NCBI GenBank assembly: GCA_965262615.1
Contig: OZ253545.1
Location: 128,001-192,000, forward strand
Length of the DNA: 64,000 nucleotides
Reading direction: 5' to 3'
DNA from: Alphaproteobacteria bacterium
Lineage (GTDB): Bacteria; Pseudomonadota; Alphaproteobacteria; GM7ARS4; G965262615
In this document: positions 1 to 64,000 of the stretch, piece after piece
Layout of the letters: every line of letters begins with the position of its first letter
How positions within the stretch are numbered: the stretch's first letter is position 1
Translations under genes and position numbers: made by a program
The notes under the pieces: generated by a model
The model's input: the letters and a program-made list of their open reading frames with translations, nothing else
Databases searched by the model: none
What the model was told of the DNA's origin: nothing

Positions 1-1
1 A

Positions 2-109
2 ACTGACAAAAAAACCGACAAAAAAACCAAAGGCAAAAAAAGCAAAAGCAAGGATAATGTCATCGCTCTCAGCGAATTTCAAAAAGACAAAAATGAGCCC
101 TCACCATGA
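2..109 (+). CDS. sspB: 3' end of ClpXP adaptor SspB (partial at window edge)
   Basis: Frame 2 reads ..[21 protein letters not shown], resembling the alphaproteobacterial SspB C-terminal VVSLDxFRKK motif; stop overlaps the fumC ATG, the usual synteny. Confidence 0.6.
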
Positions 110-1509
110 ACACTCATCGTGAGGAACGCGACTCGCTTGGCTCGGTGCGAGTTCCCAAAGACTGCTATTGGGGGGCGCAAACGCAACGCTCCGTGATGAA
201 TTTCGCCATCGGCACGGAATCCATGCCATGGGAACTCATTGATGCCTTCGCCATTCAAAAAATAGCCGCCGCCATATGTAATTATCACTTGGGCTTGCTG
301 GACAAAAAAATCTGTGATGCCATCGTTCGCGCCGCCAGCAAAATTCGTGAGGGTTCGGTGAGAGATCAATTTCCTCTTAAAGTCTGGCAGACGGGCTCAG
401 GCACGCAAACCAACATGAACATGAATGAGGTCATCAGCAATCTTGCCATTGAATCACTGGGAGGGACACGGGGCAGCAAAGACCCCATTCATCCCAATGA
501 CCATTGCAACATGAGCCAATCCTCCAATGATTCCTTTCCCACCGCCATGCACATAGCCACCGCCCGCATGGTTCATGATGTTGTGTTGCCCGCCTTTGAT
601 TCGTTCATTGCCTCACTGGCGGCAAAGGAGCGAGAGTTTGCCTCCATCATCAAAATCGGACGCACCCACACGCAAGATGCCACACCTCTCACCTTGGGTC
701 AGGTTTTTTCCGCGTATGGCAGTCATGTGTCGTCTCACCGCGATCACATCGCTCGCTGTCTGGACGGCGTGACAATGCTGGCACAGGGAGGCACGGCGGT
801 GGGAACAGGACTCAACGCCCCGCAAGGATTTGATGAAATGATGGCAAAAGAAATCAGTGCTCTCACCAAAATAAAATTTCGCCCTGCTCATAATAAATTT
901 GCGGCTCTGGCATCTCATGATGGCATCAGTCAATTGGCATCGGTGCTGAGCTCTGCCTCCGCCGTCTTGCTTAAAATAGGCAATGACATTCGTCTGTTGG
1001 CATCGGGACCTCGCAGTGGCTTGGGTGAATTGATTTTGCCGGCATTGGAGCCAGGGTCTTCCATCATGCCGGGCAAGGTCAATCCCACGCAATGCGAGGC
1101 ATTGACGCAAGTGGCGGCGCAAGTGATTGGCAACAGCACCACCATCACGGTGGCGTGCAGTCATGGACAATTTGAACTCAATGTCTTTAAGCCTGTGGTC
1201 ATCTATAATATGCTTCAATCGCTGCGCTTGATTGCCGATGCCATGAATTCATTTCGCACTCACTGTCTGGATGGCATCATCGCCAATGAACAACGCATTC
1301 ACCTGTTGATGGAACAATCGCTCATGCTGGTCACGGCTTTGAATAAACATATTGGGTATGATCGCGCCGCCGCCATTGCCAAAAAAGCTCACGAGACCGG
1401 TAGCACGCTGCGTGATGCCGCCACCGAGAGCGGATGGGTCACCTCACAGCAATTTGATGACTGGGTGAAGCCGAACGCCATGCTCGCTCCATTCTCTTTA
1501 GAAAAATGA
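106..1509 (+). CDS. fumC: fumarate hydratase class II
   Basis: [22 protein letters not shown] and [15 protein letters not shown] signatures. Confidence 0.98.
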
Positions 1510-2459
1510 AAGACACCCACTCACTCATGGCAGATTTGCACGCGGCGGTGGCGCGCGTGATCAAGGGACAAGATGGGGTCATCTCATCGGTTCTGACGGC
1601 GATTTTGGCAGAGGGACATGTGTTGCTGGTGGGCGTTCCCGGCGTCGGCAAGACTCTGCTCACGCGCACACTGGCGGTGGTGATGGGACTGGACAGCAAA
1701 CGCATTCAATGCACCCCCGATTTGATGCCCAGCGATATCATCGGCAGTGATATATTGGATGAACACGATGGAACGCGTCAATTTCGCTTTGTGGAAGGAA
1801 CGGTCTTTACTCAGTTGCTGCTAGCCGATGAGATCAATCGCGCGAGCCCCAAGACGCAAAGCGCGCTGCTGGAGGCAATGGAAGAGCGCGCCATTTCCAC
1901 AGGCGGCACGAGCCATCCCCTGCCGCATCCGTTTCATGTGCTGGCGACTCATAATCCGCTGGAACAAGAGGGGACATATCCTTTGCCGGAAGCTCAGTTA
2001 GACCGTTTTATTCTGCGCTGCATGATGGACTATCCCTCTGCCAAGAGCGAAGAAGAAATCATCATCACCACCACCGCCGCCAAGCCGCCTGAGGCACAAG
2101 CTGTCATGAATGCCGACCAATTGATGCACTGCCAACACAATCTCAAACACATGCCCATTGCGAGCCATGTGAGCGGCGGCATCACCCGCCTCATTCAAGG
2201 ATTGCGTCCTCACAGTCTCTACGATGACTCTTTGAAGGATCAGATTGCGTGGGGACCTGGTCCTCGTGCGGGACAATCGCTGCTGCGTCTGGCTCGAGCG
2301 CGTGCGGCACTGGATGGCAGAGAATCACCCTCACCCGATGATGTCCATGCCCTTGCCATTGCCGCCTTGGCTCACCGCATGGCACTGTCGCCCTACGCCC
2401 AATTGGAGCATCACGACTGTCACGCCATCATTCGCGCGGCTGCCGATGCCCTTCTTTGA
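1506..2459 (+). CDS. MoxR-family AAA+ ATPase
   Basis: Walker [41 protein letters not shown]. Confidence 0.95.
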
Positions 2460-3333
2460 GCCCTTCTTTAAGAAAGACACGGCGGCACACTGGGTGCATG
2501 AGGCGCGCGTGCTGTTTAGCCAATTGCCCGCACGGGGGCTTGTGGGAAGCCGCAAAGCCAATGCACCCTTTCTGTCAGGACAGCACCCCAGCCAGCTGCA
2601 TGGAGAGGGCAGTGAGTTTCATCAGCTGCGTCCCTTTCAGCAGGGCGATCCTCTCACCGCCATTGATTGGCGCGCCACCGCTCGCACCGCTCGCCAGGTC
2701 ATCACCAAAGAAAAAAAACGAGAAGGACAAATCAAAACCCTCCTTGTCTGTGATGCCTCCGCCTCCATGACTCATGATGCCCTCATGGCAAAATATGAGC
2801 GCGCCGCGACGCTCAGCCTCACCCTTGCCCTTGCCATTCGCAAAAACGAACAAAGCCTCATTGTCTATCGCACGCGCCAACGCAACCAAGACATCATGGC
2901 GATGGCGCGTCATTTGTGGCAAGAAACACGCCTTGCAACCCCCGCGTCATTGGAAGAGCGATTGCACCATCACGGCAAGGGCTACCGTCTTATTTTGATG
3001 ACTGACGGATTTTTGCCGCGCGATGAGTGGCGCACAATTTTTCAAACAATCACTGGGCACGCCATGCGCGGTGCGTTGGTGCTGATTCATGCGCGCGAGG
3101 AGATGGCGTTTCCTTTCACGGGGCGTATTCTTTTCTCCGATGAACACAATGAGCGGCTCATTTATTCAGCCTCTCATCAGCAAGCGCACTACATAAAGGC
3201 GTTGCGTTTGCATCATGACTGGCTCTATGAACAGGCTCACAAATCGTCCTTGCGTTGCTTCACCCACTGCATTGATGAGGATGCGCGCGCTTTGCTTGTC
3301 TCTGTGACTCATCATTTGACGGATTTAACATGA
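2446..3333 (+). CDS. DUF58 (vWA-like) MoxR partner protein
   Basis: GSEFHQLRPFQQGD..IDWRATAR and DASASM motifs; start taken at the ATG overlapping moxR. Confidence 0.88.
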   Translation: MPFFEPFFKKDTAAHWVHEARVLFSQLPARGLVGSRKANAPFLSGQHPSQLHGEGSEFHQLRPFQQGDPLTAIDWRATARTARQVITKEKKREGQIKTLLVCDASASMTHDALMAKYERAATLSLTLALAIRKNEQSLIVYRTRQRNQDIMAMARHLWQETRLATPASLEERLHHHGKGYRLILMTDGFLPRDEWRTIFQTITGHAMRGALVLIHAREEMAFPFTGRILFSDEHNERLIYSASHQQAHYIKALRLHHDWLYEQAHKSSLRCFTHCIDEDARALLVSVTHHLTDLT

Positions 3334-3334
3334 G

Positions 3335-5932
3335 ATGTCATCGGTTCAATTGACCTATCCCCTGTTTTTGATTCTTTTGGTATTGTTGCCTTTTTTGTGG
3401 CGTTTCTTGCGTCACATGCCGCCTGCTCCTCGCCGTGTTTTTTTCGGCGGCACGATGTTACTGCAGCAAAAAGCCATGCGCTCTGAGAAAAAAAAGCACA
3501 ATGTGTGGCTGTTGCTTCTGCGTTTGCTGGCGGTGGCACTGATGATTGTGGCGGCATCGCAGCCACGCCTTTTTGATGACACCGCACCGCTATCCACCAC
3601 TAGCGACACCCCTCCTTTGCTCATCATGGATTTAGATTGGGCAAGCGGTCAGAATTTCGCCGCCATGCAGGAACAAGCCGTGACATGGCTGGATGGTCAT
3701 GGTGCGCCGGTGCTGCTGTTCAGCACCACCCCAACGACACGCGGCTCTGTGTTGCCGCCTCAATTGATGAGTGAGCGTGCCGCGCGGCGATGGGTGCAAC
3801 AACAGGTGCCGCGCGCATGGTTCAATGACTACGAGGAAGCGCAATCCCTGCTTGCCTCTGTTCGTGCCTCTCGCGTGATGTGGGTCACGCACGACATGAC
3901 ACAACAGGATAAAAAAGAATTTGCCGATTTTCTCGCCGCCAAAGGCGACCTCACCATTGCACTGACACCTCTTCCCTCTCTTGCCATTGTCGGGCAACCT
4001 CGCGATGGCGCGCCTGCCACCGCCATTGCCGATGTTAAAAGCCGTGATGACTCCCTTGCGCGCGCCTTATCATTCGCCAATCACAAAGGACGCAATCAAA
4101 CCACCGTGACGATTTCTGGCTCTGCTGCGATTGATATGCCTCCCCTGCTGAAGACGCGCGAACCCACCGCTGAGCTCATTGTCTCTGACCAACGCCATGC
4201 GGCGGCTCGTTTATTATTTGCGCGGGCTCTGCCTTCGTGGCGTTTGGGAATCATTGCAGGACGACAAGTCTCGCCGCTGTTGGAGGAATCTCACTACATC
4301 ACGCAAGCATCGGTGAGATTTTCCTCGCCTCTGACTGGCACGGTGCAATCATTGCAACAACAAAGCCGCGTCATCATTCGCACCGACAATGTCACCCTCA
4401 CGCCTGAACAAGAAGAATCCCTCACCCAATGGGTGGCGGATGGGGGTCATCTCATTCGCTTTGCTGGCTCGCGTCTTTATCATCTGGCTGACAATCAGCC
4501 TTATGCACACTTTGCCTTGACTCCCCTGCAACAAGGTGAGCTCTCCGAGCGCGCCGCTCTGCCTTTGCTGCCTTTTGCGCAAACGAGTCCCTTGTTTGAT
4601 GTGTCCATTCCCTCTGACCTCACCCTCACGCCACATCTGTTGCTGCGCGAGCAGCCTGATTCTCCCATTGAAATCTGGGCACAATTGGAGGGAGGCATTC
4701 CGTGGATTGTCAGCCGTCCCCACCATAAGGGGCGAGAGACTCTTGTTCTCACCACCGCCAACACCGAGTGGAGCGATTTGGTGCTGTCGCCGCTTTTTCC
4801 ACCTCTGCTGGAACGCCTCACCGCCGTGCAAACCTCGTTTGTCGCCGACAACACCGCCGCCAGCAGTGGCGAGTGGCAGGCTCTTGTCACCCTCAACGGC
4901 TATGGCGAACGCACGCCTCATGATGATTCGTTTTTTGCCTCATTTGACACCACCGATGCTCCCAGTGCGGCTCATCCCCCCGGCTTGTATCGCCATCGCC
5001 TCAATGGCATCACGGTGGCGCACAATCTTGGCGACCACATTGATGACCTCACGCCCTTTGCCGATTTCCCCGCTTCTGCCCGCTTTGCTCATGATGGCAA
5101 TTCCACGCAACCCATCATTGATCTGGCACCCTATCTGGCATTGGTTGCCTTGTTGTTATGGCTGATGGATTTATGGCTGCTGCGATTTTTATCCTATCTC
5201 ATCTTGGTGTTGATTGTTCTTCCCAGCCCGTCATGGGGGGATATCAGCGATGACGGTTGGCGGGCGGCGAGTCATCCCACCATTGGCATCATTTCGCAAA
5301 GCACCGTGCCTTCGTGGCTGCACCAAGCTCTCAAAGGCATCAGTGATACCACCAGCCAGCGCACCACCACCGACATGGCAACCCCACGCATCGTTGACCT
5401 GCAAAGCGACACCCTGCCTCTGTATCCCATGCTCTATTGGCGTTTTGCCGATGGCATGAAGCCTCTGGACAAAAATCAGGCAGCTCGTCTCAATCGCTAC
5501 ATGGAACAAGGAGGCATCCTGCTCTTGGATGTCAGTGACTGGGAGGGCGATGTCACCACCATGACGCGCCATCTGGTCATTCCGCCCCTTGTCCCTATGC
5601 CTTATGACCATGCTCTCACGCGCGCTTTTTATCTGTTGGAGCGCGCTCCCAATTTCAATAGCCAAGATGTCTGGCTGAGTCGTCAGCCTCATCCTCTTCA
5701 TGACCATGTGAGTCCTGTCATTGTTCTGAATCATGATTATGCTCGTATGTGGCTGGCGTATCATGTGAGTCGTCATTCGTCTTCGCCTTTTGCTGCGCCG
5801 CCCGCTGCCAGTGTGGATGGCGCGGTGCGCTTTGGCGTCAATCTCATCCTTTATGGATTGACCGGACAATACAAAAAAGACCAGGTGCATCTGGATATCA
5901 TCCTCAAGCGTCTGAAAAACAGAGCCCGCTGA
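3335..5932 (+). CDS. BatA N-terminal / DUF4159 domain membrane protein
   Basis: N-terminal TM and LLLLRLL..A..P (BatA-like); C-terminal YPMLYW..RFGVNLILYGLTGQYKKDQVH; MoxR cluster context. Confidence 0.85.
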   Translation: MSSVQLTYPLFLILLVLLPFLWRFLRHMPPAPRRVFFGGTMLLQQKAMRSEKKKHNVWLLLLRLLAVALMIVAASQPRLFDDTAPLSTTSDTPPLLIMDLDWASGQNFAAMQEQAVTWLDGHGAPVLLFSTTPTTRGSVLPPQLMSERAARRWVQQQVPRAWFNDYEEAQSLLASVRASRVMWVTHDMTQQDKKEFADFLAAKGDLTIALTPLPSLAIVGQPRDGAPATAIADVKSRDDSLARALSFANHKGRNQTTVTISGSAAIDMPPLLKTREPTAELIVSDQRHAAARLLFARALPSWRLGIIAGRQVSPLLEESHYITQASVRFSSPLTGTVQSLQQQSRVIIRTDNVTLTPEQEESLTQWVADGGHLIRFAGSRLYHLADNQPYAHFALTPLQQGELSERAALPLLPFAQTSPLFDVSIPSDLTLTPHLLLREQPDSPIEIWAQLEGGIPWIVSRPHHKGRETLVLTTANTEWSDLVLSPLFPPLLERLTAVQTSFVADNTAASSGEWQALVTLNGYGERTPHDDSFFASFDTTDAPSAAHPPGLYRHRLNGITVAHNLGDHIDDLTPFADFPASARFAHDGNSTQPIIDLAPYLALVALLLWLMDLWLLRFLSYLILVLIVLPSPSWGDISDDGWRAASHPTIGIISQSTVPSWLHQALKGISDTTSQRTTTDMATPRIVDLQSDTLPLYPMLYWRFADGMKPLDKNQAARLNRYMEQGGILLLDVSDWEGDVTTMTRHLVIPPLVPMPYDHALTRAFYLLERAPNFNSQDVWLSRQPHPLHDHVSPVIVLNHDYARMWLAYHVSRHSSSPFAAPPAASVDGAVRFGVNLILYGLTGQYKKDQVHLDIILKRLKNRAR

Positions 5933-7953
5933 TGCACACCATCATCCTTGAGCCCCTGATTCCTGTGTCTGTGCTCATCCCCCTGCTCACGGTGATGCTG
6001 GTGACACTCCTCACGGCGCGCCGCCGTATTGCTTTGGTGTGGCGACTCATCTCACTGGTGCTGTTTGCTTGGGTGCTTGCCAATCCCACCATTGAGACCA
6101 CCCAAGGAGCTGCCGTGCCACCATCGGTGCTCATCCTTATTGATGAGTCCGCCAGCATGGAACTCAATAACGGCATTTTCAAAGCCGAAGAAAAAGCACA
6201 GCAACTCAGCGACATCATCAAGCAGCAAAAACCAAACGCGCGGGTGATTGTCAAACGCATGAGCCATCATGAGAGTGAAGAGACCCACCTCTTCGCCGCT
6301 CTCAAAGATGCCCTTGCCTCTGTGACCGTCACCCACTGGAGTGCCATCGTGCTGGTGAGTGACGGCATTGTCCATGACGCGCCCTCATCCACAGAGGCAA
6401 GCCGCCTGTTGCAACAAATCAATGCACCCATTCACCTCATCCATGTGGGAGACCCACCACATCATGACCGCCGTCTCATCGTGGACAATCACCCCACCTT
6501 TGCCCTCAAGGGCAGCTCCGTCCAAGTGCGCCTCACCGCCACCAGCACCCATTCCCAAGACCGACTCATTCCCCTCACCATCTTTTATGATGACCGCGAG
6601 TGGAAAAATATGACCCTCACGCCAGGAGAAACACGCACCATCACCCTGCCCATCACTCATATTGGCAAAAATCGCTATCATTTCTCTGTCCCCGCCGCTC
6701 TGGAAGAAAATTACACCCTCAATAATGATGACTTTCTCACCATAGAAGCTTTGCACGATTCGGTGCGGGTGCTGTTGCTGTCTGGCGCGCCATCTCTGGA
6801 GGGACGTCCTCTGCGAGATTTTCTCAAAGCCGATGGTTCGGTCAATTTGGTGCATTTGACCATTTTGCGCAGTGGTCCCATCATGGACAATGTCTCCGAG
6901 CGCGAGCGGGCGTTGATTGACTTTCCCGAACGAGAGGTGTTCTCAGAACAAATTGGCGAATTTGATGTGATTATTTTCAATAACTATCGCCACAACAGCA
7001 TCATTCGCCCTGCTTATGCTCACGCCATTGAGCGGCATGTGCGAGCGGGGGCAGGCTTGATGATGATTGAAGGAGACCCGCCGCGCAATGCTCAAGCCAC
7101 CACGCACCATGCCCTTCATGCACTGCTGCCACTGCTGCCGTCTGCGCCACCGCGGCTGAAATCGTATGAAGTGCGGCACAGTGACATCGGCACAAAGCAT
7201 CCCATCACGCGCGATCTGCCTCTTGATGACAGTGCGCCGTGGCTCATCATCACGCCCACGCGCCTTAAAAAGAATAACGGCACTGTCTTGCTGGAAGACT
7301 CCATTGACAAGCACACCATCCTCGCCATCCGAGAAGAGGAAAAAGGACGCATCGCCCAATTCGCCACCAACAATAATTGGCTATGGGCACGGGGGTTTCA
7401 AGGAGGCGGACCGCATGCTCAGTTGCTCAAAAAAACCATCCATTGGCTGCTCAAAGACCCCACATTGGAAGAGGAGCGTCTGATTGCCGCGATTGATCAC
7501 AATCAGCTCACCATCACACGCCACAGCGCGCGCCAACTGCCGCCACAGCTCACCGTCACCGACCCCGCCGGTGACACCACCACACTGCCTCTCGCTGCCA
7601 GCAATGATTTCACCGCCACCGCCGCCATGACCATCGCTCATAAAGGACTCTACCGCATTGACGATGGCACGCTGGCGACCACCGCACGCACCCCATTTGG
7701 CAAAGAATACCATTCCATCACGCCCACCGCCGAGCCTTTGTCGGCACTGCTGGCGAACGGAACAATCATCACCAATGCCATACTACAACCCCAATGGGAC
7801 ACATCTCTTGATGCCGGCACATTCACCTTTCTTGAACACGAAGAGCTCGTGCCTCATCGCCTGACGCAGCAGCCTCTTGTGCCTGAGTGGCTGTTGGTGA
7901 TGCTGCTGGCGTTGTCGGTCGTTGCCAGCTGGTATCGCGAAAGTCGTTTTTAG
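5932..7953 (+). CDS. MoxR-cluster membrane protein (vWA + glutamine amidotransferase-like domain)
   Basis: IDESASM, VSDGIVHD, RVLLLSGAP..LVHLTILR, WLWARGFQGGGPH. Confidence 0.8.
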   Translation: MHTIILEPLIPVSVLIPLLTVMLVTLLTARRRIALVWRLISLVLFAWVLANPTIETTQGAAVPPSVLILIDESASMELNNGIFKAEEKAQQLSDIIKQQKPNARVIVKRMSHHESEETHLFAALKDALASVTVTHWSAIVLVSDGIVHDAPSSTEASRLLQQINAPIHLIHVGDPPHHDRRLIVDNHPTFALKGSSVQVRLTATSTHSQDRLIPLTIFYDDREWKNMTLTPGETRTITLPITHIGKNRYHFSVPAALEENYTLNNDDFLTIEALHDSVRVLLLSGAPSLEGRPLRDFLKADGSVNLVHLTILRSGPIMDNVSERERALIDFPEREVFSEQIGEFDVIIFNNYRHNSIIRPAYAHAIERHVRAGAGLMMIEGDPPRNAQATTHHALHALLPLLPSAPPRLKSYEVRHSDIGTKHPITRDLPLDDSAPWLIITPTRLKKNNGTVLLEDSIDKHTILAIREEEKGRIAQFATNNNWLWARGFQGGGPHAQLLKKTIHWLLKDPTLEEERLIAAIDHNQLTITRHSARQLPPQLTVTDPAGDTTTLPLAASNDFTATAAMTIAHKGLYRIDDGTLATTARTPFGKEYHSITPTAEPLSALLANGTIITNAILQPQWDTSLDAGTFTFLEHEELVPHRLTQQPLVPEWLLVMLLALSVVASWYRESRF

Positions 7954-9209
7954 AGGCGATGATGCGCCGCCATGCATGAGGCAAACTCCTCAAACAAGTG
8001 CGCCGCATCATGAGGACCTGGGGAGGCTTCGGGATGATGCTGCACCGAAAAAAATGGCTTTCCCCGAATTTCAATGCCCTCAACCGTGCCATCAAACAAT
8101 GACCGATGCGTCACCGTGACATCGGCGGGCAGGCTGTCCTCCACCACCACAAAGCCATGATTTTGCGCGGTAATCTCCACCCGCCCACTGCGCTCATCTC
8201 GCACGGGATGATTGCCACCCCTGTGTCCAAGCGTCATTTTTTTGGTTTTTGCTCCCAGAGCCAATGCCAACAACTGATGCCCCAAACACACACCAAACAA
8301 AGGAACGCCCGCCGCCATCAATTCCCTAATAACGCCATTGCTGGTGCGTGATGTGGCATGGGGGTCACCCGGTCCATTGGAGAGAAACACGCCGTGCGGC
8401 TCGTGAGCCAAAATCTCCTGTGCCGAGGCGCAAGGGGGCACAACGGTGATGCTCGCCCCAATGGCACTCAATTGACGCAGCAACGCTTCCTTGATGCCGT
8501 AATCAATCGCCACCACCCGAAAGCGTCCCTTTGTGTGATGAGGCTCATAGCCACTGCCATGATGCCACACGCCGCCATCTTGCCACACACGCGCCTCTGC
8601 ACTCGCCACGCGGCTTGCCCAATCCTCACCCTTGAGAGACGATACATCGCGCGCCTGTTGCAATAATGCTTCCTTGTCAAATTGCCCCTTCTCATCATGA
8701 CACAGCAGTGCACCCACCGCCCCGCGTTCACGAATATCCTGCGTGATGGCGCGCGTATCAACGCCATAGATTCCCACAATCCCGTGCCTAACAAGCCAGT
8801 CATGCAAAGAAGAAACCGACCTGTAGTTGGAAGGAGCGGTGGGACGATTCGCCATCACCACCCCCCGTGCCTGAGGATGACGCGCCTCATGATCCTCCTC
8901 ATTGACCCCCACATTGCCAATATGAGGCGCAGTGAAATTAATAATCTGTCCCGCATAGGAAGGGTCGGTGATGATTTCCTGATAGCCCGTCATGGAGGTA
9001 TTGAAGCACATCTCGCCCGTGACCATCCCTGTCGCGCCACATCCATAACCACCATAAATTGTGCCGTGCGAAAGCACCAATAATGCTGTGCAAACAGAAT
9101 CATCGTGCGGTGATGGTTTCATATGCGAATCATCTCGCAATGGCTGCTCGGTCGCACCAAGATGATCATCTTGCCGAATTGACTTATGCCCACCAAAATC
9201 AAAGTCCAT
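7950..9209 (-). CDS. carA: carbamoyl-phosphate synthase small subunit
   Basis: FNTSMTGYQE..TDPSY, LSNGPGDP, GVCLGHQ, HPEASPGPHD; true start may lie downstream of 9209. Confidence 0.97.
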   Translation of the reverse strand: MDFDFGGHKSIRQDDHLGATEQPLRDDSHMKPSPHDDSVCTALLVLSHGTIYGGYGCGATGMVTGEMCFNTSMTGYQEIITDPSYAGQIINFTAPHIGNVGVNEEDHEARHPQARGVVMANRPTAPSNYRSVSSLHDWLVRHGIVGIYGVDTRAITQDIRERGAVGALLCHDEKGQFDKEALLQQARDVSSLKGEDWASRVASAEARVWQDGGVWHHGSGYEPHHTKGRFRVVAIDYGIKEALLRQLSAIGASITVVPPCASAQEILAHEPHGVFLSNGPGDPHATSRTSNGVIRELMAAGVPLFGVCLGHQLLALALGAKTKKMTLGHRGGNHPVRDERSGRVEITAQNHGFVVVEDSLPADVTVTHRSLFDGTVEGIEIRGKPFFSVQHHPEASPGPHDAAHLFEEFASCMAAHHRL

Positions 9210-9259
9210 AAGACCTTATACCTCTTTCGTCACAAAACTGCAAATACTTAAAAACGGTG

Positions 9260-9336
9260 ATTGTTCCTTTTATCACAACACCCTTCATGATATAACGATT
9301 ATTGTTCCTTTTATCACGACACCCTTCATGATATAA
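9260..9336 (+). repeat. 36-bp direct repeat (period 41) containing the yqeY -10 box
   Basis: attgttccttttatcac(a/g)acacccttcatgatataa at 9260-9295 and 9301-9336. Confidence 0.9.
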
Positions 9337-9343
9337 TGTCTTC

Positions 9344-9808
9344 ATGAGCCTACAAGAGACCATCACCCAGCATTTGCATCAAGCGATGAAGGATAAAGAC
9401 ACGCTGAAAACCAATCTCCTGCGCCTCATCAATGCAGCGATTTTGGATGCTCAAGTCAAAGCCACCACCGATGGCACACGAAAAAATTTGAGCGATGAAG
9501 ATGTTATCACCATTTTAGATGGCTTGGTCAAACGGGGACAAGAATCGCTGCGGCTGTATCGTGAGGCGGGCGACACGGCGCGCGCCCAAGCCGAAGAAAA
9601 AGAAATCGCCATTCTAAAAGAATTTCTACCCCAGCGTCTTGATGAACACGCAACCCACAAAGCCGCAACTGAAATCATTGCATCTCTCGGTGCCACCTCA
9701 ATGCGCGACATGGGCAAAGTCATGGGACAATTGCAAAAACAATATGGCGCGTCATTGGATAAATCCCTCACCGCCCAAGTGGTCAAAAATTTGTTGAGTG
9801 GTGGATGA
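9344..9808 (+). CDS. GatB/YqeY domain protein
   Basis: AMKDKD..LRLINAAI, E..EIAIL.EFLP, MRDMGKVMG; precedes dnaG. Confidence 0.93.
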   Translation: MSLQETITQHLHQAMKDKDTLKTNLLRLINAAILDAQVKATTDGTRKNLSDEDVITILDGLVKRGQESLRLYREAGDTARAQAEEKEIAILKEFLPQRLDEHATHKAATEIIASLGATSMRDMGKVMGQLQKQYGASLDKSLTAQVVKNLLSGG

Positions 9809-11543
9809 AGTGAACGACTCCTTTTCCGCTTTTCTCAAGCAACTCCAACATCGCACCAACATTGTGACGCTGATAGGACGTTATGTCTCTTTGACAAAAA
9901 AGGGAAAAAATTACTGGGGATTGTGTCCCTTTCATAAGGAAAAAACGCCATCCTTTTCGGTCAAAGAAGATGGTGGCTTCTATTACTGTTTTGGCTGTGG
10001 TGCGAAAGGCAATGCCATCAAATTTTTACAAGAAAAAGAGGGCTTGGATTTCATGGCGGCGGTGCAGCGATTAGCACATGACGCGGGAATGACCGTTCCC
10101 ACCGAGCGCAAAAAAGCCCCATCCCCCGAACACAAACAACTCTTAGACCTCATGAACGAGGCTTCTGCTTGGTATCGTGTCCAATTGACACAACCTGACG
10201 CATCTCACGCGCAAAAATGGCTCGCACAACGCCAGATCTCTGATGACACCCAAAAGCTTTTTCAATTGGGCTATGCCCCGAAAGATGGCAAACGGCTATT
10301 GGCTCATCTCAAAGGCAAGGGATTTAGCGATGACCTCATCGCCAAGGCGGGAATCACCGCCACTGGTGACAATACCGCTCCTTATCATCGCTATCACAAC
10401 CGCATCATCTTTCCCATTCATGATGATAGCGGGAACATCATCGCCTTTGGCGGACGCGACCTGGGCAATGCTCCCGCCAAATACATCAATTCCCCCAGCA
10501 CCGTTCTTTTTAACAAAAAACAAACCCTCTACGGCTTGCACCATGCACTGGATGCCATCAAAGAAAAACGCGCGGTGATTGTCACGGAAGGCTACATGGA
10601 CAGCATTGCCTTACGACAGGCGGGCATTCATCACACGGTCGCCACTTTGGGAACAAGCATCAACAAAGACCACATCCTCACCTTATGGCGTTGGTGCGAT
10701 TGTCCTTTGCTGTGCTTTGATGGTGACATGGCGGGTGAAGCGGCTGCCATGCGCGCCATCACACAAGCACTGCCCTTTGTCACAACTCGCAAACAACTGG
10801 CAGTGGTCATGCTACCCGCCAAGGAAGACCCCGATTCGTTCATTCGTCATCACGGAGCGGATGCTTTTCACCAATTATGCCGTGAGGCGCGCCCACTGTT
10901 TGATTGCCTTGTCACCATGCTCATTCATCATGACAGTTTTGCAACGCCCGAACGGGAAGCCGATGCTGATGCCGCCATTGATCGTTTCCTTGAGCCGATG
11001 AAAGACCGTAAGCTGAAACATTCCTATCTCCGTCATGTGCGCGACGCTTTTCGAGATCTGCGTTCAGGCAAACTCGCCTTTAAACCCCTCATCGCTCGCC
11101 CTCCCATGCAGAGCTCCCAACAACAAATCAAACAAACCGAAGCTGCCATCTTGTCGCTGCTGCTCGCCCATCCACGCCTCATTGAGCAATGGCATGGTGC
11201 TCTCATCAATTATGATGACCATAATTCCTCCCTCGCTTCATTAAAAAATCATATTCTTACCTCCCCTCATGAGCATAGAAGCTCCGCCGCTCAGCTGAAA
11301 CAGTATCTCACTGAGCAACGCCACATGACGCAACAAATCGCCGATTTGCCTGACGTCCATGACGACAACCCCGATAAACGCATGGAGCTGTTGATGAAAC
11401 AGCTGGAAAAAGACGCTATCAATCGTCAAAAAAACGAATCCCTTCCTAATGAGCAACTGTTTATCACCTTAAAAAGGGAAGAAGTCGCCCATAATCAGCA
11501 GACGCGTCAATTGCTTGCACAAAACGGTGAAAAAAAACTCTAA
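9798..11543 (+). CDS. dnaG: DNA primase
   Basis: CPFHKEKTPSF zinc finger, KYINSP, TOPRIM EGYMD, FDGD.AG. Confidence 0.97.
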   Translation: MVDEVNDSFSAFLKQLQHRTNIVTLIGRYVSLTKKGKNYWGLCPFHKEKTPSFSVKEDGGFYYCFGCGAKGNAIKFLQEKEGLDFMAAVQRLAHDAGMTVPTERKKAPSPEHKQLLDLMNEASAWYRVQLTQPDASHAQKWLAQRQISDDTQKLFQLGYAPKDGKRLLAHLKGKGFSDDLIAKAGITATGDNTAPYHRYHNRIIFPIHDDSGNIIAFGGRDLGNAPAKYINSPSTVLFNKKQTLYGLHHALDAIKEKRAVIVTEGYMDSIALRQAGIHHTVATLGTSINKDHILTLWRWCDCPLLCFDGDMAGEAAAMRAITQALPFVTTRKQLAVVMLPAKEDPDSFIRHHGADAFHQLCREARPLFDCLVTMLIHHDSFATPEREADADAAIDRFLEPMKDRKLKHSYLRHVRDAFRDLRSGKLAFKPLIARPPMQSSQQQIKQTEAAILSLLLAHPRLIEQWHGALINYDDHNSSLASLKNHILTSPHEHRSSAAQLKQYLTEQRHMTQQIADLPDVHDDNPDKRMELLMKQLEKDAINRQKNESLPNEQLFITLKREEVAHNQQTRQLLAQNGEKKL

Positions 11544-11739
11544 GACATCTTGTCTTTGCTCATTTTTTTGCTATGTGAGAGAGAAGTCTTCGCTTTGATG
11601 AATGGTTCATGAACCCTTGACGCTCCATCCGTGATGTGGCATGGATGGACAGCCAATTTCACCGATACGGTCACAGTCGTCACGCGGCAGGCGATGCAAC
11701 CCAACAACAGCCAAAAATGGCAGCAAAAGGAAGAGAGCG

Positions 11740-13623
11740 ATGGAGAACAAACAATTATCTCATGACAATGCGTCTGCCCACAAGAACACGCGCGGTTCTT
11801 TGGAGAGTCTGATTCATCAGGGACAAATTGATGGTCAAGTGGATTTGCAGCAACTCAAAAAAGCGGCATCCCATAGCTCCAGTAAGAATTTTCAACGCAC
11901 GGTGAAAATGCTGCAAGCCGATGGTGTCAAGATTGTCAATGGAGAGGGCAAGGACAGCTCCAGTCAAGCCACTTCTGACGACATGGAGCAAATTCTGTCC
12001 GACAGTGGCGAGGAAGAAGAAGAGTCCATTGTCGTTCCCAATCGCATGGATGATCCGGTGCGCATGTATCTCAAAGAAATGGGCTCTGTGGGACTGTTGT
12101 CCCGAGACGATGAAATCGCCATCGCCAAACGCATTGAAGAAGGACGCCATCGCATGGTGCGCGCCTTGTATGAAAATCCCTTTGCCATCAAATCCATCGT
12201 GATATGGAGCGAGGAGCTGGCGGCAGAAAAGCGCAATCTGCGGGAAATCATTGACCTGGATGCCATGTACGGACCTCAACATCGCGATCTCTCCTCCATA
12301 GAAAACAATGATGACGACACGAATGAGAACGACAACAGCAGCGACTCCTACGAACAAATTCCCGTCACTGAAATTGAAGAGGCGTTGAGTCCGCAAACGC
12401 TGAAGATTTTTGCCAATTTGCGAACCGCATACAAAGCCATGGAACGCACACAACGCAATCGCTTCAAGGCTTTTGATGAGGGCAAACAACCCTCTAAAGT
12501 CACCCAAAAGAATTTTGAGGCAAGTCAAAAGAAACTGGCAGACATCGCCCTTGACATCACCCTCAACAACAATCGCTTGGAATGGATTTTAGAAGAACTG
12601 CACAAGCTCAATCGGGATCGAATGAGCTATGAAGAAAAACTCAGCAAGTTGGCGGAGCGTTGCCGTATTCAGCGCGTGGAATTTCTTCAAGCCTATCATC
12701 AGTACGGCATCAATCGGCAGTGGCGGTCGCCAGAGGAACTCAACAAAAGCAAGGCTTGGCAACGATTTTTAGGAACTCACGGCGCAAAGGTTGATGAGTA
12801 TTGTCTTGGTCTTAGGAATGTGAGCACTGACAGTGGCTTGTCGCTGACGGAATTTCAGCAAAATCTGCGCGCCATTCAAGAGGGACTGCGGGATGCCGAA
12901 GATGCCAAAAAAGAAATGATTGAAGCCAATTTGCGTCTGGTCATTTCCATAGCCAAGAAATACACCAATCGCGGCTTGCAGTTTCTTGATCTCATTCAGG
13001 AGGGCAACATCGGCTTGATGAAGGCTGTGGATAAGTTTGAGTATCGTCGTGGCTATAAGTTTTCCACTTATGCCACTTGGTGGATTCGTCAGGCGATTAC
13101 TCGTTCCATTGCGGATCAGGCTCGCACCATTCGTATTCCTGTGCATATGATTGAGACCATCAGCAAGATTATGCGTGCGTCTCGGCAGTTCATCCATGAG
13201 CACGGACGCGAGCCGCAACCCGAAGAAATCTCATCGCGTTTGAGCATGCCGTTGGATAAGGTGCGCAAGATTATGAAGATTGCCAAAGATCCCATCAGTT
13301 TGGAGTCTCCCATTGGCGAGGAGGAGGATAGTCCTCTGGGTGATTTCATTGAGGACAAGAATGCGGTGCTACCCGATGATGCCGCCTCAATGGACAACAT
13401 GAGCAAGATTGCCAACACGGTGCTGGCGACTCTGACGGCGCGTGAAGAGCGGGTGTTGCGGATGCGCTTTGGCATCGGCATGAGCTCTGACCACACTCTG
13501 GAGGAGGTGGGCAAGCAGTTTTCTGTGACGCGAGAGCGGATTCGGCAGATTGAAGCCAAGGCGTTGCGGAAGTTGAAGCATCCCACGCGGTCGCGCAAGC
13601 TGCGAACATTTTTAGAGAATTGA
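11740..13623 (+). CDS. rpoD: RNA polymerase sigma factor RpoD
   Basis: [57 protein letters not shown]; start at MENKQ after a purine-rich RBS (ORF extends to 11641). Confidence 0.98.
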
Positions 13624-13659
13624 ATCGGCTCTGTGTTTGGGCTAGTGTGGCAGCGCGAG

Positions 13660-13733
13660 GGGCTCGTAGTTCAATTGGTTAGAGCGGACCGCTCATAACG
13701 GTTAAGTTGCAGGTTCGAGTCCTGCCGGGCCCA
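13660..13733 (+). tRNA. tRNA-Ile2 (CAT anticodon, lysidine type); CCA not encoded
   Basis: Acceptor GGGCTCG/CGGGCCC-A, anticodon arm GACCG-CTCATAA-CGGTT, T-arm GCAGG-TTCGAGT-CCTGC; lacks initiator features and lies after rpoD. Confidence 0.88.
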
Positions 13734-13768
13734 CTCGCAAAACATTAAAAATATATTGCAAATATATC

Positions 13769-13798
13769 TTGACATTTGGATTTATTCCGTGTTATAAG
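13769..13798 (+). promoter_or_regulatory. sigma70-like promoter for the island operon
   Basis: TTGACA (13769)-N18-TATAAG, preceded by the imperfect palindrome atatattgcaaatatat. Confidence 0.5.
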
Positions 13799-13833
13799 GG
13801 TTATATCATGGAATATCCAAATGGAGATGTGTT

Positions 13834-14058
13834 ATGCGTGATGTGAATAAAAGAAGGGATGCTTTTCGGCGTATTGTGCCTAAACGCGTGGATAGTGTCC
13901 TCAATAGTCTGCGTATTTTGGGTAATTGCGGCAACAGAGGCAATTATGACTACGATGAGGCGGACATCAAAAAAATATTTGCCGAGATTGATAAGGCGGT
14001 GAAAGCCGCCAAAAGTCAGTTTTCGGCACAAGACACCAGCAAAGGGTTTGAATTGTGA
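13834..14058 (+). CDS. small helical hypothetical protein (KRV..LRILGN..NR.NY.Y motif)
   Basis: 74-aa ORF with GGAG RBS; GTGA overlap with the next gene. Confidence 0.8.
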   Translation: MRDVNKRRDAFRRIVPKRVDSVLNSLRILGNCGNRGNYDYDEADIKKIFAEIDKAVKAAKSQFSAQDTSKGFEL

Positions 14059-16553
14059 AAGACAATCGCACAATCACCAATGATGAGATTAAGGAGCTCG
14101 CCCTATCACTCGCCTACGCTAACAAAGAAGCCGATGTTGTAAAAATATTGGAAAAAGCGGGTTTATGGAATAATGAAGCCGCTTGGGGGAAATTGTGTGA
14201 TGAAAGCACTGTGGGCAACCAAAGCAGTCCCGCCAATGCCCTCATGGAAAAGATTATCAATTCGGTGGATGCTGTTCTTATCAGAGAGTGCTGGAAAAAA
14301 GGCATTGATCCCGAGAGCAAAGACGCTCCCCAAAGTATGAAAGAGGCACAAGAAAAATTGTTAGGAATCCGTGATGGCAACCTCTTTAATGACCGCTGGT
14401 CAAAACATGATAGAAGTAAATTTGCAAAAGATAATATCTCTTTTGTTGCAACAGGTCGTAAAACGGAACCTTGCTTCACTATTATTGATACAGGCGAGGG
14501 GCAGCTTCCGTCTAACTTTAAAAATTCGTTTCTGAAAGACAGAAATTCAAACAAAGTTAAAATTCCATTCGTGCAAGGAAAATTTGGCATGGGTAGCACA
14601 GGTGCAATCGCTTATTCCAGCGAAAAACACAACCTACAACTGATTATTTCAAAGAGATGTAAATTCGAGGAGTCAGACCCCGATTCTCAGTGGGGCTTCA
14701 CCATCACCAGAATCGCTGAAGGAAGTGAAAACAACAAGGTTGCCATCTATCAATATCTTTTAAATCCTTCTAGCAAAGAGCAGGGCGTTTTCTCTTTTGA
14801 TGCCGATACTTTGCCCCTTTTGCCAAAGGAGCAAGGCTATGGCAAGGATTGGAAGTATGGTAAAAGCATGACCCACGGCTCTTTCGTCAAGCTGTATGAT
14901 TACAGAATAAATGGGAAAAGACATTTATCAAGTCATGGGCTTACGGCACTATGGCAAAGATTTGAATTATTAGCACCTGATATTGCTGTTCCCGTCAACA
15001 TGGTTGAAGGCAGAATGTTGATTAAAAAGTTCAACACGAGAACTCTTGCGGGTTTCATAGACAAAATCCTTGCCCAAAAAGAAACATTTTTGGAAAAAAA
15101 TATTTCTTTTAGCGGGAAGTTTGATGTTGAAGGACAAAAGATAGATTATCAAATCTTTCTTCTTGGTGAAGATGAAAGTGAGGGCAAGAAAAAAACTAAA
15201 CGGAAAAGGGATAGGGGTGAAGATGAAAGTGAGGGCAAGAAAAAAACTAAACGGAAAAGGGATAGGGATGTTGATGGTGTCATTTTTACACTCAATGGGC
15301 AATATCACGGAGCTTTGCCTCGCCGTTTTTTCAAATCAAAAAAAGTGAATCTCCAATTGTTATCTGAAGACATTATTGTGTTTTTAGAAACAAAGGACAT
15401 GGCTAAAAAGAAGCGGCGCGAAATATTGAAAGCCGACCGCGAAGGGCTCAAAGACACGAAATTTTTAGAAAAAATAAAACAAGAATTGGCAGACTTCCTG
15501 CGTAACCATGCTGCTCTCAGAGAAGCTGAGGACGAACGATTTCGGGAAAAATTCGGAAACACGCAAGGAAATAAATCAAAATCTCTTGAAGATTTTATAG
15601 AAAATAATGCTGACCTTATGGAGTTCATCAACAGCCCATCATCTATCCTCAATATCCCTGGCGCGTTTTTTGGGGGCAAAGAATCTTATAGAGGCAAGCG
15701 TTATCCCACCTTTTTTCGCCTTAAAGGCGATAAAAAAGGTAATAAATTCACCAGTAAAAAGCCGAAAGAGCAACCGTTCAATAGAGATAAGCTCGTCTTA
15801 AAATATGAGACAGATGCTGACAATGACTATTTTGAAGACAAAATAGGGAAGTACGAGATTGAAATTAATGGCGAAAAAACAGAAAACGATTCTATAGATT
15901 ATCTATGGAACGGCGAAGCAACCCTCACGCTGAACTTGCAGAAACAATTTAAAATCGGTGAAAAAATCACGGTGACATTAAAAGTCACTGATGATAATCG
16001 CATTGAACCATTCGTCATCCCCGCGTGTATCATCATAACAGAAAGAGTGCTACCCCCTGTGCCACCAATTCCCCCTGTTCCACCTGTTCCACCAGAAGAG
16101 AAAGGCTTCAAAGGAAATTTTCCACCTGTCGTAGAGGTGAGAAAAAAGCAAAGCGAACAGTGGGATGGTGAAACTTGGAGTGACCATGGCATGGATGGTC
16201 GCAGTGCCTTGAAATGCACAGTATCTCGCGACAATATAGCGTATCATATCAATATGGATAACCAACATCTCATAAAAGAGATTTTGCGTGACAAGAATAA
16301 CTCAAAAGAACTTTTGGAAGCTCAATTCAAAACCTGCATAGTGTTCATGGGGCATACCATGCTGTGCAAGCTTATGAATGAAAAAGAAAAAGCTGAATCT
16401 AGCGAAACAGACATAGAACCTATAGAACCTGAAGATAAGGTGGAGGAATCTACCAAACACGCAGCTCCTGTTATTCTTCGTTTGATTAACCACAAATGGA
16501 AGAAACCCAAAGATGATGTTGCGGACAATGACGAGGACGATGACGAAGAGTAA
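14055..16553 (+). CDS. GHKL (HATPase/MORC-like) ATPase-domain protein, possible defence function
   Basis: N-box EKIINSVDA, G1 IIDTGEGQ, G2 QGKFGMGSTG; AT-rich; Pro-rich linker and acidic tail. Confidence 0.8.
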   Translation: MKDNRTITNDEIKELALSLAYANKEADVVKILEKAGLWNNEAAWGKLCDESTVGNQSSPANALMEKIINSVDAVLIRECWKKGIDPESKDAPQSMKEAQEKLLGIRDGNLFNDRWSKHDRSKFAKDNISFVATGRKTEPCFTIIDTGEGQLPSNFKNSFLKDRNSNKVKIPFVQGKFGMGSTGAIAYSSEKHNLQLIISKRCKFEESDPDSQWGFTITRIAEGSENNKVAIYQYLLNPSSKEQGVFSFDADTLPLLPKEQGYGKDWKYGKSMTHGSFVKLYDYRINGKRHLSSHGLTALWQRFELLAPDIAVPVNMVEGRMLIKKFNTRTLAGFIDKILAQKETFLEKNISFSGKFDVEGQKIDYQIFLLGEDESEGKKKTKRKRDRGEDESEGKKKTKRKRDRDVDGVIFTLNGQYHGALPRRFFKSKKVNLQLLSEDIIVFLETKDMAKKKRREILKADREGLKDTKFLEKIKQELADFLRNHAALREAEDERFREKFGNTQGNKSKSLEDFIENNADLMEFINSPSSILNIPGAFFGGKESYRGKRYPTFFRLKGDKKGNKFTSKKPKEQPFNRDKLVLKYETDADNDYFEDKIGKYEIEINGEKTENDSIDYLWNGEATLTLNLQKQFKIGEKITVTLKVTDDNRIEPFVIPACIIITERVLPPVPPIPPVPPVPPEEKGFKGNFPPVVEVRKKQSEQWDGETWSDHGMDGRSALKCTVSRDNIAYHINMDNQHLIKEILRDKNNSKELLEAQFKTCIVFMGHTMLCKLMNEKEKAESSETDIEPIEPEDKVEESTKHAAPVILRLINHKWKKPKDDVADNDEDDDEE
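15165..15266 (+). repeat. perfect in-frame 51-bp tandem duplication (GEDESEGKKKTKRKRDR x2)
   Basis: Identical units at 15165-15215 and 15216-15266. Confidence 0.95.
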
Positions 16554-16558
16554 TCTTT

Positions 16559-17209
16559 TTACATTCTTTGATTGATTTCGGCGACTTTGTCTCTGAGCAC
16601 TTTCAGCATGCCATCAATTCCGCCTTCGTTTTTGATGAGGGAGCCCACTTCAGAGCGCAAGGTGATGGCGAGGGAGACGCCGGCGATGGTCATATCGTAG
16701 ATTTTGTAGTGCTGCTGCGTGCGAACCCACCCCACACGCCAGCCCACCGTGATGAATTCATCCGCTCCGTCTTGGCGAAACCGCGAATCCACGATAAAAA
16801 TATTCGCTCCTTCGGTGCGATAGGTCTCCAAAATGACAATCTCACCTCCGTATTGACGAAACCGCAACGCGTAGTTAGCCACCAAAAACTCACGAAACAA
16901 CCGCATAAACTCATCCACCTGTTCTTTGGTGGCGGTGCGATTATAGCGTCCCAATGAAAAGCGCGCGACTTGCATGTGGTCAAACGCCTCATCATACAGG
17001 TCACCAAAATCGGCGCGCAATTGGGCATCGGTGAGCTCGTCTTTGGTCAAGTTCTCCAGCGACCGCTTGCTAAAATCAATGATGAAATCCACCGCGCCCG
17101 CGCCGAGCTGGGCATCTTGATCTTGTGCGCGCGCGCCATCAGACGGCACAAAGCTCATCGCCGCCAGAGCCACAAAAAATATGAGAAAATAATAAGCCCG
17201 CATCATCAT
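16559..17209 (-). CDS. mlaC: MlaC/Ttg2D phospholipid-binding periplasmic protein
   Basis: Signal peptide, ARFSLGRY..AT..Q..EF, KIYD..IAGVSL..T.RSE; adjacent to mlaA. Confidence 0.88.
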   Translation of the reverse strand: MMMRAYYFLIFFVALAAMSFVPSDGARAQDQDAQLGAGAVDFIIDFSKRSLENLTKDELTDAQLRADFGDLYDEAFDHMQVARFSLGRYNRTATKEQVDEFMRLFREFLVANYALRFRQYGGEIVILETYRTEGANIFIVDSRFRQDGADEFITVGWRVGWVRTQQHYKIYDMTIAGVSLAITLRSEVGSLIKNEGGIDGMLKVLRDKVAEINQRM

Positions 17210-18054
17210 TCTGGTGGTCCTAGCATGTCATAATCTTCCTGCGGAGACAAGGCGGGTGCGAGGTCATCATAGCCATCATCAAAAGAGCTCTCCTCTTGCA
17301 ACGGTGCGCCCACGAGCCCTCGCCGATATTGACGATAAAAACTTCGCGTTGAGGCATAATAATCAAGCGAATCCCGCTTCAGAGAATCCAATTGGTCGCC
17401 CAAATTATAGCGAAAATTGACACCGCTCATGATGGCTGTGGACATTCCCGCCTCAAAATCAACACCGTAATGCTCGTAGATCAATCCATCGGGAGAGGTG
17501 TAAGGCATGGGCGAGAAGGCATAAGGAATATATTCCACTCCTCTGCCCACGACAGAACGCAGCGTGTTGGGCCCCAAAATGGGCAGGATGATATAAGGAC
17601 CCTCCCCAACACCCCACACGCCCAATGTGATGCCAAAGTCGGTGCTCTGACGCGGCACACCAACGGCGGTGGCAACATCAAACAATCCGCCCAAGCCCAC
17701 AACGCCGTTGAGCAATATGCGCCCCAGTGCATTGCCCGCTTCGGTGCGCCGTCCCTGCAGCACATAATTGACAAACTCCAAAGGCGTGCCGAAAAAATCC
17801 AAAAGATTGTCAATACGATTGCGAACGAAGGAGGGAATGTAACCGTAAACATCCGATAGCGGCTTCATGACATTGTCATCCAACCATTCATTGGTGGCAA
17901 AGGCGGCGCGATTGTAGGGCTCTAGGGGATCATTGGTGCGATAATACTCGGCGCGCTCAATGGGATCGGTGGGAACTGTCGCACACGAGACAACACCAAG
18001 CGAAAGCATCAACGCCAAAAAAGGGGATAAAACGCAAATTTTCATCAAATTCAA
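17206..18054 (-). CDS. mlaA: VacJ/MlaA lipoprotein
   Basis: Lipobox VVSC, DPLEPYNR, DFGITLG.WG.GEGPY..LP.LGP. Confidence 0.93.
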   Translation of the reverse strand: MNLMKICVLSPFLALMLSLGVVSCATVPTDPIERAEYYRTNDPLEPYNRAAFATNEWLDDNVMKPLSDVYGYIPSFVRNRIDNLLDFFGTPLEFVNYVLQGRRTEAGNALGRILLNGVVGLGGLFDVATAVGVPRQSTDFGITLGVWGVGEGPYIILPILGPNTLRSVVGRGVEYIPYAFSPMPYTSPDGLIYEHYGVDFEAGMSTAIMSGVNFRYNLGDQLDSLKRDSLDYYASTRSFYRQYRRGLVGAPLQEESSFDDGYDDLAPALSPQEDYDMLGPPE

Positions 18055-18135
18055 TCGCAGGAACTATTGGCACAAAGACGACACTCTGTGATAGTATGGA
18101 TTTTTCTATGACGATAATCAATATCTGTGATAACA

Positions 18136-18990
18136 ATGGCTGTGCCTTTTGTGTCTTTTGAGTTTTTTCCGCCCAAGACACAGGCAATGGAGGAGCAAGT
18201 GTGGCAATCTTTGGCACGCTTGGAGCCTCTTGCGCCGTCATTTGTGTCGGTGACCTATGGGGCAGGCGGCAGCACGCGCGATCGCACCCATACATTGGTG
18301 GAGCGCATTCATCAAGAGACATCTTTGACCCCTGCGGCACACCTGACATGCATCGCCTCCAGCAAACAAGACATTGATGCCATCGCTCAGCGTTACTGGA
18401 ACGGCGGCATTCGCCACATCGTGGCACTGCGCGGCGACATGCCGCAAGAAGATAGGTCGGCAACAAAAAACGGCGACTACCGCTACGCCAGTGAATTGGT
18501 GACCGCGCTCAAAAAAATTGCCGACTTTGAAATATCGGTGGCGGCGTATCCAGAGGTGCATCCCGAAGCCTTGAGTCCTCAAGATGATTTGGATAATCTC
18601 AAACGCAAGTATGAGGCGGGAGCGACGCGTGCAATCAGTCAGTTTTTTTTTGAGACGGATCATTTTTTGCGCTTTCGCGATTGTGTCGCGCGCCAAAAAA
18701 TTGATATGGATTTAGTGGCAGGAATTCTACCAGTGACCAATGTGCAGAAAATTCTCAGTTTTGCCCGCAAAAGCGGCACGCACATTCCTCCATGGTTGCC
18801 GGTGATGTTTGAGGGACTGGATGATGACCCCGCCACGCGCCGCTTGGTGGCGGCGCACTTGGCGGCGACTCAGTGCGATCGCCTGCAACAAGAGGGTGTG
18901 AGTCATTTTCATTTCTACACCCTCAATCGTTCGGAATTGAGTTTTGCCATTTGTCATTTGTTGGGTTTGCGAGCACACCGTCATGACTGA
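18136..18990 (+). CDS. metF: 5,10-methylenetetrahydrofolate reductase
   Basis: SFEFFPPK, SVTYGAGGS, ALRGD, FHFYTLNR. Confidence 0.97.
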   Translation: MAVPFVSFEFFPPKTQAMEEQVWQSLARLEPLAPSFVSVTYGAGGSTRDRTHTLVERIHQETSLTPAAHLTCIASSKQDIDAIAQRYWNGGIRHIVALRGDMPQEDRSATKNGDYRYASELVTALKKIADFEISVAAYPEVHPEALSPQDDLDNLKRKYEAGATRAISQFFFETDHFLRFRDCVARQKIDMDLVAGILPVTNVQKILSFARKSGTHIPPWLPVMFEGLDDDPATRRLVAAHLAATQCDRLQQEGVSHFHFYTLNRSELSFAICHLLGLRAHRHD

Positions 18991-21900
18991 TTTTCAAACA
19001 TTTACCGACACCCATGTTTTGCTGGCGGACGGCGCAATGGGAACAAAGGTGCAGCAGCATGACTTGTCCGAAGAGGATTATTGGAACTGCGAAAATTGCA
19101 CCGATGTGTTGAGCCTGTCACGCCCCGATGTGATTGAAGAGATTCACGCCACCTACTTTGCCGCGGGAGCAGATGCGGTGGAAACCAACAGTTTTGGCGG
19201 CAGTGCCCTGACATTGCAAGAATTTGATTTGGGAGCGCGTTGCTTTGAGCTCAATGAAGCTTCCGCGCGCATTGCTCGGCGGGCGTGTGATCGTTTTGAT
19301 GACAATCGTTCTCGCTTTGTGTTGGGTTCTGTGGGCCCTGGCACTCGCCTGCCCTCACTGGGGCATGTGGATTACCGCACGCTGCATCAATCTTTTCTTG
19401 AGCAATGCAACGGTTTGATTGCGGGCGGCGTGGATGCCATGTTGATTGAAACCTGCCAAGATCCTCTGCAAGCCAAAGCCGCCATCAATGCCGCCAAAGA
19501 TGCCATGACGCAGCAATCACGCACCGTGCCTCTCATCTGTCAGGTGACCATAGAGACCAATGGTGCGATGCTGGTGGGCTCGGATATCAGTGCGGCGCTC
19601 AGTATTTTGTCGTCATTGGATGTGGCGATGATTGGACTCAATTGCGCCACAGGACCTCAAGAAATGCATGAGCACATTCAATTTCTTGCGGCGCACTGGC
19701 ACGGCAAAATATCGGCTCTGCCCAATGCCGGACTGCCCGAAGTGGTGGATGGCAAACCTCACTATCCTCTCACGCCCGATGGTTTGAGTCATTGGCTGAA
19801 GCGATTCGTCAGTGAATATGGCGTGGGCATGATTGGCGGCTGTTGCGGCACCGATGAGACGCACATTCAGGAACTTGACCAGATGTTGCGCCGCCTTGCT
19901 CCTGCCAATGGCTTGCGCCCCACGCCAAAAAAACGAGAGACCCAAGCTCATGAGGCGGCGGCATCGCTGTATCACGGTGTTCCCTATCGTCAGGAAAATG
20001 CTTTTTTCAATATAGGTGAACGCTGTAACGCCAATGGCAGTCGTTTGTTCAAACAGCTGCAAGAACAAGAGGATTGGGATGGCTGTGTGGAATTGGCGCG
20101 TGAACAAATCACAGACGGCGCACACGCCATTGATTTATGCACCGCCTTCGTGGGACGCAATGAGAAAAAAGAAATGAATGAGCTGGTCGCCCGCATGCGC
20201 GGCAGCGTCTCTGTTCCCCTCGTGATTGATTCCACCGAATACGATGTTCTGGAACAAGCCCTTGAGCTCTACGGCGGCAAAGCGGTGATTAATTCATTTA
20301 ATTTTGAAGACGGCATAGAGACAGCACGCAAACGCGTCTTGCTGGCACGACGCTTTGGCTGTGGCATCATCGGACTCACCATTGACGAGAACGGCATGGC
20401 AAAAGAGGTGGATGATAAAATCAAAGTCGCGCACCGCCTTTATCAGTTCGCCTGTGAAGAGCATGGCTTGCCACCCCACGATCTCTTCATTGATCCCCTC
20501 ACCTTTACCATCTGCACTGGCAATGCCGAAGACAGAGGGCATGGCATCAATACACTGCAGGCATTGAAGCGACTGCGCGATGAATTGCCACGAATTCAGC
20601 TGGTGCTGGGTTTATCCAACATTTCGTTTGGACTCAATGCGGCGGCTCGTCATTTGTTGAATTCCGTTTTTTTGCACGAGGCTCTGAAGGCGGGCATGAC
20701 AGCCGCCATCATTCATGTGAGTCGCATCATGCCACTGCACCAAATCAGCGATGATGACAAGCAGCTGGCAATGGATGTCATTTATGACAAGCGCACCGAG
20801 ACGCACGATCCTCTGCAACGGCTGATGGCGCGCTTTGCCGACCAAAAAGCCATGCAGAAAAAAAAGAAGGAGCGTCCCAAAGATGTCAAAGAACGCCTCA
20901 AGCTTCGCATCATTGACGGCGACCGCAAAGGATTGCACGAAGACCTTGACCAAGCCCGCCAAACCATCGCTCCCCTTGTCATCATCAATGAGATTTTGCT
21001 GGACGGCATGAAGGTGGTGGGTGACCTCTTCGGCAAAGGCGACATGCAACTGCCGTTCGTGTTGCAATCGGCGGAAACCATGAAACAGGCGGTGAGCCAT
21101 TTAGAGCCTCATCTGGATAAAGAAGACGGACAAAACAAAGGCGTGATGGTGCTTGCCACCGTCAAGGGGGATGTTCATGACATCGGCAAGAACTTGGTGG
21201 ATATCATTCTCAGCAATAACGGCTATCGGGTGATTAATTTGGGCATCAAGCAGCCTTTGGATTCTATTGTGCAGGCGGCGCGTGAACACAATGCCGATGC
21301 CATTGGCATGTCTGGCTTGTTGGTGAAATCCACCGTGATTATGCGGGATAATCTCAGGGAGATGAGTCAGATGGACATGTCCGTTCCTGTGATTTTGGGG
21401 GGTGCGGCACTCAATCGCCGTTATGTGGTGGAGGAATGTGCGCCCATCTATGAAAGCGGCGAGGTGGCCTATGCTCAAGATGCCTTTGACGGCTTGCGTC
21501 TGATGGATGCCATCAGCAACAACAGCTTTGCCGATGCCATCAGCGACCAAGTCAAGCGGGCAGAGCGGGTGATGAAGCGGGACAAAAAACCACCAGTCGC
21601 CACAGAACTGCGTCCCATCACCATGGTGAAAGGCAAGAAAATCAAGCCTGTCGCCGCCATTCCCGATGCTCCTTTTTTGGGTTCAAAGGTCATTTCGCAC
21701 ATTCCCATTGCCACCCTGATGCCCTATGTCAATCGCACGATGCTGTATCGTTTTCATTGGGGCTACAAGAAGGGCGGCAAAAGTCATAAGGATTTCACCG
21801 CATGGAGCAAAAAAGAACTAGACCCTCTGTTGCATCGTCTTGCCAAACAAAGCAAGCAAGAAGAAATTATGCATCCCCAAGCCTGTTATGGCTACTGGCG

Positions 21901-22447
21901 ATGCGCCAAAGAGGGCAACGCCCTTGTTCTTTTTGACGGCGATTTCAAAACCGAGTGTGCCCGTTTTGATTTGCCGCGCTCCACGCAAGGAAACTGCTTG
22001 TGCATCAGTGATTTCTTTCGCACTCGCGATGAGGGCGGTGACATCATCGCCCTGCAATTGGTGACCGTGGGCAGCAATGCCAGCGTGGTGGCGCAACAGT
22101 GGTTTGCCGATGACCGCTATGAGGACTATCTCTATCTGCACGGTTTTGGCGTGGAGTTGGCGGAGGCGGCGGCGGAATACATCCATCGCCGTATTCGTCA
22201 TGAGTGGGGCTTTGCTCAGAAGGATGCCGATGACCCGCAGTTGTTGCTCAAGCAACGCTATCGGGGCGCGCGCTATAGCTTTGGCTATCCCGCCTGTCCT
22301 CATTTGGGTGACCAGAAAAAACTGATTGAATTGCTGCAGGCGGAAAAAATCGGTGTCACCCTCACCGAAGAAGACCAATTAGACCCCGAACAATCCACCT
22401 CTGCCATTGTGGTGCATCATCCTGATGCCCATTATTTTATTGTATGA
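18983..22447 (+). CDS. metH: B12-dependent methionine synthase
   Basis: DGAMGT, GGCCGT, KGDVHDIGKNLV cobalamin motif, RYSFGYPACP. Confidence 0.97.
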   Translation: MTDFQTFTDTHVLLADGAMGTKVQQHDLSEEDYWNCENCTDVLSLSRPDVIEEIHATYFAAGADAVETNSFGGSALTLQEFDLGARCFELNEASARIARRACDRFDDNRSRFVLGSVGPGTRLPSLGHVDYRTLHQSFLEQCNGLIAGGVDAMLIETCQDPLQAKAAINAAKDAMTQQSRTVPLICQVTIETNGAMLVGSDISAALSILSSLDVAMIGLNCATGPQEMHEHIQFLAAHWHGKISALPNAGLPEVVDGKPHYPLTPDGLSHWLKRFVSEYGVGMIGGCCGTDETHIQELDQMLRRLAPANGLRPTPKKRETQAHEAAASLYHGVPYRQENAFFNIGERCNANGSRLFKQLQEQEDWDGCVELAREQITDGAHAIDLCTAFVGRNEKKEMNELVARMRGSVSVPLVIDSTEYDVLEQALELYGGKAVINSFNFEDGIETARKRVLLARRFGCGIIGLTIDENGMAKEVDDKIKVAHRLYQFACEEHGLPPHDLFIDPLTFTICTGNAEDRGHGINTLQALKRLRDELPRIQLVLGLSNISFGLNAAARHLLNSVFLHEALKAGMTAAIIHVSRIMPLHQISDDDKQLAMDVIYDKRTETHDPLQRLMARFADQKAMQKKKKERPKDVKERLKLRIIDGDRKGLHEDLDQARQTIAPLVIINEILLDGMKVVGDLFGKGDMQLPFVLQSAETMKQAVSHLEPHLDKEDGQNKGVMVLATVKGDVHDIGKNLVDIILSNNGYRVINLGIKQPLDSIVQAAREHNADAIGMSGLLVKSTVIMRDNLREMSQMDMSVPVILGGAALNRRYVVEECAPIYESGEVAYAQDAFDGLRLMDAISNNSFADAISDQVKRAERVMKRDKKPPVATELRPITMVKGKKIKPVAAIPDAPFLGSKVISHIPIATLMPYVNRTMLYRFHWGYKKGGKSHKDFTAWSKKELDPLLHRLAKQSKQEEIMHPQACYGYWRCAKEGNALVLFDGDFKTECARFDLPRSTQGNCLCISDFFRTRDEGGDIIALQLVTVGSNASVVAQQWFADDRYEDYLYLHGFGVELAEAAAEYIHRRIRHEWGFAQKDADDPQLLLKQRYRGARYSFGYPACPHLGDQKKLIELLQAEKIGVTLTEEDQLDPEQSTSAIVVHHPDAHYFIV

Positions 22448-22459
22448 ACTGTGGGATGA

Positions 22460-24175
22460 CTATGTGATACGCCATACCGCTGTCGCTTGCCTAGCAAGCC
22501 ACTGTTGATGTTGATTGAGGCTTTCAATATCCCAAGTATCAGCTTCAGCTATTTTATTGTTAATGGCTAAACCAACCTTTTTTAATACCTTTCGCTTTTC
22601 CTCAAAAGGCTCTTGACCCAATTGGGTGCTTTTGGGAAGCAACGCGATGTTGCCGAGACGCTCTCTCGCTTCGTAGTAGGTATCCAAACCAAAACTTTCC
22701 TGCCAGTGATTTTCAGGTGAGTACGGCAATACATGCTCCACAGTCAAGTCGTCGGTGGAGGGGGGGGATGGAGCTTTATTGCAATGCCTTTCTATTTCGC
22801 TCAGAATATGTAGAATTTTCTTATTGTGTTTTTTAAGCATGCTTTTTCGAGAAAAAGCATGCTTAAATTCCTCGTCATTCGGATATATAGATAATAGTCT
22901 TTCTTTTGTGCTGGTGATTATTTGTTTATCACCAGCATTATTAGGTTTTTTTTCTTCTGTGATTTTATTAACCAGCTCATTATATCTCCTTTCTTGTTCT
23001 TTGGAGTCTTTTCCGCAAATCACATTATAGCGAATGGATACGACAACTATCCATTGCAGAACTTTGGCAAAATCTTCTGCAGAAAAATTTGCGTAGACTG
23101 CCATCAATAGACTTAAGGGTGCTTTTATATTGAAGAGCCTTAAAGTCCGCAGGCTATCAACAATCTTGTAGCTAACCTCTTTCCAAAAATCATCATCTGG
23201 ATTTTGTAAAGCGGCGTAAATAGGCGCGTACTTTTTTATCCCTTGTAAATAGGGAGGCACTTGATTAGGAGATGTAATTTTATCTCTCAATTCGCGATAG
23301 AGCGATTTTTTAGCTATCAAAGTGTCAAACATACCGTGATAACTACGCAAGAATGAAGTAAAATTAGTAACCTCAAGTTGGTCAAGCACATGAAACCAGT
23401 CCTCGCTCAAATCCTCAAGATATTCTTGACTTAGACCATCCTTTTCATCTACTAATGAAAAAAGATAATTTTTGAGCAAATCAGGTGCAGATAAATGCAT
23501 GCCCCGTGCATTAAGCGTTTCAAAAATGACAAAGGCATCCGAAGCGTTCGGGACCGTTATGGTGGTGAATAGAAATCCCTGACGAACATTATCAAGAAAA
23601 TTAATCAACTCATCATCACTGTACTCTTTCATCTTTTCTTGAAAAAATTTAAGAGCCTTGCTTAATTTTCTATTACTTGCACGAATTTTTCGTACTTCAG
23701 GCACTTCATAGATATTCATTGTAGCCATTTCCTTCAAATGATCCTTGTTATTTCTATTGAGGATTAATTTGAGCGAAGTTTTGAGGTTTGTCGGATTAAA
23801 AACACCAAGATAGGTGTTATGATAATATTTAACCCTTTCTTCGTTGTCTTCCACAGAGATGTTATCATTGATGAGTTGCTGAAATCGGTGCAAGGCAGCG
23901 ATGATCATCAAGGTAATGGTGGTCAGGCGTTGTTGTCCGTCTATAACCGTAAAGGCTTCTCTATCCTTGGTCTGCAAAACCAAATATCCCATAAAGTGTT
24001 GAGTTCCCCCTTGACTCATATTTTCGTAGTCCTCCCACAATTCATCAATCTGTTCTTGTTCCCATGAGTAGTCCCTTTGAAACGAAGGAACTTTATAGCT
24101 TTTGCTATTACTCATGATGTCAGAAAAGGTTTTGTTTTCTGGCTCAAGGTATATTTTTGTAAATTGCTTGCTCAT
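22460..24175 (-). CDS. DUF262/DUF1524 (GmrSD-type) restriction endonuclease
   Basis: PSFQRDYSWE, IDGQQRLTT, FETLNARG, C-terminal HNH-like TVEHVLP..LGNIALL; AAGGAG RBS before ATG 24175; AT-rich. Confidence 0.9.
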   Translation of the reverse strand: MSKQFTKIYLEPENKTFSDIMSNSKSYKVPSFQRDYSWEQEQIDELWEDYENMSQGGTQHFMGYLVLQTKDREAFTVIDGQQRLTTITLMIIAALHRFQQLINDNISVEDNEERVKYYHNTYLGVFNPTNLKTSLKLILNRNNKDHLKEMATMNIYEVPEVRKIRASNRKLSKALKFFQEKMKEYSDDELINFLDNVRQGFLFTTITVPNASDAFVIFETLNARGMHLSAPDLLKNYLFSLVDEKDGLSQEYLEDLSEDWFHVLDQLEVTNFTSFLRSYHGMFDTLIAKKSLYRELRDKITSPNQVPPYLQGIKKYAPIYAALQNPDDDFWKEVSYKIVDSLRTLRLFNIKAPLSLLMAVYANFSAEDFAKVLQWIVVVSIRYNVICGKDSKEQERRYNELVNKITEEKKPNNAGDKQIITSTKERLLSIYPNDEEFKHAFSRKSMLKKHNKKILHILSEIERHCNKAPSPPSTDDLTVEHVLPYSPENHWQESFGLDTYYEARERLGNIALLPKSTQLGQEPFEEKRKVLKKVGLAINNKIAEADTWDIESLNQHQQWLARQATAVWRIT

Positions 24176-24395
24176 TGTTGTTACTCCTTGACTCATGGCA
24201 TCACAAAGACGACTCCATATTACTTTTACACATTGTTTTCAATTGAAATCAACACCAACGATTTTGAAAATTTCCACCGCAAAAGTTTATGGTGCGAGCG
24301 ATCACCCTTTCATATTTTTTTATCATATTCAGGTTTTATTAAGACAAAAATTCTATAACAAAGGCATCAGTCAACCACAACGATGGAGAAAGATC

Positions 24396-24470
24396 ATGTG
24401 GAACACGCCCAAAGTGACCGAAGTGTCTGTCGGACTTGAAATCAACAGCTATGCCTGTGCCGAAGTCTAA
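24396..24470 (+). CDS. pqqA: PQQ precursor peptide, copy 1
   Basis: MWNTPKVTEVSVGLEINSYACAEV: W..P and E-x3-Y PqqA motif; GGAG RBS. Confidence 0.93.
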   Translation: MWNTPKVTEVSVGLEINSYACAEV

Positions 24471-24490
24471 GTGACGACACACACATTCTT

Positions 24491-24527
24491 AAGAAAAGCG
24501 GATGCCTCATTGGTGTCCGCTTTTCTT
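24491..24527 (+). terminator. intrinsic terminator after pqqA copy 1
   Basis: aagaaaagcggatgcc-loop-ggtgtccgcttttctt hairpin. Confidence 0.85.
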
Positions 24528-24649
24528 AATTCAGAGTCAGCCCGCCCGTGACGGCTTGACGCACAAAATTTTTCTTTCATATTCAGGTTTTATTAAGACA
24601 AAAATTCTATAACAAAAGCATCAGTCAACCACAGCAACGGAGAAAGACC

Positions 24650-24724
24650 ATGTGGAACACACCCAAAGTGACCGAAGTGTCTGTCGGACTTGAAATCAAC
24701 AGCTATGCCTGTGCAGAAGTCTAA
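24650..24724 (+). CDS. pqqA: PQQ precursor peptide, copy 2
   Basis: Same 24-aa peptide with synonymous differences (ACG/ACA, GCC/GCA); 254 bp from copy 1. Confidence 0.93.
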   Translation: MWNTPKVTEVSVGLEINSYACAEV

Positions 24725-24746
24725 GTGATGACACACACATTCTTGT

Positions 24747-24779
24747 GAAAAGCGGATGCCCCATGGGTGTCCGCTTTTC
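24747..24779. terminator. bidirectional terminator between pqqA copy 2 and anmK
   Basis: gaaaagcggatgcc-ccatg-ggtgtccgcttttc. Confidence 0.8.
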
Positions 24780-24783
24780 TGAT

Positions 24784-25908
24784 TCAGGGTTGCCACACCA
24801 GCCCGCCCGTGACGGCTTGACGCACCCCCGTTGTGCTGGGAAGGGTGAGTGGCAAGCCCCGCATCGCCCGCACCGCGAGCCACGCAAAAGCCTGTGCCTC
24901 CACCCCATCGCCCTGCCAGCCGCGCGCATCACAATCAATGAGCTGTCCATCCCACTTCTCCTGCAACAAAGACATCAACTGCTTTTGATGGCGTCCGCCG
25001 CCACACACCACCACATCGCAATGCACGCCCATCACCTTTGCCAATTGATGCAGAGCCACCATCACCCCCACTGCCGTGCAATGAATCCAAGTGGCACAGC
25101 CATCCGCCAGTGACAAGGAAGCGAATGCCTCTTGCATCACCTCGTGAAAATCCTGACGATGCAACGCACGCGGCTTGTGCCAAAATTCCCCTGCAAAAAA
25201 AGAATGTCCCCCATAGCGCGCCACCGTTTCTTCATGAGGCTGTCCGTGCACCGCCAGCTCATCGCGCTGCACCCAATCATGCAATCCGTGATTGAGACAA
25301 AAATCATTGAGCAACGCCATGCCCACGCCCACATCACTGGCGCGCACATCATCGGGGGCAATGAGTGCCGTCACATTGGCAATGCCGCCAATGTTCATGA
25401 TGGCAAGGGGCGGATGCCATCCATCGGCACGCGCCAACGCCTGATGAAACAACGGCACAAGCGGCGCGCCCTGCCCGCCATGTGCCAGATCGCCATCACG
25501 AAAACGATTCACCACCCGCGTTTTCATCTGCACCGCCATCTGTTGTCCATCACCCAACTGCCAGCACCACCGTGCCTGTGGCGCATGACGCAAGGTCTGA
25601 CCATGAAATCCAATCACATCACAATGAGACACCCCATGACGATTCATAAAGTCAGCAAGAATGTCACAGTGATGCTGAGTCAAACGCCGTTCTATGTCAT
25701 TGAAAAAATCATTATGCACGGGGGCATCATAGTCATGACTGCGCGCCACCGCCTGATGCAGCTGCTCGCGCCACGAGGCATCATAAGCATGAGTCTCACA
25801 CGCACCGCGATCAATGACATTGTCCCCATCGGTGTCAATGACGGCAACATCCACGCCATCCATGGATGTGCCACTCATCAACCCAATGGCGGTGAAGCGG
25901 TCAGTCAT
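24784..25908 (-). CDS. anmK: anhydro-N-acetylmuramic acid kinase
   Basis: GLMSGTSMDG, GFHGQT, GGQGAPLVP, NIGGIAN, EAQAFAWLA. Confidence 0.96.
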   Translation of the reverse strand: MTDRFTAIGLMSGTSMDGVDVAVIDTDGDNVIDRGACETHAYDASWREQLHQAVARSHDYDAPVHNDFFNDIERRLTQHHCDILADFMNRHGVSHCDVIGFHGQTLRHAPQARWCWQLGDGQQMAVQMKTRVVNRFRDGDLAHGGQGAPLVPLFHQALARADGWHPPLAIMNIGGIANVTALIAPDDVRASDVGVGMALLNDFCLNHGLHDWVQRDELAVHGQPHEETVARYGGHSFFAGEFWHKPRALHRQDFHEVMQEAFASLSLADGCATWIHCTAVGVMVALHQLAKVMGVHCDVVVCGGGRHQKQLMSLLQEKWDGQLIDCDARGWQGDGVEAQAFAWLAVRAMRGLPLTLPSTTGVRQAVTGGLVWQP

Positions 25909-26614
25909 GCCACCCCAGATCCGATACGATTTTTTTTACAATGGGCAAAGTGATGGGTGTGCGATTCTGCGTCACATAATGCTCCAGACGACTGGCAAAG
26001 GATTTCATCTCATGGGGCGCGTTGGGCAACCTCGTCATCAGCCAATTGACAACGGGATGAGGAAGCGTCAAGCCTCGCTCGTGCAGAATTTTAAGCAGCA
26101 TGCCCAGCAGCACATCGTCATCCATCTGTAATTGCAAGAGAGCCAGTGCGGTCAAACGAGACAGCAAGTCTGGCATCATCGTGCCTTTCCACACCTGTGG
26201 CGGCACGGCACTGGCAAACAACAACGGACGACCACACAGATACGCCTCATTCATCAAATGAAACAACGCCTCCTCATAGCGGGCATTGAACTGAAGCTGA
26301 TGCACATCATCAATGATGAGGGGCAGGGACACATCACGCGCCCGCCGTGACTCCAATTGATGAATGGTGAGCACATCCGCCCCAGCCGCCGACGCAACCA
26401 TGTGAAGACAATGGGTCTTACCGGCTTGCGCCGCCGCCACCAACAAAAAAGAAGGCGATGCTCCCCACAAGGGCCACTGAGGAAATTTCTCAAGCCATTC
26501 AAAGGCGTGACGATTGGCATCGGTCACGAGAAAGTTCTCATGAGCAAAGGAGACACGAGGAGCAAAATGAAAAAATCCCTGTGCGTATGTCATGGTGTGC
26601 CTGTCATGGTGCAT
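25901..26614 (-). CDS. HdaA/DnaA-like regulatory inactivation protein
   Basis: NFLV..AN..A..W...W, degenerate Walker A AGKTH, IIDD, LFHLMN, PDLLSRL; follows an AI-2E transporter. Confidence 0.8.
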   Translation of the reverse strand: MHHDRHTMTYAQGFFHFAPRVSFAHENFLVTDANRHAFEWLEKFPQWPLWGASPSFLLVAAAQAGKTHCLHMVASAAGADVLTIHQLESRRARDVSLPLIIDDVHQLQFNARYEEALFHLMNEAYLCGRPLLFASAVPPQVWKGTMMPDLLSRLTALALLQLQMDDDVLLGMLLKILHERGLTLPHPVVNWLMTRLPNAPHEMKSFASRLEHYVTQNRTPITLPIVKKIVSDLGWHD

Positions 26615-26617
26615 ATG

Positions 26618-27709
26618 TCATGAGGATTTTTTGCGCCCATAAAAATCGGAGCTGTGCCAGAATTGCTGTGCCATGCGCCCAAAGACCACCAGCACGGCAG
26701 CCACAGGAGCGGCAATAATTGCGCCCACCAAGCCCGCCTGTGCGCCGCCAAAAAACACCATGAACAAAAACAACAACGGATGCACACCGCTCGCCAATCC
26801 CACATAGCGCGGCGTCAGATAAAAACTCTCCACCATATTGCCCGCAACACACAGTGGCAGAAGCCACATGACAATATTCATCTCAAAAGACACCGCCAGT
26901 GATGCCACCAAAACTCCTGCCACAAAACCCAAATAAGGAATCAAAATCAGCACCCCATTGAGAAATGCCAAAGCCAAAGCAAACGGCACGCCCAGTAAGG
27001 AAAAAATCAGGCTGTAATAAAGGCTCATGATTAAGATCACCGTTCCATATCCTCGCACGGTGGTGGCAAGGGCATCATCCAGCATGGTGGCGGCATGACC
27101 AAGGGACTGCTGCAGGCGTGGCGGAATCATCTTATGTACCCATGCCACGATTGCCTCCCGATCCTGCAGCATCATAAAAGCAATAATGGGCGTGATCAAA
27201 ATGAAGCCAAACAAATTGAGCACCGCCATGCCGCCCGTGAGCAGTGATTGAAAGAGAAAAGACCCGCCATCCCATAGCGAGTTCCACGGAATGGCTTTGA
27301 GCCACACCAGACCCTGTTGAGCCGAAAAAAGATTGTCATGAATCACGCCTTGCTGCTTGCCATAGATGACCCACCGAGCAATAATCTGCCGCACCTGCTC
27401 CAATTGGTCAGGGACACTGGCGATGAATTGGGCAAGTTCTGCCAGCACGAGTGGCAACCATCCCAGCATCAGCACATAGGTGACAATAAAAAACACCGTC
27501 ACCGCCATCAATGCCGCCGCCACCGCCGACATGGAGCGGCACAGCCGCAAAAATAACGGTGTCATTACATACGCCACAAACGCCCCCAGCACAAAGGGCA
27601 TCACGACCGCACGGGTGATGTACATCACCACCATCACACACACCGAAGCGATGCCGATGAACAACAGAGATTCTTTTTGCACCTGCGAGGAAATTGGTTT
27701 GCTGGTCAT
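26618..27709 (-). CDS. AI-2E family (PerM-like) transporter
   Basis: Multi-TM protein; IPYLG, LTPRYVG...GVHP motifs. Confidence 0.88.
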   Translation of the reverse strand: MTSKPISSQVQKESLLFIGIASVCVMVVMYITRAVVMPFVLGAFVAYVMTPLFLRLCRSMSAVAAALMAVTVFFIVTYVLMLGWLPLVLAELAQFIASVPDQLEQVRQIIARWVIYGKQQGVIHDNLFSAQQGLVWLKAIPWNSLWDGGSFLFQSLLTGGMAVLNLFGFILITPIIAFMMLQDREAIVAWVHKMIPPRLQQSLGHAATMLDDALATTVRGYGTVILIMSLYYSLIFSLLGVPFALALAFLNGVLILIPYLGFVAGVLVASLAVSFEMNIVMWLLPLCVAGNMVESFYLTPRYVGLASGVHPLLFLFMVFFGGAQAGLVGAIIAAPVAAVLVVFGRMAQQFWHSSDFYGRKKSS

Positions 27710-27751
27710 GATGAATGCCCTTAATCAGATGAACAACAGAGATTCTTTTTT

Positions 27752-27826
27752 TGGTGGGCGCGATAGGGATTGAACCTATGACCTCTCCCGTGTGAGGGGA
27801 GCGCTCTCCCGCTGAGCTACGCGCCC
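27752..27826 (-). tRNA. tRNA-Val (CAC)
   Basis: Reverse complement GGGCGCGTAGCTCAGCGGGAGAGCG-CTCCC-CTCACAC-GGGAG-..GGTTCAATCC..CGCGCCCACCA. Confidence 0.95.
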
Positions 27827-27838
27827 AAAAAACGCGTT

Positions 27839-27963
27839 TATATCACATCACTTCAAAACATTCCATTGTCATTAAAACATGCCATTGTCATTTTGACTAG
27901 CGGTGGAAATCGACTGAATGACATCCCAGTGTTCCAAAATGATGCGTTTGAAAGTCACCTTTT
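27839..27963 (-). pseudogene. eroded, rearranged duplicate fragments of the adjacent SnoaL-like gene
   Basis: 27873-27940 encodes ILEHWDVIQSISTASQNDNGMF* versus IVEHWDVIQSMPIASQNDNGMF* in the intact gene; also a second short 3'-end fragment and an internal fragment (gcgtttgaaagtcacctttt). Confidence 0.75.
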
Positions 27964-27981
27964 AGTCTATATCACATCATC

Positions 27982-28365
27982 CTAAAACATTCCGTTGTCA
28001 TTTTGACTGGCAATGGGCATAGACTGGATGACATCCCAATGCTCCACAATTTTTCCTGCCTCATCAAGGCGAAAAATATCCATGCACGCATAATTTTCAC
28101 CGCCGCCCCATTCTTGATGGCAATGCAGCACCACATAATTGCCATCGGCAAAGACGCGTTTGAAAGTCACCTTTTTATGAGGATACGCCGCCGCCATGCG
28201 TTCGAAATAATCAACAAATCCCTGTTTTCCTGTGGCAACATGAGGATTGTGTTGAATGTAATCATCGCCGCCATAGCGTTGCATGGCGGCTTGAGGCTTG
28301 GCTTGATTAAACATCACATCATAAAATGCGACCACATTTTTTTTGTTTCTGTCCTGCGGTGTCAT
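27982..28365 (-). CDS. SnoaL-like / NTF2 family protein
   Basis: YIQHNPHV..G..GF, DIFR.D..GKIVEHWDVIQ. Confidence 0.9.
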   Translation of the reverse strand: MTPQDRNKKNVVAFYDVMFNQAKPQAAMQRYGGDDYIQHNPHVATGKQGFVDYFERMAAAYPHKKVTFKRVFADGNYVVLHCHQEWGGGENYACMDIFRLDEAGKIVEHWDVIQSMPIASQNDNGMF

Positions 28366-28411
28366 CAAGGACACGATTGCACATTGCGCGATAAAAAGCG
28401 ATACTAAAAAA

Positions 28412-30253
28412 ATGAGCCCAACAGATGCACCGTCCGTTCTCACGATGCCTCGCAGGGGCAGAGAGATTATTCAGCAAGCCATGCGGCGCGCCCCTCACGC
28501 GCCCGGTATCTATCGCATGTGGAGCGATGATGACCGACTGCTCTATGTGGGCAAGGCATCATCTCTTAAAAAACGATTGGCACAGTATTGTCAGCGTAGC
28601 AAAAGTCACCACAACCGCACACTGCGTTTGATTAGTGAGACGGCGCGCTGTGATATTCTGCTCACGCACAATGAAGCCGAGGCATTGTTGCTGGAGAGCA
28701 ATGTCATCAAGGCTCATCAGCCGCGTTTTAATGTGTTGTTGCGAGATGACAAGAGCTATCCCTTTATTCATTTGGATCAATCATCAAATTTCGCGCGTCT
28801 GCGTTTGCATCGCGGCGCGCGCAAGGGACGGGGGCGATTTTTTGGTCCCTTTGCCACATCGCACGGCGTGCGACAGACACTGGAATTGTTGGAGCGAGCA
28901 TTTTTATTGCGTTCGTGTCCCGACAGTGTGTTTAACAATCGCAGCCGTCCGTGTCTGCTGTATCAGATTAAACGCTGCACCGCGCCGTGTGTGGGCAAAA
29001 TCAATGACCTTGATTATCAGCATCTGGTGCAGGAAGCCAGTTCGTTTTTGAGCGGTGACAGCAAAGACATGCGAAAAAAATTGACCACCGCCATGAATGA
29101 TGCCAGCAAGCACCAACACTATGAAACCGCCGCCTTGTTGCGGGATCGCATCAAGGCTTTGAGTCGCTTGGAGTCGCATCAGGCGGTGCATGTTCCTCAA
29201 TTGAAGGATGCCGATGTGTTTGCTCTCCATCGTGATGAGCAACGCAGCTGCATTGAGGTGTTTTTCTTTCGCGGCGGACGCCACAATGGCAATCAATCGC
29301 TGTTTCCCCGTCATGACCGCCATGTCAGTGACGAGGCTCTGCTCGCCGCCGCCATCACGCAGTTTTATGATGATACACCCGCGCCCCCTCTGTTGCTGGT
29401 GAGTCATGACATCAGTGACCAGCAATTGATTGAACAGGCTCATGGCACGCATGTGCGCAGACCTCGGCGCGGGGCATTGCGCTCGGTGATGGATCATGCT
29501 CTGACCAATGCGCGCGCGCATATGATTCGCCATGCCCATCGCTTGCATGACCATGATTATCACCATCGGTTGGCGCGTCTTTTGTCATTGCCTCAAGTGC
29601 CAGACCGCATTGAAATTTATGATAATTCTCACTGGCGTGGCAGCAATGCGGTGGGGGTGATGGTGGTTGCCGATGGGATTGGTTTTGTCACCAGCGACTA
29701 CCGCCGCTTTACCATGCGCCATGCCAAAGGAGACGATGACATTGGCATGATGCGGGAAATGCTCTCCCGACGCTGCCGCCGTCTGATGCTTGTCCAAGAA
29801 AAAATGCCCGCCATCATGATGGTGGACGGCGGCAAGGCACAGCTGCATGTGGCGGATCAATGCCTGGCAGACCACGGACTCAGTGAGACCATCACCCTGC
29901 TGGCGATTGCCAAAGGCAAGGAGAAGAGAGACGGAGACGAAACCCTCCATAGCCTCAGTCATCCACCCATCCCCATGAATGAACACAATGAACTGTTTGC
30001 TTATCTGCGGCGTTTGCGTGACGAAGCCCATCGCTATGCCATTGGCAGTCATCGCCGCCGCCAAAGCAAGGAGGTGCATAAGTCGCAACTGGATGCCATT
30101 CCTCATATTGGACACAAACGCAAAAAAGCCCTCTTGCATCATTTTGGTGATGTGGCTCATATTGCTCGGGCGGGCGTGGAAGATTTGCGCCAAGTGGAGG
30201 GTATTTCTCATGTCCATGCCCGCACCATTTTTGAATGGTTTCATCAATCATAG
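28412..30253 (+). CDS. uvrC: excinuclease ABC subunit C
   Basis: PGIYRM..LYVGKA GIY-YIG, RDDKSYP, IEIYDNSH, VDGG, RDEAHRYAI, HhH. Confidence 0.97.
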   Translation: MSPTDAPSVLTMPRRGREIIQQAMRRAPHAPGIYRMWSDDDRLLYVGKASSLKKRLAQYCQRSKSHHNRTLRLISETARCDILLTHNEAEALLLESNVIKAHQPRFNVLLRDDKSYPFIHLDQSSNFARLRLHRGARKGRGRFFGPFATSHGVRQTLELLERAFLLRSCPDSVFNNRSRPCLLYQIKRCTAPCVGKINDLDYQHLVQEASSFLSGDSKDMRKKLTTAMNDASKHQHYETAALLRDRIKALSRLESHQAVHVPQLKDADVFALHRDEQRSCIEVFFFRGGRHNGNQSLFPRHDRHVSDEALLAAAITQFYDDTPAPPLLLVSHDISDQQLIEQAHGTHVRRPRRGALRSVMDHALTNARAHMIRHAHRLHDHDYHHRLARLLSLPQVPDRIEIYDNSHWRGSNAVGVMVVADGIGFVTSDYRRFTMRHAKGDDDIGMMREMLSRRCRRLMLVQEKMPAIMMVDGGKAQLHVADQCLADHGLSETITLLAIAKGKEKRDGDETLHSLSHPPIPMNEHNELFAYLRRLRDEAHRYAIGSHRRRQSKEVHKSQLDAIPHIGHKRKKALLHHFGDVAHIARAGVEDLRQVEGISHVHARTIFEWFHQS

Positions 30254-30265
30254 AGGCGAAAAATC

Positions 30266-30787
30266 ATGACATCGCTCACTATCCCCACCATCATCACCAT
30301 CACGCGCATTTTGCTGACATTTCCCGTCACATATTTGATTTTTGTGGGGGAAATGGAGATGGCGTTCATTGTGTATGTGATCGCGGCGGCGAGTGATTTT
30401 CTTGATGGCTTTGTGGCGCGCCGTCTCAATCAAAAAAGCAATTTGGGGGCGATGTTGGACCATGTGGCGGATAAAATTCTCGTCATCAGTGTTTTATTCA
30501 TGCTGGCAGCCACCAATTATTTAAGTGCCTCTGCCTTGATTGCGTCACTGCTGATTATTGTGCGTGAATTGTTGATTTTAGGCTTGCGCGAATATGTCTC
30601 CATGCACTCGCAAAAACCCGTTGTGGTGCTGAGCAGTGCCAAATGGAAGACGGCTCTCACCATGATGGCTCTGGCATTTTTAATGCTTCAGGTGGAGCGC
30701 ATCGGCGAATTATTTTTGTGGCTCTCGGTCATGATGAGTCTGGTGAGCAGTTGGAACTACATTCGCCAGAGGATTCCCCTCTCATGA
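30266..30787 (+). CDS. pgsA: CDP-diacylglycerol--glycerol-3-phosphate 3-phosphatidyltransferase
   Basis: DFLDGFVARR..S.LGA.LD..ADK; follows uvrC. Confidence 0.93.
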   Translation: MTSLTIPTIITITRILLTFPVTYLIFVGEMEMAFIVYVIAAASDFLDGFVARRLNQKSNLGAMLDHVADKILVISVLFMLAATNYLSASALIASLLIIVRELLILGLREYVSMHSQKPVVVLSSAKWKTALTMMALAFLMLQVERIGELFLWLSVMMSLVSSWNYIRQRIPLS

Positions 30788-31290
30788 GTGTGACCTCTCC
30801 CTTGTTTGGCATCACGGGCTGGAGCGGTAGCGGCAAGACCACTTTGCTGACGACATTGCTTCCCCATTTGTTGCGTCATTGTGCCACCATTCATACCATC
30901 AAGCACGCTCGCCATGATGCCACCATTGACCATGACGGCAGCGATAGCCAACGCCATCAAGCATCAGGAGCTCATGAGGTGATGCTGGCAACACCACATG
31001 GATGGGGATTGATGCACCGCAGTCAAACTGAGTGGTCATTGCCTCAATTGCTGGAGCGCATGAGTCCTGCGGAACTCATTCTCATTGAGGGATTCAAACA
31101 CGAGCCTCATCCCAAGCTGGAGGTGCATCGCCTTGCCAATGGCAAGGATTTTGTCTATCCCACAATTGGCAATGTGCTGGCACTTGCCAGTGATGGCGCG
31201 CCTCCCGATGATTTTTCTGGCTCATTTTTTGCCTTGCATGATTATGAAGCCATGAGTTCATTCATCATGACCCACAAACGCAAATTATGA
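30784..31290 (+). CDS. mobB: molybdopterin-guanine dinucleotide biosynthesis protein B
   Basis: GITGWSGSGKTTL, IKHA.H, IEGFK..PHPKLEV. Confidence 0.92.
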   Translation: MSVTSPLFGITGWSGSGKTTLLTTLLPHLLRHCATIHTIKHARHDATIDHDGSDSQRHQASGAHEVMLATPHGWGLMHRSQTEWSLPQLLERMSPAELILIEGFKHEPHPKLEVHRLANGKDFVYPTIGNVLALASDGAPPDDFSGSFFALHDYEAMSSFIMTHKRKL

Positions 31291-32540
31291 CACAAAGTTC
31301 CGCTTCTCCTCCTTTGACCAATTTATTGCCGCTTGAAGAAGCGCGCGCGGCAATGGACGAACACCTTGTACCCATCAGTCAATTGGAGTTCTTGCCGTTG
31401 CTGCCCGGCATGGGGCGGGTGTGTGCTGACGATGTTCGCACCCCCATTTCTCTTCCGCCCTTTGCCAATGCGGCGGTGGATGGGGTGGCGGTGGCACACG
31501 CAACGCTGCAGAGCCATCAGTCACCCGTGCCTCTGTATAAGGATGGTCATGTTCATTGTGCGGGGGATGCCTCGTTCACACTGCCCGCAGGACAAGGCGT
31601 GCGTGTCATGACGGGAGCAGCCCTGCCGCACCAAGCGGACACGGTGCTGCCGCAAGAACTGTGTGATATCCGTGGCACTCATGTGACGCTGCCTCTCGCG
31701 AACAAAGGTGTCAATTGCCGTGATGCAGGTGAGGATGTGGCGGCGCACTCGGTCATCATCAAAAAAGGGACGCGCCTGCGCCCGCAAGACATCGCCCTTG
31801 CCGCCGCCGCAGGACACGACACGCTGCCCGTCTATCACAAACAACCTGTGGCGATTTTCTCCAGTGGCAACGAATTGCGCGAGCCTGCCGCCACGCCCCT
31901 CACAGATTCACACATTCATGATGCCAATCGCTACGGCTTGGCATCCTTGTTGAACGCATGGGGAGCGCAGCTGCACGACATGGGAATTCTGCCCGATGAC
32001 ACCGCCGCCGTCACCCATCACCTTGAAGCCATCATCAGCACAGTGCCAAACGCATTGATTGTCACATCGGGAGGCATTTCCACAGGGGCGAGTGATGTCA
32101 TTGCACACTATCTGCACACCCATGGTGAGTTTGCCTTTTGGCGCGTTGCCATCAAGCCCGGTCGCCCCATTGGGTTTGGCACAATTGGCACAACGCCCAT
32201 CATGGCACTGCCGGGCAATCCTGTCGCCGCCCTTGTCACCGCCATGATTGTGCTGCGCCATGTCTTTTTTCAGCTGCAAGGACGAGCCTTTGCAGATTAC
32301 GACATCGCGCCTTTTGCTGTTCCATCGGCGTTCGCCATGAACAAAAAAAAGGGACGGCGCGAATATCTCAGAGCCAGCCGCACAGCCGATGGGACAGTGG
32401 ACAAATTCGCCACCACAGGAGCGGGCATTCTCACCTCTTTGACCGCCAGTGATGGCTTGCTCATCTTAGACGAACAACAAGAGCGCATTGCTCAAGGCGA
32501 CCCTCTTTCTTTTATCCCTTTCAGCTCTTATCTTTGGTGA
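31287..32540 (+). CDS. moeA: molybdopterin molybdotransferase
   Basis: PPFANAAVDG, MTGA.LP, SSGNEL, TSGG.S.G, KPGRP, LPGNPVA. Confidence 0.95.
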   Translation: MTQSSASPPLTNLLPLEEARAAMDEHLVPISQLEFLPLLPGMGRVCADDVRTPISLPPFANAAVDGVAVAHATLQSHQSPVPLYKDGHVHCAGDASFTLPAGQGVRVMTGAALPHQADTVLPQELCDIRGTHVTLPLANKGVNCRDAGEDVAAHSVIIKKGTRLRPQDIALAAAAGHDTLPVYHKQPVAIFSSGNELREPAATPLTDSHIHDANRYGLASLLNAWGAQLHDMGILPDDTAAVTHHLEAIISTVPNALIVTSGGISTGASDVIAHYLHTHGEFAFWRVAIKPGRPIGFGTIGTTPIMALPGNPVAALVTAMIVLRHVFFQLQGRAFADYDIAPFAVPSAFAMNKKKGRREYLRASRTADGTVDKFATTGAGILTSLTASDGLLILDEQQERIAQGDPLSFIPFSSYLW

Positions 32541-32541
32541 C

Positions 32542-32799
32542 ATGACCGTCACCATCCTCTATTTCGCCCAAATCAAAGAGGCACTTGGCATGGCACAAGA
32601 AGTGGTGCAACTGCCCGATGATATCCGCCAGCTGCATCAATTGCTCACATGGCTCTCCCAGCGTCATGACCGCTATGCTGCGGCATTTGCTCGCTGTTCA
32701 TGTGTGCGCGCCGCCATCAATGAGCGTCATGCCGCGCCCGACAGCATCATTCCTCCTGCTGCCACCATTGCGCTCTTTCCTCCCGTCACGGGTGGTTGA
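32542..32799 (+). CDS. moaD: molybdopterin synthase sulfur carrier subunit
   Basis: ILYFA..KE and C-terminal FPPVTGG. Confidence 0.93.
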   Translation: MTVTILYFAQIKEALGMAQEVVQLPDDIRQLHQLLTWLSQRHDRYAAAFARCSCVRAAINERHAAPDSIIPPAATIALFPPVTGG

Positions 32800-32800
32800 T

Positions 32801-33253
32801 ATGACCATCGGAGTGGTCATTCAGACAGAGCCCATTGATGCCGCCGCGCTCATTGACAAAGCCACCCAATCTGCCGCGCCTCACAATGGCGCGATTGCCT
32901 CGTTCATTGGCGTGGCGCGCGAGCAAGGACAAACGGGACAAACCATTCACGCCATCACGCTGGAGCACTATCCCGCCATGACGCAACACGAACTGGAGAC
33001 AATCGCCCGCAATGCCCAAAAACAGTGGCAACTGGCGACCATTCATATTCATCATCGCATCGGCACCATTGCGGTGGGAGATGTGATTGTGGTGGTGGTC
33101 ACATGCTCGCCTCATCGCAACCAAGCCTTTGATGCCGCCCGTTCCGTGATGGATTGGCTCAAACGAGATGCCCCCTTCTGGAAATGCGAACACGGTGATG
33201 CAGGCACACACTGGGTCACCTCACACCGCAGTGATCATCCACATAATTCTTGA
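32801..33253 (+). CDS. moaE: molybdopterin synthase catalytic subunit
   Basis: GAIASFIG.AR, LEHYPAM, HR.G, HR..AF, MDWLK..APFWK.E. Confidence 0.95.
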   Translation: MTIGVVIQTEPIDAAALIDKATQSAAPHNGAIASFIGVAREQGQTGQTIHAITLEHYPAMTQHELETIARNAQKQWQLATIHIHHRIGTIAVGDVIVVVVTCSPHRNQAFDAARSVMDWLKRDAPFWKCEHGDAGTHWVTSHRSDHPHNS

Positions 33254-34094
33254 AGCATTGAATCAGATGGCTCGTGACATCCCCCACCCGCCATTGATGC
33301 CTTCCAATGGCTGACACCGCCATAATCTCCACCGCCGTGCCGGTGAGAAAAACCTCATCCATTGAATCCAATTCATCAAGAGAAATGGTGCGCTCGGTGA
33401 CATCAATCTTTTGGGCGCGCGCAATCTCCATGACCGTCTGGCGCGTGATGCCATTGAGAAACGAGCTGGCGCGCGGCGTGTGAAGCGCACCATCTTTCAC
33501 AAAAAAAATGTTCGCCCCGGTCGCCTCCGCAATGTTGCCCTGATGATCCAACATCAGAGCATCATCATAGCCTTTTTTCTCCGCCTCGTGCTTGCTCAAA
33601 GTGCAAATCATATAAAGACCCGCCGCCTTGCTATGAACGGGCGCGCTATCGGCAGACGGACGCCGCCAGTCGGCAAGATTCAAACGCACACTCTCGCCCT
33701 TGAAATACGAGGGCCATTCCCAACAGGCAATCGCCACATGAATGGTGGTCTGTTGCGCCGACACCGCCATCATCTCACTGCCGCGCCACACCACAGGACG
33801 AACATAGCCCTCACGAATACCCTGCTTGAGAACCAACTGACGAGCAGCCTCACCCAACTCCTCTGGGTTAAAAGGAATTTCCATGTCCAATAATTGCGCT
33901 GAATTAAACAGCCGCGCCACATGCTCATCATGCTTGAAAATCACACCATGATACACCCGCTCCCCCTCAAACACACAACTGCCATAGTGCAAGCCATGAC
34001 TCAAAACATGAGTGGTGGCGTCCTTCCACGCAATCCACTCGCCATCCATCCAAATGACACCAGTGCGCTCTGCAAAATTAGTGCTTTTGCTCAT
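33216..34094 (-). CDS. ilvE: branched-chain amino acid aminotransferase
   Basis: HGLHYG..VFEG, KAAGLY, EATGANIF, L.GITR, FLTGTA.E. Confidence 0.95.
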   Translation of the reverse strand: MSKSTNFAERTGVIWMDGEWIAWKDATTHVLSHGLHYGSCVFEGERVYHGVIFKHDEHVARLFNSAQLLDMEIPFNPEELGEAARQLVLKQGIREGYVRPVVWRGSEMMAVSAQQTTIHVAIACWEWPSYFKGESVRLNLADWRRPSADSAPVHSKAAGLYMICTLSKHEAEKKGYDDALMLDHQGNIAEATGANIFFVKDGALHTPRASSFLNGITRQTVMEIARAQKIDVTERTISLDELDSMDEVFLTGTAVEIMAVSAIGRHQWRVGDVTSHLIQCFKNYVDDHCGVR

Positions 34095-34150
34095 CTCCAA
34101 TACCTCGTATGATGAATTCATGTTTATCACTGAGAGAGTCTATCGTCCAG

Positions 34151-34822
34151 ATGCAGCGTCATATTCTAGTCATTGATGATGATTCCCGTTTGATTGATCT
34201 GTTGTCTCAGTACCTAGAGCAAGAGGGCTTTCTCACCTCACAGGCACAAGAGACCATGATGGCGCGGCGATTGCTCAATTTATTCAGTTATGACCTCATC
34301 TTACTGGATTACATGATGCCGCAAGAGGACGGCATTCAATTTTTGCGCTATTTGCGGCAGCGTCATGATCAAACGGCGGTTTTGATGCTGACGGCAAAAA
34401 ATCAAGCCACCGATCGCATTGTCGCCTTTGAAAGCGGCGCAGATGATTATCTGGGCAAAAACTTTGACCCGCGCGAATTGATTTTACGCATTCACAACAT
34501 TCTCAAACGCCGTGATCACGAGCAAGAGATTGCCATCGGCAGTTTGCGATTGTGTCCGAAAAGTCACGAATTGTGGCATGGCGGACGGGCTGTTCCGTTG
34601 AGTGCCAGTCAAAAATCCTTGTTGTTTTGTCTGGCTCGTGCCTCTGGTGAGGTGGTGGCGCGCGAGGAGCTGCGTCAGCTTTTGCACAGTGACAACAATT
34701 CGCGCAGTGTGGACACGCAACTCACCCGCCTGCGTCAGCGACTCGCCACCTGTGATGCCTCACTGCACTCATGCATTGAAGCGGTGCGAGGGCGAGGCTA
34801 CCGACTCAATCTGCCGTCATGA
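34151..34822 (+). CDS. OmpR-family response regulator
   Basis: LVIDDD, LD.MMP..DG, MLTA, GADDY..K, C-terminal wHTH VRG.GY. Confidence 0.93.
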   Translation: MQRHILVIDDDSRLIDLLSQYLEQEGFLTSQAQETMMARRLLNLFSYDLILLDYMMPQEDGIQFLRYLRQRHDQTAVLMLTAKNQATDRIVAFESGADDYLGKNFDPRELILRIHNILKRRDHEQEIAIGSLRLCPKSHELWHGGRAVPLSASQKSLLFCLARASGEVVAREELRQLLHSDNNSRSVDTQLTRLRQRLATCDASLHSCIEAVRGRGYRLNLPS

Positions 34823-36126
34823 CCCGTTATATCAGAAAATGGCTTCCCAAACGCCTGCAAAACCGATTGCTGCTCATGGTGATGACACCCATGATTTTGA
34901 TGCAGACGGTGGCACTCTGGGTGTTTTTTGATCGCAACTGGGACACCATGACGAAAAAACTCTCCGCCGCCCTCGTGCAAGACATTGATTACGCCATCCA
35001 TCTTCTGGGCACCACACCGCCCGAAAATCAAGAAGCCGTCATGGCACATTTTGCCCGTTCTCATGCACTGACAATCACATGGCGGGAAAATGAAACAATT
35101 GCCAACCCTCATAGCAATAGCGATTTTTTTTGGGGCTACAAACGCTTTCTCGCTCATGACATTGGCAAAACCATCGCCCGCCCCTTTCGCATTGATGACG
35201 ATGCCACCAATGATGACCTCCACATTCTGCTCGCCTTGCCTCAGGGGGCTCTGCGTGTGTCGTTTGATAAAGGACGCCTCTACAGCTCCACCACCTTGTT
35301 GTTTGTGGTGTTCACATTTCTGGCGATGATTCTATTGGGGATTGCGGTATTTTCTTTGGCTCGCAATCAGGCTCGTCCCATCATTCATCTGGCTCATGCC
35401 ATGGATGAGTTTGGCAAAAACAAGGAAATTCCGCCGCCACCCATTGCCGGCAGTGAAGAAATACGGCGCGCCATTCGCGCCTTTGCTCTCATGCGGGGGC
35501 GTATTCATCAGCAGATTACCGAACGGGAACACATGCTCACCGCCATCTCGCACGATCTCAACACCGCCATCTCCCGCATCAAGCTCAATCTCGCACTCAA
35601 GAATGACAGCGACCGCGTCAAACACATTCAAGATGACATCAATGACATTGAAAAAATCATTGAAGATTATGTCACCTTTCTGCGCTCCAAAGAAACCGAA
35701 CAAAAACAAACCATCATCATTGCCGATTTATGGCGTGAAACGCAGCAGCAATTTCCTCATCACACCATCACCCATGATGACGGCACGCATTCTATTAAAA
35801 TTCGTCCCAAACAATTCAAGCGGTGTCTGTTCAATATTGTGGATAATGCCACCCACTACAGCAAAAAAATTCATCTTCACAGCAAAAAGACAGCGTCGCG
35901 CATTGAACTCATCATTGATGATGACGGCATTGGCATCAGCAAAAAAGAACGAGACAAGGTGTTTCATCCTTTCTATCGCTTGGAGCCCTCTCGAAACCGC
36001 ACCACGGGGGGCTTGGGTCTTGGCATGAGCATTGCCCGTGACATCATGCGCGCCCACAAGGGAGACATTCAGCTTGATTCCTCACCATGGGGAGGCTTGC
36101 GGGTGCGTCTTATTGTGCCTGTTTGA
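34819..36126 (+). CDS. EnvZ-like sensor histidine kinase
   Basis: Two TM segments, HAMP, ISHDL.T, N..DNA, DDDG.GI, GLGLG. Confidence 0.93.
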   Translation: MTRYIRKWLPKRLQNRLLLMVMTPMILMQTVALWVFFDRNWDTMTKKLSAALVQDIDYAIHLLGTTPPENQEAVMAHFARSHALTITWRENETIANPHSNSDFFWGYKRFLAHDIGKTIARPFRIDDDATNDDLHILLALPQGALRVSFDKGRLYSSTTLLFVVFTFLAMILLGIAVFSLARNQARPIIHLAHAMDEFGKNKEIPPPPIAGSEEIRRAIRAFALMRGRIHQQITEREHMLTAISHDLNTAISRIKLNLALKNDSDRVKHIQDDINDIEKIIEDYVTFLRSKETEQKQTIIIADLWRETQQQFPHHTITHDDGTHSIKIRPKQFKRCLFNIVDNATHYSKKIHLHSKKTASRIELIIDDDGIGISKKERDKVFHPFYRLEPSRNRTTGGLGLGMSIARDIMRAHKGDIQLDSSPWGGLRVRLIVPV

Positions 36127-36910
36127 GTTCTTGGGCGCGTCTGTATGCGGCAGCCAATGCCTCGCGCATGACAGAATCATGTTTTTGCAAAACGCCCATG
36201 GCGGCGGCGGTTGTCCCTTGCGGACTGGTCACCGATGCCCGCAGAGCGCGCAATGACTCAAGAGAGGGTTGCTCCTCTTTGAGAAGCATCAGCGTCCCCA
36301 TCATTGTTTGTTCCACCAGACGATAGGCTTCATCGGAGGAAAAACCCAAATTGCGCGCGGCTTCAATCCATTGTTCCATAAAATAACACACATAGGCGGG
36401 CCCACTGCCCGACACAGCCGTTGCGCGATCCATGTCATCGTCACTGTCAAGCCATAGGGTGTGACCTCCCATGCCAAACAATTGGTCAATCATGGCGCGC
36501 TGTGATGCGACGACACGAGCATCATGGCACAAAGCGGTGATGCCTCGCCGCACCGTCAAAGGCAGATGCGGCATCGCCCGCACCGCCGCACATCCATAAG
36601 GCGACAGTGATGACAAAGAAATTCCCGCCGCTATGGACACAAGCACCGATGACGAAAGACGCGTCCCGTATTCGTGCAGCCATGCGGTCATTTGCTGTGG
36701 CTTGATCGCTACCACCGTCACGGCGGCATCAATTGTGTGCGGCATGGCGGACAAAAGGGTCATGCCTTGATGGCTCATCAATTGGGCTCGGCGCGCCTCA
36801 TCGTGTTCAACAACGGTGACTTGTCTGTTCGCGTCACGCCACATGCGCCACAAAGCAAGCCCCATCCGACCGCACCCCACCAGCAGGATGGAAGACTCAG
36901 CAGTGACCAT
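36110..36910 (-). CDS. proC: pyrroline-5-carboxylate reductase
   Basis: GCGRMG, SIAAG, VRAMP, TAVSGSGPAY, VTSP.GTT. Confidence 0.94.
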   Translation of the reverse strand: MVTAESSILLVGCGRMGLALWRMWRDANRQVTVVEHDEARRAQLMSHQGMTLLSAMPHTIDAAVTVVAIKPQQMTAWLHEYGTRLSSSVLVSIAAGISLSSLSPYGCAAVRAMPHLPLTVRRGITALCHDARVVASQRAMIDQLFGMGGHTLWLDSDDDMDRATAVSGSGPAYVCYFMEQWIEAARNLGFSSDEAYRLVEQTMMGTLMLLKEEQPSLESLRALRASVTSPQGTTAAAMGVLQKHDSVMREALAAAYRRAQELKQAQ

Positions 36911-37391
36911 GAGTCTCCAGCATCATGGACTCAAACGCCAATTCCACCGAACAGCCCGATTGCAACAACAACGCAAACGCAGGACGCACCCGCTCACACT
37001 CATTCAAAACATGACTCATATAGGCATCCATCTTCGCCGCCGTCTTGAAGGAATGATAGCTATCTACAATCGTATGGCGATAGGATATGACACCACTATC
37101 CGCATCCAAAGACAGCGACCCCAACCACAAATAGTTATTGATCAAACTCACCAACCGTCCAACATTGACGATGTGCTCATCGGAGACTTGCAAATCATCA
37201 AAGACGGTGGTCACCTGCACGCTGGAGACAGAATTCAAAAAGCCAAAATACACCAAATAATGAGCATCACCTCTGGCATGTTCGGTGGCAAGCAAAAACG
37301 AACTGTCACGATAAACGGGCCACCCCCCCTCATCCAACGACTGAGCAATATGGGCGAGGGGTTGTTCTTGTTTTTTTGTTGCCACACGCAT
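36897..37391 (-). CDS. YbjN-like domain protein
   Basis: LINN.LWLG and C-terminal ET.G.C; ubiK-ybjN-proC synteny; divergent. Confidence 0.7.
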   Translation of the reverse strand: MRVATKKQEQPLAHIAQSLDEGGWPVYRDSSFLLATEHARGDAHYLVYFGFLNSVSSVQVTTVFDDLQVSDEHIVNVGRLVSLINNYLWLGSLSLDADSGVISYRHTIVDSYHSFKTAAKMDAYMSHVLNECERVRPAFALLLQSGCSVELAFESMMLETHGHC

Positions 37392-37451
37392 CGCAATTTC
37401 CTCTCTATATTGTATAGTGTGGCATAAATAGAAAAATGTTGCAATCTTTTT

Positions 37452-37688
37452 CTACATATTGTGGTTTTTTTTCTTCTCCTCCTCCAACCGCTGCAATCGC
37501 CGTTTGAGCTCAATGACTTCTGCGCGCAATGCCTCATGGTCATCGCGATGAACATAGTTCTCCTGAAGAATACGGGTGAGCTCATGAGTCGCCAGCAGTC
37601 GGGCATCCTTGCCCAGTTCTGATGCCACCGCCACCGCCCCATCCAAGAGAGCAATGACATCATCGGTGATTTTTTGATTCCGAGCCAT
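37452..37688 (-). CDS. UbiK/BMFP family accessory factor
   Basis: Short coiled coil V.RDD.E..RA....L..RL..LE. Confidence 0.7.
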   Translation of the reverse strand: MARNQKITDDVIALLDGAVAVASELGKDARLLATHELTRILQENYVHRDDHEALRAEVIELKRRLQRLEEEKKKNHNM

Positions 37689-37751
37689 GACCCCATCATT
37701 CCATGCCGCCCCTCACTTGTCAAATGCTTTGGGTTTGAGTAGCATGACACC

Positions 37752-38333
37752 ATGATTGAACAAATTTTTACCACCGCGCGCAGCTATCCCAATTGGCAAG
37801 AGAAACCCGTCTCGCAAGAGGTGCTGCAGCAACTCTATGACTGCTTCAAGTATGCTCCCACCAGCATGAATTGCTGTCCCATGCGTCTGTTGTTTGTGAC
37901 CAGTGCGCAAGGCAAGGAGAAACTCGTCCCGTGTGTGTCAGAGGGCAATGTGGCAAAAGTGCAAGCCGCCCCCGTCACCGCCATCTGTGCCTTTGATCAA
38001 CGCTATTACGAACACATGCCTTATCTGTGGCAGAATGATGGCGAGAAAATCGCCAAACGCCTTTCATCCGCTCCCGACCAAGGCGAGGGCATGGGAATGT
38101 TCAATGCCTCATTGCAAGCCGGTTATTTTATTTTAGCCGCACGCGCCGTAGGATTAGACTGCGGCCCCATGGCGGGATTCAGCAAAGACAAAGTCAATGA
38201 TGCCTTCCTCTCTGATGCCCCACGCGCCCATTGGCGTTCCATCATGCTGTGTAACATTGGCTATGGCGATTCGAACTCTTTGCACCCACGCCAGCAACGC
38301 CTTGCCTTTGAGGATGCCTGTCAGCTCACTTAG
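37752..38333 (+). CDS. nitroreductase family, malonic semialdehyde reductase (RutE-like)
   Basis: IF..ARS, APTS.N..P.R, SLQAGYFILAARA.GLDCGPM.GF, NIGYGD. Confidence 0.9.
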   Translation: MIEQIFTTARSYPNWQEKPVSQEVLQQLYDCFKYAPTSMNCCPMRLLFVTSAQGKEKLVPCVSEGNVAKVQAAPVTAICAFDQRYYEHMPYLWQNDGEKIAKRLSSAPDQGEGMGMFNASLQAGYFILAARAVGLDCGPMAGFSKDKVNDAFLSDAPRAHWRSIMLCNIGYGDSNSLHPRQQRLAFEDACQLT

Positions 38334-38910
38334 GGTTCGCCATCATGCAAGGCGCGGCTTCGCCATCATGAATGAGCGGATACGATGACGCATCGGGCAA
38401 TTGATAGTGCCACCATTCATTGCGAAAATAATCCCACCCCGCACTCACCATCGCGCCCAGCAACATGAAGCGATTCGCCGCCGCCACTGGGGGGAGTCCT
38501 TCATAACCATGATGAGACTGAGGCTTAAAGGCATCAAAATCCGTTCCCATGTCCAACGCGCCGTCACCATCCAGCAGTGTCACATCCACCGCCACGCCCC
38601 GTGAATGAGGCGAGCCCCGACGCGGATTGACAATAAACTCATCATTGGGCGTGTGATGCCACAATCTCTCCTGTGCCTCTTGCGGACGATAGGCATCATA
38701 AATGCGCAGACGCAATCCCTGTGCCGCCAGCAAATCAATGGCGCGCCGCAAGGCTGCCGCCGCATCCTCATGAAGATACGCAACCGCGTCTTCACAATAC
38801 ACCGCCGTGCCCGTGAAATTATCACATCCTGCATAGGATAAAGAAATCTCCACATCATACCGTTCAGGCGTTAATAAAATCAAAGGTTTCATGGTATCAT
38901 CTCCCATCAT
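38326..38910 (-). CDS. ddpX: D-alanyl-D-alanine dipeptidase (VanX/DdpX family)
   Basis: DAYRP, SPHSRGVAVD.TL, DMGT.FD, EWWHY. Confidence 0.93.
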   Translation of the reverse strand: MMGDDTMKPLILLTPERYDVEISLSYAGCDNFTGTAVYCEDAVAYLHEDAAAALRRAIDLLAAQGLRLRIYDAYRPQEAQERLWHHTPNDEFIVNPRRGSPHSRGVAVDVTLLDGDGALDMGTDFDAFKPQSHHGYEGLPPVAAANRFMLLGAMVSAGWDYFRNEWWHYQLPDASSYPLIHDGEAAPCMMANPK

Positions 38911-38931
38911 GATGCCATCGCCCACCATTTT

Positions 38932-39156
38932 CGCAGACGCAATCCCTGTGCCGCCAGCAAATCAATGGCGTGCCGCAAGGCTGCCGCCGCATCCTCATGA
39001 AGATACGCAACCGCGTCCTCACAATACACCGCCGTGCCCGTGAAATTATCACATCCTGCATAGGATAAAGAAATCTCCACATCATACTGTTCAGGCGTTA
39101 ATAAAATCAAAGGTTTCATGGTATCATCTCCCATCATGATGCCATCGCCCACCATT
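38932..39156 (-). pseudogene. tandem duplicate of the ddpX 5' end (period 227 bp), truncated ORF
   Basis: 38705-38929 repeated at 38932-39156 with a few substitutions; the partial ORF stops at 38907. Confidence 0.9.
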
Positions 39157-39735
39157 CTCGCTTTAGACGGCAGCAGCGAGCGCGCAGTCTCCCTTGCCCT
39201 GTGGCATCAAGGAGCATTGGTGGCACAAGAATACAGCTTCTCGGTGTCCATGAAAAGCGCGTGGCTCATCACACACCTGCCTCGTGTCATGATTGCCACG
39301 CCGCACATCATTCTTGTGACGCGAGGGCCCGGCTCTTTTACCAGTTTACGCGCCTTTGTCACCTTTGCTCACGGGCTGGCTCTGGCATGGAACAGCCAAC
39401 TCTATGGCATCACCAGCCTTGAGGCAGAAGCTCTGTGCGCCCTGCAAGACAAACCTCACGGCTATTGCCACACCGTCACACTGCCCGTTGCCTCTCGTGT
39501 GTTTGTGCAAAATTTTGTCGCGTTGTCCCATGAGCCATTCTATCACGCCACCGATGACATCACCAGCCAAGCTGGCGACCCTGCCCATCATCATACCTTC
39601 GCGTCTCATTCGCGCGCCAGCGTCATGGTGCAATGGTGGGCGCGCTTGACCGCCATCCCGCCTTTGCCCCACAATGAGGCTGTCACGCCTCTGTATCTCA
39701 AGGATCACTATGCCCATTCTTCTGCTCGTTCTTAA
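39136..39735 (+). CDS. tsaB: tRNA threonylcarbamoyladenosine biosynthesis protein TsaB
   Basis: ILALD.S, GPGSFT.LR, A.GLA..G.TSL, P.YL. Confidence 0.85.
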   Translation: MMPSPTILALDGSSERAVSLALWHQGALVAQEYSFSVSMKSAWLITHLPRVMIATPHIILVTRGPGSFTSLRAFVTFAHGLALAWNSQLYGITSLEAEALCALQDKPHGYCHTVTLPVASRVFVQNFVALSHEPFYHATDDITSQAGDPAHHHTFASHSRASVMVQWWARLTAIPPLPHNEAVTPLYLKDHYAHSSARS

Positions 39736-40459
39736 TTTTTTCACCACCGCCATCCACGCAACTCCTCACCCTGTGACCATTGAGCGTGTCATTGACGGCG
39801 ATACGGTGCGTCTTGATGATGGCAATCTGCTGCGCATCATTGCCATTGATGCGCCCGAGCGTCATCCCGACTCCTCCCTGCCCGCCGAGCCTTTTGCCGA
39901 AGAGGCACGCAACGCCCTCATTCAATTAACGCAACACAACAATTGTCACATCACCCATTCGCCTCACCGACACACCGATCGACACGGACGCATCCTCGCC
40001 CACCTGTTTTGCGGTGACCAATGGATTGCCGCAGCCATGGTTGGGCAAGGACTCGCCAAAGTCTATAGCTTCGCCGACACCCAACACAAAATCCCCGAAC
40101 TGCTCGCCCTTGAACACCACGCACGCCAGCAGAATCTGGCACTCTGGTCACACCCCGCCAATCGGGTTATCAGCCCCGATGACTCCCATCATCGCGTGGG
40201 ACAATTTGTCATCGTGCAAGGATGCATTCATGAAGCCACGCGAGTCAAAAGCGTCATCTATCTCAATTTCAGTGACGATTGGCGGCACGATTTTACCATC
40301 CAACTGCTGCCGCCTGCGGTGCGGCAACTCACGCAGCAAGGCAAAAAAGTCACCCAACTGGCGAGCCAATGTGTGCGGGTGCGGGGATTTCTCATCTGGC
40401 GCAATGGACCCATGATTCGCCTTGACCATCTTGAGCCTTTGGAGTGGCTCCCCTCATAG
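39710..40459 (+). CDS. secreted thermonuclease (SNase-like) with C-terminal OB-like domain
   Basis: Signal peptide, VIDGDT, IDAPE, DRHGR.LA, E..AR....LW. Confidence 0.9.
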   Translation: MPILLLVLNFFTTAIHATPHPVTIERVIDGDTVRLDDGNLLRIIAIDAPERHPDSSLPAEPFAEEARNALIQLTQHNNCHITHSPHRHTDRHGRILAHLFCGDQWIAAAMVGQGLAKVYSFADTQHKIPELLALEHHARQQNLALWSHPANRVISPDDSHHRVGQFVIVQGCIHEATRVKSVIYLNFSDDWRHDFTIQLLPPAVRQLTQQGKKVTQLASQCVRVRGFLIWRNGPMIRLDHLEPLEWLPS

Positions 40460-42046
40460 GCGAGTTTCGGGAGGAAACTCGTCATCACTGTCGTCATCAA
40501 AATTCGGCGGCGGCGCATGCAAATCCACATTGATTTTACGAGCTCCATAGCGCAATTCAGGAGATGCGTCCCTTGCCATACGCTCACCACTTTTTCTATT
40601 GACTCTTTTTTGTTCGCGCGCCACCTGACTCTTATTTTCTTGCATGGTCTTTTCTATCTGTTCGGTGGCGACCGCACGGGCGGCGAGTTCATCCTTTTGT
40701 TCAAACAGGGGCTCCGGCTTCTTGTTGGCTTCAGCGGTTTGTCGCTCTTGTTCTTCCAGTGCCTCTTGCAGCTGCCTTTGTTCTTCCATCAGTCGCTGCC
40801 TTTTTGCCTGACTGTAACGCTCAATCTCTTCATGATAGGCATCAATATTTTTTTGCAGTTGTTCGCCACGCTTTTTCTTGTCGGCTGCCGTTGTGGCGGC
40901 TTCTTGTTGTTGCTTGGCGGCTTTGATTGCCTCTTCCTGCCTTTGCATCCCTGCCTCCGACAAACTCTGAGTGGATGAGGCATGGCGCAACCCATCGCCA
41001 CGAGATGAATAACTCGCCGTCACATCGGGCTCATGAAGAACGCCGCCGCCAATATGCATCCCCATCTGACTGTTAATCATAGAATACAACTGAGCGGTGG
41101 CGGAATGATTGGATGTCAATTTTTTCGCACCATGCTGAGAATCCTGCCAACGCTGTCCAAGAAACGATTCCGCCTGCAGCATGGAAGTCTCTAACTGCTG
41201 AATGTATATTTTGGGCGGTGCAAATCCCATGGGCATCTTTTGCGACTGCCCCAGCAAGGCATCAACCCGTTCATGATAGTAGTCACGCACATGGTCGCTG
41301 ACGGGATCATCCTTATACACATCAAGAGAGGCATCCACATGACGATGCATCAAGCTCTTGATGGTTTGTAGGTTTTCCTTGCTATACACTTGTTCTTTTG
41401 TCTTTGTCTGTGCGGGATAATCGGCTTGCTCATAGGCCATGAGCAAAAACGCGCCTTTTTCGTAAGGAAAATCCCGATGGGCATCAAAAGAGAGAGGACG
41501 CGCCAATTCGGCACGCAAGCCACTGGGCAACCGTTGCTGACGGCGGCTTTCTTGCTCATTCACCGCATCCAAATGCTCCGACACCTGACTTGCCAAATCA
41601 AGATAGGTCTTGGCTGACACATACGGCGCGCTGGATTTTTTTTGCGTATAGCGCGCCGCCACCTCTTGAACATAGTCACTGTATTTTTGCAATTCAGGTC
41701 TGCCCTTCACAGGCAACTGATTGACGATAAAATTCTTGAAGGATTTGGCTAAAAATTCTTGTGACTTCTTCTTGCTCAATAAGTCACCGGCTTTGACCTG
41801 CTGTTCCACCCCACCATTTTTGGCAATGAGGTGATAGCGATAACGCACCTTTCTGCCAAAGAGTTTGCCAAAAAAACCGGGCGATTTTTTCTCCACCCGC
41901 ACCAAATTGCAATCTTTGGTGACGGCGAGTTCATAGTTCTGTAGGCGTTTTCTTGCACTCTTGTTTCTAAGCAGTGCATCCACATCGGTCTGTGTATACA
42001 ACGAAACGATGTTTGGATTATTTCTTTGTATCCCTGTTGGTGTCAT
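40454..42046 (-). CDS. hypothetical 530-aa protein with C-terminal coiled coil
   Basis: Long uninterrupted ORF, Q/E/K-rich C-terminal third; no family recognised. Confidence 0.75.
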   Translation of the reverse strand: MTPTGIQRNNPNIVSLYTQTDVDALLRNKSARKRLQNYELAVTKDCNLVRVEKKSPGFFGKLFGRKVRYRYHLIAKNGGVEQQVKAGDLLSKKKSQEFLAKSFKNFIVNQLPVKGRPELQKYSDYVQEVAARYTQKKSSAPYVSAKTYLDLASQVSEHLDAVNEQESRRQQRLPSGLRAELARPLSFDAHRDFPYEKGAFLLMAYEQADYPAQTKTKEQVYSKENLQTIKSLMHRHVDASLDVYKDDPVSDHVRDYYHERVDALLGQSQKMPMGFAPPKIYIQQLETSMLQAESFLGQRWQDSQHGAKKLTSNHSATAQLYSMINSQMGMHIGGGVLHEPDVTASYSSRGDGLRHASSTQSLSEAGMQRQEEAIKAAKQQQEAATTAADKKKRGEQLQKNIDAYHEEIERYSQAKRQRLMEEQRQLQEALEEQERQTAEANKKPEPLFEQKDELAARAVATEQIEKTMQENKSQVAREQKRVNRKSGERMARDASPELRYGARKINVDLHAPPPNFDDDSDDEFPPETRL

Positions 42047-43886
42047 GAGTCATTGGTGACGGCTTTTTGATAATTGTTGCGTCTCGTGCTTGTTTTGCTA
42101 AACCTACGAGTCCTAGTTCTTTCAGCTGCTTGGTGCTGACGGGGGACGGTGCACCAAGCGTCATATCTTTGGCTTGTCCATTCATGGGAAAAGCAATGAC
42201 ATCGCGCAAGTTATCAGTGCGCGCCAGCAACATCACCATGCGATCAATTCCTGGTGCTGCCCCCCCATGAGGCGGTGCGCCATAGTGAAAAGCGCGCCAC
42301 AACGCCCCAAAGCGGTGCGTGATGTCTTCTTGGCTATAGCCCGCAATGGCAAAGGCTTTTGCCATCACATCGGGACGATGATTGCGAATCGCACCAGACG
42401 ACAACTCAACCCCATTGCACACAATATCATACTGCCACGCCTTGATGGTCAGTGGATTGTCATTCTCCAGTGCCGCCAGCTCTCCTTGCGGCATGGAAAA
42501 CGGATTATGACTAAAAATAATCTCGCCCGTCTCGGGTGACAATTCATACATGGGATAGTCAATCACCCAACAAAAACGAAAGCTGTTTTGCTCCCGAAGT
42601 TTCATTTCATCACACAGGCGTTCCCTTGCCAAAGCGGCGAAAGAACGACAGTCTTTCCATGCCCCCGCCACAAAAAAGACGGCATCATTATCCGTCAATG
42701 ACAACTGGTTTTGCAACCGAATCATGCGCTCCTCTTCCAAATGATTGGCAATGGGACCTTTTGCCTCGCCATTCTCCCACGCAATATATCCCAGCCCGCC
42801 TTGTCCTTGCTCACGAGCAAACTGATTCATGCGATCAAACCACGCCCGCGGCATCGTGCCCGCCTCAGACACCCCAATGGCGCGCACCGTCTCCCCCTGT
42901 GCCGCCACACGGGCAAACAACGAAAATCCGCTGCCGACAAACACAGGAGTCACATCGGCAAGACGCAATGGATTGCGCAAGTCTGGCTTGTCACTGGCAA
43001 ACAAATCATCGGCTTGCTCATAGGTGAAGCGAGGAAAAGGCGTTGATGTCACATGGGCATCGGCGGCAAACTCATCAAAGACACCTCCCAGCACGTCTTC
43101 CAGCACGGCAAACACATCATCCTGAGTGGCGAACGCCATCTCAAAATCCAACTGATAAAATTCTCCCGGTGAGCGATCACTGCGAGCATCCTCATCACGA
43201 AAACACGGCGCAATTTGAAAATACCGCTCAAATCCTCCCACCATCAACAATTGCTTAAAAATCTGAGGCGCTTGCGGCAGGGCATAAAAGCATCCCTGAT
43301 GAAGCCGTGACGGCACCAAATAATCTCGCGCTCCCTCTGGAGACGAAGCCGTCAAGATGGGAGTCTGAATTTCCATAAATCCCAACGCCGTCATGCGGCG
43401 GCGCAAGGACGCAATCACCGCCGAGCGCAACACCAGATGAGCTCGCATGGAGGCGCGGCGCACATCCAAAAAGCGATACTGCAAACGCACATCCTCAGGG
43501 GCATCATCGGGGGTGGCAATCTGAAAAGGCAACACATCGGCTTGTCCCAAAATATCACAATGAGAAAGCCGCAGCTCAATCGTTCCCGTGGGCAGCTGGC
43601 GATTGATGGTCTCTTCATCTCGCAATGCCACAACGCCTGCCAGAGACACCGCACTCTCCACTCGCGCCGATTGCATGGTGGCAAACAAGGCGTTGCCCTC
43701 CTCACAGACGCATTGCATGATGCCACTGTGATCGCGCACATCCACAAAAAGCAAATTGCCATGATCCCGCTTGGCATGAATCCAGCCCGCCAGACGAATC
43801 TCGCTGCCTTGATGAGACTCCGTCACATCCCCACAACAGTGGCTACGATACTGACGATTCAATGAGTGCTGATGGTCACGGGTCAT
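42018..43886 (-). CDS. aspS: aspartate--tRNA ligase
   Basis: YRSH.CG, RDHG (H variant typical of non-discriminating enzymes), PEGARDYLVPSR, LPQAPQ.FKQ, GAPPHGG. Confidence 0.97.
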   Translation of the reverse strand: MTRDHQHSLNRQYRSHCCGDVTESHQGSEIRLAGWIHAKRDHGNLLFVDVRDHSGIMQCVCEEGNALFATMQSARVESAVSLAGVVALRDEETINRQLPTGTIELRLSHCDILGQADVLPFQIATPDDAPEDVRLQYRFLDVRRASMRAHLVLRSAVIASLRRRMTALGFMEIQTPILTASSPEGARDYLVPSRLHQGCFYALPQAPQIFKQLLMVGGFERYFQIAPCFRDEDARSDRSPGEFYQLDFEMAFATQDDVFAVLEDVLGGVFDEFAADAHVTSTPFPRFTYEQADDLFASDKPDLRNPLRLADVTPVFVGSGFSLFARVAAQGETVRAIGVSEAGTMPRAWFDRMNQFAREQGQGGLGYIAWENGEAKGPIANHLEEERMIRLQNQLSLTDNDAVFFVAGAWKDCRSFAALARERLCDEMKLREQNSFRFCWVIDYPMYELSPETGEIIFSHNPFSMPQGELAALENDNPLTIKAWQYDIVCNGVELSSGAIRNHRPDVMAKAFAIAGYSQEDITHRFGALWRAFHYGAPPHGGAAPGIDRMVMLLARTDNLRDVIAFPMNGQAKDMTLGAPSPVSTKQLKELGLVGLAKQARDATIIKKPSPMTHDTNRDTKK

Positions 43887-43973
43887 GGAAGAAAGAGGTG
43901 GAAGCCAAAGATGATTTCTTTCATAATAAGACTTTCTTCATAGCCTAGTTCCATTATCGGTGAAAGGGCAAAA

Positions 43974-44075
43974 ATGCTGATTGACAATAATTCTTCGCTT
44001 TGGGCGTTTTGCGACACCGCCGCCGCGCACGATTGGATTGCCGTGGATACCGAATTCATGAGACAAGGACGCTAA
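43974..44075 (+). pseudogene. duplicated 5' end of rnd forming a 33-aa upstream ORF
   Basis: 105-bp period copy of the first rnd codons; rnd TAT corresponds to TAA here, followed by AAG and the rnd ATG. Confidence 0.88.
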
Positions 44076-44078
44076 AAG

Positions 44079-45182
44079 ATGCTGATTGACAATAATTCTT
44101 CGCTTTGGGCGTTTTGCGACACCGCCGCCACGCACGATTGGATCACCGTGGATACCGAATTCATGAGACAGGGCCGCTATTGGCCTCAGCTGTGTTTGGT
44201 GCAGGTGGCGTTGCCCAGTGGCGAGGCGGTGGCGATTGACACCCTTAATGGATGCGATTTGACACCTTTGTATCAATTGTTGCATGCACCGTCTCCCCTC
44301 AAAATATTTCACGACTGCCGTCAGGATGCGGAGATTATCTACATCCAAAGCGGCACAGCTCCCACTCCCATCTTTGACACGCAACTGGCGGCTTCCTTGT
44401 GCGGATTTGCTGCCTCATTGAGTCTCGGTCATCTGCATGAACAATGTCTGGACGCTCCTTTGGATAAGTCACCCCAATTGAGCGACTGGTCACAACGCCC
44501 TCTGCCGCCTCATTGTTTGCAGTATGCCCTCAATGATGTGCTGGCATTGATTCCTCTGTATAAAAAACTCACGCAGCACCTCACGGAGCAAAAGCGTCTT
44601 CACTGGCTGGATGACGACATGCGCGACCTGTCTTCGTCTCATTTGTATGATTATGACCCCTCCCGTGCGTGGCGGCGGTTTGCGGCACGCAAGCACATCC
44701 ATCAATGGAAACCGCTCTACCGAACCATTATTGAAGAACTGGCTCATTGGCGAGAGAAACACGCGCAAGCTCAAGATATTCCGCGTCCCCGTATGATCAC
44801 GGACGATGCCATCAAACACATCGCGCAGCATCCACCGCGCACCATCCCTGAATTGCAAGCCATTTTGAAAAAAAATCGCTGCCGCCGCCTGTCCCATGCC
44901 ATGATGGCAGAAATGATGACCTGTGTGACGCGCGCGTCCGCCACCGCCGCCCAGCTCGCGCCGCCGCAAAAAACCATCCCCCTGCAGCAACGGGAAAAAG
45001 AGCTGCGTCATCTCAAAAAAATGCTGCACGAGACGGCGCGCCATCACGCCATTGCGCCAAGCCTCATCGCCACAGTGCATGAATTGGAAGAGATGGCACT
45101 CGCCATTCACAAAGGACGCTTATTGAAAGGCTGGCGATACGATTTGTTTGGCAAACCCGCAAGAGCTTTTCTCAATAATTGA
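44079..45182 (+). CDS. rnd: ribonuclease D
   Basis: VDTEF, LCLVQ, KIFH..RQD, FDTQ, SDW..RPL, YA..DV, HRDC. Confidence 0.95.
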   Translation: MLIDNNSSLWAFCDTAATHDWITVDTEFMRQGRYWPQLCLVQVALPSGEAVAIDTLNGCDLTPLYQLLHAPSPLKIFHDCRQDAEIIYIQSGTAPTPIFDTQLAASLCGFAASLSLGHLHEQCLDAPLDKSPQLSDWSQRPLPPHCLQYALNDVLALIPLYKKLTQHLTEQKRLHWLDDDMRDLSSSHLYDYDPSRAWRRFAARKHIHQWKPLYRTIIEELAHWREKHAQAQDIPRPRMITDDAIKHIAQHPPRTIPELQAILKKNRCRRLSHAMMAEMMTCVTRASATAAQLAPPQKTIPLQQREKELRHLKKMLHETARHHAIAPSLIATVHELEEMALAIHKGRLLKGWRYDLFGKPARAFLNN

Positions 45183-45189
45183 TAATGTT

Positions 45190-45780
45190 TTAACGGGCAG
45201 AAATGATGAAAATCACCTCTTGAGCAAATAAGTTCGCCCATAATGATGTCAGCCAGTTGGCATGAGGCACAAGACGCTTTTCAATCACAATATTATGCTG
45301 GCGGCACATGGCTTGAAAATCTCGCACACTGCACAAATGAATGTTGGGCGTTTCATACCACTGACTGGGAAGGGTTTTTGTGATGGGCATGCGTCCAAAC
45401 CACAACAAGGACAACCGAATACGCCAATAGCCAAAGTTAGGAAAGGAAACAATTCCATAGCGTCCGATGCGCACGATGCGCTGCACCACCTCGCGTGGAT
45501 TGTGTGTCGCCTGCAGCGTTTGACTGAGCACCACATAATCAAAGGCATTGGGAGAATAATCCTGCAAATCGGTATCGGCATCCCCTTGAATGACGGCAAG
45601 CCCCTTTTTGATGGAATCATGCACCCCCTGCGTGCTCAGTTCCATGCCTCGCCCATCCACGCCTCGCTGACGCTCTAAATACCGCAGCAGTGTGCCATCA
45701 CCACAGCCAATATCCAACACGCGACTGTGCTCTTCAATGGAATTGGCAATCAGTGCTAGGTCTGCCCGCAAACTCATCAT
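45190..45780 (-). CDS. metW: methionine biosynthesis protein MetW
   Basis: RVLDIGCGDG, VVLSQTLQ, SFPNFGYW, WYETPNIH. Confidence 0.95.
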   Translation of the reverse strand: MMSLRADLALIANSIEEHSRVLDIGCGDGTLLRYLERQRGVDGRGMELSTQGVHDSIKKGLAVIQGDADTDLQDYSPNAFDYVVLSQTLQATHNPREVVQRIVRIGRYGIVSFPNFGYWRIRLSLLWFGRMPITKTLPSQWYETPNIHLCSVRDFQAMCRQHNIVIEKRLVPHANWLTSLWANLFAQEVIFIISAR

Positions 45781-45786
45781 GACGGC

Positions 45787-46947
45787 TCAATGATGAGACG
45801 ATGCCCCATCAAGAAATCCATGCAGCAGTTCATGAAATTCGGGAATGTGGAGAAGGAAGGAATCGTGTCCGCCATCGGAAGCAATTTCACAAAAGCTGAC
45901 GCTCGCCGCCGCCGCATTCAATGCCTGCACAATCAGACGACTCTCTTGGGTGGGAAAAAGCCAATCGCTGGAGAACGAAAACAAACAAAAGCGCACAGGA
46001 CTGCCCACAAAAACCTCCTTGAGAGGCGTGCCTGCGCCATTTGTCAAATCAAAATAATCCATCGCTCGCGTGATACGAAGATAGGAATTGGCATCAAAGC
46101 GGGCAACAAAATTGCTTCCTTGATGACGCAAATAACTCTCCACCTGAAAATCAGCCCCGAATCCGTAGCTGATGGAATCTCTGTTTTGCAGATTGCGTCC
46201 AAATTTGCGATGCAATGCCGATTCCGACAAATAGGAAACATGCGCCATCATGCGCGCCACCGCCAATCCATGCTGAGGGGATTGTTCCTGATTGGCATAA
46301 AATCCATCGTGCCATTGAGGGTCTCCGACGATGGCTTGGCGACCGATTTCATGGAGCGATATATTTTGCGCCGAATGGCGCGCCGCCGTCGCAATCGCCA
46401 CCACCGAATGAACACACTCAGGATACAAAACCGCCCATTGCAACGATTGCATCCCCCCCATAGAGCCGCCCACGACAGAATATAATTGGTCAATTCCCAA
46501 ATGCTCAATGAGCAATTTCTGCGCCCGCACCATATCCCCAATGGTGAGCACGGGGAAATCCCCTCCCCACACGCCTTTTTTGCTGGGATGAGGCGACAGC
46601 GGTCCCGTGCTTCCCATGCACCCGCCCAGCACATTGCTGCAAATGACAAAATAACGATTGGTGTCAATGGCTTTGCCCGCGCCCACCGCTTCATCCCACC
46701 ATCCTTTGCGCTTGGTGATGGGATTGACCCCCATCACAAACTGATCTCCCGTCAAAGCATGACAAATCAAAATGGCGTTGCTTTGATCGGCATTGAGCTG
46801 TCCGTAGGTTTCATAGGCGATCACGGGGGCATGCAGCTCCTGCTCGCTATCCAGATGCAAGCGACAGTCCGCCGCCGTCTGATACAACTGACCCGCAAAA
46901 TCGTGCGAACTGACATCTTTGTAATGCAATGGCGTTTGACTCATCAT
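45787..46947 (-). CDS. metX: homoserine O-acetyltransferase
   Basis: [39 protein letters not shown]. Confidence 0.96.
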
Positions 46948-47015
46948 CCTCACCGATATTTATTTGCTCACCCTATAGGATTTTAGCTGATTTTGTCTTT
47001 ATAGTCACCGATGTG

Positions 47016-48140
47016 ATGCCCAAAGACACTCCTCATCCCCGTTCTTGGCTTGGCTCGCATATTCCGTACGAAGCGGGTCTCTCCGATGCTGACACTATAG
47101 CAAAGGATATTGCCATTCACAAATTATCCGCCAATGAATCGGCACATGGCGTGTCTCCTGCGGTGCAGCGGGTGATTCACCAAGCGGCGACGCATTGTCA
47201 TCGTTATCCCGACCCGTCCCTTGTGCAATTGCGGCGGGCGTTGGCGGCACATCATGACCTCAATCTTGACGGCATTGTCTGTGGCAATGGCTCTGATGAG
47301 CTCATCACCCTGCTGCTGCACGCCTATGGCGGCGAGGGACGCTCCATTGTGATGGGACAATACGGCTTTATCTACTATGAAATCGCCGCCATGGCGGCGG
47401 GCATGACGGTGCGCAAAGCCCAAGAGTGTCCTCGCAAAGGCGTTGCCATTGATGCCATCGCTCAGCTCTATGATGACACCACGGCGTGCGTGTTTATTGC
47501 CAATCCCAACAATCCCACCGGTGCGTTGCTGTCGCCATCGGACATTGAGCAATTGATTGCCCTGACGCCGCCTCACATTCTCATTGTGCTGGATGCCGCC
47601 TATGCAGAATATGTGGATGATGCCGCCTATGATGGCGGCGCGCGCTGGGTGGAGCGTCATGACAATGTGGTGATGCTGCGAACATTTTCCAAGATTTATG
47701 GCTTGAGCGCATTACGGGTGGGCTGGTGCTATGCGCCGCCTGCCATTGCGTCTGTGTTGCAGCGTTTGCGCTCCCCTTTTAATGTGAATGCCATCGGACA
47801 GGCGGCGGCGGTGGCGGCTCTGGCGGACACAGCGCGCACCGACCAATTGCGTCTGGACAATCATGAGGCAAAACAAAAAGTGCGGGATGCATTGGCACAC
47901 ACCGCCATTGAGGTCATTCCTTCATGGGGCAATTTTTTGCTGCTGCGCTTTGCCTCACCACAGCAAGCACGCGATGCTTATGCTTATTTGCAACACAGAG
48001 GCATTCTGTTGCGCCGTCTGGAAGCGTATGATTTGCACGACTGCCTGCGGGTGACCATGGGAGCGGAAGATTCTTTGCAAATTTTCACCAAAACACTGTG
48101 CGAATTCATGGCACAATCGGACGGTGAGGCGACACTATGA
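47016..48140 (+). CDS. hisC: histidinol-phosphate aminotransferase
   Basis: KLSANE, RYPD, GNGSDE, NPNNPTG, DAAYAEY, RTFSKIYGL..LRVG. Confidence 0.95.
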   Translation: MPKDTPHPRSWLGSHIPYEAGLSDADTIAKDIAIHKLSANESAHGVSPAVQRVIHQAATHCHRYPDPSLVQLRRALAAHHDLNLDGIVCGNGSDELITLLLHAYGGEGRSIVMGQYGFIYYEIAAMAAGMTVRKAQECPRKGVAIDAIAQLYDDTTACVFIANPNNPTGALLSPSDIEQLIALTPPHILIVLDAAYAEYVDDAAYDGGARWVERHDNVVMLRTFSKIYGLSALRVGWCYAPPAIASVLQRLRSPFNVNAIGQAAAVAALADTARTDQLRLDNHEAKQKVRDALAHTAIEVIPSWGNFLLLRFASPQQARDAYAYLQHRGILLRRLEAYDLHDCLRVTMGAEDSLQIFTKTLCEFMAQSDGEATL

Positions 48141-49030
48141 AAGAAGACATGAGCGTTGTGTTTGATCAAATTGCCTTTGTGGGCGTTGGTTTGATTGGTG
48201 GCTCGTTGGCATTGGATGTCAAAGGGCGCGGTTTGGCGCGCGTCACCACCGCCTTTGACAAAAATGAACAAAACCGCCAGTTTATTCGTGAGTGTGGCAT
48301 CGTGGATCGCTGCTGCGATTCATTGCGAGATGCAGTCTATGATGCCGATGCCATCATTCTGGCTGTTCCTGTGGGTGTGATGGCGGCGGTGACTCAAGAC
48401 ATGATGCCTCATCTCAAACAGGGTGCGGTCATCATTGACACCGGCTCATCCAAGCGCACCATGATGGAGACGGTGCTGCCGTTGCTCAAGGAGGGCGTTC
48501 ATTGTGTGCCATCTCATCCTGTGGCGGGAACGGAACATTCGGGACCTCATGCCAGTGAGCGCAATTTGTTTGAGGGTCGCTGGTGTGTCATCACGCCGAG
48601 CGATGCCACGCCGCGCGCTGTCACCGAGCGGGTGAGCGATTTGTGGCGCGGCGTGGGCATGCGGGTGAAACAGATGGATGCTCGCACCCATGACGAGATT
48701 TTGGCTCTCACCTCTCATTTGCCGCACCTGATTGCCTTTTCCATTGTGGGGACGGCGACCGAATTGGAACAGGACTTGCATGACCAAGTGACGCGCTATG
48801 CGGCGGGTGGGTTTCGTGACTTCACCCGCATTGCCGCCTCGGACGCTGTCATGTGGCGCGATATTTTTCTGCAAAACAAGGACTTTGTGCTGGAGGCTCT
48901 CAATCATTTTGAGAACAAGCTCAAATGCTTCACCGATGCCATTGAGCAGGGCGACCGTGATGAACTCACCCGCCTCATTGATTGCAATCGCAAGGTGCGC
49001 CACGCCGTCATCAAAGAAGGACAAGAATAA
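48137..49030 (+). CDS. tyrA: prephenate/arogenate (cyclohexadienyl) dehydrogenase
   Basis: GVGLIGGS, DTGSSK, HPVAGTE.SG, SHLPH, GFRDFTRIA.SD..MWRDI. Confidence 0.94.
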   Translation: MKEDMSVVFDQIAFVGVGLIGGSLALDVKGRGLARVTTAFDKNEQNRQFIRECGIVDRCCDSLRDAVYDADAIILAVPVGVMAAVTQDMMPHLKQGAVIIDTGSSKRTMMETVLPLLKEGVHCVPSHPVAGTEHSGPHASERNLFEGRWCVITPSDATPRAVTERVSDLWRGVGMRVKQMDARTHDEILALTSHLPHLIAFSIVGTATELEQDLHDQVTRYAAGGFRDFTRIAASDAVMWRDIFLQNKDFVLEALNHFENKLKCFTDAIEQGDRDELTRLIDCNRKVRHAVIKEGQE

Positions 49031-49069
49031 CCTTGCGGCGATGGCGAATTTTGCCATATAATAGGTGTC

Positions 49070-49462
49070 ATGATGCGAGATGAGGTCAACAGCGACACCC
49101 AGCAAGACACCGTCATTGATGCACCGTTGCATGTGCTGGGCTATACTGATGAGGACGGTCTGTGGTGGGCGCGGGCACTGGAACTGGATGTGTTGGGACA
49201 CGGCGATACCTTTGCCGAGGCTCTGCAATGCCTCAGAGATGGACTGCAAATCTATTTTGAATATGCCCATGTCAAAGACATGGAAGATTCTTTACCCCGC
49301 CGAGCCGAAGCAAAGTATTGGAAGTTGTTTTACAATGCCAGCAAGCCGCGCATTATGATGCAAGGGGAAAAAATCAAAGACCCTGCGTATCATGCGGTGG
49401 CTATTCCACAACCCACCATTGACCCCAACGAGGAAATAATTTTTGATCCCATAATTGATTAA
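49070..49462 (+). CDS. HicB-like antitoxin, copy 1
   Basis: W.A..LE.D....GDTF.EA...L.....  partial RNase H fold typical of HicB; no C-terminal HTH seen. Confidence 0.75.
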   Translation: MMRDEVNSDTQQDTVIDAPLHVLGYTDEDGLWWARALELDVLGHGDTFAEALQCLRDGLQIYFEYAHVKDMEDSLPRRAEAKYWKLFYNASKPRIMMQGEKIKDPAYHAVAIPQPTIDPNEEIIFDPIID

Positions 49463-49552
49463 ATTCGTTTATTAAATAAACAACCGCCAATTGAATAACT
49501 AACTTGCCCCACCTCACTCACCTCCACTCACGCACATTTATCTAAGTAGGTA

Positions 49553-49580
49553 TTGACATATCTATCCTGCTCCCTATAAT
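49553..49580 (+). promoter_or_regulatory. near-consensus sigma70 promoter
   Basis: TTGACA-N16-TATAAT upstream of GGAG RBS and ATG 49618. Confidence 0.75.
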
Positions 49581-49617
49581 AAGAGTAACGATAATCCAGC
49601 ATAATGGAGACTAACCG

Positions 49618-50229
49618 ATGGGAGAGCAACGAAAAGTGTTTGTGTCAGAAGAAGTATTCGAATCCCTTAACAAGCTGTTAAGGGATCACAATGATTCATT
49701 CAGCAAAGTTATTGAGAGGCTTTTGGTTAGTAAAGAACCCCAAGATCCATTTAACTTTTTGTCTGTTGTCAGCGATAAAGTATCACCGCGACAAGCACGG
49801 GGGTATTCCTACGAGGTAATGGGAGGTCCATACAGTGTGCCAGCAAGCAGAGACGCACAGTTCAAGGCTTATAGCGATGTCATAAAGCGAGTGGCAAATC
49901 ATGCAGGAGACCAATTCTGTCAAAAATTTGCGAGACAGCAATTTATAAACAAGCGTTGCATCGCAAAAACGGAAGAAGATTTGTGCGGCAACTACTCAAT
50001 GGAAAGCACTAAACCAATCCCCATCATGCTCAATGGTAAAAAGTTCTTCATCTGTGCCAACTGTGACGAACAAACACGCATCCAATTCATTATCATCGCC
50101 TGTTATCTAGCTGGACTTAAATATGGCACGGATGTCAAGTTACTGAATGGATGGAATTATCTCGGCAAACACGGTCGCAAGCAAAAAGACCTTGCTGAGC
50201 AGTGGGCGCGCAATTTTGATTTACTTTGA
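49618..50229 (+). CDS. RHH-like + SeqA-like C-terminal domain protein, paralogue 1
   Basis: N-term KVFVSEEVFESL..SFSKVIERLL (strand-helix-helix); C-term CIAKTEEDL..KP..FFICAN..RIQFIIIAC..AGL. Confidence 0.55.
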   Translation: MGEQRKVFVSEEVFESLNKLLRDHNDSFSKVIERLLVSKEPQDPFNFLSVVSDKVSPRQARGYSYEVMGGPYSVPASRDAQFKAYSDVIKRVANHAGDQFCQKFARQQFINKRCIAKTEEDLCGNYSMESTKPIPIMLNGKKFFICANCDEQTRIQFIIIACYLAGLKYGTDVKLLNGWNYLGKHGRKQKDLAEQWARNFDLL

Positions 50230-50246
50230 ACAAAAGGTATAATCTC

Positions 50247-50483
50247 ATGAAAAGAACATACCGATGGAGTGAATTGCGTAAAATCCTACGCAAATACGAT
50301 TCCCGTTTTGAATTGGACAAAGGAAGAGGCAAGGGTAGCCACGCCCTCATTCGTCATCCCGACATCAATGGCAAAAAGGAAATTTACTTCATTCCGTGTC
50401 CTCGCGGGGACAAAACAGTCATCAGCAAAGCCTATCTTGGGGAGATTAAAAAGCGTTTCAATTTGCCAGACGATTTGCTATGA
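50247..50483 (+). CDS. HicA-like toxin, copy 1
   Basis: ELRKIL...F....RGKGSH..I.HP...IP..I....L..IKK: HicA dsRBD-like pattern with the GSH histidine. Confidence 0.82.
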   Translation: MKRTYRWSELRKILRKYDSRFELDKGRGKGSHALIRHPDINGKKEIYFIPCPRGDKTVISKAYLGEIKKRFNLPDDLL

Positions 50484-50546
50484 GGCGGAAACAAGTTTTC
50501 GCGCACATGGTGGATTTTCTCATACTTTTCCCATATAATGGATTCC

Positions 50547-50939
50547 ATGATGCGGGATGAGGTCAACAGCGACACTGGGCAAGACACCGTCATTGATGCG
50601 CCGTTGCATGTGCTGGGCTACACTGATGAGGACGGTCTGTGGTGGGCGCGGGCGTTGGAGGTGGATTTATTAGGACACGGCGATACTTTTGCTGAGGCTC
50701 TGCAGTGCCTCAAGGGTGTGCTCCAAGCCCACTTTGAATATGTCCATGTCAAAGGCATGGAAGATGCTTTGCCTCACCGAGCCGAAGCAAAGTATTGGCG
50801 GATGTTTTACAATGCCAGCAAGCCGCGCATTATCATGCAGGGGGGAAAAATCAAAGACCCTGCCTATCATGCGGTGGCTATTTCACAACCCACCATTGAC
50901 CCCAACGAGGAAATCATTTTTGATCCCATACTTGATTGA
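50547..50939 (+). CDS. HicB-like antitoxin, copy 2
   Basis: Close paralogue of 49070; upstream ATG 50538 overlaps the TATAAT box. Confidence 0.75.
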   Translation: MMRDEVNSDTGQDTVIDAPLHVLGYTDEDGLWWARALEVDLLGHGDTFAEALQCLKGVLQAHFEYVHVKGMEDALPHRAEAKYWRMFYNASKPRIIMQGGKIKDPAYHAVAISQPTIDPNEEIIFDPILD

Positions 50940-51206
50940 TTTCTTTGAGAAATAACCTCCACTTACAAAGTGTGTGTGTAACACCTGAGACTTCAAAGGT
51001 GTTAAGTGAGAGGTATTGATTGGGAAGTGTAGGCGTTGATTGGTAAGTGTTGTTACTTAACACCTACTTAAAAACCAAAACCTATAACTTAACCACACCT
51101 GAAACCACCTAAAATAAGAGCTTGATACCTTCATTATGAATGGATAAGAGGCAGATAAGGCATTTGCCTATTTCTAACATCAACCTCCAACTCAAGGAGA
51201 CAATCA

Positions 51207-51851
51207 ATGTACGACTGTTCAAAAATCAACATTGTGATTTCTCGAGATGTATTCGAGGAGTTGAACGCCCGTATAACCAGCCCCGACCAGAGCCTTAATT
51301 CTGTAATTAGGGAGCTGATAAAACGCGATAGCCATAGCACTCATAGCACCATGCTACCATCACAAGAAAGCAATACCTTTGCCCCAAGGGTCATGGATGT
51401 TGCGAGCAAGCCTCACGCGACAAAATCACGCTCTTCAAGACAAAATGGAGCATATTCTTATCGCGTCTTGAATCATGATGATGGTGAGGGTACGCAAGTT
51501 AAAGCCTTCAGGGAAATCATCCAACAGATTTGCGAAAACGCAAACGCTGATTTTTGCGAACGATTTGCCCATGCTGGCTTCCTCAAGCAACCATGTATTG
51601 CAAAAAGCGAAAATGACCTAATTGCTCACCGCGAGAAAATAGGTGTAAAACCACAAACCATCCAACTGAACGGCGAGCAATGGTTTATCTACACCAACCT
51701 TGACCTAGGAAAAAAGATTAGATACCTCATCACGGCGTGTCACATCGCCGATTTAGTATGGAATGAGGATGTGGTCTTGCTTGGTGACGCGTGGGCTACC
51801 TCCTCAAAAGAGGAGGCAGAGCATTGGGCGCGCAAGAGGGGACTCATCTGA
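51207..51851 (+). CDS. RHH-like + SeqA-like C-terminal domain protein, paralogue 2
   Basis: AAGGAG RBS; NIVISRDVFEEL..SLNSVIRELI; CIAKSENDL..KPQTIQ..WFIYTN.D.GKKIRYLITAC; aligns by eye with 49618. Confidence 0.58.
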   Translation: MYDCSKINIVISRDVFEELNARITSPDQSLNSVIRELIKRDSHSTHSTMLPSQESNTFAPRVMDVASKPHATKSRSSRQNGAYSYRVLNHDDGEGTQVKAFREIIQQICENANADFCERFAHAGFLKQPCIAKSENDLIAHREKIGVKPQTIQLNGEQWFIYTNLDLGKKIRYLITACHIADLVWNEDVVLLGDAWATSSKEEAEHWARKRGLI

Positions 51852-52042
51852 CAAAAAACTTGAATTAGGGGCGAGAGGATTTTTCTCCTTGTTTTACCTC
51901 TCGCAAGGCACGCACCCCGCCTGCTCTCCCCTGTGTTGCAGAGCCTTTATAAAGGCGAGAGAGCAAAGGGGTGCAACACACTGTTTCAAAGGGATAGCAA
52001 TAGTCTTGCGGCGATGGCGGCTTTTCTCATATAATGGATTCC

Positions 52043-52435
52043 ATGATGCGAGATGAGGTCAACAGCGACACTGGGCAAGACACCGTCATTGATGCACCCT
52101 TGCATGTGCTGGGTTACACTGATGAGGACGGTCTGTGGTGGGCACACGCGCTGGAGGTGGATTTGTTGGGACACGGCGATACTTTTGCCGAGGCTCTGCA
52201 GTGCCTCAAGGGTGTGCTCCAAGCCCACTTTGAATATGTCCATGTCAAAGGCATGGAAGATGCTTTGGCTCACCGAGCCGAGGCAAAGTATTGGCGGATG
52301 TTTTACAATGCCAGCAAGCCACGCATTATTGTGCAAGGGGAAAAAATCAAAGACCCGACATATCATGCGGTGGCTATTTCGCAACCCACCATTGACCCCA
52401 ACGAGGAAATTGTGTTTGAACCCGACCTTGATTAG
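52043..52435 (+). CDS. HicB-like antitoxin, copy 3
   Basis: Close paralogue; alternative start 52034. Confidence 0.75.
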   Translation: MMRDEVNSDTGQDTVIDAPLHVLGYTDEDGLWWAHALEVDLLGHGDTFAEALQCLKGVLQAHFEYVHVKGMEDALAHRAEAKYWRMFYNASKPRIIVQGEKIKDPTYHAVAISQPTIDPNEEIVFEPDLD

Positions 52436-52463
52436 CTTCTTTTAATTTGACGGAATTAATCTC

Positions 52464-52691
52464 ATGAAAAGAACATACCGATGGAGCGAATTGCGTAAAA
52501 TTTTGTGCAAGCACGATCGCCGATTTGAATTTGACAAAGGAAGAGGGAAGGGTAGCCACCGTACCATTCGTCATCCCGATTTCAAGAAGCCCTACACCAT
52601 TCCATGCCCTCGCGGTGACAAATCAGTCATCAGCAAAATTTATCTTAATCGTATCAAAAAGCGTTTCAATTTGCCAGACGATTTGCTGTAA
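52464..52691 (+). CDS. HicA-like toxin, copy 2
   Basis: RGKGSHRTIRHP..YTIPC. Confidence 0.82.
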   Translation: MKRTYRWSELRKILCKHDRRFEFDKGRGKGSHRTIRHPDFKKPYTIPCPRGDKSVISKIYLNRIKKRFNLPDDLL

Positions 52692-52811
52692 GAATTGAGC
52701 AGGGCGACCGTGAGAAGTTCGCCTCATTGATTGTCATCGCAAAGCGCGCCATAAGGTCATCAACAGCAATAGTCTTGCGCGAAACGCGACTTTTCCCATA
52801 TAATGGATTCC

Positions 52812-53204
52812 ATGATGCGGGATGAAGTCAATAGCGACACCAAGCAAGACACCGTCATTGATGCGCCGTTGCATGTGCTGGGCTATACTGATGAGGACGG
52901 TCTGTGGTGGGCACACGCGCTGGAGGTGGATTTGTTGGGACACGGCGATACTTTTGCCGAGGCTCTGCAATGCCTCAAAGGTGCACTGCAAATCTATTTT
53001 GAATATGCCTATGTAGAAAAAAAGGAAGACTCTTTGGCTCACCGAGCCGAAGCAAAATATTGGCGGATGTTTTACAATGCCAGCAAGCCCCGCATTATGG
53101 TGCAAGGGAAAAAAACCCAAAATCCTGAGTATCATGCGGTGATTATTCCACAACCCACCATTGATCCCAACGAGGAAATCATTTTTGATCCCATACTTGA
53201 TTAA
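52812..53204 (+). CDS. HicB-like antitoxin, copy 4
   Basis: Close paralogue; alternative start 52803. Confidence 0.75.
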   Translation: MMRDEVNSDTKQDTVIDAPLHVLGYTDEDGLWWAHALEVDLLGHGDTFAEALQCLKGALQIYFEYAYVEKKEDSLAHRAEAKYWRMFYNASKPRIMVQGKKTQNPEYHAVIIPQPTIDPNEEIIFDPILD

Positions 53205-53223
53205 TTTGTTGGGAATTAATCTC

Positions 53224-53460
53224 ATGAAAAAAACATACCGATGGAGCGAATTGCGTAAAATCCTACGCAAATACGATTCCCGTTTTGAATTTAGTAACAG
53301 AAGAGGCAAGGGCAGCCACGCCTATATTAGTCATCCCGACATCAATGGCAAAAAGAAGAGATACGCCATTCCGTGTCCTCGCGGGGACAAATCAGTCATC
53401 AGCAAAGTGTACCTTAATCGTATCAAAAAGCGTTTCAATTTACCAGATGATTTGCTATAA
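53224..53460 (+). CDS. HicA-like toxin, copy 3
   Basis: [17 protein letters not shown]. Confidence 0.82.
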
Positions 53461-53470
53461 GGATGGCGTT

Positions 53471-53746
53471 ATGAAAAAAGACATTCATCCCGCCTATCAC
53501 ACCATCACGGTGCAGATGACCGATGGCACATCTTTTGCCACGCGCTCCACCTGGGGCAAGGAAGGCGACACCCTGAAGCTGGAGGTGGATCGCCTCAGCC
53601 ATCCGGCATGGACGCAAGGCTCACGCAAACTGGTGGACAGTGGCGGACGAGTCGCCCGCTTTAAGCAACGCTTCAAAGGCATCGGCTCACTGGATGAATC
53701 CGCCAGTGATGCCAAACAAAACGCCAAAAAAGAACCCAAAAAGTGA
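53471..53746 (+). CDS. rpmE: 50S ribosomal protein L31 (zinc-free type)
   Basis: [30 protein letters not shown]. Confidence 0.96.
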
Positions 53747-54747
53747 CCGCCCCGCCGCAAGTCTGTGATGCCATCCTCGTGCAAGGGGACGGCGCAACGC
53801 CCCATTGCCTCACGATTGGCAGCATTCCGTGTCCGCAGCCGCAAGAGGGCGAGGTGCTGATTAGAGTGGCGGCGGCGGGAGTCAATGGCGCAGACATTTT
53901 ACAGCGGCAAGGGCTCTATCCCCCGCCGCCCCATGCCAGTGACATCATGGGGCTGGAGGCAGCAGGAACGGTGGCGGCTCTTGGTGACGGCGTCACATCC
54001 CTCACGGTGGGAAGCCGCGTCTGTGCCATTCTCACGGGCGGAGGCTATGCCGCCTATTGCACCGCGCCCGCCGTGCAGTGTCTGCCCATCCCTCAAGGCT
54101 GGAGTGATGCGGAAGCCGCCTGCATCCCCGAGACTTTCTTTACCGCTTGGTCTAACCTCATTGATCGCGCCCACCTCACAGAGGGCAAATCGGTGCTCAT
54201 TCACGGCGGTGCAGGCGGCGTGGGAACGGCTGCCATTCAAATCGCTCGTGCCATCAAAGCTGGCACCATCATCGCCACCGCACGAGGTGACGAAAAGTGT
54301 CAATTTTGTCGCCAGCTGGGGGCTCATCACGCCATTGATTATGAACAACATGACTTTGTCGCCGCCGTCAAAGACATCATGCAGGGCGCGGGCGTGGATG
54401 TCATTCTTGATATCGTGGGCGGCGATTATGTGGCGCGCAACATCCGCTGCCTTGCCAAAGACGGCACACTGGTGCACATCGCCTTTCGCAAAGGCTCTGA
54501 AGTGACCCTCAACCTCATGCCCATGATGCTCAAACGCCTGACGCTCACGGGTTCTACCTTGCGTATTCGCCCCCCGTCATTCAAGGGGGCGATTGCCGCC
54601 GCGGTGCAAAAGAACTTGTGGCATCATTTGGAGGCGCGCGCCATTAATCCGTGTTTGGATGTGACCTTTCCTTTGGCTGAGGCGGGACACGCTCATGAGC
54701 GGATGGAAAAAAGTTTGCATAAAGGCAAAATAATCCTTACTCTTTAG
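53743..54747 (+). CDS. NAD(P)H-quinone oxidoreductase (PIG3-like MDR family)
   Basis: [33 protein letters not shown]. Confidence 0.93.
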
Positions 54748-54776
54748 TCAAGGGACAAATCTAATGGAGACTTTTC

Positions 54777-55343
54777 ATGGTTCAACCCCTCATGCCTCAA
54801 GCCACCGCCGTCTGGCTCATTGACAACAGCGCACTGACTTTCAAACAAATTGCCGATTTTGTCGGCATGCACGAGCTGGAAATTCAAGCCATTGCCGATG
54901 GCGAGATTCACGCCCACATTGTGCCTGCCAATCCCATTGAGCAAAAACAGCTCACCGCCGATGAAATCACTCGCTGCGAGGCGGATGCCTCCGCCTCGCT
55001 CGCCTTGCGAGAAGAAGCCAAGCAAGCATTGTCGGCGAAAAAACAGGGACGCTACACGCCCATTTCCCGCCGCCGTGATAAAATCAATGCCATTGCGTGG
55101 CTCATTCAGTTTCAAAAAGATCTCAGTGATGGTGATATTTGTGAAATCGTGCAGACCACTCGTGTCACCATCAAGTCGGTGCGGGATGGCTCGCACTGGG
55201 ATCATGACAACATTGAGGCGCGTCATCCCGTTGAAGTGGGATTGGTCAGTCGCGCCCAGTATGATGCCTTTTTGCATGGACGCGCCGCCAATCCAACAAG
55301 GCGCGGCAGAAAGAAAAAAGAAGTCACCGTGACGGAAGAATAA
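54777..55343 (+). CDS. DUF1013 family (TrcR-like) protein
   Basis: PLMP.ATAVWL.DN..L.F.QIADF, YTP.S.R.D, HW...I....PV..GL. Confidence 0.9.
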   Translation: MVQPLMPQATAVWLIDNSALTFKQIADFVGMHELEIQAIADGEIHAHIVPANPIEQKQLTADEITRCEADASASLALREEAKQALSAKKQGRYTPISRRRDKINAIAWLIQFQKDLSDGDICEIVQTTRVTIKSVRDGSHWDHDNIEARHPVEVGLVSRAQYDAFLHGRAANPTRRGRKKKEVTVTEE

Positions 55344-55576
55344 TGAGCATTTTTGAAGGATTCGTGATTTACATCGTGCTGTGGTGGGTGATTTTCTTCA
55401 TGACACTGCCCCTGCGCTTTGAGTCGCAATCGCGTCCGCAAAAGGGACACGCCGAGAGCGCACCCACCAATCCTCGCATCGGCTTTAAGATGGCACTCAC
55501 ATCCGCCATCGCGTTGATTGTGTGGCTGGTGGTGTATGCCGTCATTGAGGCGGATGTGTATTCCTTTTATGAATGA
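55343..55576 (+). CDS. DUF1467 family membrane protein
   Basis: Y...WW..FF..LP..G...SAP..P. Confidence 0.88.
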   Translation: MSIFEGFVIYIVLWWVIFFMTLPLRFESQSRPQKGHAESAPTNPRIGFKMALTSAIALIVWLVVYAVIEADVYSFYE

Positions 55577-56153
55577 TTATTGCGACCGCGCCTTTGACCA
55601 TCCATTGCACCGTCAATGCCATGATGAGTCCTACGGCTTTCCCGTGAGCGATGACCGCGTGTTGTATGGGCGATTGTTGTTTGAGATTTTTCAGGCGGGG
55701 CTTAACTGGCTGCTGATTTTACAAAAAGCCGAAGCTCTGCAGCGCGCCTTTGCCGATTTTGATTACGACACGGTGGCTCAGTGGGGCGACACACAACACG
55801 CCCAATTGATGACCAACAAAGACATCATTCGCAATCGCCGCAAAATTCAGGCGGCGATGGATAATGCCCGCAGCGTGGTGGCGTTGCGCGCTGAGTGGGG
55901 GTCTTTTAAGAACTGGCTGGATGCCCATCACCCGCAAGATTTGGATGATTGGGTGGTGTTGTTTCGCCAGAATTTTGTCATGACAGGGCAGATTGTGGTG
56001 CATGAATTTTTGATGAGCACCGGATACCTCAAGGGCGCGCATCGCGATGACTGCCCCATTCAGAAAAAAATCATTACCCTCAACCCGCCGTGGCTACAGG
56101 CAGAAGCATCGTCTCTTGACACGCCTACCAAAAAAAGTAAATTCGCCCAATGA
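55569..56153 (+). CDS. tag: DNA-3-methyladenine glycosylase I
   Basis: HD..YG.PV.DD, E.FQAGL.W, IIRNR.KI.A...NA, FLMS.G...GAH...C. Confidence 0.93.
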   Translation: MNDYCDRAFDHPLHRQCHDESYGFPVSDDRVLYGRLLFEIFQAGLNWLLILQKAEALQRAFADFDYDTVAQWGDTQHAQLMTNKDIIRNRRKIQAAMDNARSVVALRAEWGSFKNWLDAHHPQDLDDWVVLFRQNFVMTGQIVVHEFLMSTGYLKGAHRDDCPIQKKIITLNPPWLQAEASSLDTPTKKSKFAQ

Positions 56154-57301
56154 ATAAAAAGGATTACAAAATCTTCGAGGGCGTAAACATCAAGGGGATA
56201 GCTGGTCTTCACGGCGATCTGAAAGATGGGAATCCTGCTCAGGAAAAATTACGCGATTATTTAGCTGGCTGTAATATTGAAACATTAAAAAGGCACGCTG
56301 AAGAGTGTCTTGAAGAGAAATTTGATGGATGCGGTTTTGTTCTGCAAGACATTGTCAACACACTGGCAAAACGCCTTGATTTAGAGGTAGTGCATGGTCG
56401 CTATAACCGTGCATCAAAAAAAGAAAACAACGGCTTTGATGGAATGTGGAAAACACACGACCATGATTTTGTGGTGGAAGTCAAAAAAGTAGACGACTTC
56501 AGCATGAACTTGGAAAACTTTGTTAAATACAGAGACCAGCTTTTACAAGAAGGAAGGATAGACAGTAAAAATCATTCGTTTCTATTAGTCGTGGGAGATA
56601 TGAAAAAAGGAGCTTTTGTAGCACAAGTCAAAGGAGACCTGAAAAGAGCTGGTGACACACGCATCATCACTGTGGAATCTTTGATTCAATTGGTGGAATT
56701 GAAAATGAAAGAGCTGCCTGGGCTTAATCCAGATTATTTTTGCGAAATTCTGAAACCTATTGACTACACTCGCGTGGATGGTCTTGTCACATTGCTGGAT
56801 AACATTGTATCCGATACAGCTGAGGCAGAAGAAGATAACATCCAAGAAATGGAACAAAACAAACAAAAAACAAAAAGTCATCGCCAAACAAACGATGACC
56901 ATCACAATAAAATTTTTACAACGATAGAAACAAAAACGGGCGGAAATCTTGAGAAAAAAGGAAGAGCTCGTTTTGAAAATTCTAAAACGGGAGAGCTCTT
57001 TTTCATTTTGTTTTCAAGAGAATACGAACATAAAAAAAATGCTCGTTATTGGTATGCATACGACCCTTCCCAAGAAGGTAACTTTTTGGCTCTTTGCACA
57101 AAAGAGCCAAGGGATTGGTTTTACCTAATCCCAACAGAAACAATTAAAGGTTTAATCAATGAAGGTAAGCTATCTCTTACAGACAAAAAGAAACTTTGTA
57201 ATATCCATATTGAGATTAGTAACGGACAATCAAAGATGAGGCTCAAAAAAGGTCACGGCGAGGAAGACATAGAACAGTATAAGGTTTCTCTGGTTTCGTG
57301 A
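56150..57301 (+). CDS. putative PD-(D/E)XK restriction-endonuclease-like protein
   Basis: LQDIVN.L...L, GFDGMW..FVVEVKK catalytic-like motif; AT-rich insert. Confidence 0.7.
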   Translation: MNKKDYKIFEGVNIKGIAGLHGDLKDGNPAQEKLRDYLAGCNIETLKRHAEECLEEKFDGCGFVLQDIVNTLAKRLDLEVVHGRYNRASKKENNGFDGMWKTHDHDFVVEVKKVDDFSMNLENFVKYRDQLLQEGRIDSKNHSFLLVVGDMKKGAFVAQVKGDLKRAGDTRIITVESLIQLVELKMKELPGLNPDYFCEILKPIDYTRVDGLVTLLDNIVSDTAEAEEDNIQEMEQNKQKTKSHRQTNDDHHNKIFTTIETKTGGNLEKKGRARFENSKTGELFFILFSREYEHKKNARYWYAYDPSQEGNFLALCTKEPRDWFYLIPTETIKGLINEGKLSLTDKKKLCNIHIEISNGQSKMRLKKGHGEEDIEQYKVSLVS

Positions 57302-57364
57302 GTCAAAACAATCCCTTGATTACTCCTCGCAATCATGCCATATTATTGGTCAAGGAGAGATGCC

Positions 57365-57604
57365 ATGCAGGAAAATCAAGGAAAGGTCACCATGCTGGAA
57401 ATTTCCAATCGGTTGGGAATTTTGGAACAAAAATCCGATGATTTTGGTCGCGCCATTGTCTCATTAGAGGAGCGAATCAAACAGACAGCCACAAAAGAAG
57501 ACCTTGCCCAATTGGAGGCGCGCATCTGGCGCACACTGTGGCAACAAAATGTGTTTCTGGTGGTGACCATCGGCGCGACGCTTATTGGTCTTTCTTCTTT
57601 TTAG
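57365..57604 (+). CDS. small coiled-coil protein with C-terminal membrane anchor (DUF1640/CCDC90-like)
   Basis: AAGGAG RBS, heptads, ATKEDL..LE.R motif, hydrophobic tail. Confidence 0.65.
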   Translation: MQENQGKVTMLEISNRLGILEQKSDDFGRAIVSLEERIKQTATKEDLAQLEARIWRTLWQQNVFLVVTIGATLIGLSSF

Positions 57605-57625
57605 TCGCCATGCCTTTTTGCTCAG

Positions 57626-58921
57626 ATGAAACTGAGCCGTTACTTTCTTCCCACTTTGCGTGAGCAACCCGCCGATGCGGTGATGGTGTCGCATCGGCTC
57701 ATGCTGCGGGCGGGGCTCATTACTCAAGAGACGGCAGGCATTTATTCGTGGTTGCCGTTGGGTTTGCGGGTGCTGCAAAAAATAGAAGCCCTGATTCGCC
57801 GTCAGCACGAGTCCTTTGGCATCACCGAGTTGCTCATGCCCACCCTGCAGCCCAGCGAGCTGTGGCAAGAGTCTGGACGCTACGACAACTACGGCGAGGA
57901 AATGCTGCGAATCACCGACCGCCACCAACGAACGCTGATTTATGGCCCCACCAATGAAGAAATGATCACCGCCATCGCCAAACGCTTCATCACCAGCTAC
58001 AAACAATTACCGCAATTGCTGTATCATATTCAGTGGAAGTTTCGTGATGAAATTCGCCCCCGTTTTGGCGTGATGCGGGGCAGAGAGTTTCTCATGAAAG
58101 ATGCCTATTCCTTCGCCCTCACCCAAGACCAAGCCACAGAACAGTACGAGACCATGCTGTGCTGTTACCTTGCGATTTTTGCCGCAATGGGACTCAAAGC
58201 CATCCCTGCTCAAGCACCCAGTGGCCCCATCGGCGGCACGATGAGTCACGAATTTCATATTTTGGCGAAAAGTGGGGAATCCACCCTGTTCTACGATAGA
58301 GAACACGATAAACTAACCCCCGATGATGACCCCAAACGCCACCTCACCCTCTATGCGTGCGAGGAAGAACTGCACGATGACACAAACGCCCCGAGCGAGA
58401 ACATCATCAAAAAACGCGCCATTGAGGCGGGGCATATTTTCTATTTTGGTGACCAATACAGCCGCGCCATGAATTTCACCATCACCACGCACGATGGCAA
58501 CACAATGCATCCGTTGATGGGCTCGTACGGCATCGGCATCTCTCGCCTTGTTGCCGCCTCCATTGAAGCCAGTCATGACGCAAACGGCATCATTTGGCAT
58601 CCCACCATCGCTCCCTTCACGGTGGCACTCATCAATGTGAAGCAAGGCGATGCACAATGCGATGAGCTCAGTGATGCCATCTATCAAAACCTACAAAGCT
58701 TAAAAAATCGTGCCATTGACACCCTCTATGATGACCGAGCGATGCGCGCTGGCGTCAAATTCGCGGATATGGATCTCATCGGCATCCCCCTTCGCATCAT
58801 CGTGGGGCCTCGCCATGCTCAAGAAAACAGCGTGGAGGTTAAATGGCGCGCGAGTGGCAAAACCGCCATCTGCCCGGTGGCATCTCTTGGAGATTATCTC
58901 AATGAGCATCTCTCTTGTTGA
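57626..58921 (+). CDS. proS: proline--tRNA ligase
   Basis: SHRLMLRAG, GPTNEE, KFRDEIRPRFG.MRGREF.MKD.YSF, MGSYGIG.SR. Confidence 0.97.
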   Translation: MKLSRYFLPTLREQPADAVMVSHRLMLRAGLITQETAGIYSWLPLGLRVLQKIEALIRRQHESFGITELLMPTLQPSELWQESGRYDNYGEEMLRITDRHQRTLIYGPTNEEMITAIAKRFITSYKQLPQLLYHIQWKFRDEIRPRFGVMRGREFLMKDAYSFALTQDQATEQYETMLCCYLAIFAAMGLKAIPAQAPSGPIGGTMSHEFHILAKSGESTLFYDREHDKLTPDDDPKRHLTLYACEEELHDDTNAPSENIIKKRAIEAGHIFYFGDQYSRAMNFTITTHDGNTMHPLMGSYGIGISRLVAASIEASHDANGIIWHPTIAPFTVALINVKQGDAQCDELSDAIYQNLQSLKNRAIDTLYDDRAMRAGVKFADMDLIGIPLRIIVGPRHAQENSVEVKWRASGKTAICPVASLGDYLNEHLSC

Positions 58922-60146
58922 GTGGCGCATTGCGCGCCGTTATTTGTGGTCCCGCAAGAATGAGGGATTTTTATCGCTGGTGGTCACCTTTGCCATGGTG
59001 GGCATCGGGCTGGGAGTTGCCACACTGATTGTGGTGATGGCGGTGATGAACGGCTTTCGCTCCGAACTGATGACTCGTATTCTCGGCATGAACGGTCATG
59101 CCATGGTGCATATGAGTCGCGCCATTGACCCCGCCACCATGCGCACACGACTGACGCAAATGCCCATCGTGGAACAAGCCACCCCCATCATTGATGGACA
59201 AGCCATCATCAACCATCACGGACAGCATCATGGGGTGATGGTGCGCGGCATTGATTTTACCGACCTCGCAAACAACCATTTTCTCAAGGAAACATTCGCC
59301 GCGCCTCTCGTGCCTGACACCGATGCGTCATCCATCGTCATTGGGGCAACGCTGGCGACACTGCTGAATGTTAATGTGGGTGATGAGGTCACCCTTATTT
59401 CGCCGCAATCGGTCAGCACGCTGCTGGGAGGATTGCCGCGCATGAAACGCTACCGCATTGCCAACATCTTCACATCGGACATGCATCACTACGACCGCCA
59501 GCTGATTTTTATGCCCCTTGACCAAGCCACCGGATTTTTTCGCAAAAACCATGCCGACTATTTGGAATTGCGTCTGACCGACCCATTTCTGCCCGACCAA
59601 AGCAAGGGTGAGATGCGGATGCGCTTGCTGGATGTGCCGTTGGTGCGCATCACCGACTGGCGCGATCATCACGGAGCGTTGTTCTCGGCACTGGCGGTGG
59701 AAAGGCGAGTGATGTTTCTCATTTTGATGCTGATTATTTTGACCGCCGTCTTCAACATTATCACGGGACTCTCCATTCTGGTGCGAGACAAAGAGCGCGA
59801 GGTCGCCATTTTACGCACCATCGGCATGACGCGAGGTGGCATTTTGCGGATTTTTATCGTGCATGGCATGACCATCGGTGTCATTGGCACGGTGGTGGGC
59901 GGCGGCTTGGGGCTGGCATTTGCCCTGCATATTGAAACCATTCGCCAAAGTCTTGAGGCATTGTTTGGCATGCCGCTTTTTCCGCAAGAGATTTATTTTC
60001 TCTCCACGATTCCTTCAGACCCGCAAGTGGGCGAGACGGCGTTGGTGGTGGGAATGTCGTTGTTTTTTTCATTTCTTGCCAGTTATTATCCTGCGTGGCG
60101 GGCGGCATCCCTTGCGCCGGCACAGACCCTCTCCATGCACCGATGA
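58902..60146 (+). CDS. lipoprotein-releasing ABC transporter permease (LolC/E)
   Basis: IARRYL, GI.LGVA.LI.V.AVMNGF, ILRT.G, YPA.RAA...PA. Confidence 0.94.
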   Translation: MSISLVEWRIARRYLWSRKNEGFLSLVVTFAMVGIGLGVATLIVVMAVMNGFRSELMTRILGMNGHAMVHMSRAIDPATMRTRLTQMPIVEQATPIIDGQAIINHHGQHHGVMVRGIDFTDLANNHFLKETFAAPLVPDTDASSIVIGATLATLLNVNVGDEVTLISPQSVSTLLGGLPRMKRYRIANIFTSDMHHYDRQLIFMPLDQATGFFRKNHADYLELRLTDPFLPDQSKGEMRMRLLDVPLVRITDWRDHHGALFSALAVERRVMFLILMLIILTAVFNIITGLSILVRDKEREVAILRTIGMTRGGILRIFIVHGMTIGVIGTVVGGGLGLAFALHIETIRQSLEALFGMPLFPQEIYFLSTIPSDPQVGETALVVGMSLFFSFLASYYPAWRAASLAPAQTLSMHR

Positions 60147-60841
60147 CACAGCCCCTCATCACCCTCAAGCATATTCAAAAAAGCTTTCGTCAAGGTGGCG
60201 AGAATATTCATGTGCTGCGGGACATCAATCTGTCTCTTGCCAAAGGCACAATGAACGCCCTGCTGGGGCCTTCGGGAGCGGGAAAATCCACCCTGCTGCA
60301 TATTGTGGGGCTGCTGGAATCTCCCAATCACGGCAGCATGACCATTGAGCGTCATTCTGCATTGTCTTTTGATGATGCCGCGCGCACCGCATTGCGTCGG
60401 CATTTTTTTGGATTTGTCTATCAGTATCACCATCTATTGAGCGAATTCAGCGCGCTGGAAAATGTCATGCTGCCGTCTTTGTTGAACGGAGTCTCGCACC
60501 CCACAGCTCGCAAGCGCGCCACCACCATGCTCACCCAATTGAGCTGCCAGCATCGCCTTCATCACATGCCCTCGCAGCTATCGGGAGGCGAGCAACAACG
60601 AGTGGCATTGGCGCGCGGGCTGTGTCATGAGCCCACCGTTCTGATTGCCGATGAACCAACCGGCAATCTGGATGGTGACACCGCCGCCACCGTTTTTGAT
60701 GTGCTCTTGCATCATGTCAAACGGCATCAGCTCACCGTTTTGGTTGCCACCCACAACAGAAGTTTGGCACATCAGTGCGACCATTTGTATCAATTGCAAA
60801 AAGGTCAATTGGCGCGCCTCAGCGCGAATAATACTCAATGA
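60143..60841 (+). CDS. lolD: lipoprotein-releasing ABC transporter ATP-binding protein
   Basis: [38 protein letters not shown]. Confidence 0.94.
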
Positions 60842-61442
60842 CGAGACTGGGCTCCATCGTCACGGCATAGGGAATTTCCTCCAGTGACTGCGGAATATGA
60901 AGGAATGTTCCTTTGAGACGGTCAAAATCCACCTGCAAATAATCGGGCACATCGCGCTCTTCGGACGACATGGCTTCCAGCACCATGGGAATCTCGCGCG
61001 ACCGCTGCCGCACCTCAATGACATCGTTGGGGCGCACCATATACGAAGGACGATCCACCTTCTTGCCATTGACGGTGACATGACCGTGATTCACCAACTG
61101 ACGCGCGGCAAACACGGTGGGCACAAATTTCATGCGATACACCACGCTGGCAAGGCGGCGTTCCAACAAGCCGATGAGGTTTTTGCCGGTGTCACCCTTC
61201 AAACGCTTGGCTTCACGATAGAGGCGTTTCATCTGTTTTTCCGACAAAGTGCCGTAGTAGCCTTTGAGTCTTTGTTTGGCTCTGAGTTGCTGTCCGTAGT
61301 CGGAGATTTTACCGCCGCGCCGCATGGGCCCGTGTTGTCCTGGCCCGTATTCGCGCCGATTGAACGGGCTTTTGGGTCGTCCCCACAGATTGACTTTGAG
61401 CCGTCTGTCTATTTTATGTTTTGCCTGAATGCGTTTGGTCAT
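60819..61442 (-). CDS. rpsD: 30S ribosomal protein S4
   Basis: [37 protein letters not shown]. Confidence 0.98.
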
Positions 61443-62211
61443 GGTCTTTTGTCGTAAAGAGCTGCGGCTTTGGTGTCAAGCTGTGATTGTGCGCCAGCGC
61501 GCGCATCACGCCGTGCCACATGTGAGCCTCGTCTTCGGTCAATTGCGCCTTCCACAGACAATGACGCAAGCGATGGCGACAGCGTTCCTCTTTGGTGTCG
61601 CCCTGCAAAAATCCCACATGGCGAAGCGACTGCTCCAGCAACCCAAACAATGCCTGCATGGTGGCGTGACGAGCCGGCTCACGGTCATTGAGCTGGACAT
61701 CAACGGGCGGGGACTCTTCCAGCACCGCCAGCCGCCATTCATAGGCAATGAGCAGAACCGCTTGAGCCAGATTGAGAGAACGCCGTCCTTGCTCCAGTGG
61801 CACAGAAACAATGGCTTCGGCAAGGGATATATCCTCGTTTTCTAATCCCGATGCCTCACAGCCAAACAACACGCCCAGCCGTCTGCCCTTGTGACTTTGT
61901 TCCATCATGTAACGCGCCGCGTTCCGCGGCGTCATGACGGGACGCTCCAAGTGACGAATTCGTGCCGTCGTCGCAAGACAACCATGAACATCGGCGAGTG
62001 CCGCACCCGTCGTATCGCAAATGGTCATGGATTCCACCAGTGGCTTTGCCATCATGGCAAGGGCACGAGCGCGATCATAATCCAAATCATGACGCGGTGA
62101 CACCAACCGCAAATCATCCAACCCGCAATTATACATGGCGCGAGCAGATGCTCCCACATTCTCACCCAATTGCGGCTTCACCAAAACGATGGCTGGAAAC
62201 GGTGGGGTCAT
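61414..62211 (-). CDS. TrmJ/LasT-family RNA methyltransferase (SPOUT)
   Basis: [29 protein letters not shown]. Confidence 0.92.
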
Positions 62212-63872
62212 GGAATTGTTGTTGGGTCTTGTAAATACTTCTCCAAATCAAAATCCTCTGGTGGGTCTTTTATTTCACTTGGTGACACATTGTCTTTGGT
62301 CAATTTCCAATCAATGCCATCTGTTAAAGCTTCAAAACTGGCTCTAATAATACTGACAGACACGCCCACTGTTTCCCAATGGTTACCATCTTCATCACGA
62401 AAGGCAATTGCCACTCTAGTGCGTGCTTGTGTTTGTGCTTCGGCATTGACAATCCGCACCTTGTAATCTTCCAATTTAATCTGCTTGACAGATTCATAAA
62501 CTTTAATAAGACCAGAATGGAGACAATTATACAACGCGTGCACGGGACCTTGTGCTCCACTATCGCTCCAAGATATTTGGCTACCACATAAAAATACCAT
62601 CCTTGCATTGCACCACATTTCATGGTCAGACGGTTCTTCATTCCAATAGTCGTCCACTGCTTGATAACGCAGAACTTTATAAAAAGGCTTGTATAAGCCA
62701 AAATTTTTGCGTGCCAGCATTTCAAAACTGGCAGCTGCACCATCATAGGTGTAGCCTTCATGTTCTCTGGATTTGACTAAATCAATGAATTCGTCCAGTC
62801 GCGCTGGGTTGATGTCATCAATTTCCAACTGTTTCAAGCGACTCTTCATGATACTGCGTCCTGCTTGTTGCGAGACAATCAATTGTCTTTCATTGCCCAC
62901 ATCACTTGGGTCAATGTGTTCGTAGGTGCTTGTCTTTTTGGCGATGGCTGAGCCGTGCAAGCCGCCTTTGTGAGCAAAGGATTGTTGTCCCACATAGGGG
63001 GCGCGCGCATACGGCGCGCGATTCAAAATATCGTCAACCTTGTGAGAGAGAACAGCCAGCTGTCGCAATCCCGCATCGTTAATGCTCGTCTTCATTCCCA
63101 TCTTAATCATGAGATTGGGAATGATGGTGATCAAATTGGCATTGCCGCATCGCTCGCCCAATCCGTTGAGTGTTCCTTGCACATGGCGCGCGCCTGCTCG
63201 CACCGCCGCCAGCGAATTCGCCACCGCCTGTCCGGTGTCATCGTGAGTGTGAATTCCCACCACGCAATTGGGATGTTGCGCCACCACCTGAGATGTGATT
63301 TGCTCCACCTCATCGCTCATTGTGCCGCCATTGGTGTCACAGAGCACCAACACCGATGCGCCGCCATCCACCGCCGCCTGCAAACATTGCATGGCGTATT
63401 GTTCGTTGTCCTTCGCGCCATCAAAAAAATGCTCGGCATCAAAAAACAGCTCGCGCTTTGGATTTTTTTTGTGCAAAAAGGCAAAAGAGTCTGCGATCAT
63501 GGCGAGGTTTTCTTCCGCCTTCACCCCCAGTGCATGAGTCACCTGAAACAAGGATGCCTTGCCCACCAGACATAGTGTTGTGACCCTGCTTTCATCCAAC
63601 TGACGCAATCCCTTGTCTTGTGCCGCCGACACATTGGCACGGCGCGTCATGCCAAAACAAGTCAAACGACTGCGCTTCAATGACGGCGGGGAGGCAAAAA
63701 ACTCCCCATCCAACGGATTAGACCCCGCAAAACCGCCCTCAATGTAATCAATGCCAAAGTCATCCAGCGCGGCGGCAATGGCGTGTTTATCCTGCAAAGA
63801 TAAATCCACCCCCGGTGTCTGCGCCCCATCACGCAAGGTGCTATCGTATAAGGTGACAAAATCATCACTCAT
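62208..63872 (-). CDS. cimA: citramalate synthase
   Basis: YDSTLRDGAQ, DAEHFFDG, GIHTHDD, GERCGNA, FAHKGGLH; regulatory domain DYKVRI..W.TVGVS. Confidence 0.93.
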   Translation of the reverse strand: MSDDFVTLYDSTLRDGAQTPGVDLSLQDKHAIAAALDDFGIDYIEGGFAGSNPLDGEFFASPPSLKRSRLTCFGMTRRANVSAAQDKGLRQLDESRVTTLCLVGKASLFQVTHALGVKAEENLAMIADSFAFLHKKNPKRELFFDAEHFFDGAKDNEQYAMQCLQAAVDGGASVLVLCDTNGGTMSDEVEQITSQVVAQHPNCVVGIHTHDDTGQAVANSLAAVRAGARHVQGTLNGLGERCGNANLITIIPNLMIKMGMKTSINDAGLRQLAVLSHKVDDILNRAPYARAPYVGQQSFAHKGGLHGSAIAKKTSTYEHIDPSDVGNERQLIVSQQAGRSIMKSRLKQLEIDDINPARLDEFIDLVKSREHEGYTYDGAAASFEMLARKNFGLYKPFYKVLRYQAVDDYWNEEPSDHEMWCNARMVFLCGSQISWSDSGAQGPVHALYNCLHSGLIKVYESVKQIKLEDYKVRIVNAEAQTQARTRVAIAFRDEDGNHWETVGVSVSIIRASFEALTDGIDWKLTKDNVSPSEIKDPPEDFDLEKYLQDPTTIP

Positions 63873-63877
63873 AATGA

Positions 63878-64000
63878 TTACTCATAATGACGCTTCCTCC
63901 TCCATTGAGTGTGTTTTCCCTTATCCTCTAAAACTATGCCTTGTTCAAGCAAAGAGTCTCTGATGGCATCGGCTGCCTGAAAATCACCGCTTGCGCGCGC
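63878..64000 (-). CDS. cysS: 3' end of cysteine--tRNA ligase (partial at window edge)
   Basis: ARASGDFQAADAIRDSLLEQGIVLEDK..TQWRR, the CysRS anticodon-binding tail; cysS-cimA synteny. Confidence 0.85.
   Translation of the reverse strand, partial: ARASGDFQAADAIRDSLLEQGIVLEDKGKHTQWRRKRHYE

Follow-up and report, generated by a model that had tools for sequence, protein, structure and literature searches.

The interval between tyrA and rpmE in this alphaproteobacterial genome holds HicA-type toxin genes (A) and small genes in antitoxin position (B), interleaved with two genes of another kind (S). In this study, we asked how this array arose and whether S belongs functionally with B and A. Throughout, the window is the whole stretch of DNA that was analysed, 64,000 nucleotides long.

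Gene order and history of the array

We compared the ORF coordinates with the sequence of the interval (Table 1). The results showed nine genes in the order B1-S1-A1-B2-S2-B3-A2-B4-A3, all intact and all on the + strand, in agreement with the order, co-orientation and intactness given in the initial annotation. The left flank, tyrA, encodes prephenate/arogenate dehydrogenase. B3-A2 and B4-A3 adjoin directly, S1 separates B1 from A1, and no hicA goes with B2. The start of A1 lies 17 nt past the S1 stop, that of A2 28 nt past the B3 stop, and that of A3 19 nt past the B4 stop. The G+C content of the array was 0.41–0.49, lower than that of the flanks (0.52–0.64). All sense ORFs of the array were explained, and none of the seven antisense ORFs tested had a Pfam match. 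The Pfam search also bore out the earlier statement that integrases and transposases are missing from the array ORFs, and the flanking ORFs (~40.4–58.9 kb) were equally clean; an integron-type cassette array was rejected, as no integrase lies in the array or in these flanks.

Table 1. Coordinates of genes and sequence features in the array and its flanks
Feature	Position in window	Strand	Basis
tyrA, left flank	48137..49030	+	PDH_N E 1e-35, PDH_C E 3e-29; PRK07502
TATAAT box before B1	49057..49062	+	invariant columns, four aligned upstream regions
B1, antitoxin-position gene, 129 aa, 'IYFEYA' type	49073..49462	+	ORF
Promoter-like site upstream of S1	49553..49580	+	TTGACA-16-TATAAT
S1, 203 aa	49618..50229	+	ORF; VapB_antitox E 1.2e-4
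A1, HicA-type toxin gene, 78 aa	50247..50483	+	PF07927 19.0 bits; phrog_353 E 9.5e-5; GKGSH
B2, antitoxin-position gene, 'AHFEYV' type, no hicA after it	50550..50939	+	ORF
Three direct 20-nt repeats upstream of S2, candidate operator sites	50997..51050	+	repeat search
S2, 214 aa, S1 paralogue	51207..51851	+	VapB_antitox E 0.013
Structured spacer after S2	51852..52020	+	fold z-score -3.18
B3, antitoxin-position gene, 'AHFEYV' type	52046..52435	+	ORF
A2, HicA-type toxin gene, 75 aa	52464..52691	+	PF07927 27.9 bits; phrog_353 E 2.1e-6
Decayed tyrA 3'-end copy (scar)	52694..52763	+	repeat families D5, D7
B4, antitoxin-position gene, 'IYFEYA' type	52815..53204	+	ORF
A3, HicA-type toxin gene, 78 aa	53224..53460	+	PF07927 22.8 bits; phrog_353 E 3.4e-6
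rpmE (ribosomal protein L31), right flank	53471..53746	+	Ribosomal_L31 PF01197 E 3.6e-25

A repeat search revealed four 300-nt copies with 86–95% identity, far beyond chance. The scar, which starts 2 nt past the A2 stop, derives from the 3' end of tyrA (48941–49014) and consists of 20 exact nucleotides followed by a 44-nt part that is 82% identical; small deletions are also present. We read this remnant as marking a tandem-duplication junction, and it upheld the earlier claim of local amplification. The spacer after S2 contains a palindrome at 51943–51956, and its final ~15 nt resemble the tyrA end; no hicA remnant was found in it.

The hicB copies had been described as near-identical, but the B genes proved to be 82–94% identical in protein and 86–92% in DNA, with dS of 0.26–0.40 and dN/dS of 0.14–0.35. 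For the A paralogues, dS was 0.29–0.63 and dN/dS 0.19–0.42. The B and A copies are old, maintained paralogues. The array had also been called diversifying; variation is indeed patchy, but overall selection is purifying (dN/dS 0.14–0.42). Conflicting site partitions among the B copies (15, 5 and 2 sites) fall in blocks, indicating that the copies are mosaics produced by inter-copy recombination.

Family assignment of the A and B genes

The identification of A as a HicA-family toxin gene was confirmed by matches to PF07927 (HicA_toxin) and to a PHROG toxin family, and by a G-K-G-S-H motif. Only A2 passes the PF07927 gathering cut-off of 27 bits, while A3 and A1 fall short, and PHROG 353 'toxin' matches all three copies, whose proteins are 80–81% identical to one another. 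Precomputed PF07927 matches were present in four of 12 homologue clusters. Residues G28, K29, G30, S31 and H32 were invariant in all 15 aligned A sequences, and the histidine of the HicA G-S-H motif has a catalytic role. We assign A to the HicA family on these features, and its products are predicted to be RNase toxins.

B is an antitoxin by position only. The label 'HicB-like' did not survive: no HicB or UPF0150 model from Pfam or NCBIfam matched any of the four copies at E ≤ 1. The sole family-model match was DUF7387 (E 0.012–0.031, with 0.012 for B1), the PHROG 'HicB-like' family matched one of the four at E 0.17, and B1 carries a weak HicB-N/UPF0150-like motif. A B profile searched against the PDB gave one match, the HicB-like protein TTHA1756 (E 0.98), and a second search gave none. 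The hhalign comparison with E. coli HicB returned a probability of 7.7%, placing B 44–73 on HicB 25–54 and covering only a G-x-T-x-x-E-A-l type stretch. The B fold model (pLDDT 40.7) was unusable and gave no Foldseek match at E ≤ 0.001. No DNA-binding domain was detectable in B with Pfam, consistent with the earlier remark that these proteins have no DNA-binding tail. B1 is 97% identical to its homologue P0003.

The B copies fall into two types, 'IYFEYA' in B1 and B4 and 'AHFEYV' in B2 and B3. Likewise, A1 and A3 have 'DINGKK' in common, and A2 lacks the three residues concerned. The types co-vary in all three B/A modules, with 'IYFEYA' and 'DINGKK' together in B1/A1 and B4/A3, and 'AHFEYV' without 'DINGKK' in B3/A2. 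The TATAAT box precedes the first B1 ATG by 7 nt, and the same box with the same spacing is found before B2 (50534–50539), B3 and B4. This arrangement suggests that the hicB-like mRNA is leaderless or nearly so.

The S genes and their association with B and A

S1 and S2 had been listed as unrelated genes, but they proved to be homologues of one another (31% identity, E 1e-30). The proposal that they are SeqA-like with an RHH-like head was supported by the VapB_antitox match, by Foldseek and by a profile match to SeqA. S1 consists of an RHH-like head (~7–39), a low-confidence linker (38–60), a SeqA-C-like body (~61–175) and a conserved C-terminal helix (186–199); this helix beyond the body is common to S1, S2, P0001 and P0011. 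Using the S1 fold model, which was built on a three-row alignment and is of moderate confidence (pLDDT 62.7), Foldseek ranks 1–5 were all SeqA (E 8.8e-4 to 0.31), with TM scores of 0.50–0.51 on the target for SeqA C-domain chains. A profile of eight S-family and distant sequences matched E. coli SeqA over its two domains (3fmt_A, E 5.2e-4) and also matched the isolated SeqA N-domain (E 0.039). Within the eight-row S alignment, SeqA matched one sequence (E 0.0026) and SeqA_N one (E 1.1e-4), both distant relatives and both below cut-off. The nine distant S relatives included two with sub-threshold SeqA, one with SeqA_N and three fused to HSDR_N. Protein-atlas ranks 8–9 for S were SeqA clusters, taken as a lead only. 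The Pfam models SeqA (PF03925) and SeqA_N (PF17206) gave no match to S1 or S2 at E ≤ 1.

We also compared the DNA-binding loop. SeqA N150 and N152 align with n and d columns of the S profile, which are N148 and D150 in S1. The close S family has Asn at the N150 position in four of five sequences and Asp at the N152 position in all five, so that one residue of the SeqA Asn pair is kept. We predict that S, most probably, binds DNA. The family is very rare, with three close relatives among 1.84 billion representatives, and evolves much faster than B: on a 159461-base contig, S is 68% identical and B1 97%.

The statement that S begins directly after a hicB stop holds for S-specific DNA, which starts ~10–25 nt past the stop, but not for the ORFs, which start 155 and 267 nt past it. 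The promoter-like site before S1 is a perfect consensus (12/12 matches) and the best of 12 sites found in the region. The repeats upstream of S2 are flanked by inverted repeats and are unique to this site within the window (2 matches vs 0 expected); their motif is absent from all hicB-like promoters.

We then considered hicB-S-hicA co-occurrence elsewhere, assuming that proteins from contigs of equal length come from one and the same contig, with adjacency itself not visible. On this assumption, S homologues were found with B-like genes on all four S-bearing contigs, whereas HicA-like proteins were on only one of the four. B-like proteins were present on 14 contigs under the same assumption, ten of them without S. 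In the array, S1 and S2 have the same position relative to the preceding B gene, although their identity is 31%. From these data, we judge the S–B association to be long-standing.

Competing explanations and comparison with known systems

We estimate a probability of about one half that the locus is a chromosomal array of paralogous type II toxin-antitoxin modules of the hicBA kind, with a SeqA-fold, DNA-binding third gene S. A unit made of the tyrA 3' end, promoter, B and A would have been tandemly duplicated and then shuffled by recombination between copies. A would be a HicA RNase toxin and B, without a recognisable DNA-binding domain, the antitoxin that neutralises it, with B-A copies of two apparent specificity types. 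S would be a lineage-specific, fast-evolving family that occupies the B-A junction of two modules, most probably represses its own strong promoter and serves the array as a third component, either regulator or reader of DNA state; in module 1, A1 would be driven from the S1 promoter. The initial annotation had proposed a three-component toxin-antitoxin or defence module, but PADLOC defence models matched none of the nine array proteins. We consider a three-component mechanism, with S coupled to B or A, a reasonable inference and keep it at that level because B3-A2 and B4-A3 have no S in cis, a toxin gene is missing from B2-S2, only one of four S-bearing contigs showed HicA, the S2 repeat motif is absent from the hicB-like promoters, and no defence model matches. 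In a more specific and doubtful version, S would be a fast-evolving SeqA-fold sensor of DNA state, in a host that lies outside the Dam/SeqA world, and would gate release of the HicA RNase through the DNA-binding-less B. It would read incoming or replicating DNA that is unmethylated, hemimethylated or modified in some other way. If true, the array would amount to a set of abortive-infection modules coupled to sensors, with toxin-antitoxin specificities insulated from one another.

It is possible, as a weaker candidate, that S is independent cargo kept by a recombination-prone toxin-antitoxin array and is functionally unconnected with B and A; it could, for example, recognise or protect methylated DNA or take part in an arms race against mobile elements. 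Both S genes have promoter-like regions and private repeat motifs of their own, two B-A modules do without S, S evolves far faster than B and has the lowest G+C of the array (0.41–0.43), and three of the nine distant relatives of its body are fused to the restriction-type nuclease domain HSDR_N, with none of the fusions being to toxin-antitoxin parts. Against these points stand the four of four S homologues on contigs with B-like genes (same-contig assignment assumed), a close family of just three other members among the 1.84 billion representatives, the two S types 31% identical in the same slot past a B stop, and the apparent co-transcription of S1 and A1. In a different pairing, B and S would form the true conserved pair, with S an effector checked by B, or S1-A1 would be a second pair, with S as RHH-headed antitoxin or repressor of HicA. 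We consider this improbable. In its favour, B2-S2 lacks a toxin gene, S1-A1 has an operon-like spacing behind a strong promoter, three of four S+B contigs show no HicA (same-contig assignment assumed), VapB_antitox, an antitoxin RHH family, gives a weak match to the S head (E 1.2e-4), the extra C-terminal helix is conserved in S1, S2, P0001 and P0011, and surplus SeqA disturbs replication and division, according to the part of the source consulted (PMC2691817). However, a toxin with its own perfect consensus promoter would be unusual, no A follows S2, the tyrA scar marks B-A as the unit that was duplicated, and B and A types co-vary in 3/3 modules.

An assembly artefact, in which strain variants of one hicBA locus were stitched in tandem, is very improbable. 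Many related proteins do lie on very short contigs (673–2713 bases), as happens when repeats break assemblies, but the four junctions here are distinct and specific (A1/B2, S2 spacer/B3, A2/tyrA remnant/B4 and A3/rpmE), the copies differ by 8–14% in DNA and are easy to assemble, and two B-like proteins occur on six of 14 contigs of other assemblies (same-contig assignment assumed).

No published description of a combination of HicA, B and a SeqA-like gene was found. The array resembles HicAB of E. coli K-12 (hicA-hicB) in its small toxin with a Pfam HicA_toxin match and G-S-H histidine, in the small acidic co-oriented gene that adjoins the toxin gene, and in its mobile, patchy distribution. 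HicA and HicB are described as occurring 'strictly as unique pairs' in the portion of Makarova et al. (2009, PMC2701414) consulted, where HicB domains are also thought not to bind DNA, only some being fused to RHH or HTH. In contrast, B here matches no HicB/UPF0150 model, the order is B then A, and four B and three A genes stand in tandem with a third gene between B and A.

Superintegrons carry toxin-antitoxin cassettes in chromosomal cassette arrays. Like them, this locus has several co-oriented toxin-antitoxin modules interleaved with unrelated genes, but here the copies form a single paralogous family that bears a duplication scar, rather than a series of independent cassettes. A separate repressor is part of three-component toxin-antitoxin systems such as omega-epsilon-zeta and paaR2-paaA2-parE2. 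The resemblance lies in a third gene with an RHH-like head beside an antitoxin without a DNA-binding domain. For MNT-HEPN, the same portion of PMC2701414 raises the possibility that a DNA-binding component acts in trans. Unlike in those systems, S is placed between antitoxin and toxin gene, has a large body of probable SeqA fold, is missing from two modules and evolves at a far higher rate than its partners.

SeqA (3fmt, 1lrr, 1iu3, 3sk7), which in E. coli and its relatives reads hemimethylated GATC, is the protein that S matches best in fold and profile searches. In SeqA, an N-terminal head of ~35 residues is joined by a flexible linker to a C-terminal body of ~115 residues, and the DNA-binding loop has Asn150 and Asn152, as given in the part of PMC2691817 consulted. 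S appears to have the same head–flexible linker–body plan (S1 model pLDDT 62.7), and an Asn of S aligns with Asn150, whereas Asp stands at the Asn152 position. S further differs in its ~10–14% identity to SeqA, the missing Pfam SeqA/SeqA_N match and the extra conserved C-terminal helix. Its host is alphaproteobacterial, to which a TrcR match also points, with DNA that avoids GATC (observed/expected 0.29), and the S genes sit in a toxin-antitoxin array, whereas SeqA is a single housekeeping gene.

Array layout and origin of the copies

We located nine genes between tyrA and rpmE, namely the antitoxin-position genes B1 to B4, the HicA-type toxin genes A1 to A3, and S1 and S2, which encode SeqA-like proteins with an RHH-like head (table below). 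The order B1-S1-A1-B2-S2-B3-A2-B4-A3 claimed in the initial annotation was confirmed, with 9/9 genes intact and on the plus strand. The array is preceded by the housekeeping genes hisC and tyrA and followed by rpmE, a PIG3-type quinone oxidoreductase, TrcR, DUF1467 and a methyladenine glycosylase; its G+C content was 0.41-0.49, compared with 0.52-0.64 in the flanks. None of 7 antisense ORFs examined in the array matched Pfam, and the only Rfam matches in the window were 2 tRNAs, with no match in the array region even at E ≤ 1.

Genes and upstream elements of the array
Feature	Coordinates	Strand	Basis or remark
B1	49073-49462	+	ORF listing and sequence reading
S1	49618-50229	+	ORF listing and sequence reading
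A1	50247-50483	+	ORF listing and sequence reading
B2	50550-50939	+	ORF listing and sequence reading
S2	51207-51851	+	ORF listing and sequence reading
B3	52046-52435	+	ORF listing and sequence reading
A2	52464-52691	+	ORF listing and sequence reading
B4	52815-53204	+	ORF listing and sequence reading
A3	53224-53460	+	ORF listing and sequence reading
B1 TATAAT-to-ATG stretch	49057-49073		same place before B3 and B4
B2 TATAAT-to-ATG stretch	50534-50550		same place before B3 and B4
Three direct 20-nt repeats and an 11-nt perfect inverted repeat	50997-51093		5' of S2

The ATG giving MRDEV was chosen as the B start because 7 of 8 database homologues begin there; the alternative longer start (MDSM) overlaps a conserved TATAAT box. 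This box was found 5' of all four B genes, ending 7 nt before the first ATG, and a clear ribosome-binding site was not seen before B2-B4. The B mRNAs may be leaderless. Downstream of the array, the methyladenine glycosylase ORF matches its Pfam profile over positions 5-113 alone, out of 177, and is followed by a 383-aa ORF (56150-57301) without a Pfam family, at a local G+C of 0.36-0.43; the 55518-57301 stretch may be a second foreign insertion.

The four B regions formed one 300-nt repeat family with 86-95% identity, and the A regions formed repeat families with 77-90% identity. The 3'-end stretch of tyrA at 48941-48960 was repeated exactly at 52694-52713, and tyrA 48971-49014 was repeated at 52720-52763 with 82% identity, with small deletions between the two repeated stretches. 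This copy of the tyrA end starts 2 nt past the A2 stop and lies directly 5' of the B4 promoter region, as expected for the junction left by tandem duplication of a segment that began within tyrA and ended shortly after hicA. A further remnant of the tyrA end, about 15 nt long, was kept 5' of B3. An integron-like array was considered and rejected, since no integrase was found in the array or in the flanking ORFs examined (about 40.4-58.9 kb) and since the copies are paralogous and bear a duplication scar.

The dS values ranged from 0.26 to 0.40 between B copies and from 0.29 to 0.63 between A copies, so that the duplications are old and the earlier description of the copies as near-identical was overstated. 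The dN/dS values were 0.14-0.35 for B and 0.19-0.42 for A, indicating that all copies are maintained by selection. The array had also been called diversifying; this holds for patchy amino-acid changes in B (residues ~54-76 and ~94-112) but not for the genes as a whole, which are under overall constraint (dN/dS 0.14-0.42). Site partitions among the B copies were incompatible and clustered in blocks: 15 sites, mostly within nt 156-217, grouped B1 with B4 against B2 with B3, 5 sites grouped B1 with B2 against B3 with B4, and 2 sites grouped B1 with B3 against B2 with B4, while nt 91-150 were identical in B3 and B4. These block-wise conflicts indicate that segments were exchanged between copies. 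Tandem duplication of a hicBA-type module, followed by long maintenance and exchange between copies, is well supported. Even without any coupling to S, the locus illustrates clearly, in a natural setting, how a toxin-antitoxin pair multiplies in place, with a preserved duplication scar, inter-copy recombination and two apparent, co-varying specificity types.

Toxin and antitoxin-position genes

The A2 protein passed the Pfam HicA_toxin gathering score (27.9 bits against 27), A3 and A1 scored below it (22.8 and 19.0 bits), and 3/3 A copies matched PHROG 353 'toxin'. The G-K-G-S-H motif, whose histidine has a catalytic role in HicA, was kept in 15/15 aligned A sequences from the window and the database. 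Comparison of the HicA alignment with E. coli HicA by hhalign gave no meaningful alignment, so the HicA membership of A rests on Pfam and PHROGs. The word-indexed search returned 12 database relatives of A. The HicA-like protein P0034, encoded on an 8368-base contig, has 108 aa and an internal tandem duplication of ~30 residues that includes G-K-G-S-H.

The label 'HicB-like' for B found no such support. The HicB, HicB_lk_antitox and UPF0150 models matched 0/4 B copies at E ≤ 1, and the sole model match was DUF7387 (E 0.012-0.031). One of two PDB profile searches gave the HicB-like TTHA1756 at E 0.98 and the other gave nothing; hhalign aligned B to E. coli HicB with 7.7% probability, over a stretch that we take to be the hallmark of the HicB N-domain. 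The B structure model was unusable (pLDDT 40.7) and a Foldseek search with it was empty, while the protein atlas placed B among unnamed clusters only, with HicB_lk_antitox clusters at the chance level of 0.80-0.81. B is thus a putative antitoxin by position rather than by a HicB family match. The positional evidence is twofold: in two modules hicA follows B after a gap of 19-28 nt, and the variants of B and A co-vary. One variant patch is common to B1 and B4, an insertion is common to the toxins paired with them, A1 and A3, and the other forms are found in B3 and A2, so that the types paired in 3/3 modules, a small number. The absence of a DNA-binding tail in B was borne out, as no such domain was detectable in the conserved C-terminal 55 residues. 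According to PMC2701414, HicB domains are probably not DNA-binding, and RHH or HTH fusions occur in some only.

Near residue 105, the B-like proteins P0008 and P0009 from other assemblies switch to +1-frame sequence, which corresponds to an alternative ORF of the window (52053-52445), indicating that some B copies elsewhere are frameshifted.

S proteins and their cassettes

S1 and S2 were homologous (31% identity, E 1e-30), and their heads weakly matched the RHH antitoxin family VapB_antitox (E 1.2e-4 and 0.013). The S1 model (pLDDT 62.7, from a 3-row alignment) comprised a small head, a low-confidence linker (residues 38-60), a body of alpha/beta type and, at the end, a helix. A Foldseek search of the PDB with this moderate-pLDDT model returned SeqA at ranks 1-5 (best 3fmt_B, E 8.8e-4), with TM values of 0.50-0.51 on the target, isolated SeqA C-domain chains; viral structures gave no match at E ≤ 0.001. 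A profile built from S1, S2, three close and three distant relatives aligned to both domains of E. coli SeqA (3fmt_A, E 5.2e-4) and to the SeqA N-domain (1xrx, E 0.039). Among nine distant S relatives, the family matches were two sub-threshold SeqA, one SeqA_N, three HSDR_N (restriction-type nuclease) and one DUF4357. In the protein atlas, SeqA clusters appeared at ranks 8-9 with a score of 0.85, which is a lead only, and S failed the family-membership test of Pfam SeqA. In the profile alignment, SeqA Asn150 corresponds to S1 N148 and SeqA Asn152 to S1 D150; within the close S family (n=5) the Asp was present in 5/5 and the Asn in 4/5. PMC2691817 assigns SeqA residues 1-33 to oligomerisation, 34-64 to a linker and 65-181 to DNA binding, a plan with which the head, linker and body of S agree. 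Together, the initial reading of S as SeqA-like with an RHH-like head was upheld, and S is probably a remote relative of SeqA by fold, with a changed recognition loop, outside the SeqA family as defined by Pfam. With the S family, the SeqA fold would also reach a lineage in whose DNA GATC is strongly avoided.

Several short palindromes were strongly avoided in the window (1-64000), with observed/expected ratios of 0.03 for ACGT (4 sites), 0.06 for GGCC, 0.10 for TCGA, 0.22 for CCGG, 0.29 for GATC and 0.39 for CTAG, and ratios near 1 for AATT, TATA and AGCT, a pattern suggestive of strong pressure from restriction-modification systems. ACGT, GGCC and CCGG are likewise missing from the array, but of the 15 TCGA sites in the window 3 lie there, each in the 5' end of S1 or S2. 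Remote homologues of the S body were found as the C-terminal domains of four 465-537-aa database proteins (P0012, P0013, P0017 and P0019), of which three carry an HSDR_N / PD-(D/E)XK-type nuclease part and one DUF4357; restriction-type enzymes may thus make use of a SeqA-like reader domain.

Each S gene had been described as beginning, with its own upstream region, directly after a hicB stop. The S ORFs start 155 and 267 nt past those stops, though S-specific DNA does start ~10-25 nt past the B1 and B2 stops, at the place taken in B3-A2 and B4-A3 by the hicA ribosome-binding region. The 5' region of S1 contained a perfect TTGACA-16-TATAAT promoter-like site, and only 17 nt separate the S1 stop from the A1 start, so S1 and A1 look co-transcribed. 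A 9-10-nt unit in 2.3 copies lies 5' of S1 (49510-49531). The S2 upstream region also contains several inverted repeats. The repeats upstream of S2 resemble iterons or operators, and the 20-nt repeat occurred nowhere else in the window, hicB-like promoters included. The 180 nt 3' of S2 showed unusually strong predicted folding (z -3.18) and contained no hicA remnant.

Rarity of S and its possible coupling to B and A

A full HMMER scan of 1.84 billion representatives with S yielded 12 proteins at E ≤ 0.001, 3 of them at E ≤ 1e-10, and the word-indexed search yielded 1 S relative and 8 B relatives, the latter all at least 54% identical. Across 185,579 species-representative genomes, no relative of S (29 pattern matches, 0 confirmed) or of B (76 pattern matches, 0 confirmed) was found. 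By tblastn, S1 had no match in plasmids or phages and B2 none in plasmids. Both families occur on only a few related metagenome contigs, and this rarity, with absence from species-representative genomes, limits generality.

We then assessed co-residence elsewhere, assuming contigs of equal size to be one contig. The S homologues P0001, P0021, P0010 and P0011 lie on contigs of 18585, 159461, 8368 and 24379 bases. Under this assumption, B-like proteins, one or two each, were present on 4/4 of these contigs, and HicA-like proteins on 1/4, the 8368-base contig, which held three (10 of 12 HicA clusters were listed; the other two have one member each, on other contigs). On this equal-size reading, S homologues elsewhere therefore share a contig with a B-like gene in every case and with HicA in only one. 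Among 14 contigs carrying B-like proteins, again matched by equal size, 4 carried S and 6 carried two B copies.

We favour, at a probability of about 0.5, the reading that S is a self-repressing DNA-binding protein, which would supply the DNA-binding or DNA-state-reading function that B lacks. A real S-B partnership is favoured by the finding that two deeply diverged S types occupy the same slot and that every S relative found co-resides with a B-like gene on contigs matched by size. A complex prediction of B1, A1 and S1, with S1 as partner, scored 0.09 against a mark of 0.32 and is given no weight in either direction. On the 159461-base contig the B1 counterpart was 97% identical and the S1 counterpart 68%, indicating that S evolves much faster than its neighbour. 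The main rival reading, which we consider less likely, is that S is fast-evolving cargo that merely resides in the array and acts independently. Less likely still, and doubtful in our judgement, is a B-S pair or S acting as the antitoxin for A1. That the array is a misassembly is highly improbable, since two B copies on 6/14 B-carrying contigs argue against an assembly artefact.

PADLOC defence models matched 0/9 array proteins. A literature search covering sources other than subscription journals returned no account of a SeqA-like gene accompanying a hic module. The array anatomy is unusual and testable, and the S-B-A coupling that we infer is unproven. If S does work with the B-A pairs, the array would be the first hic-type system in which a separate third component binds DNA, and S the first protein of SeqA fold to be linked to a toxin-antitoxin module. 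The methylation or replication state of DNA would then be connected to an RNase toxin by a path that can be tested. In PMC2701414 (Makarova et al. 2009), HicA-HicB is said to occur strictly as unique pairs, whereas the locus described here carries multiple tandem copies.
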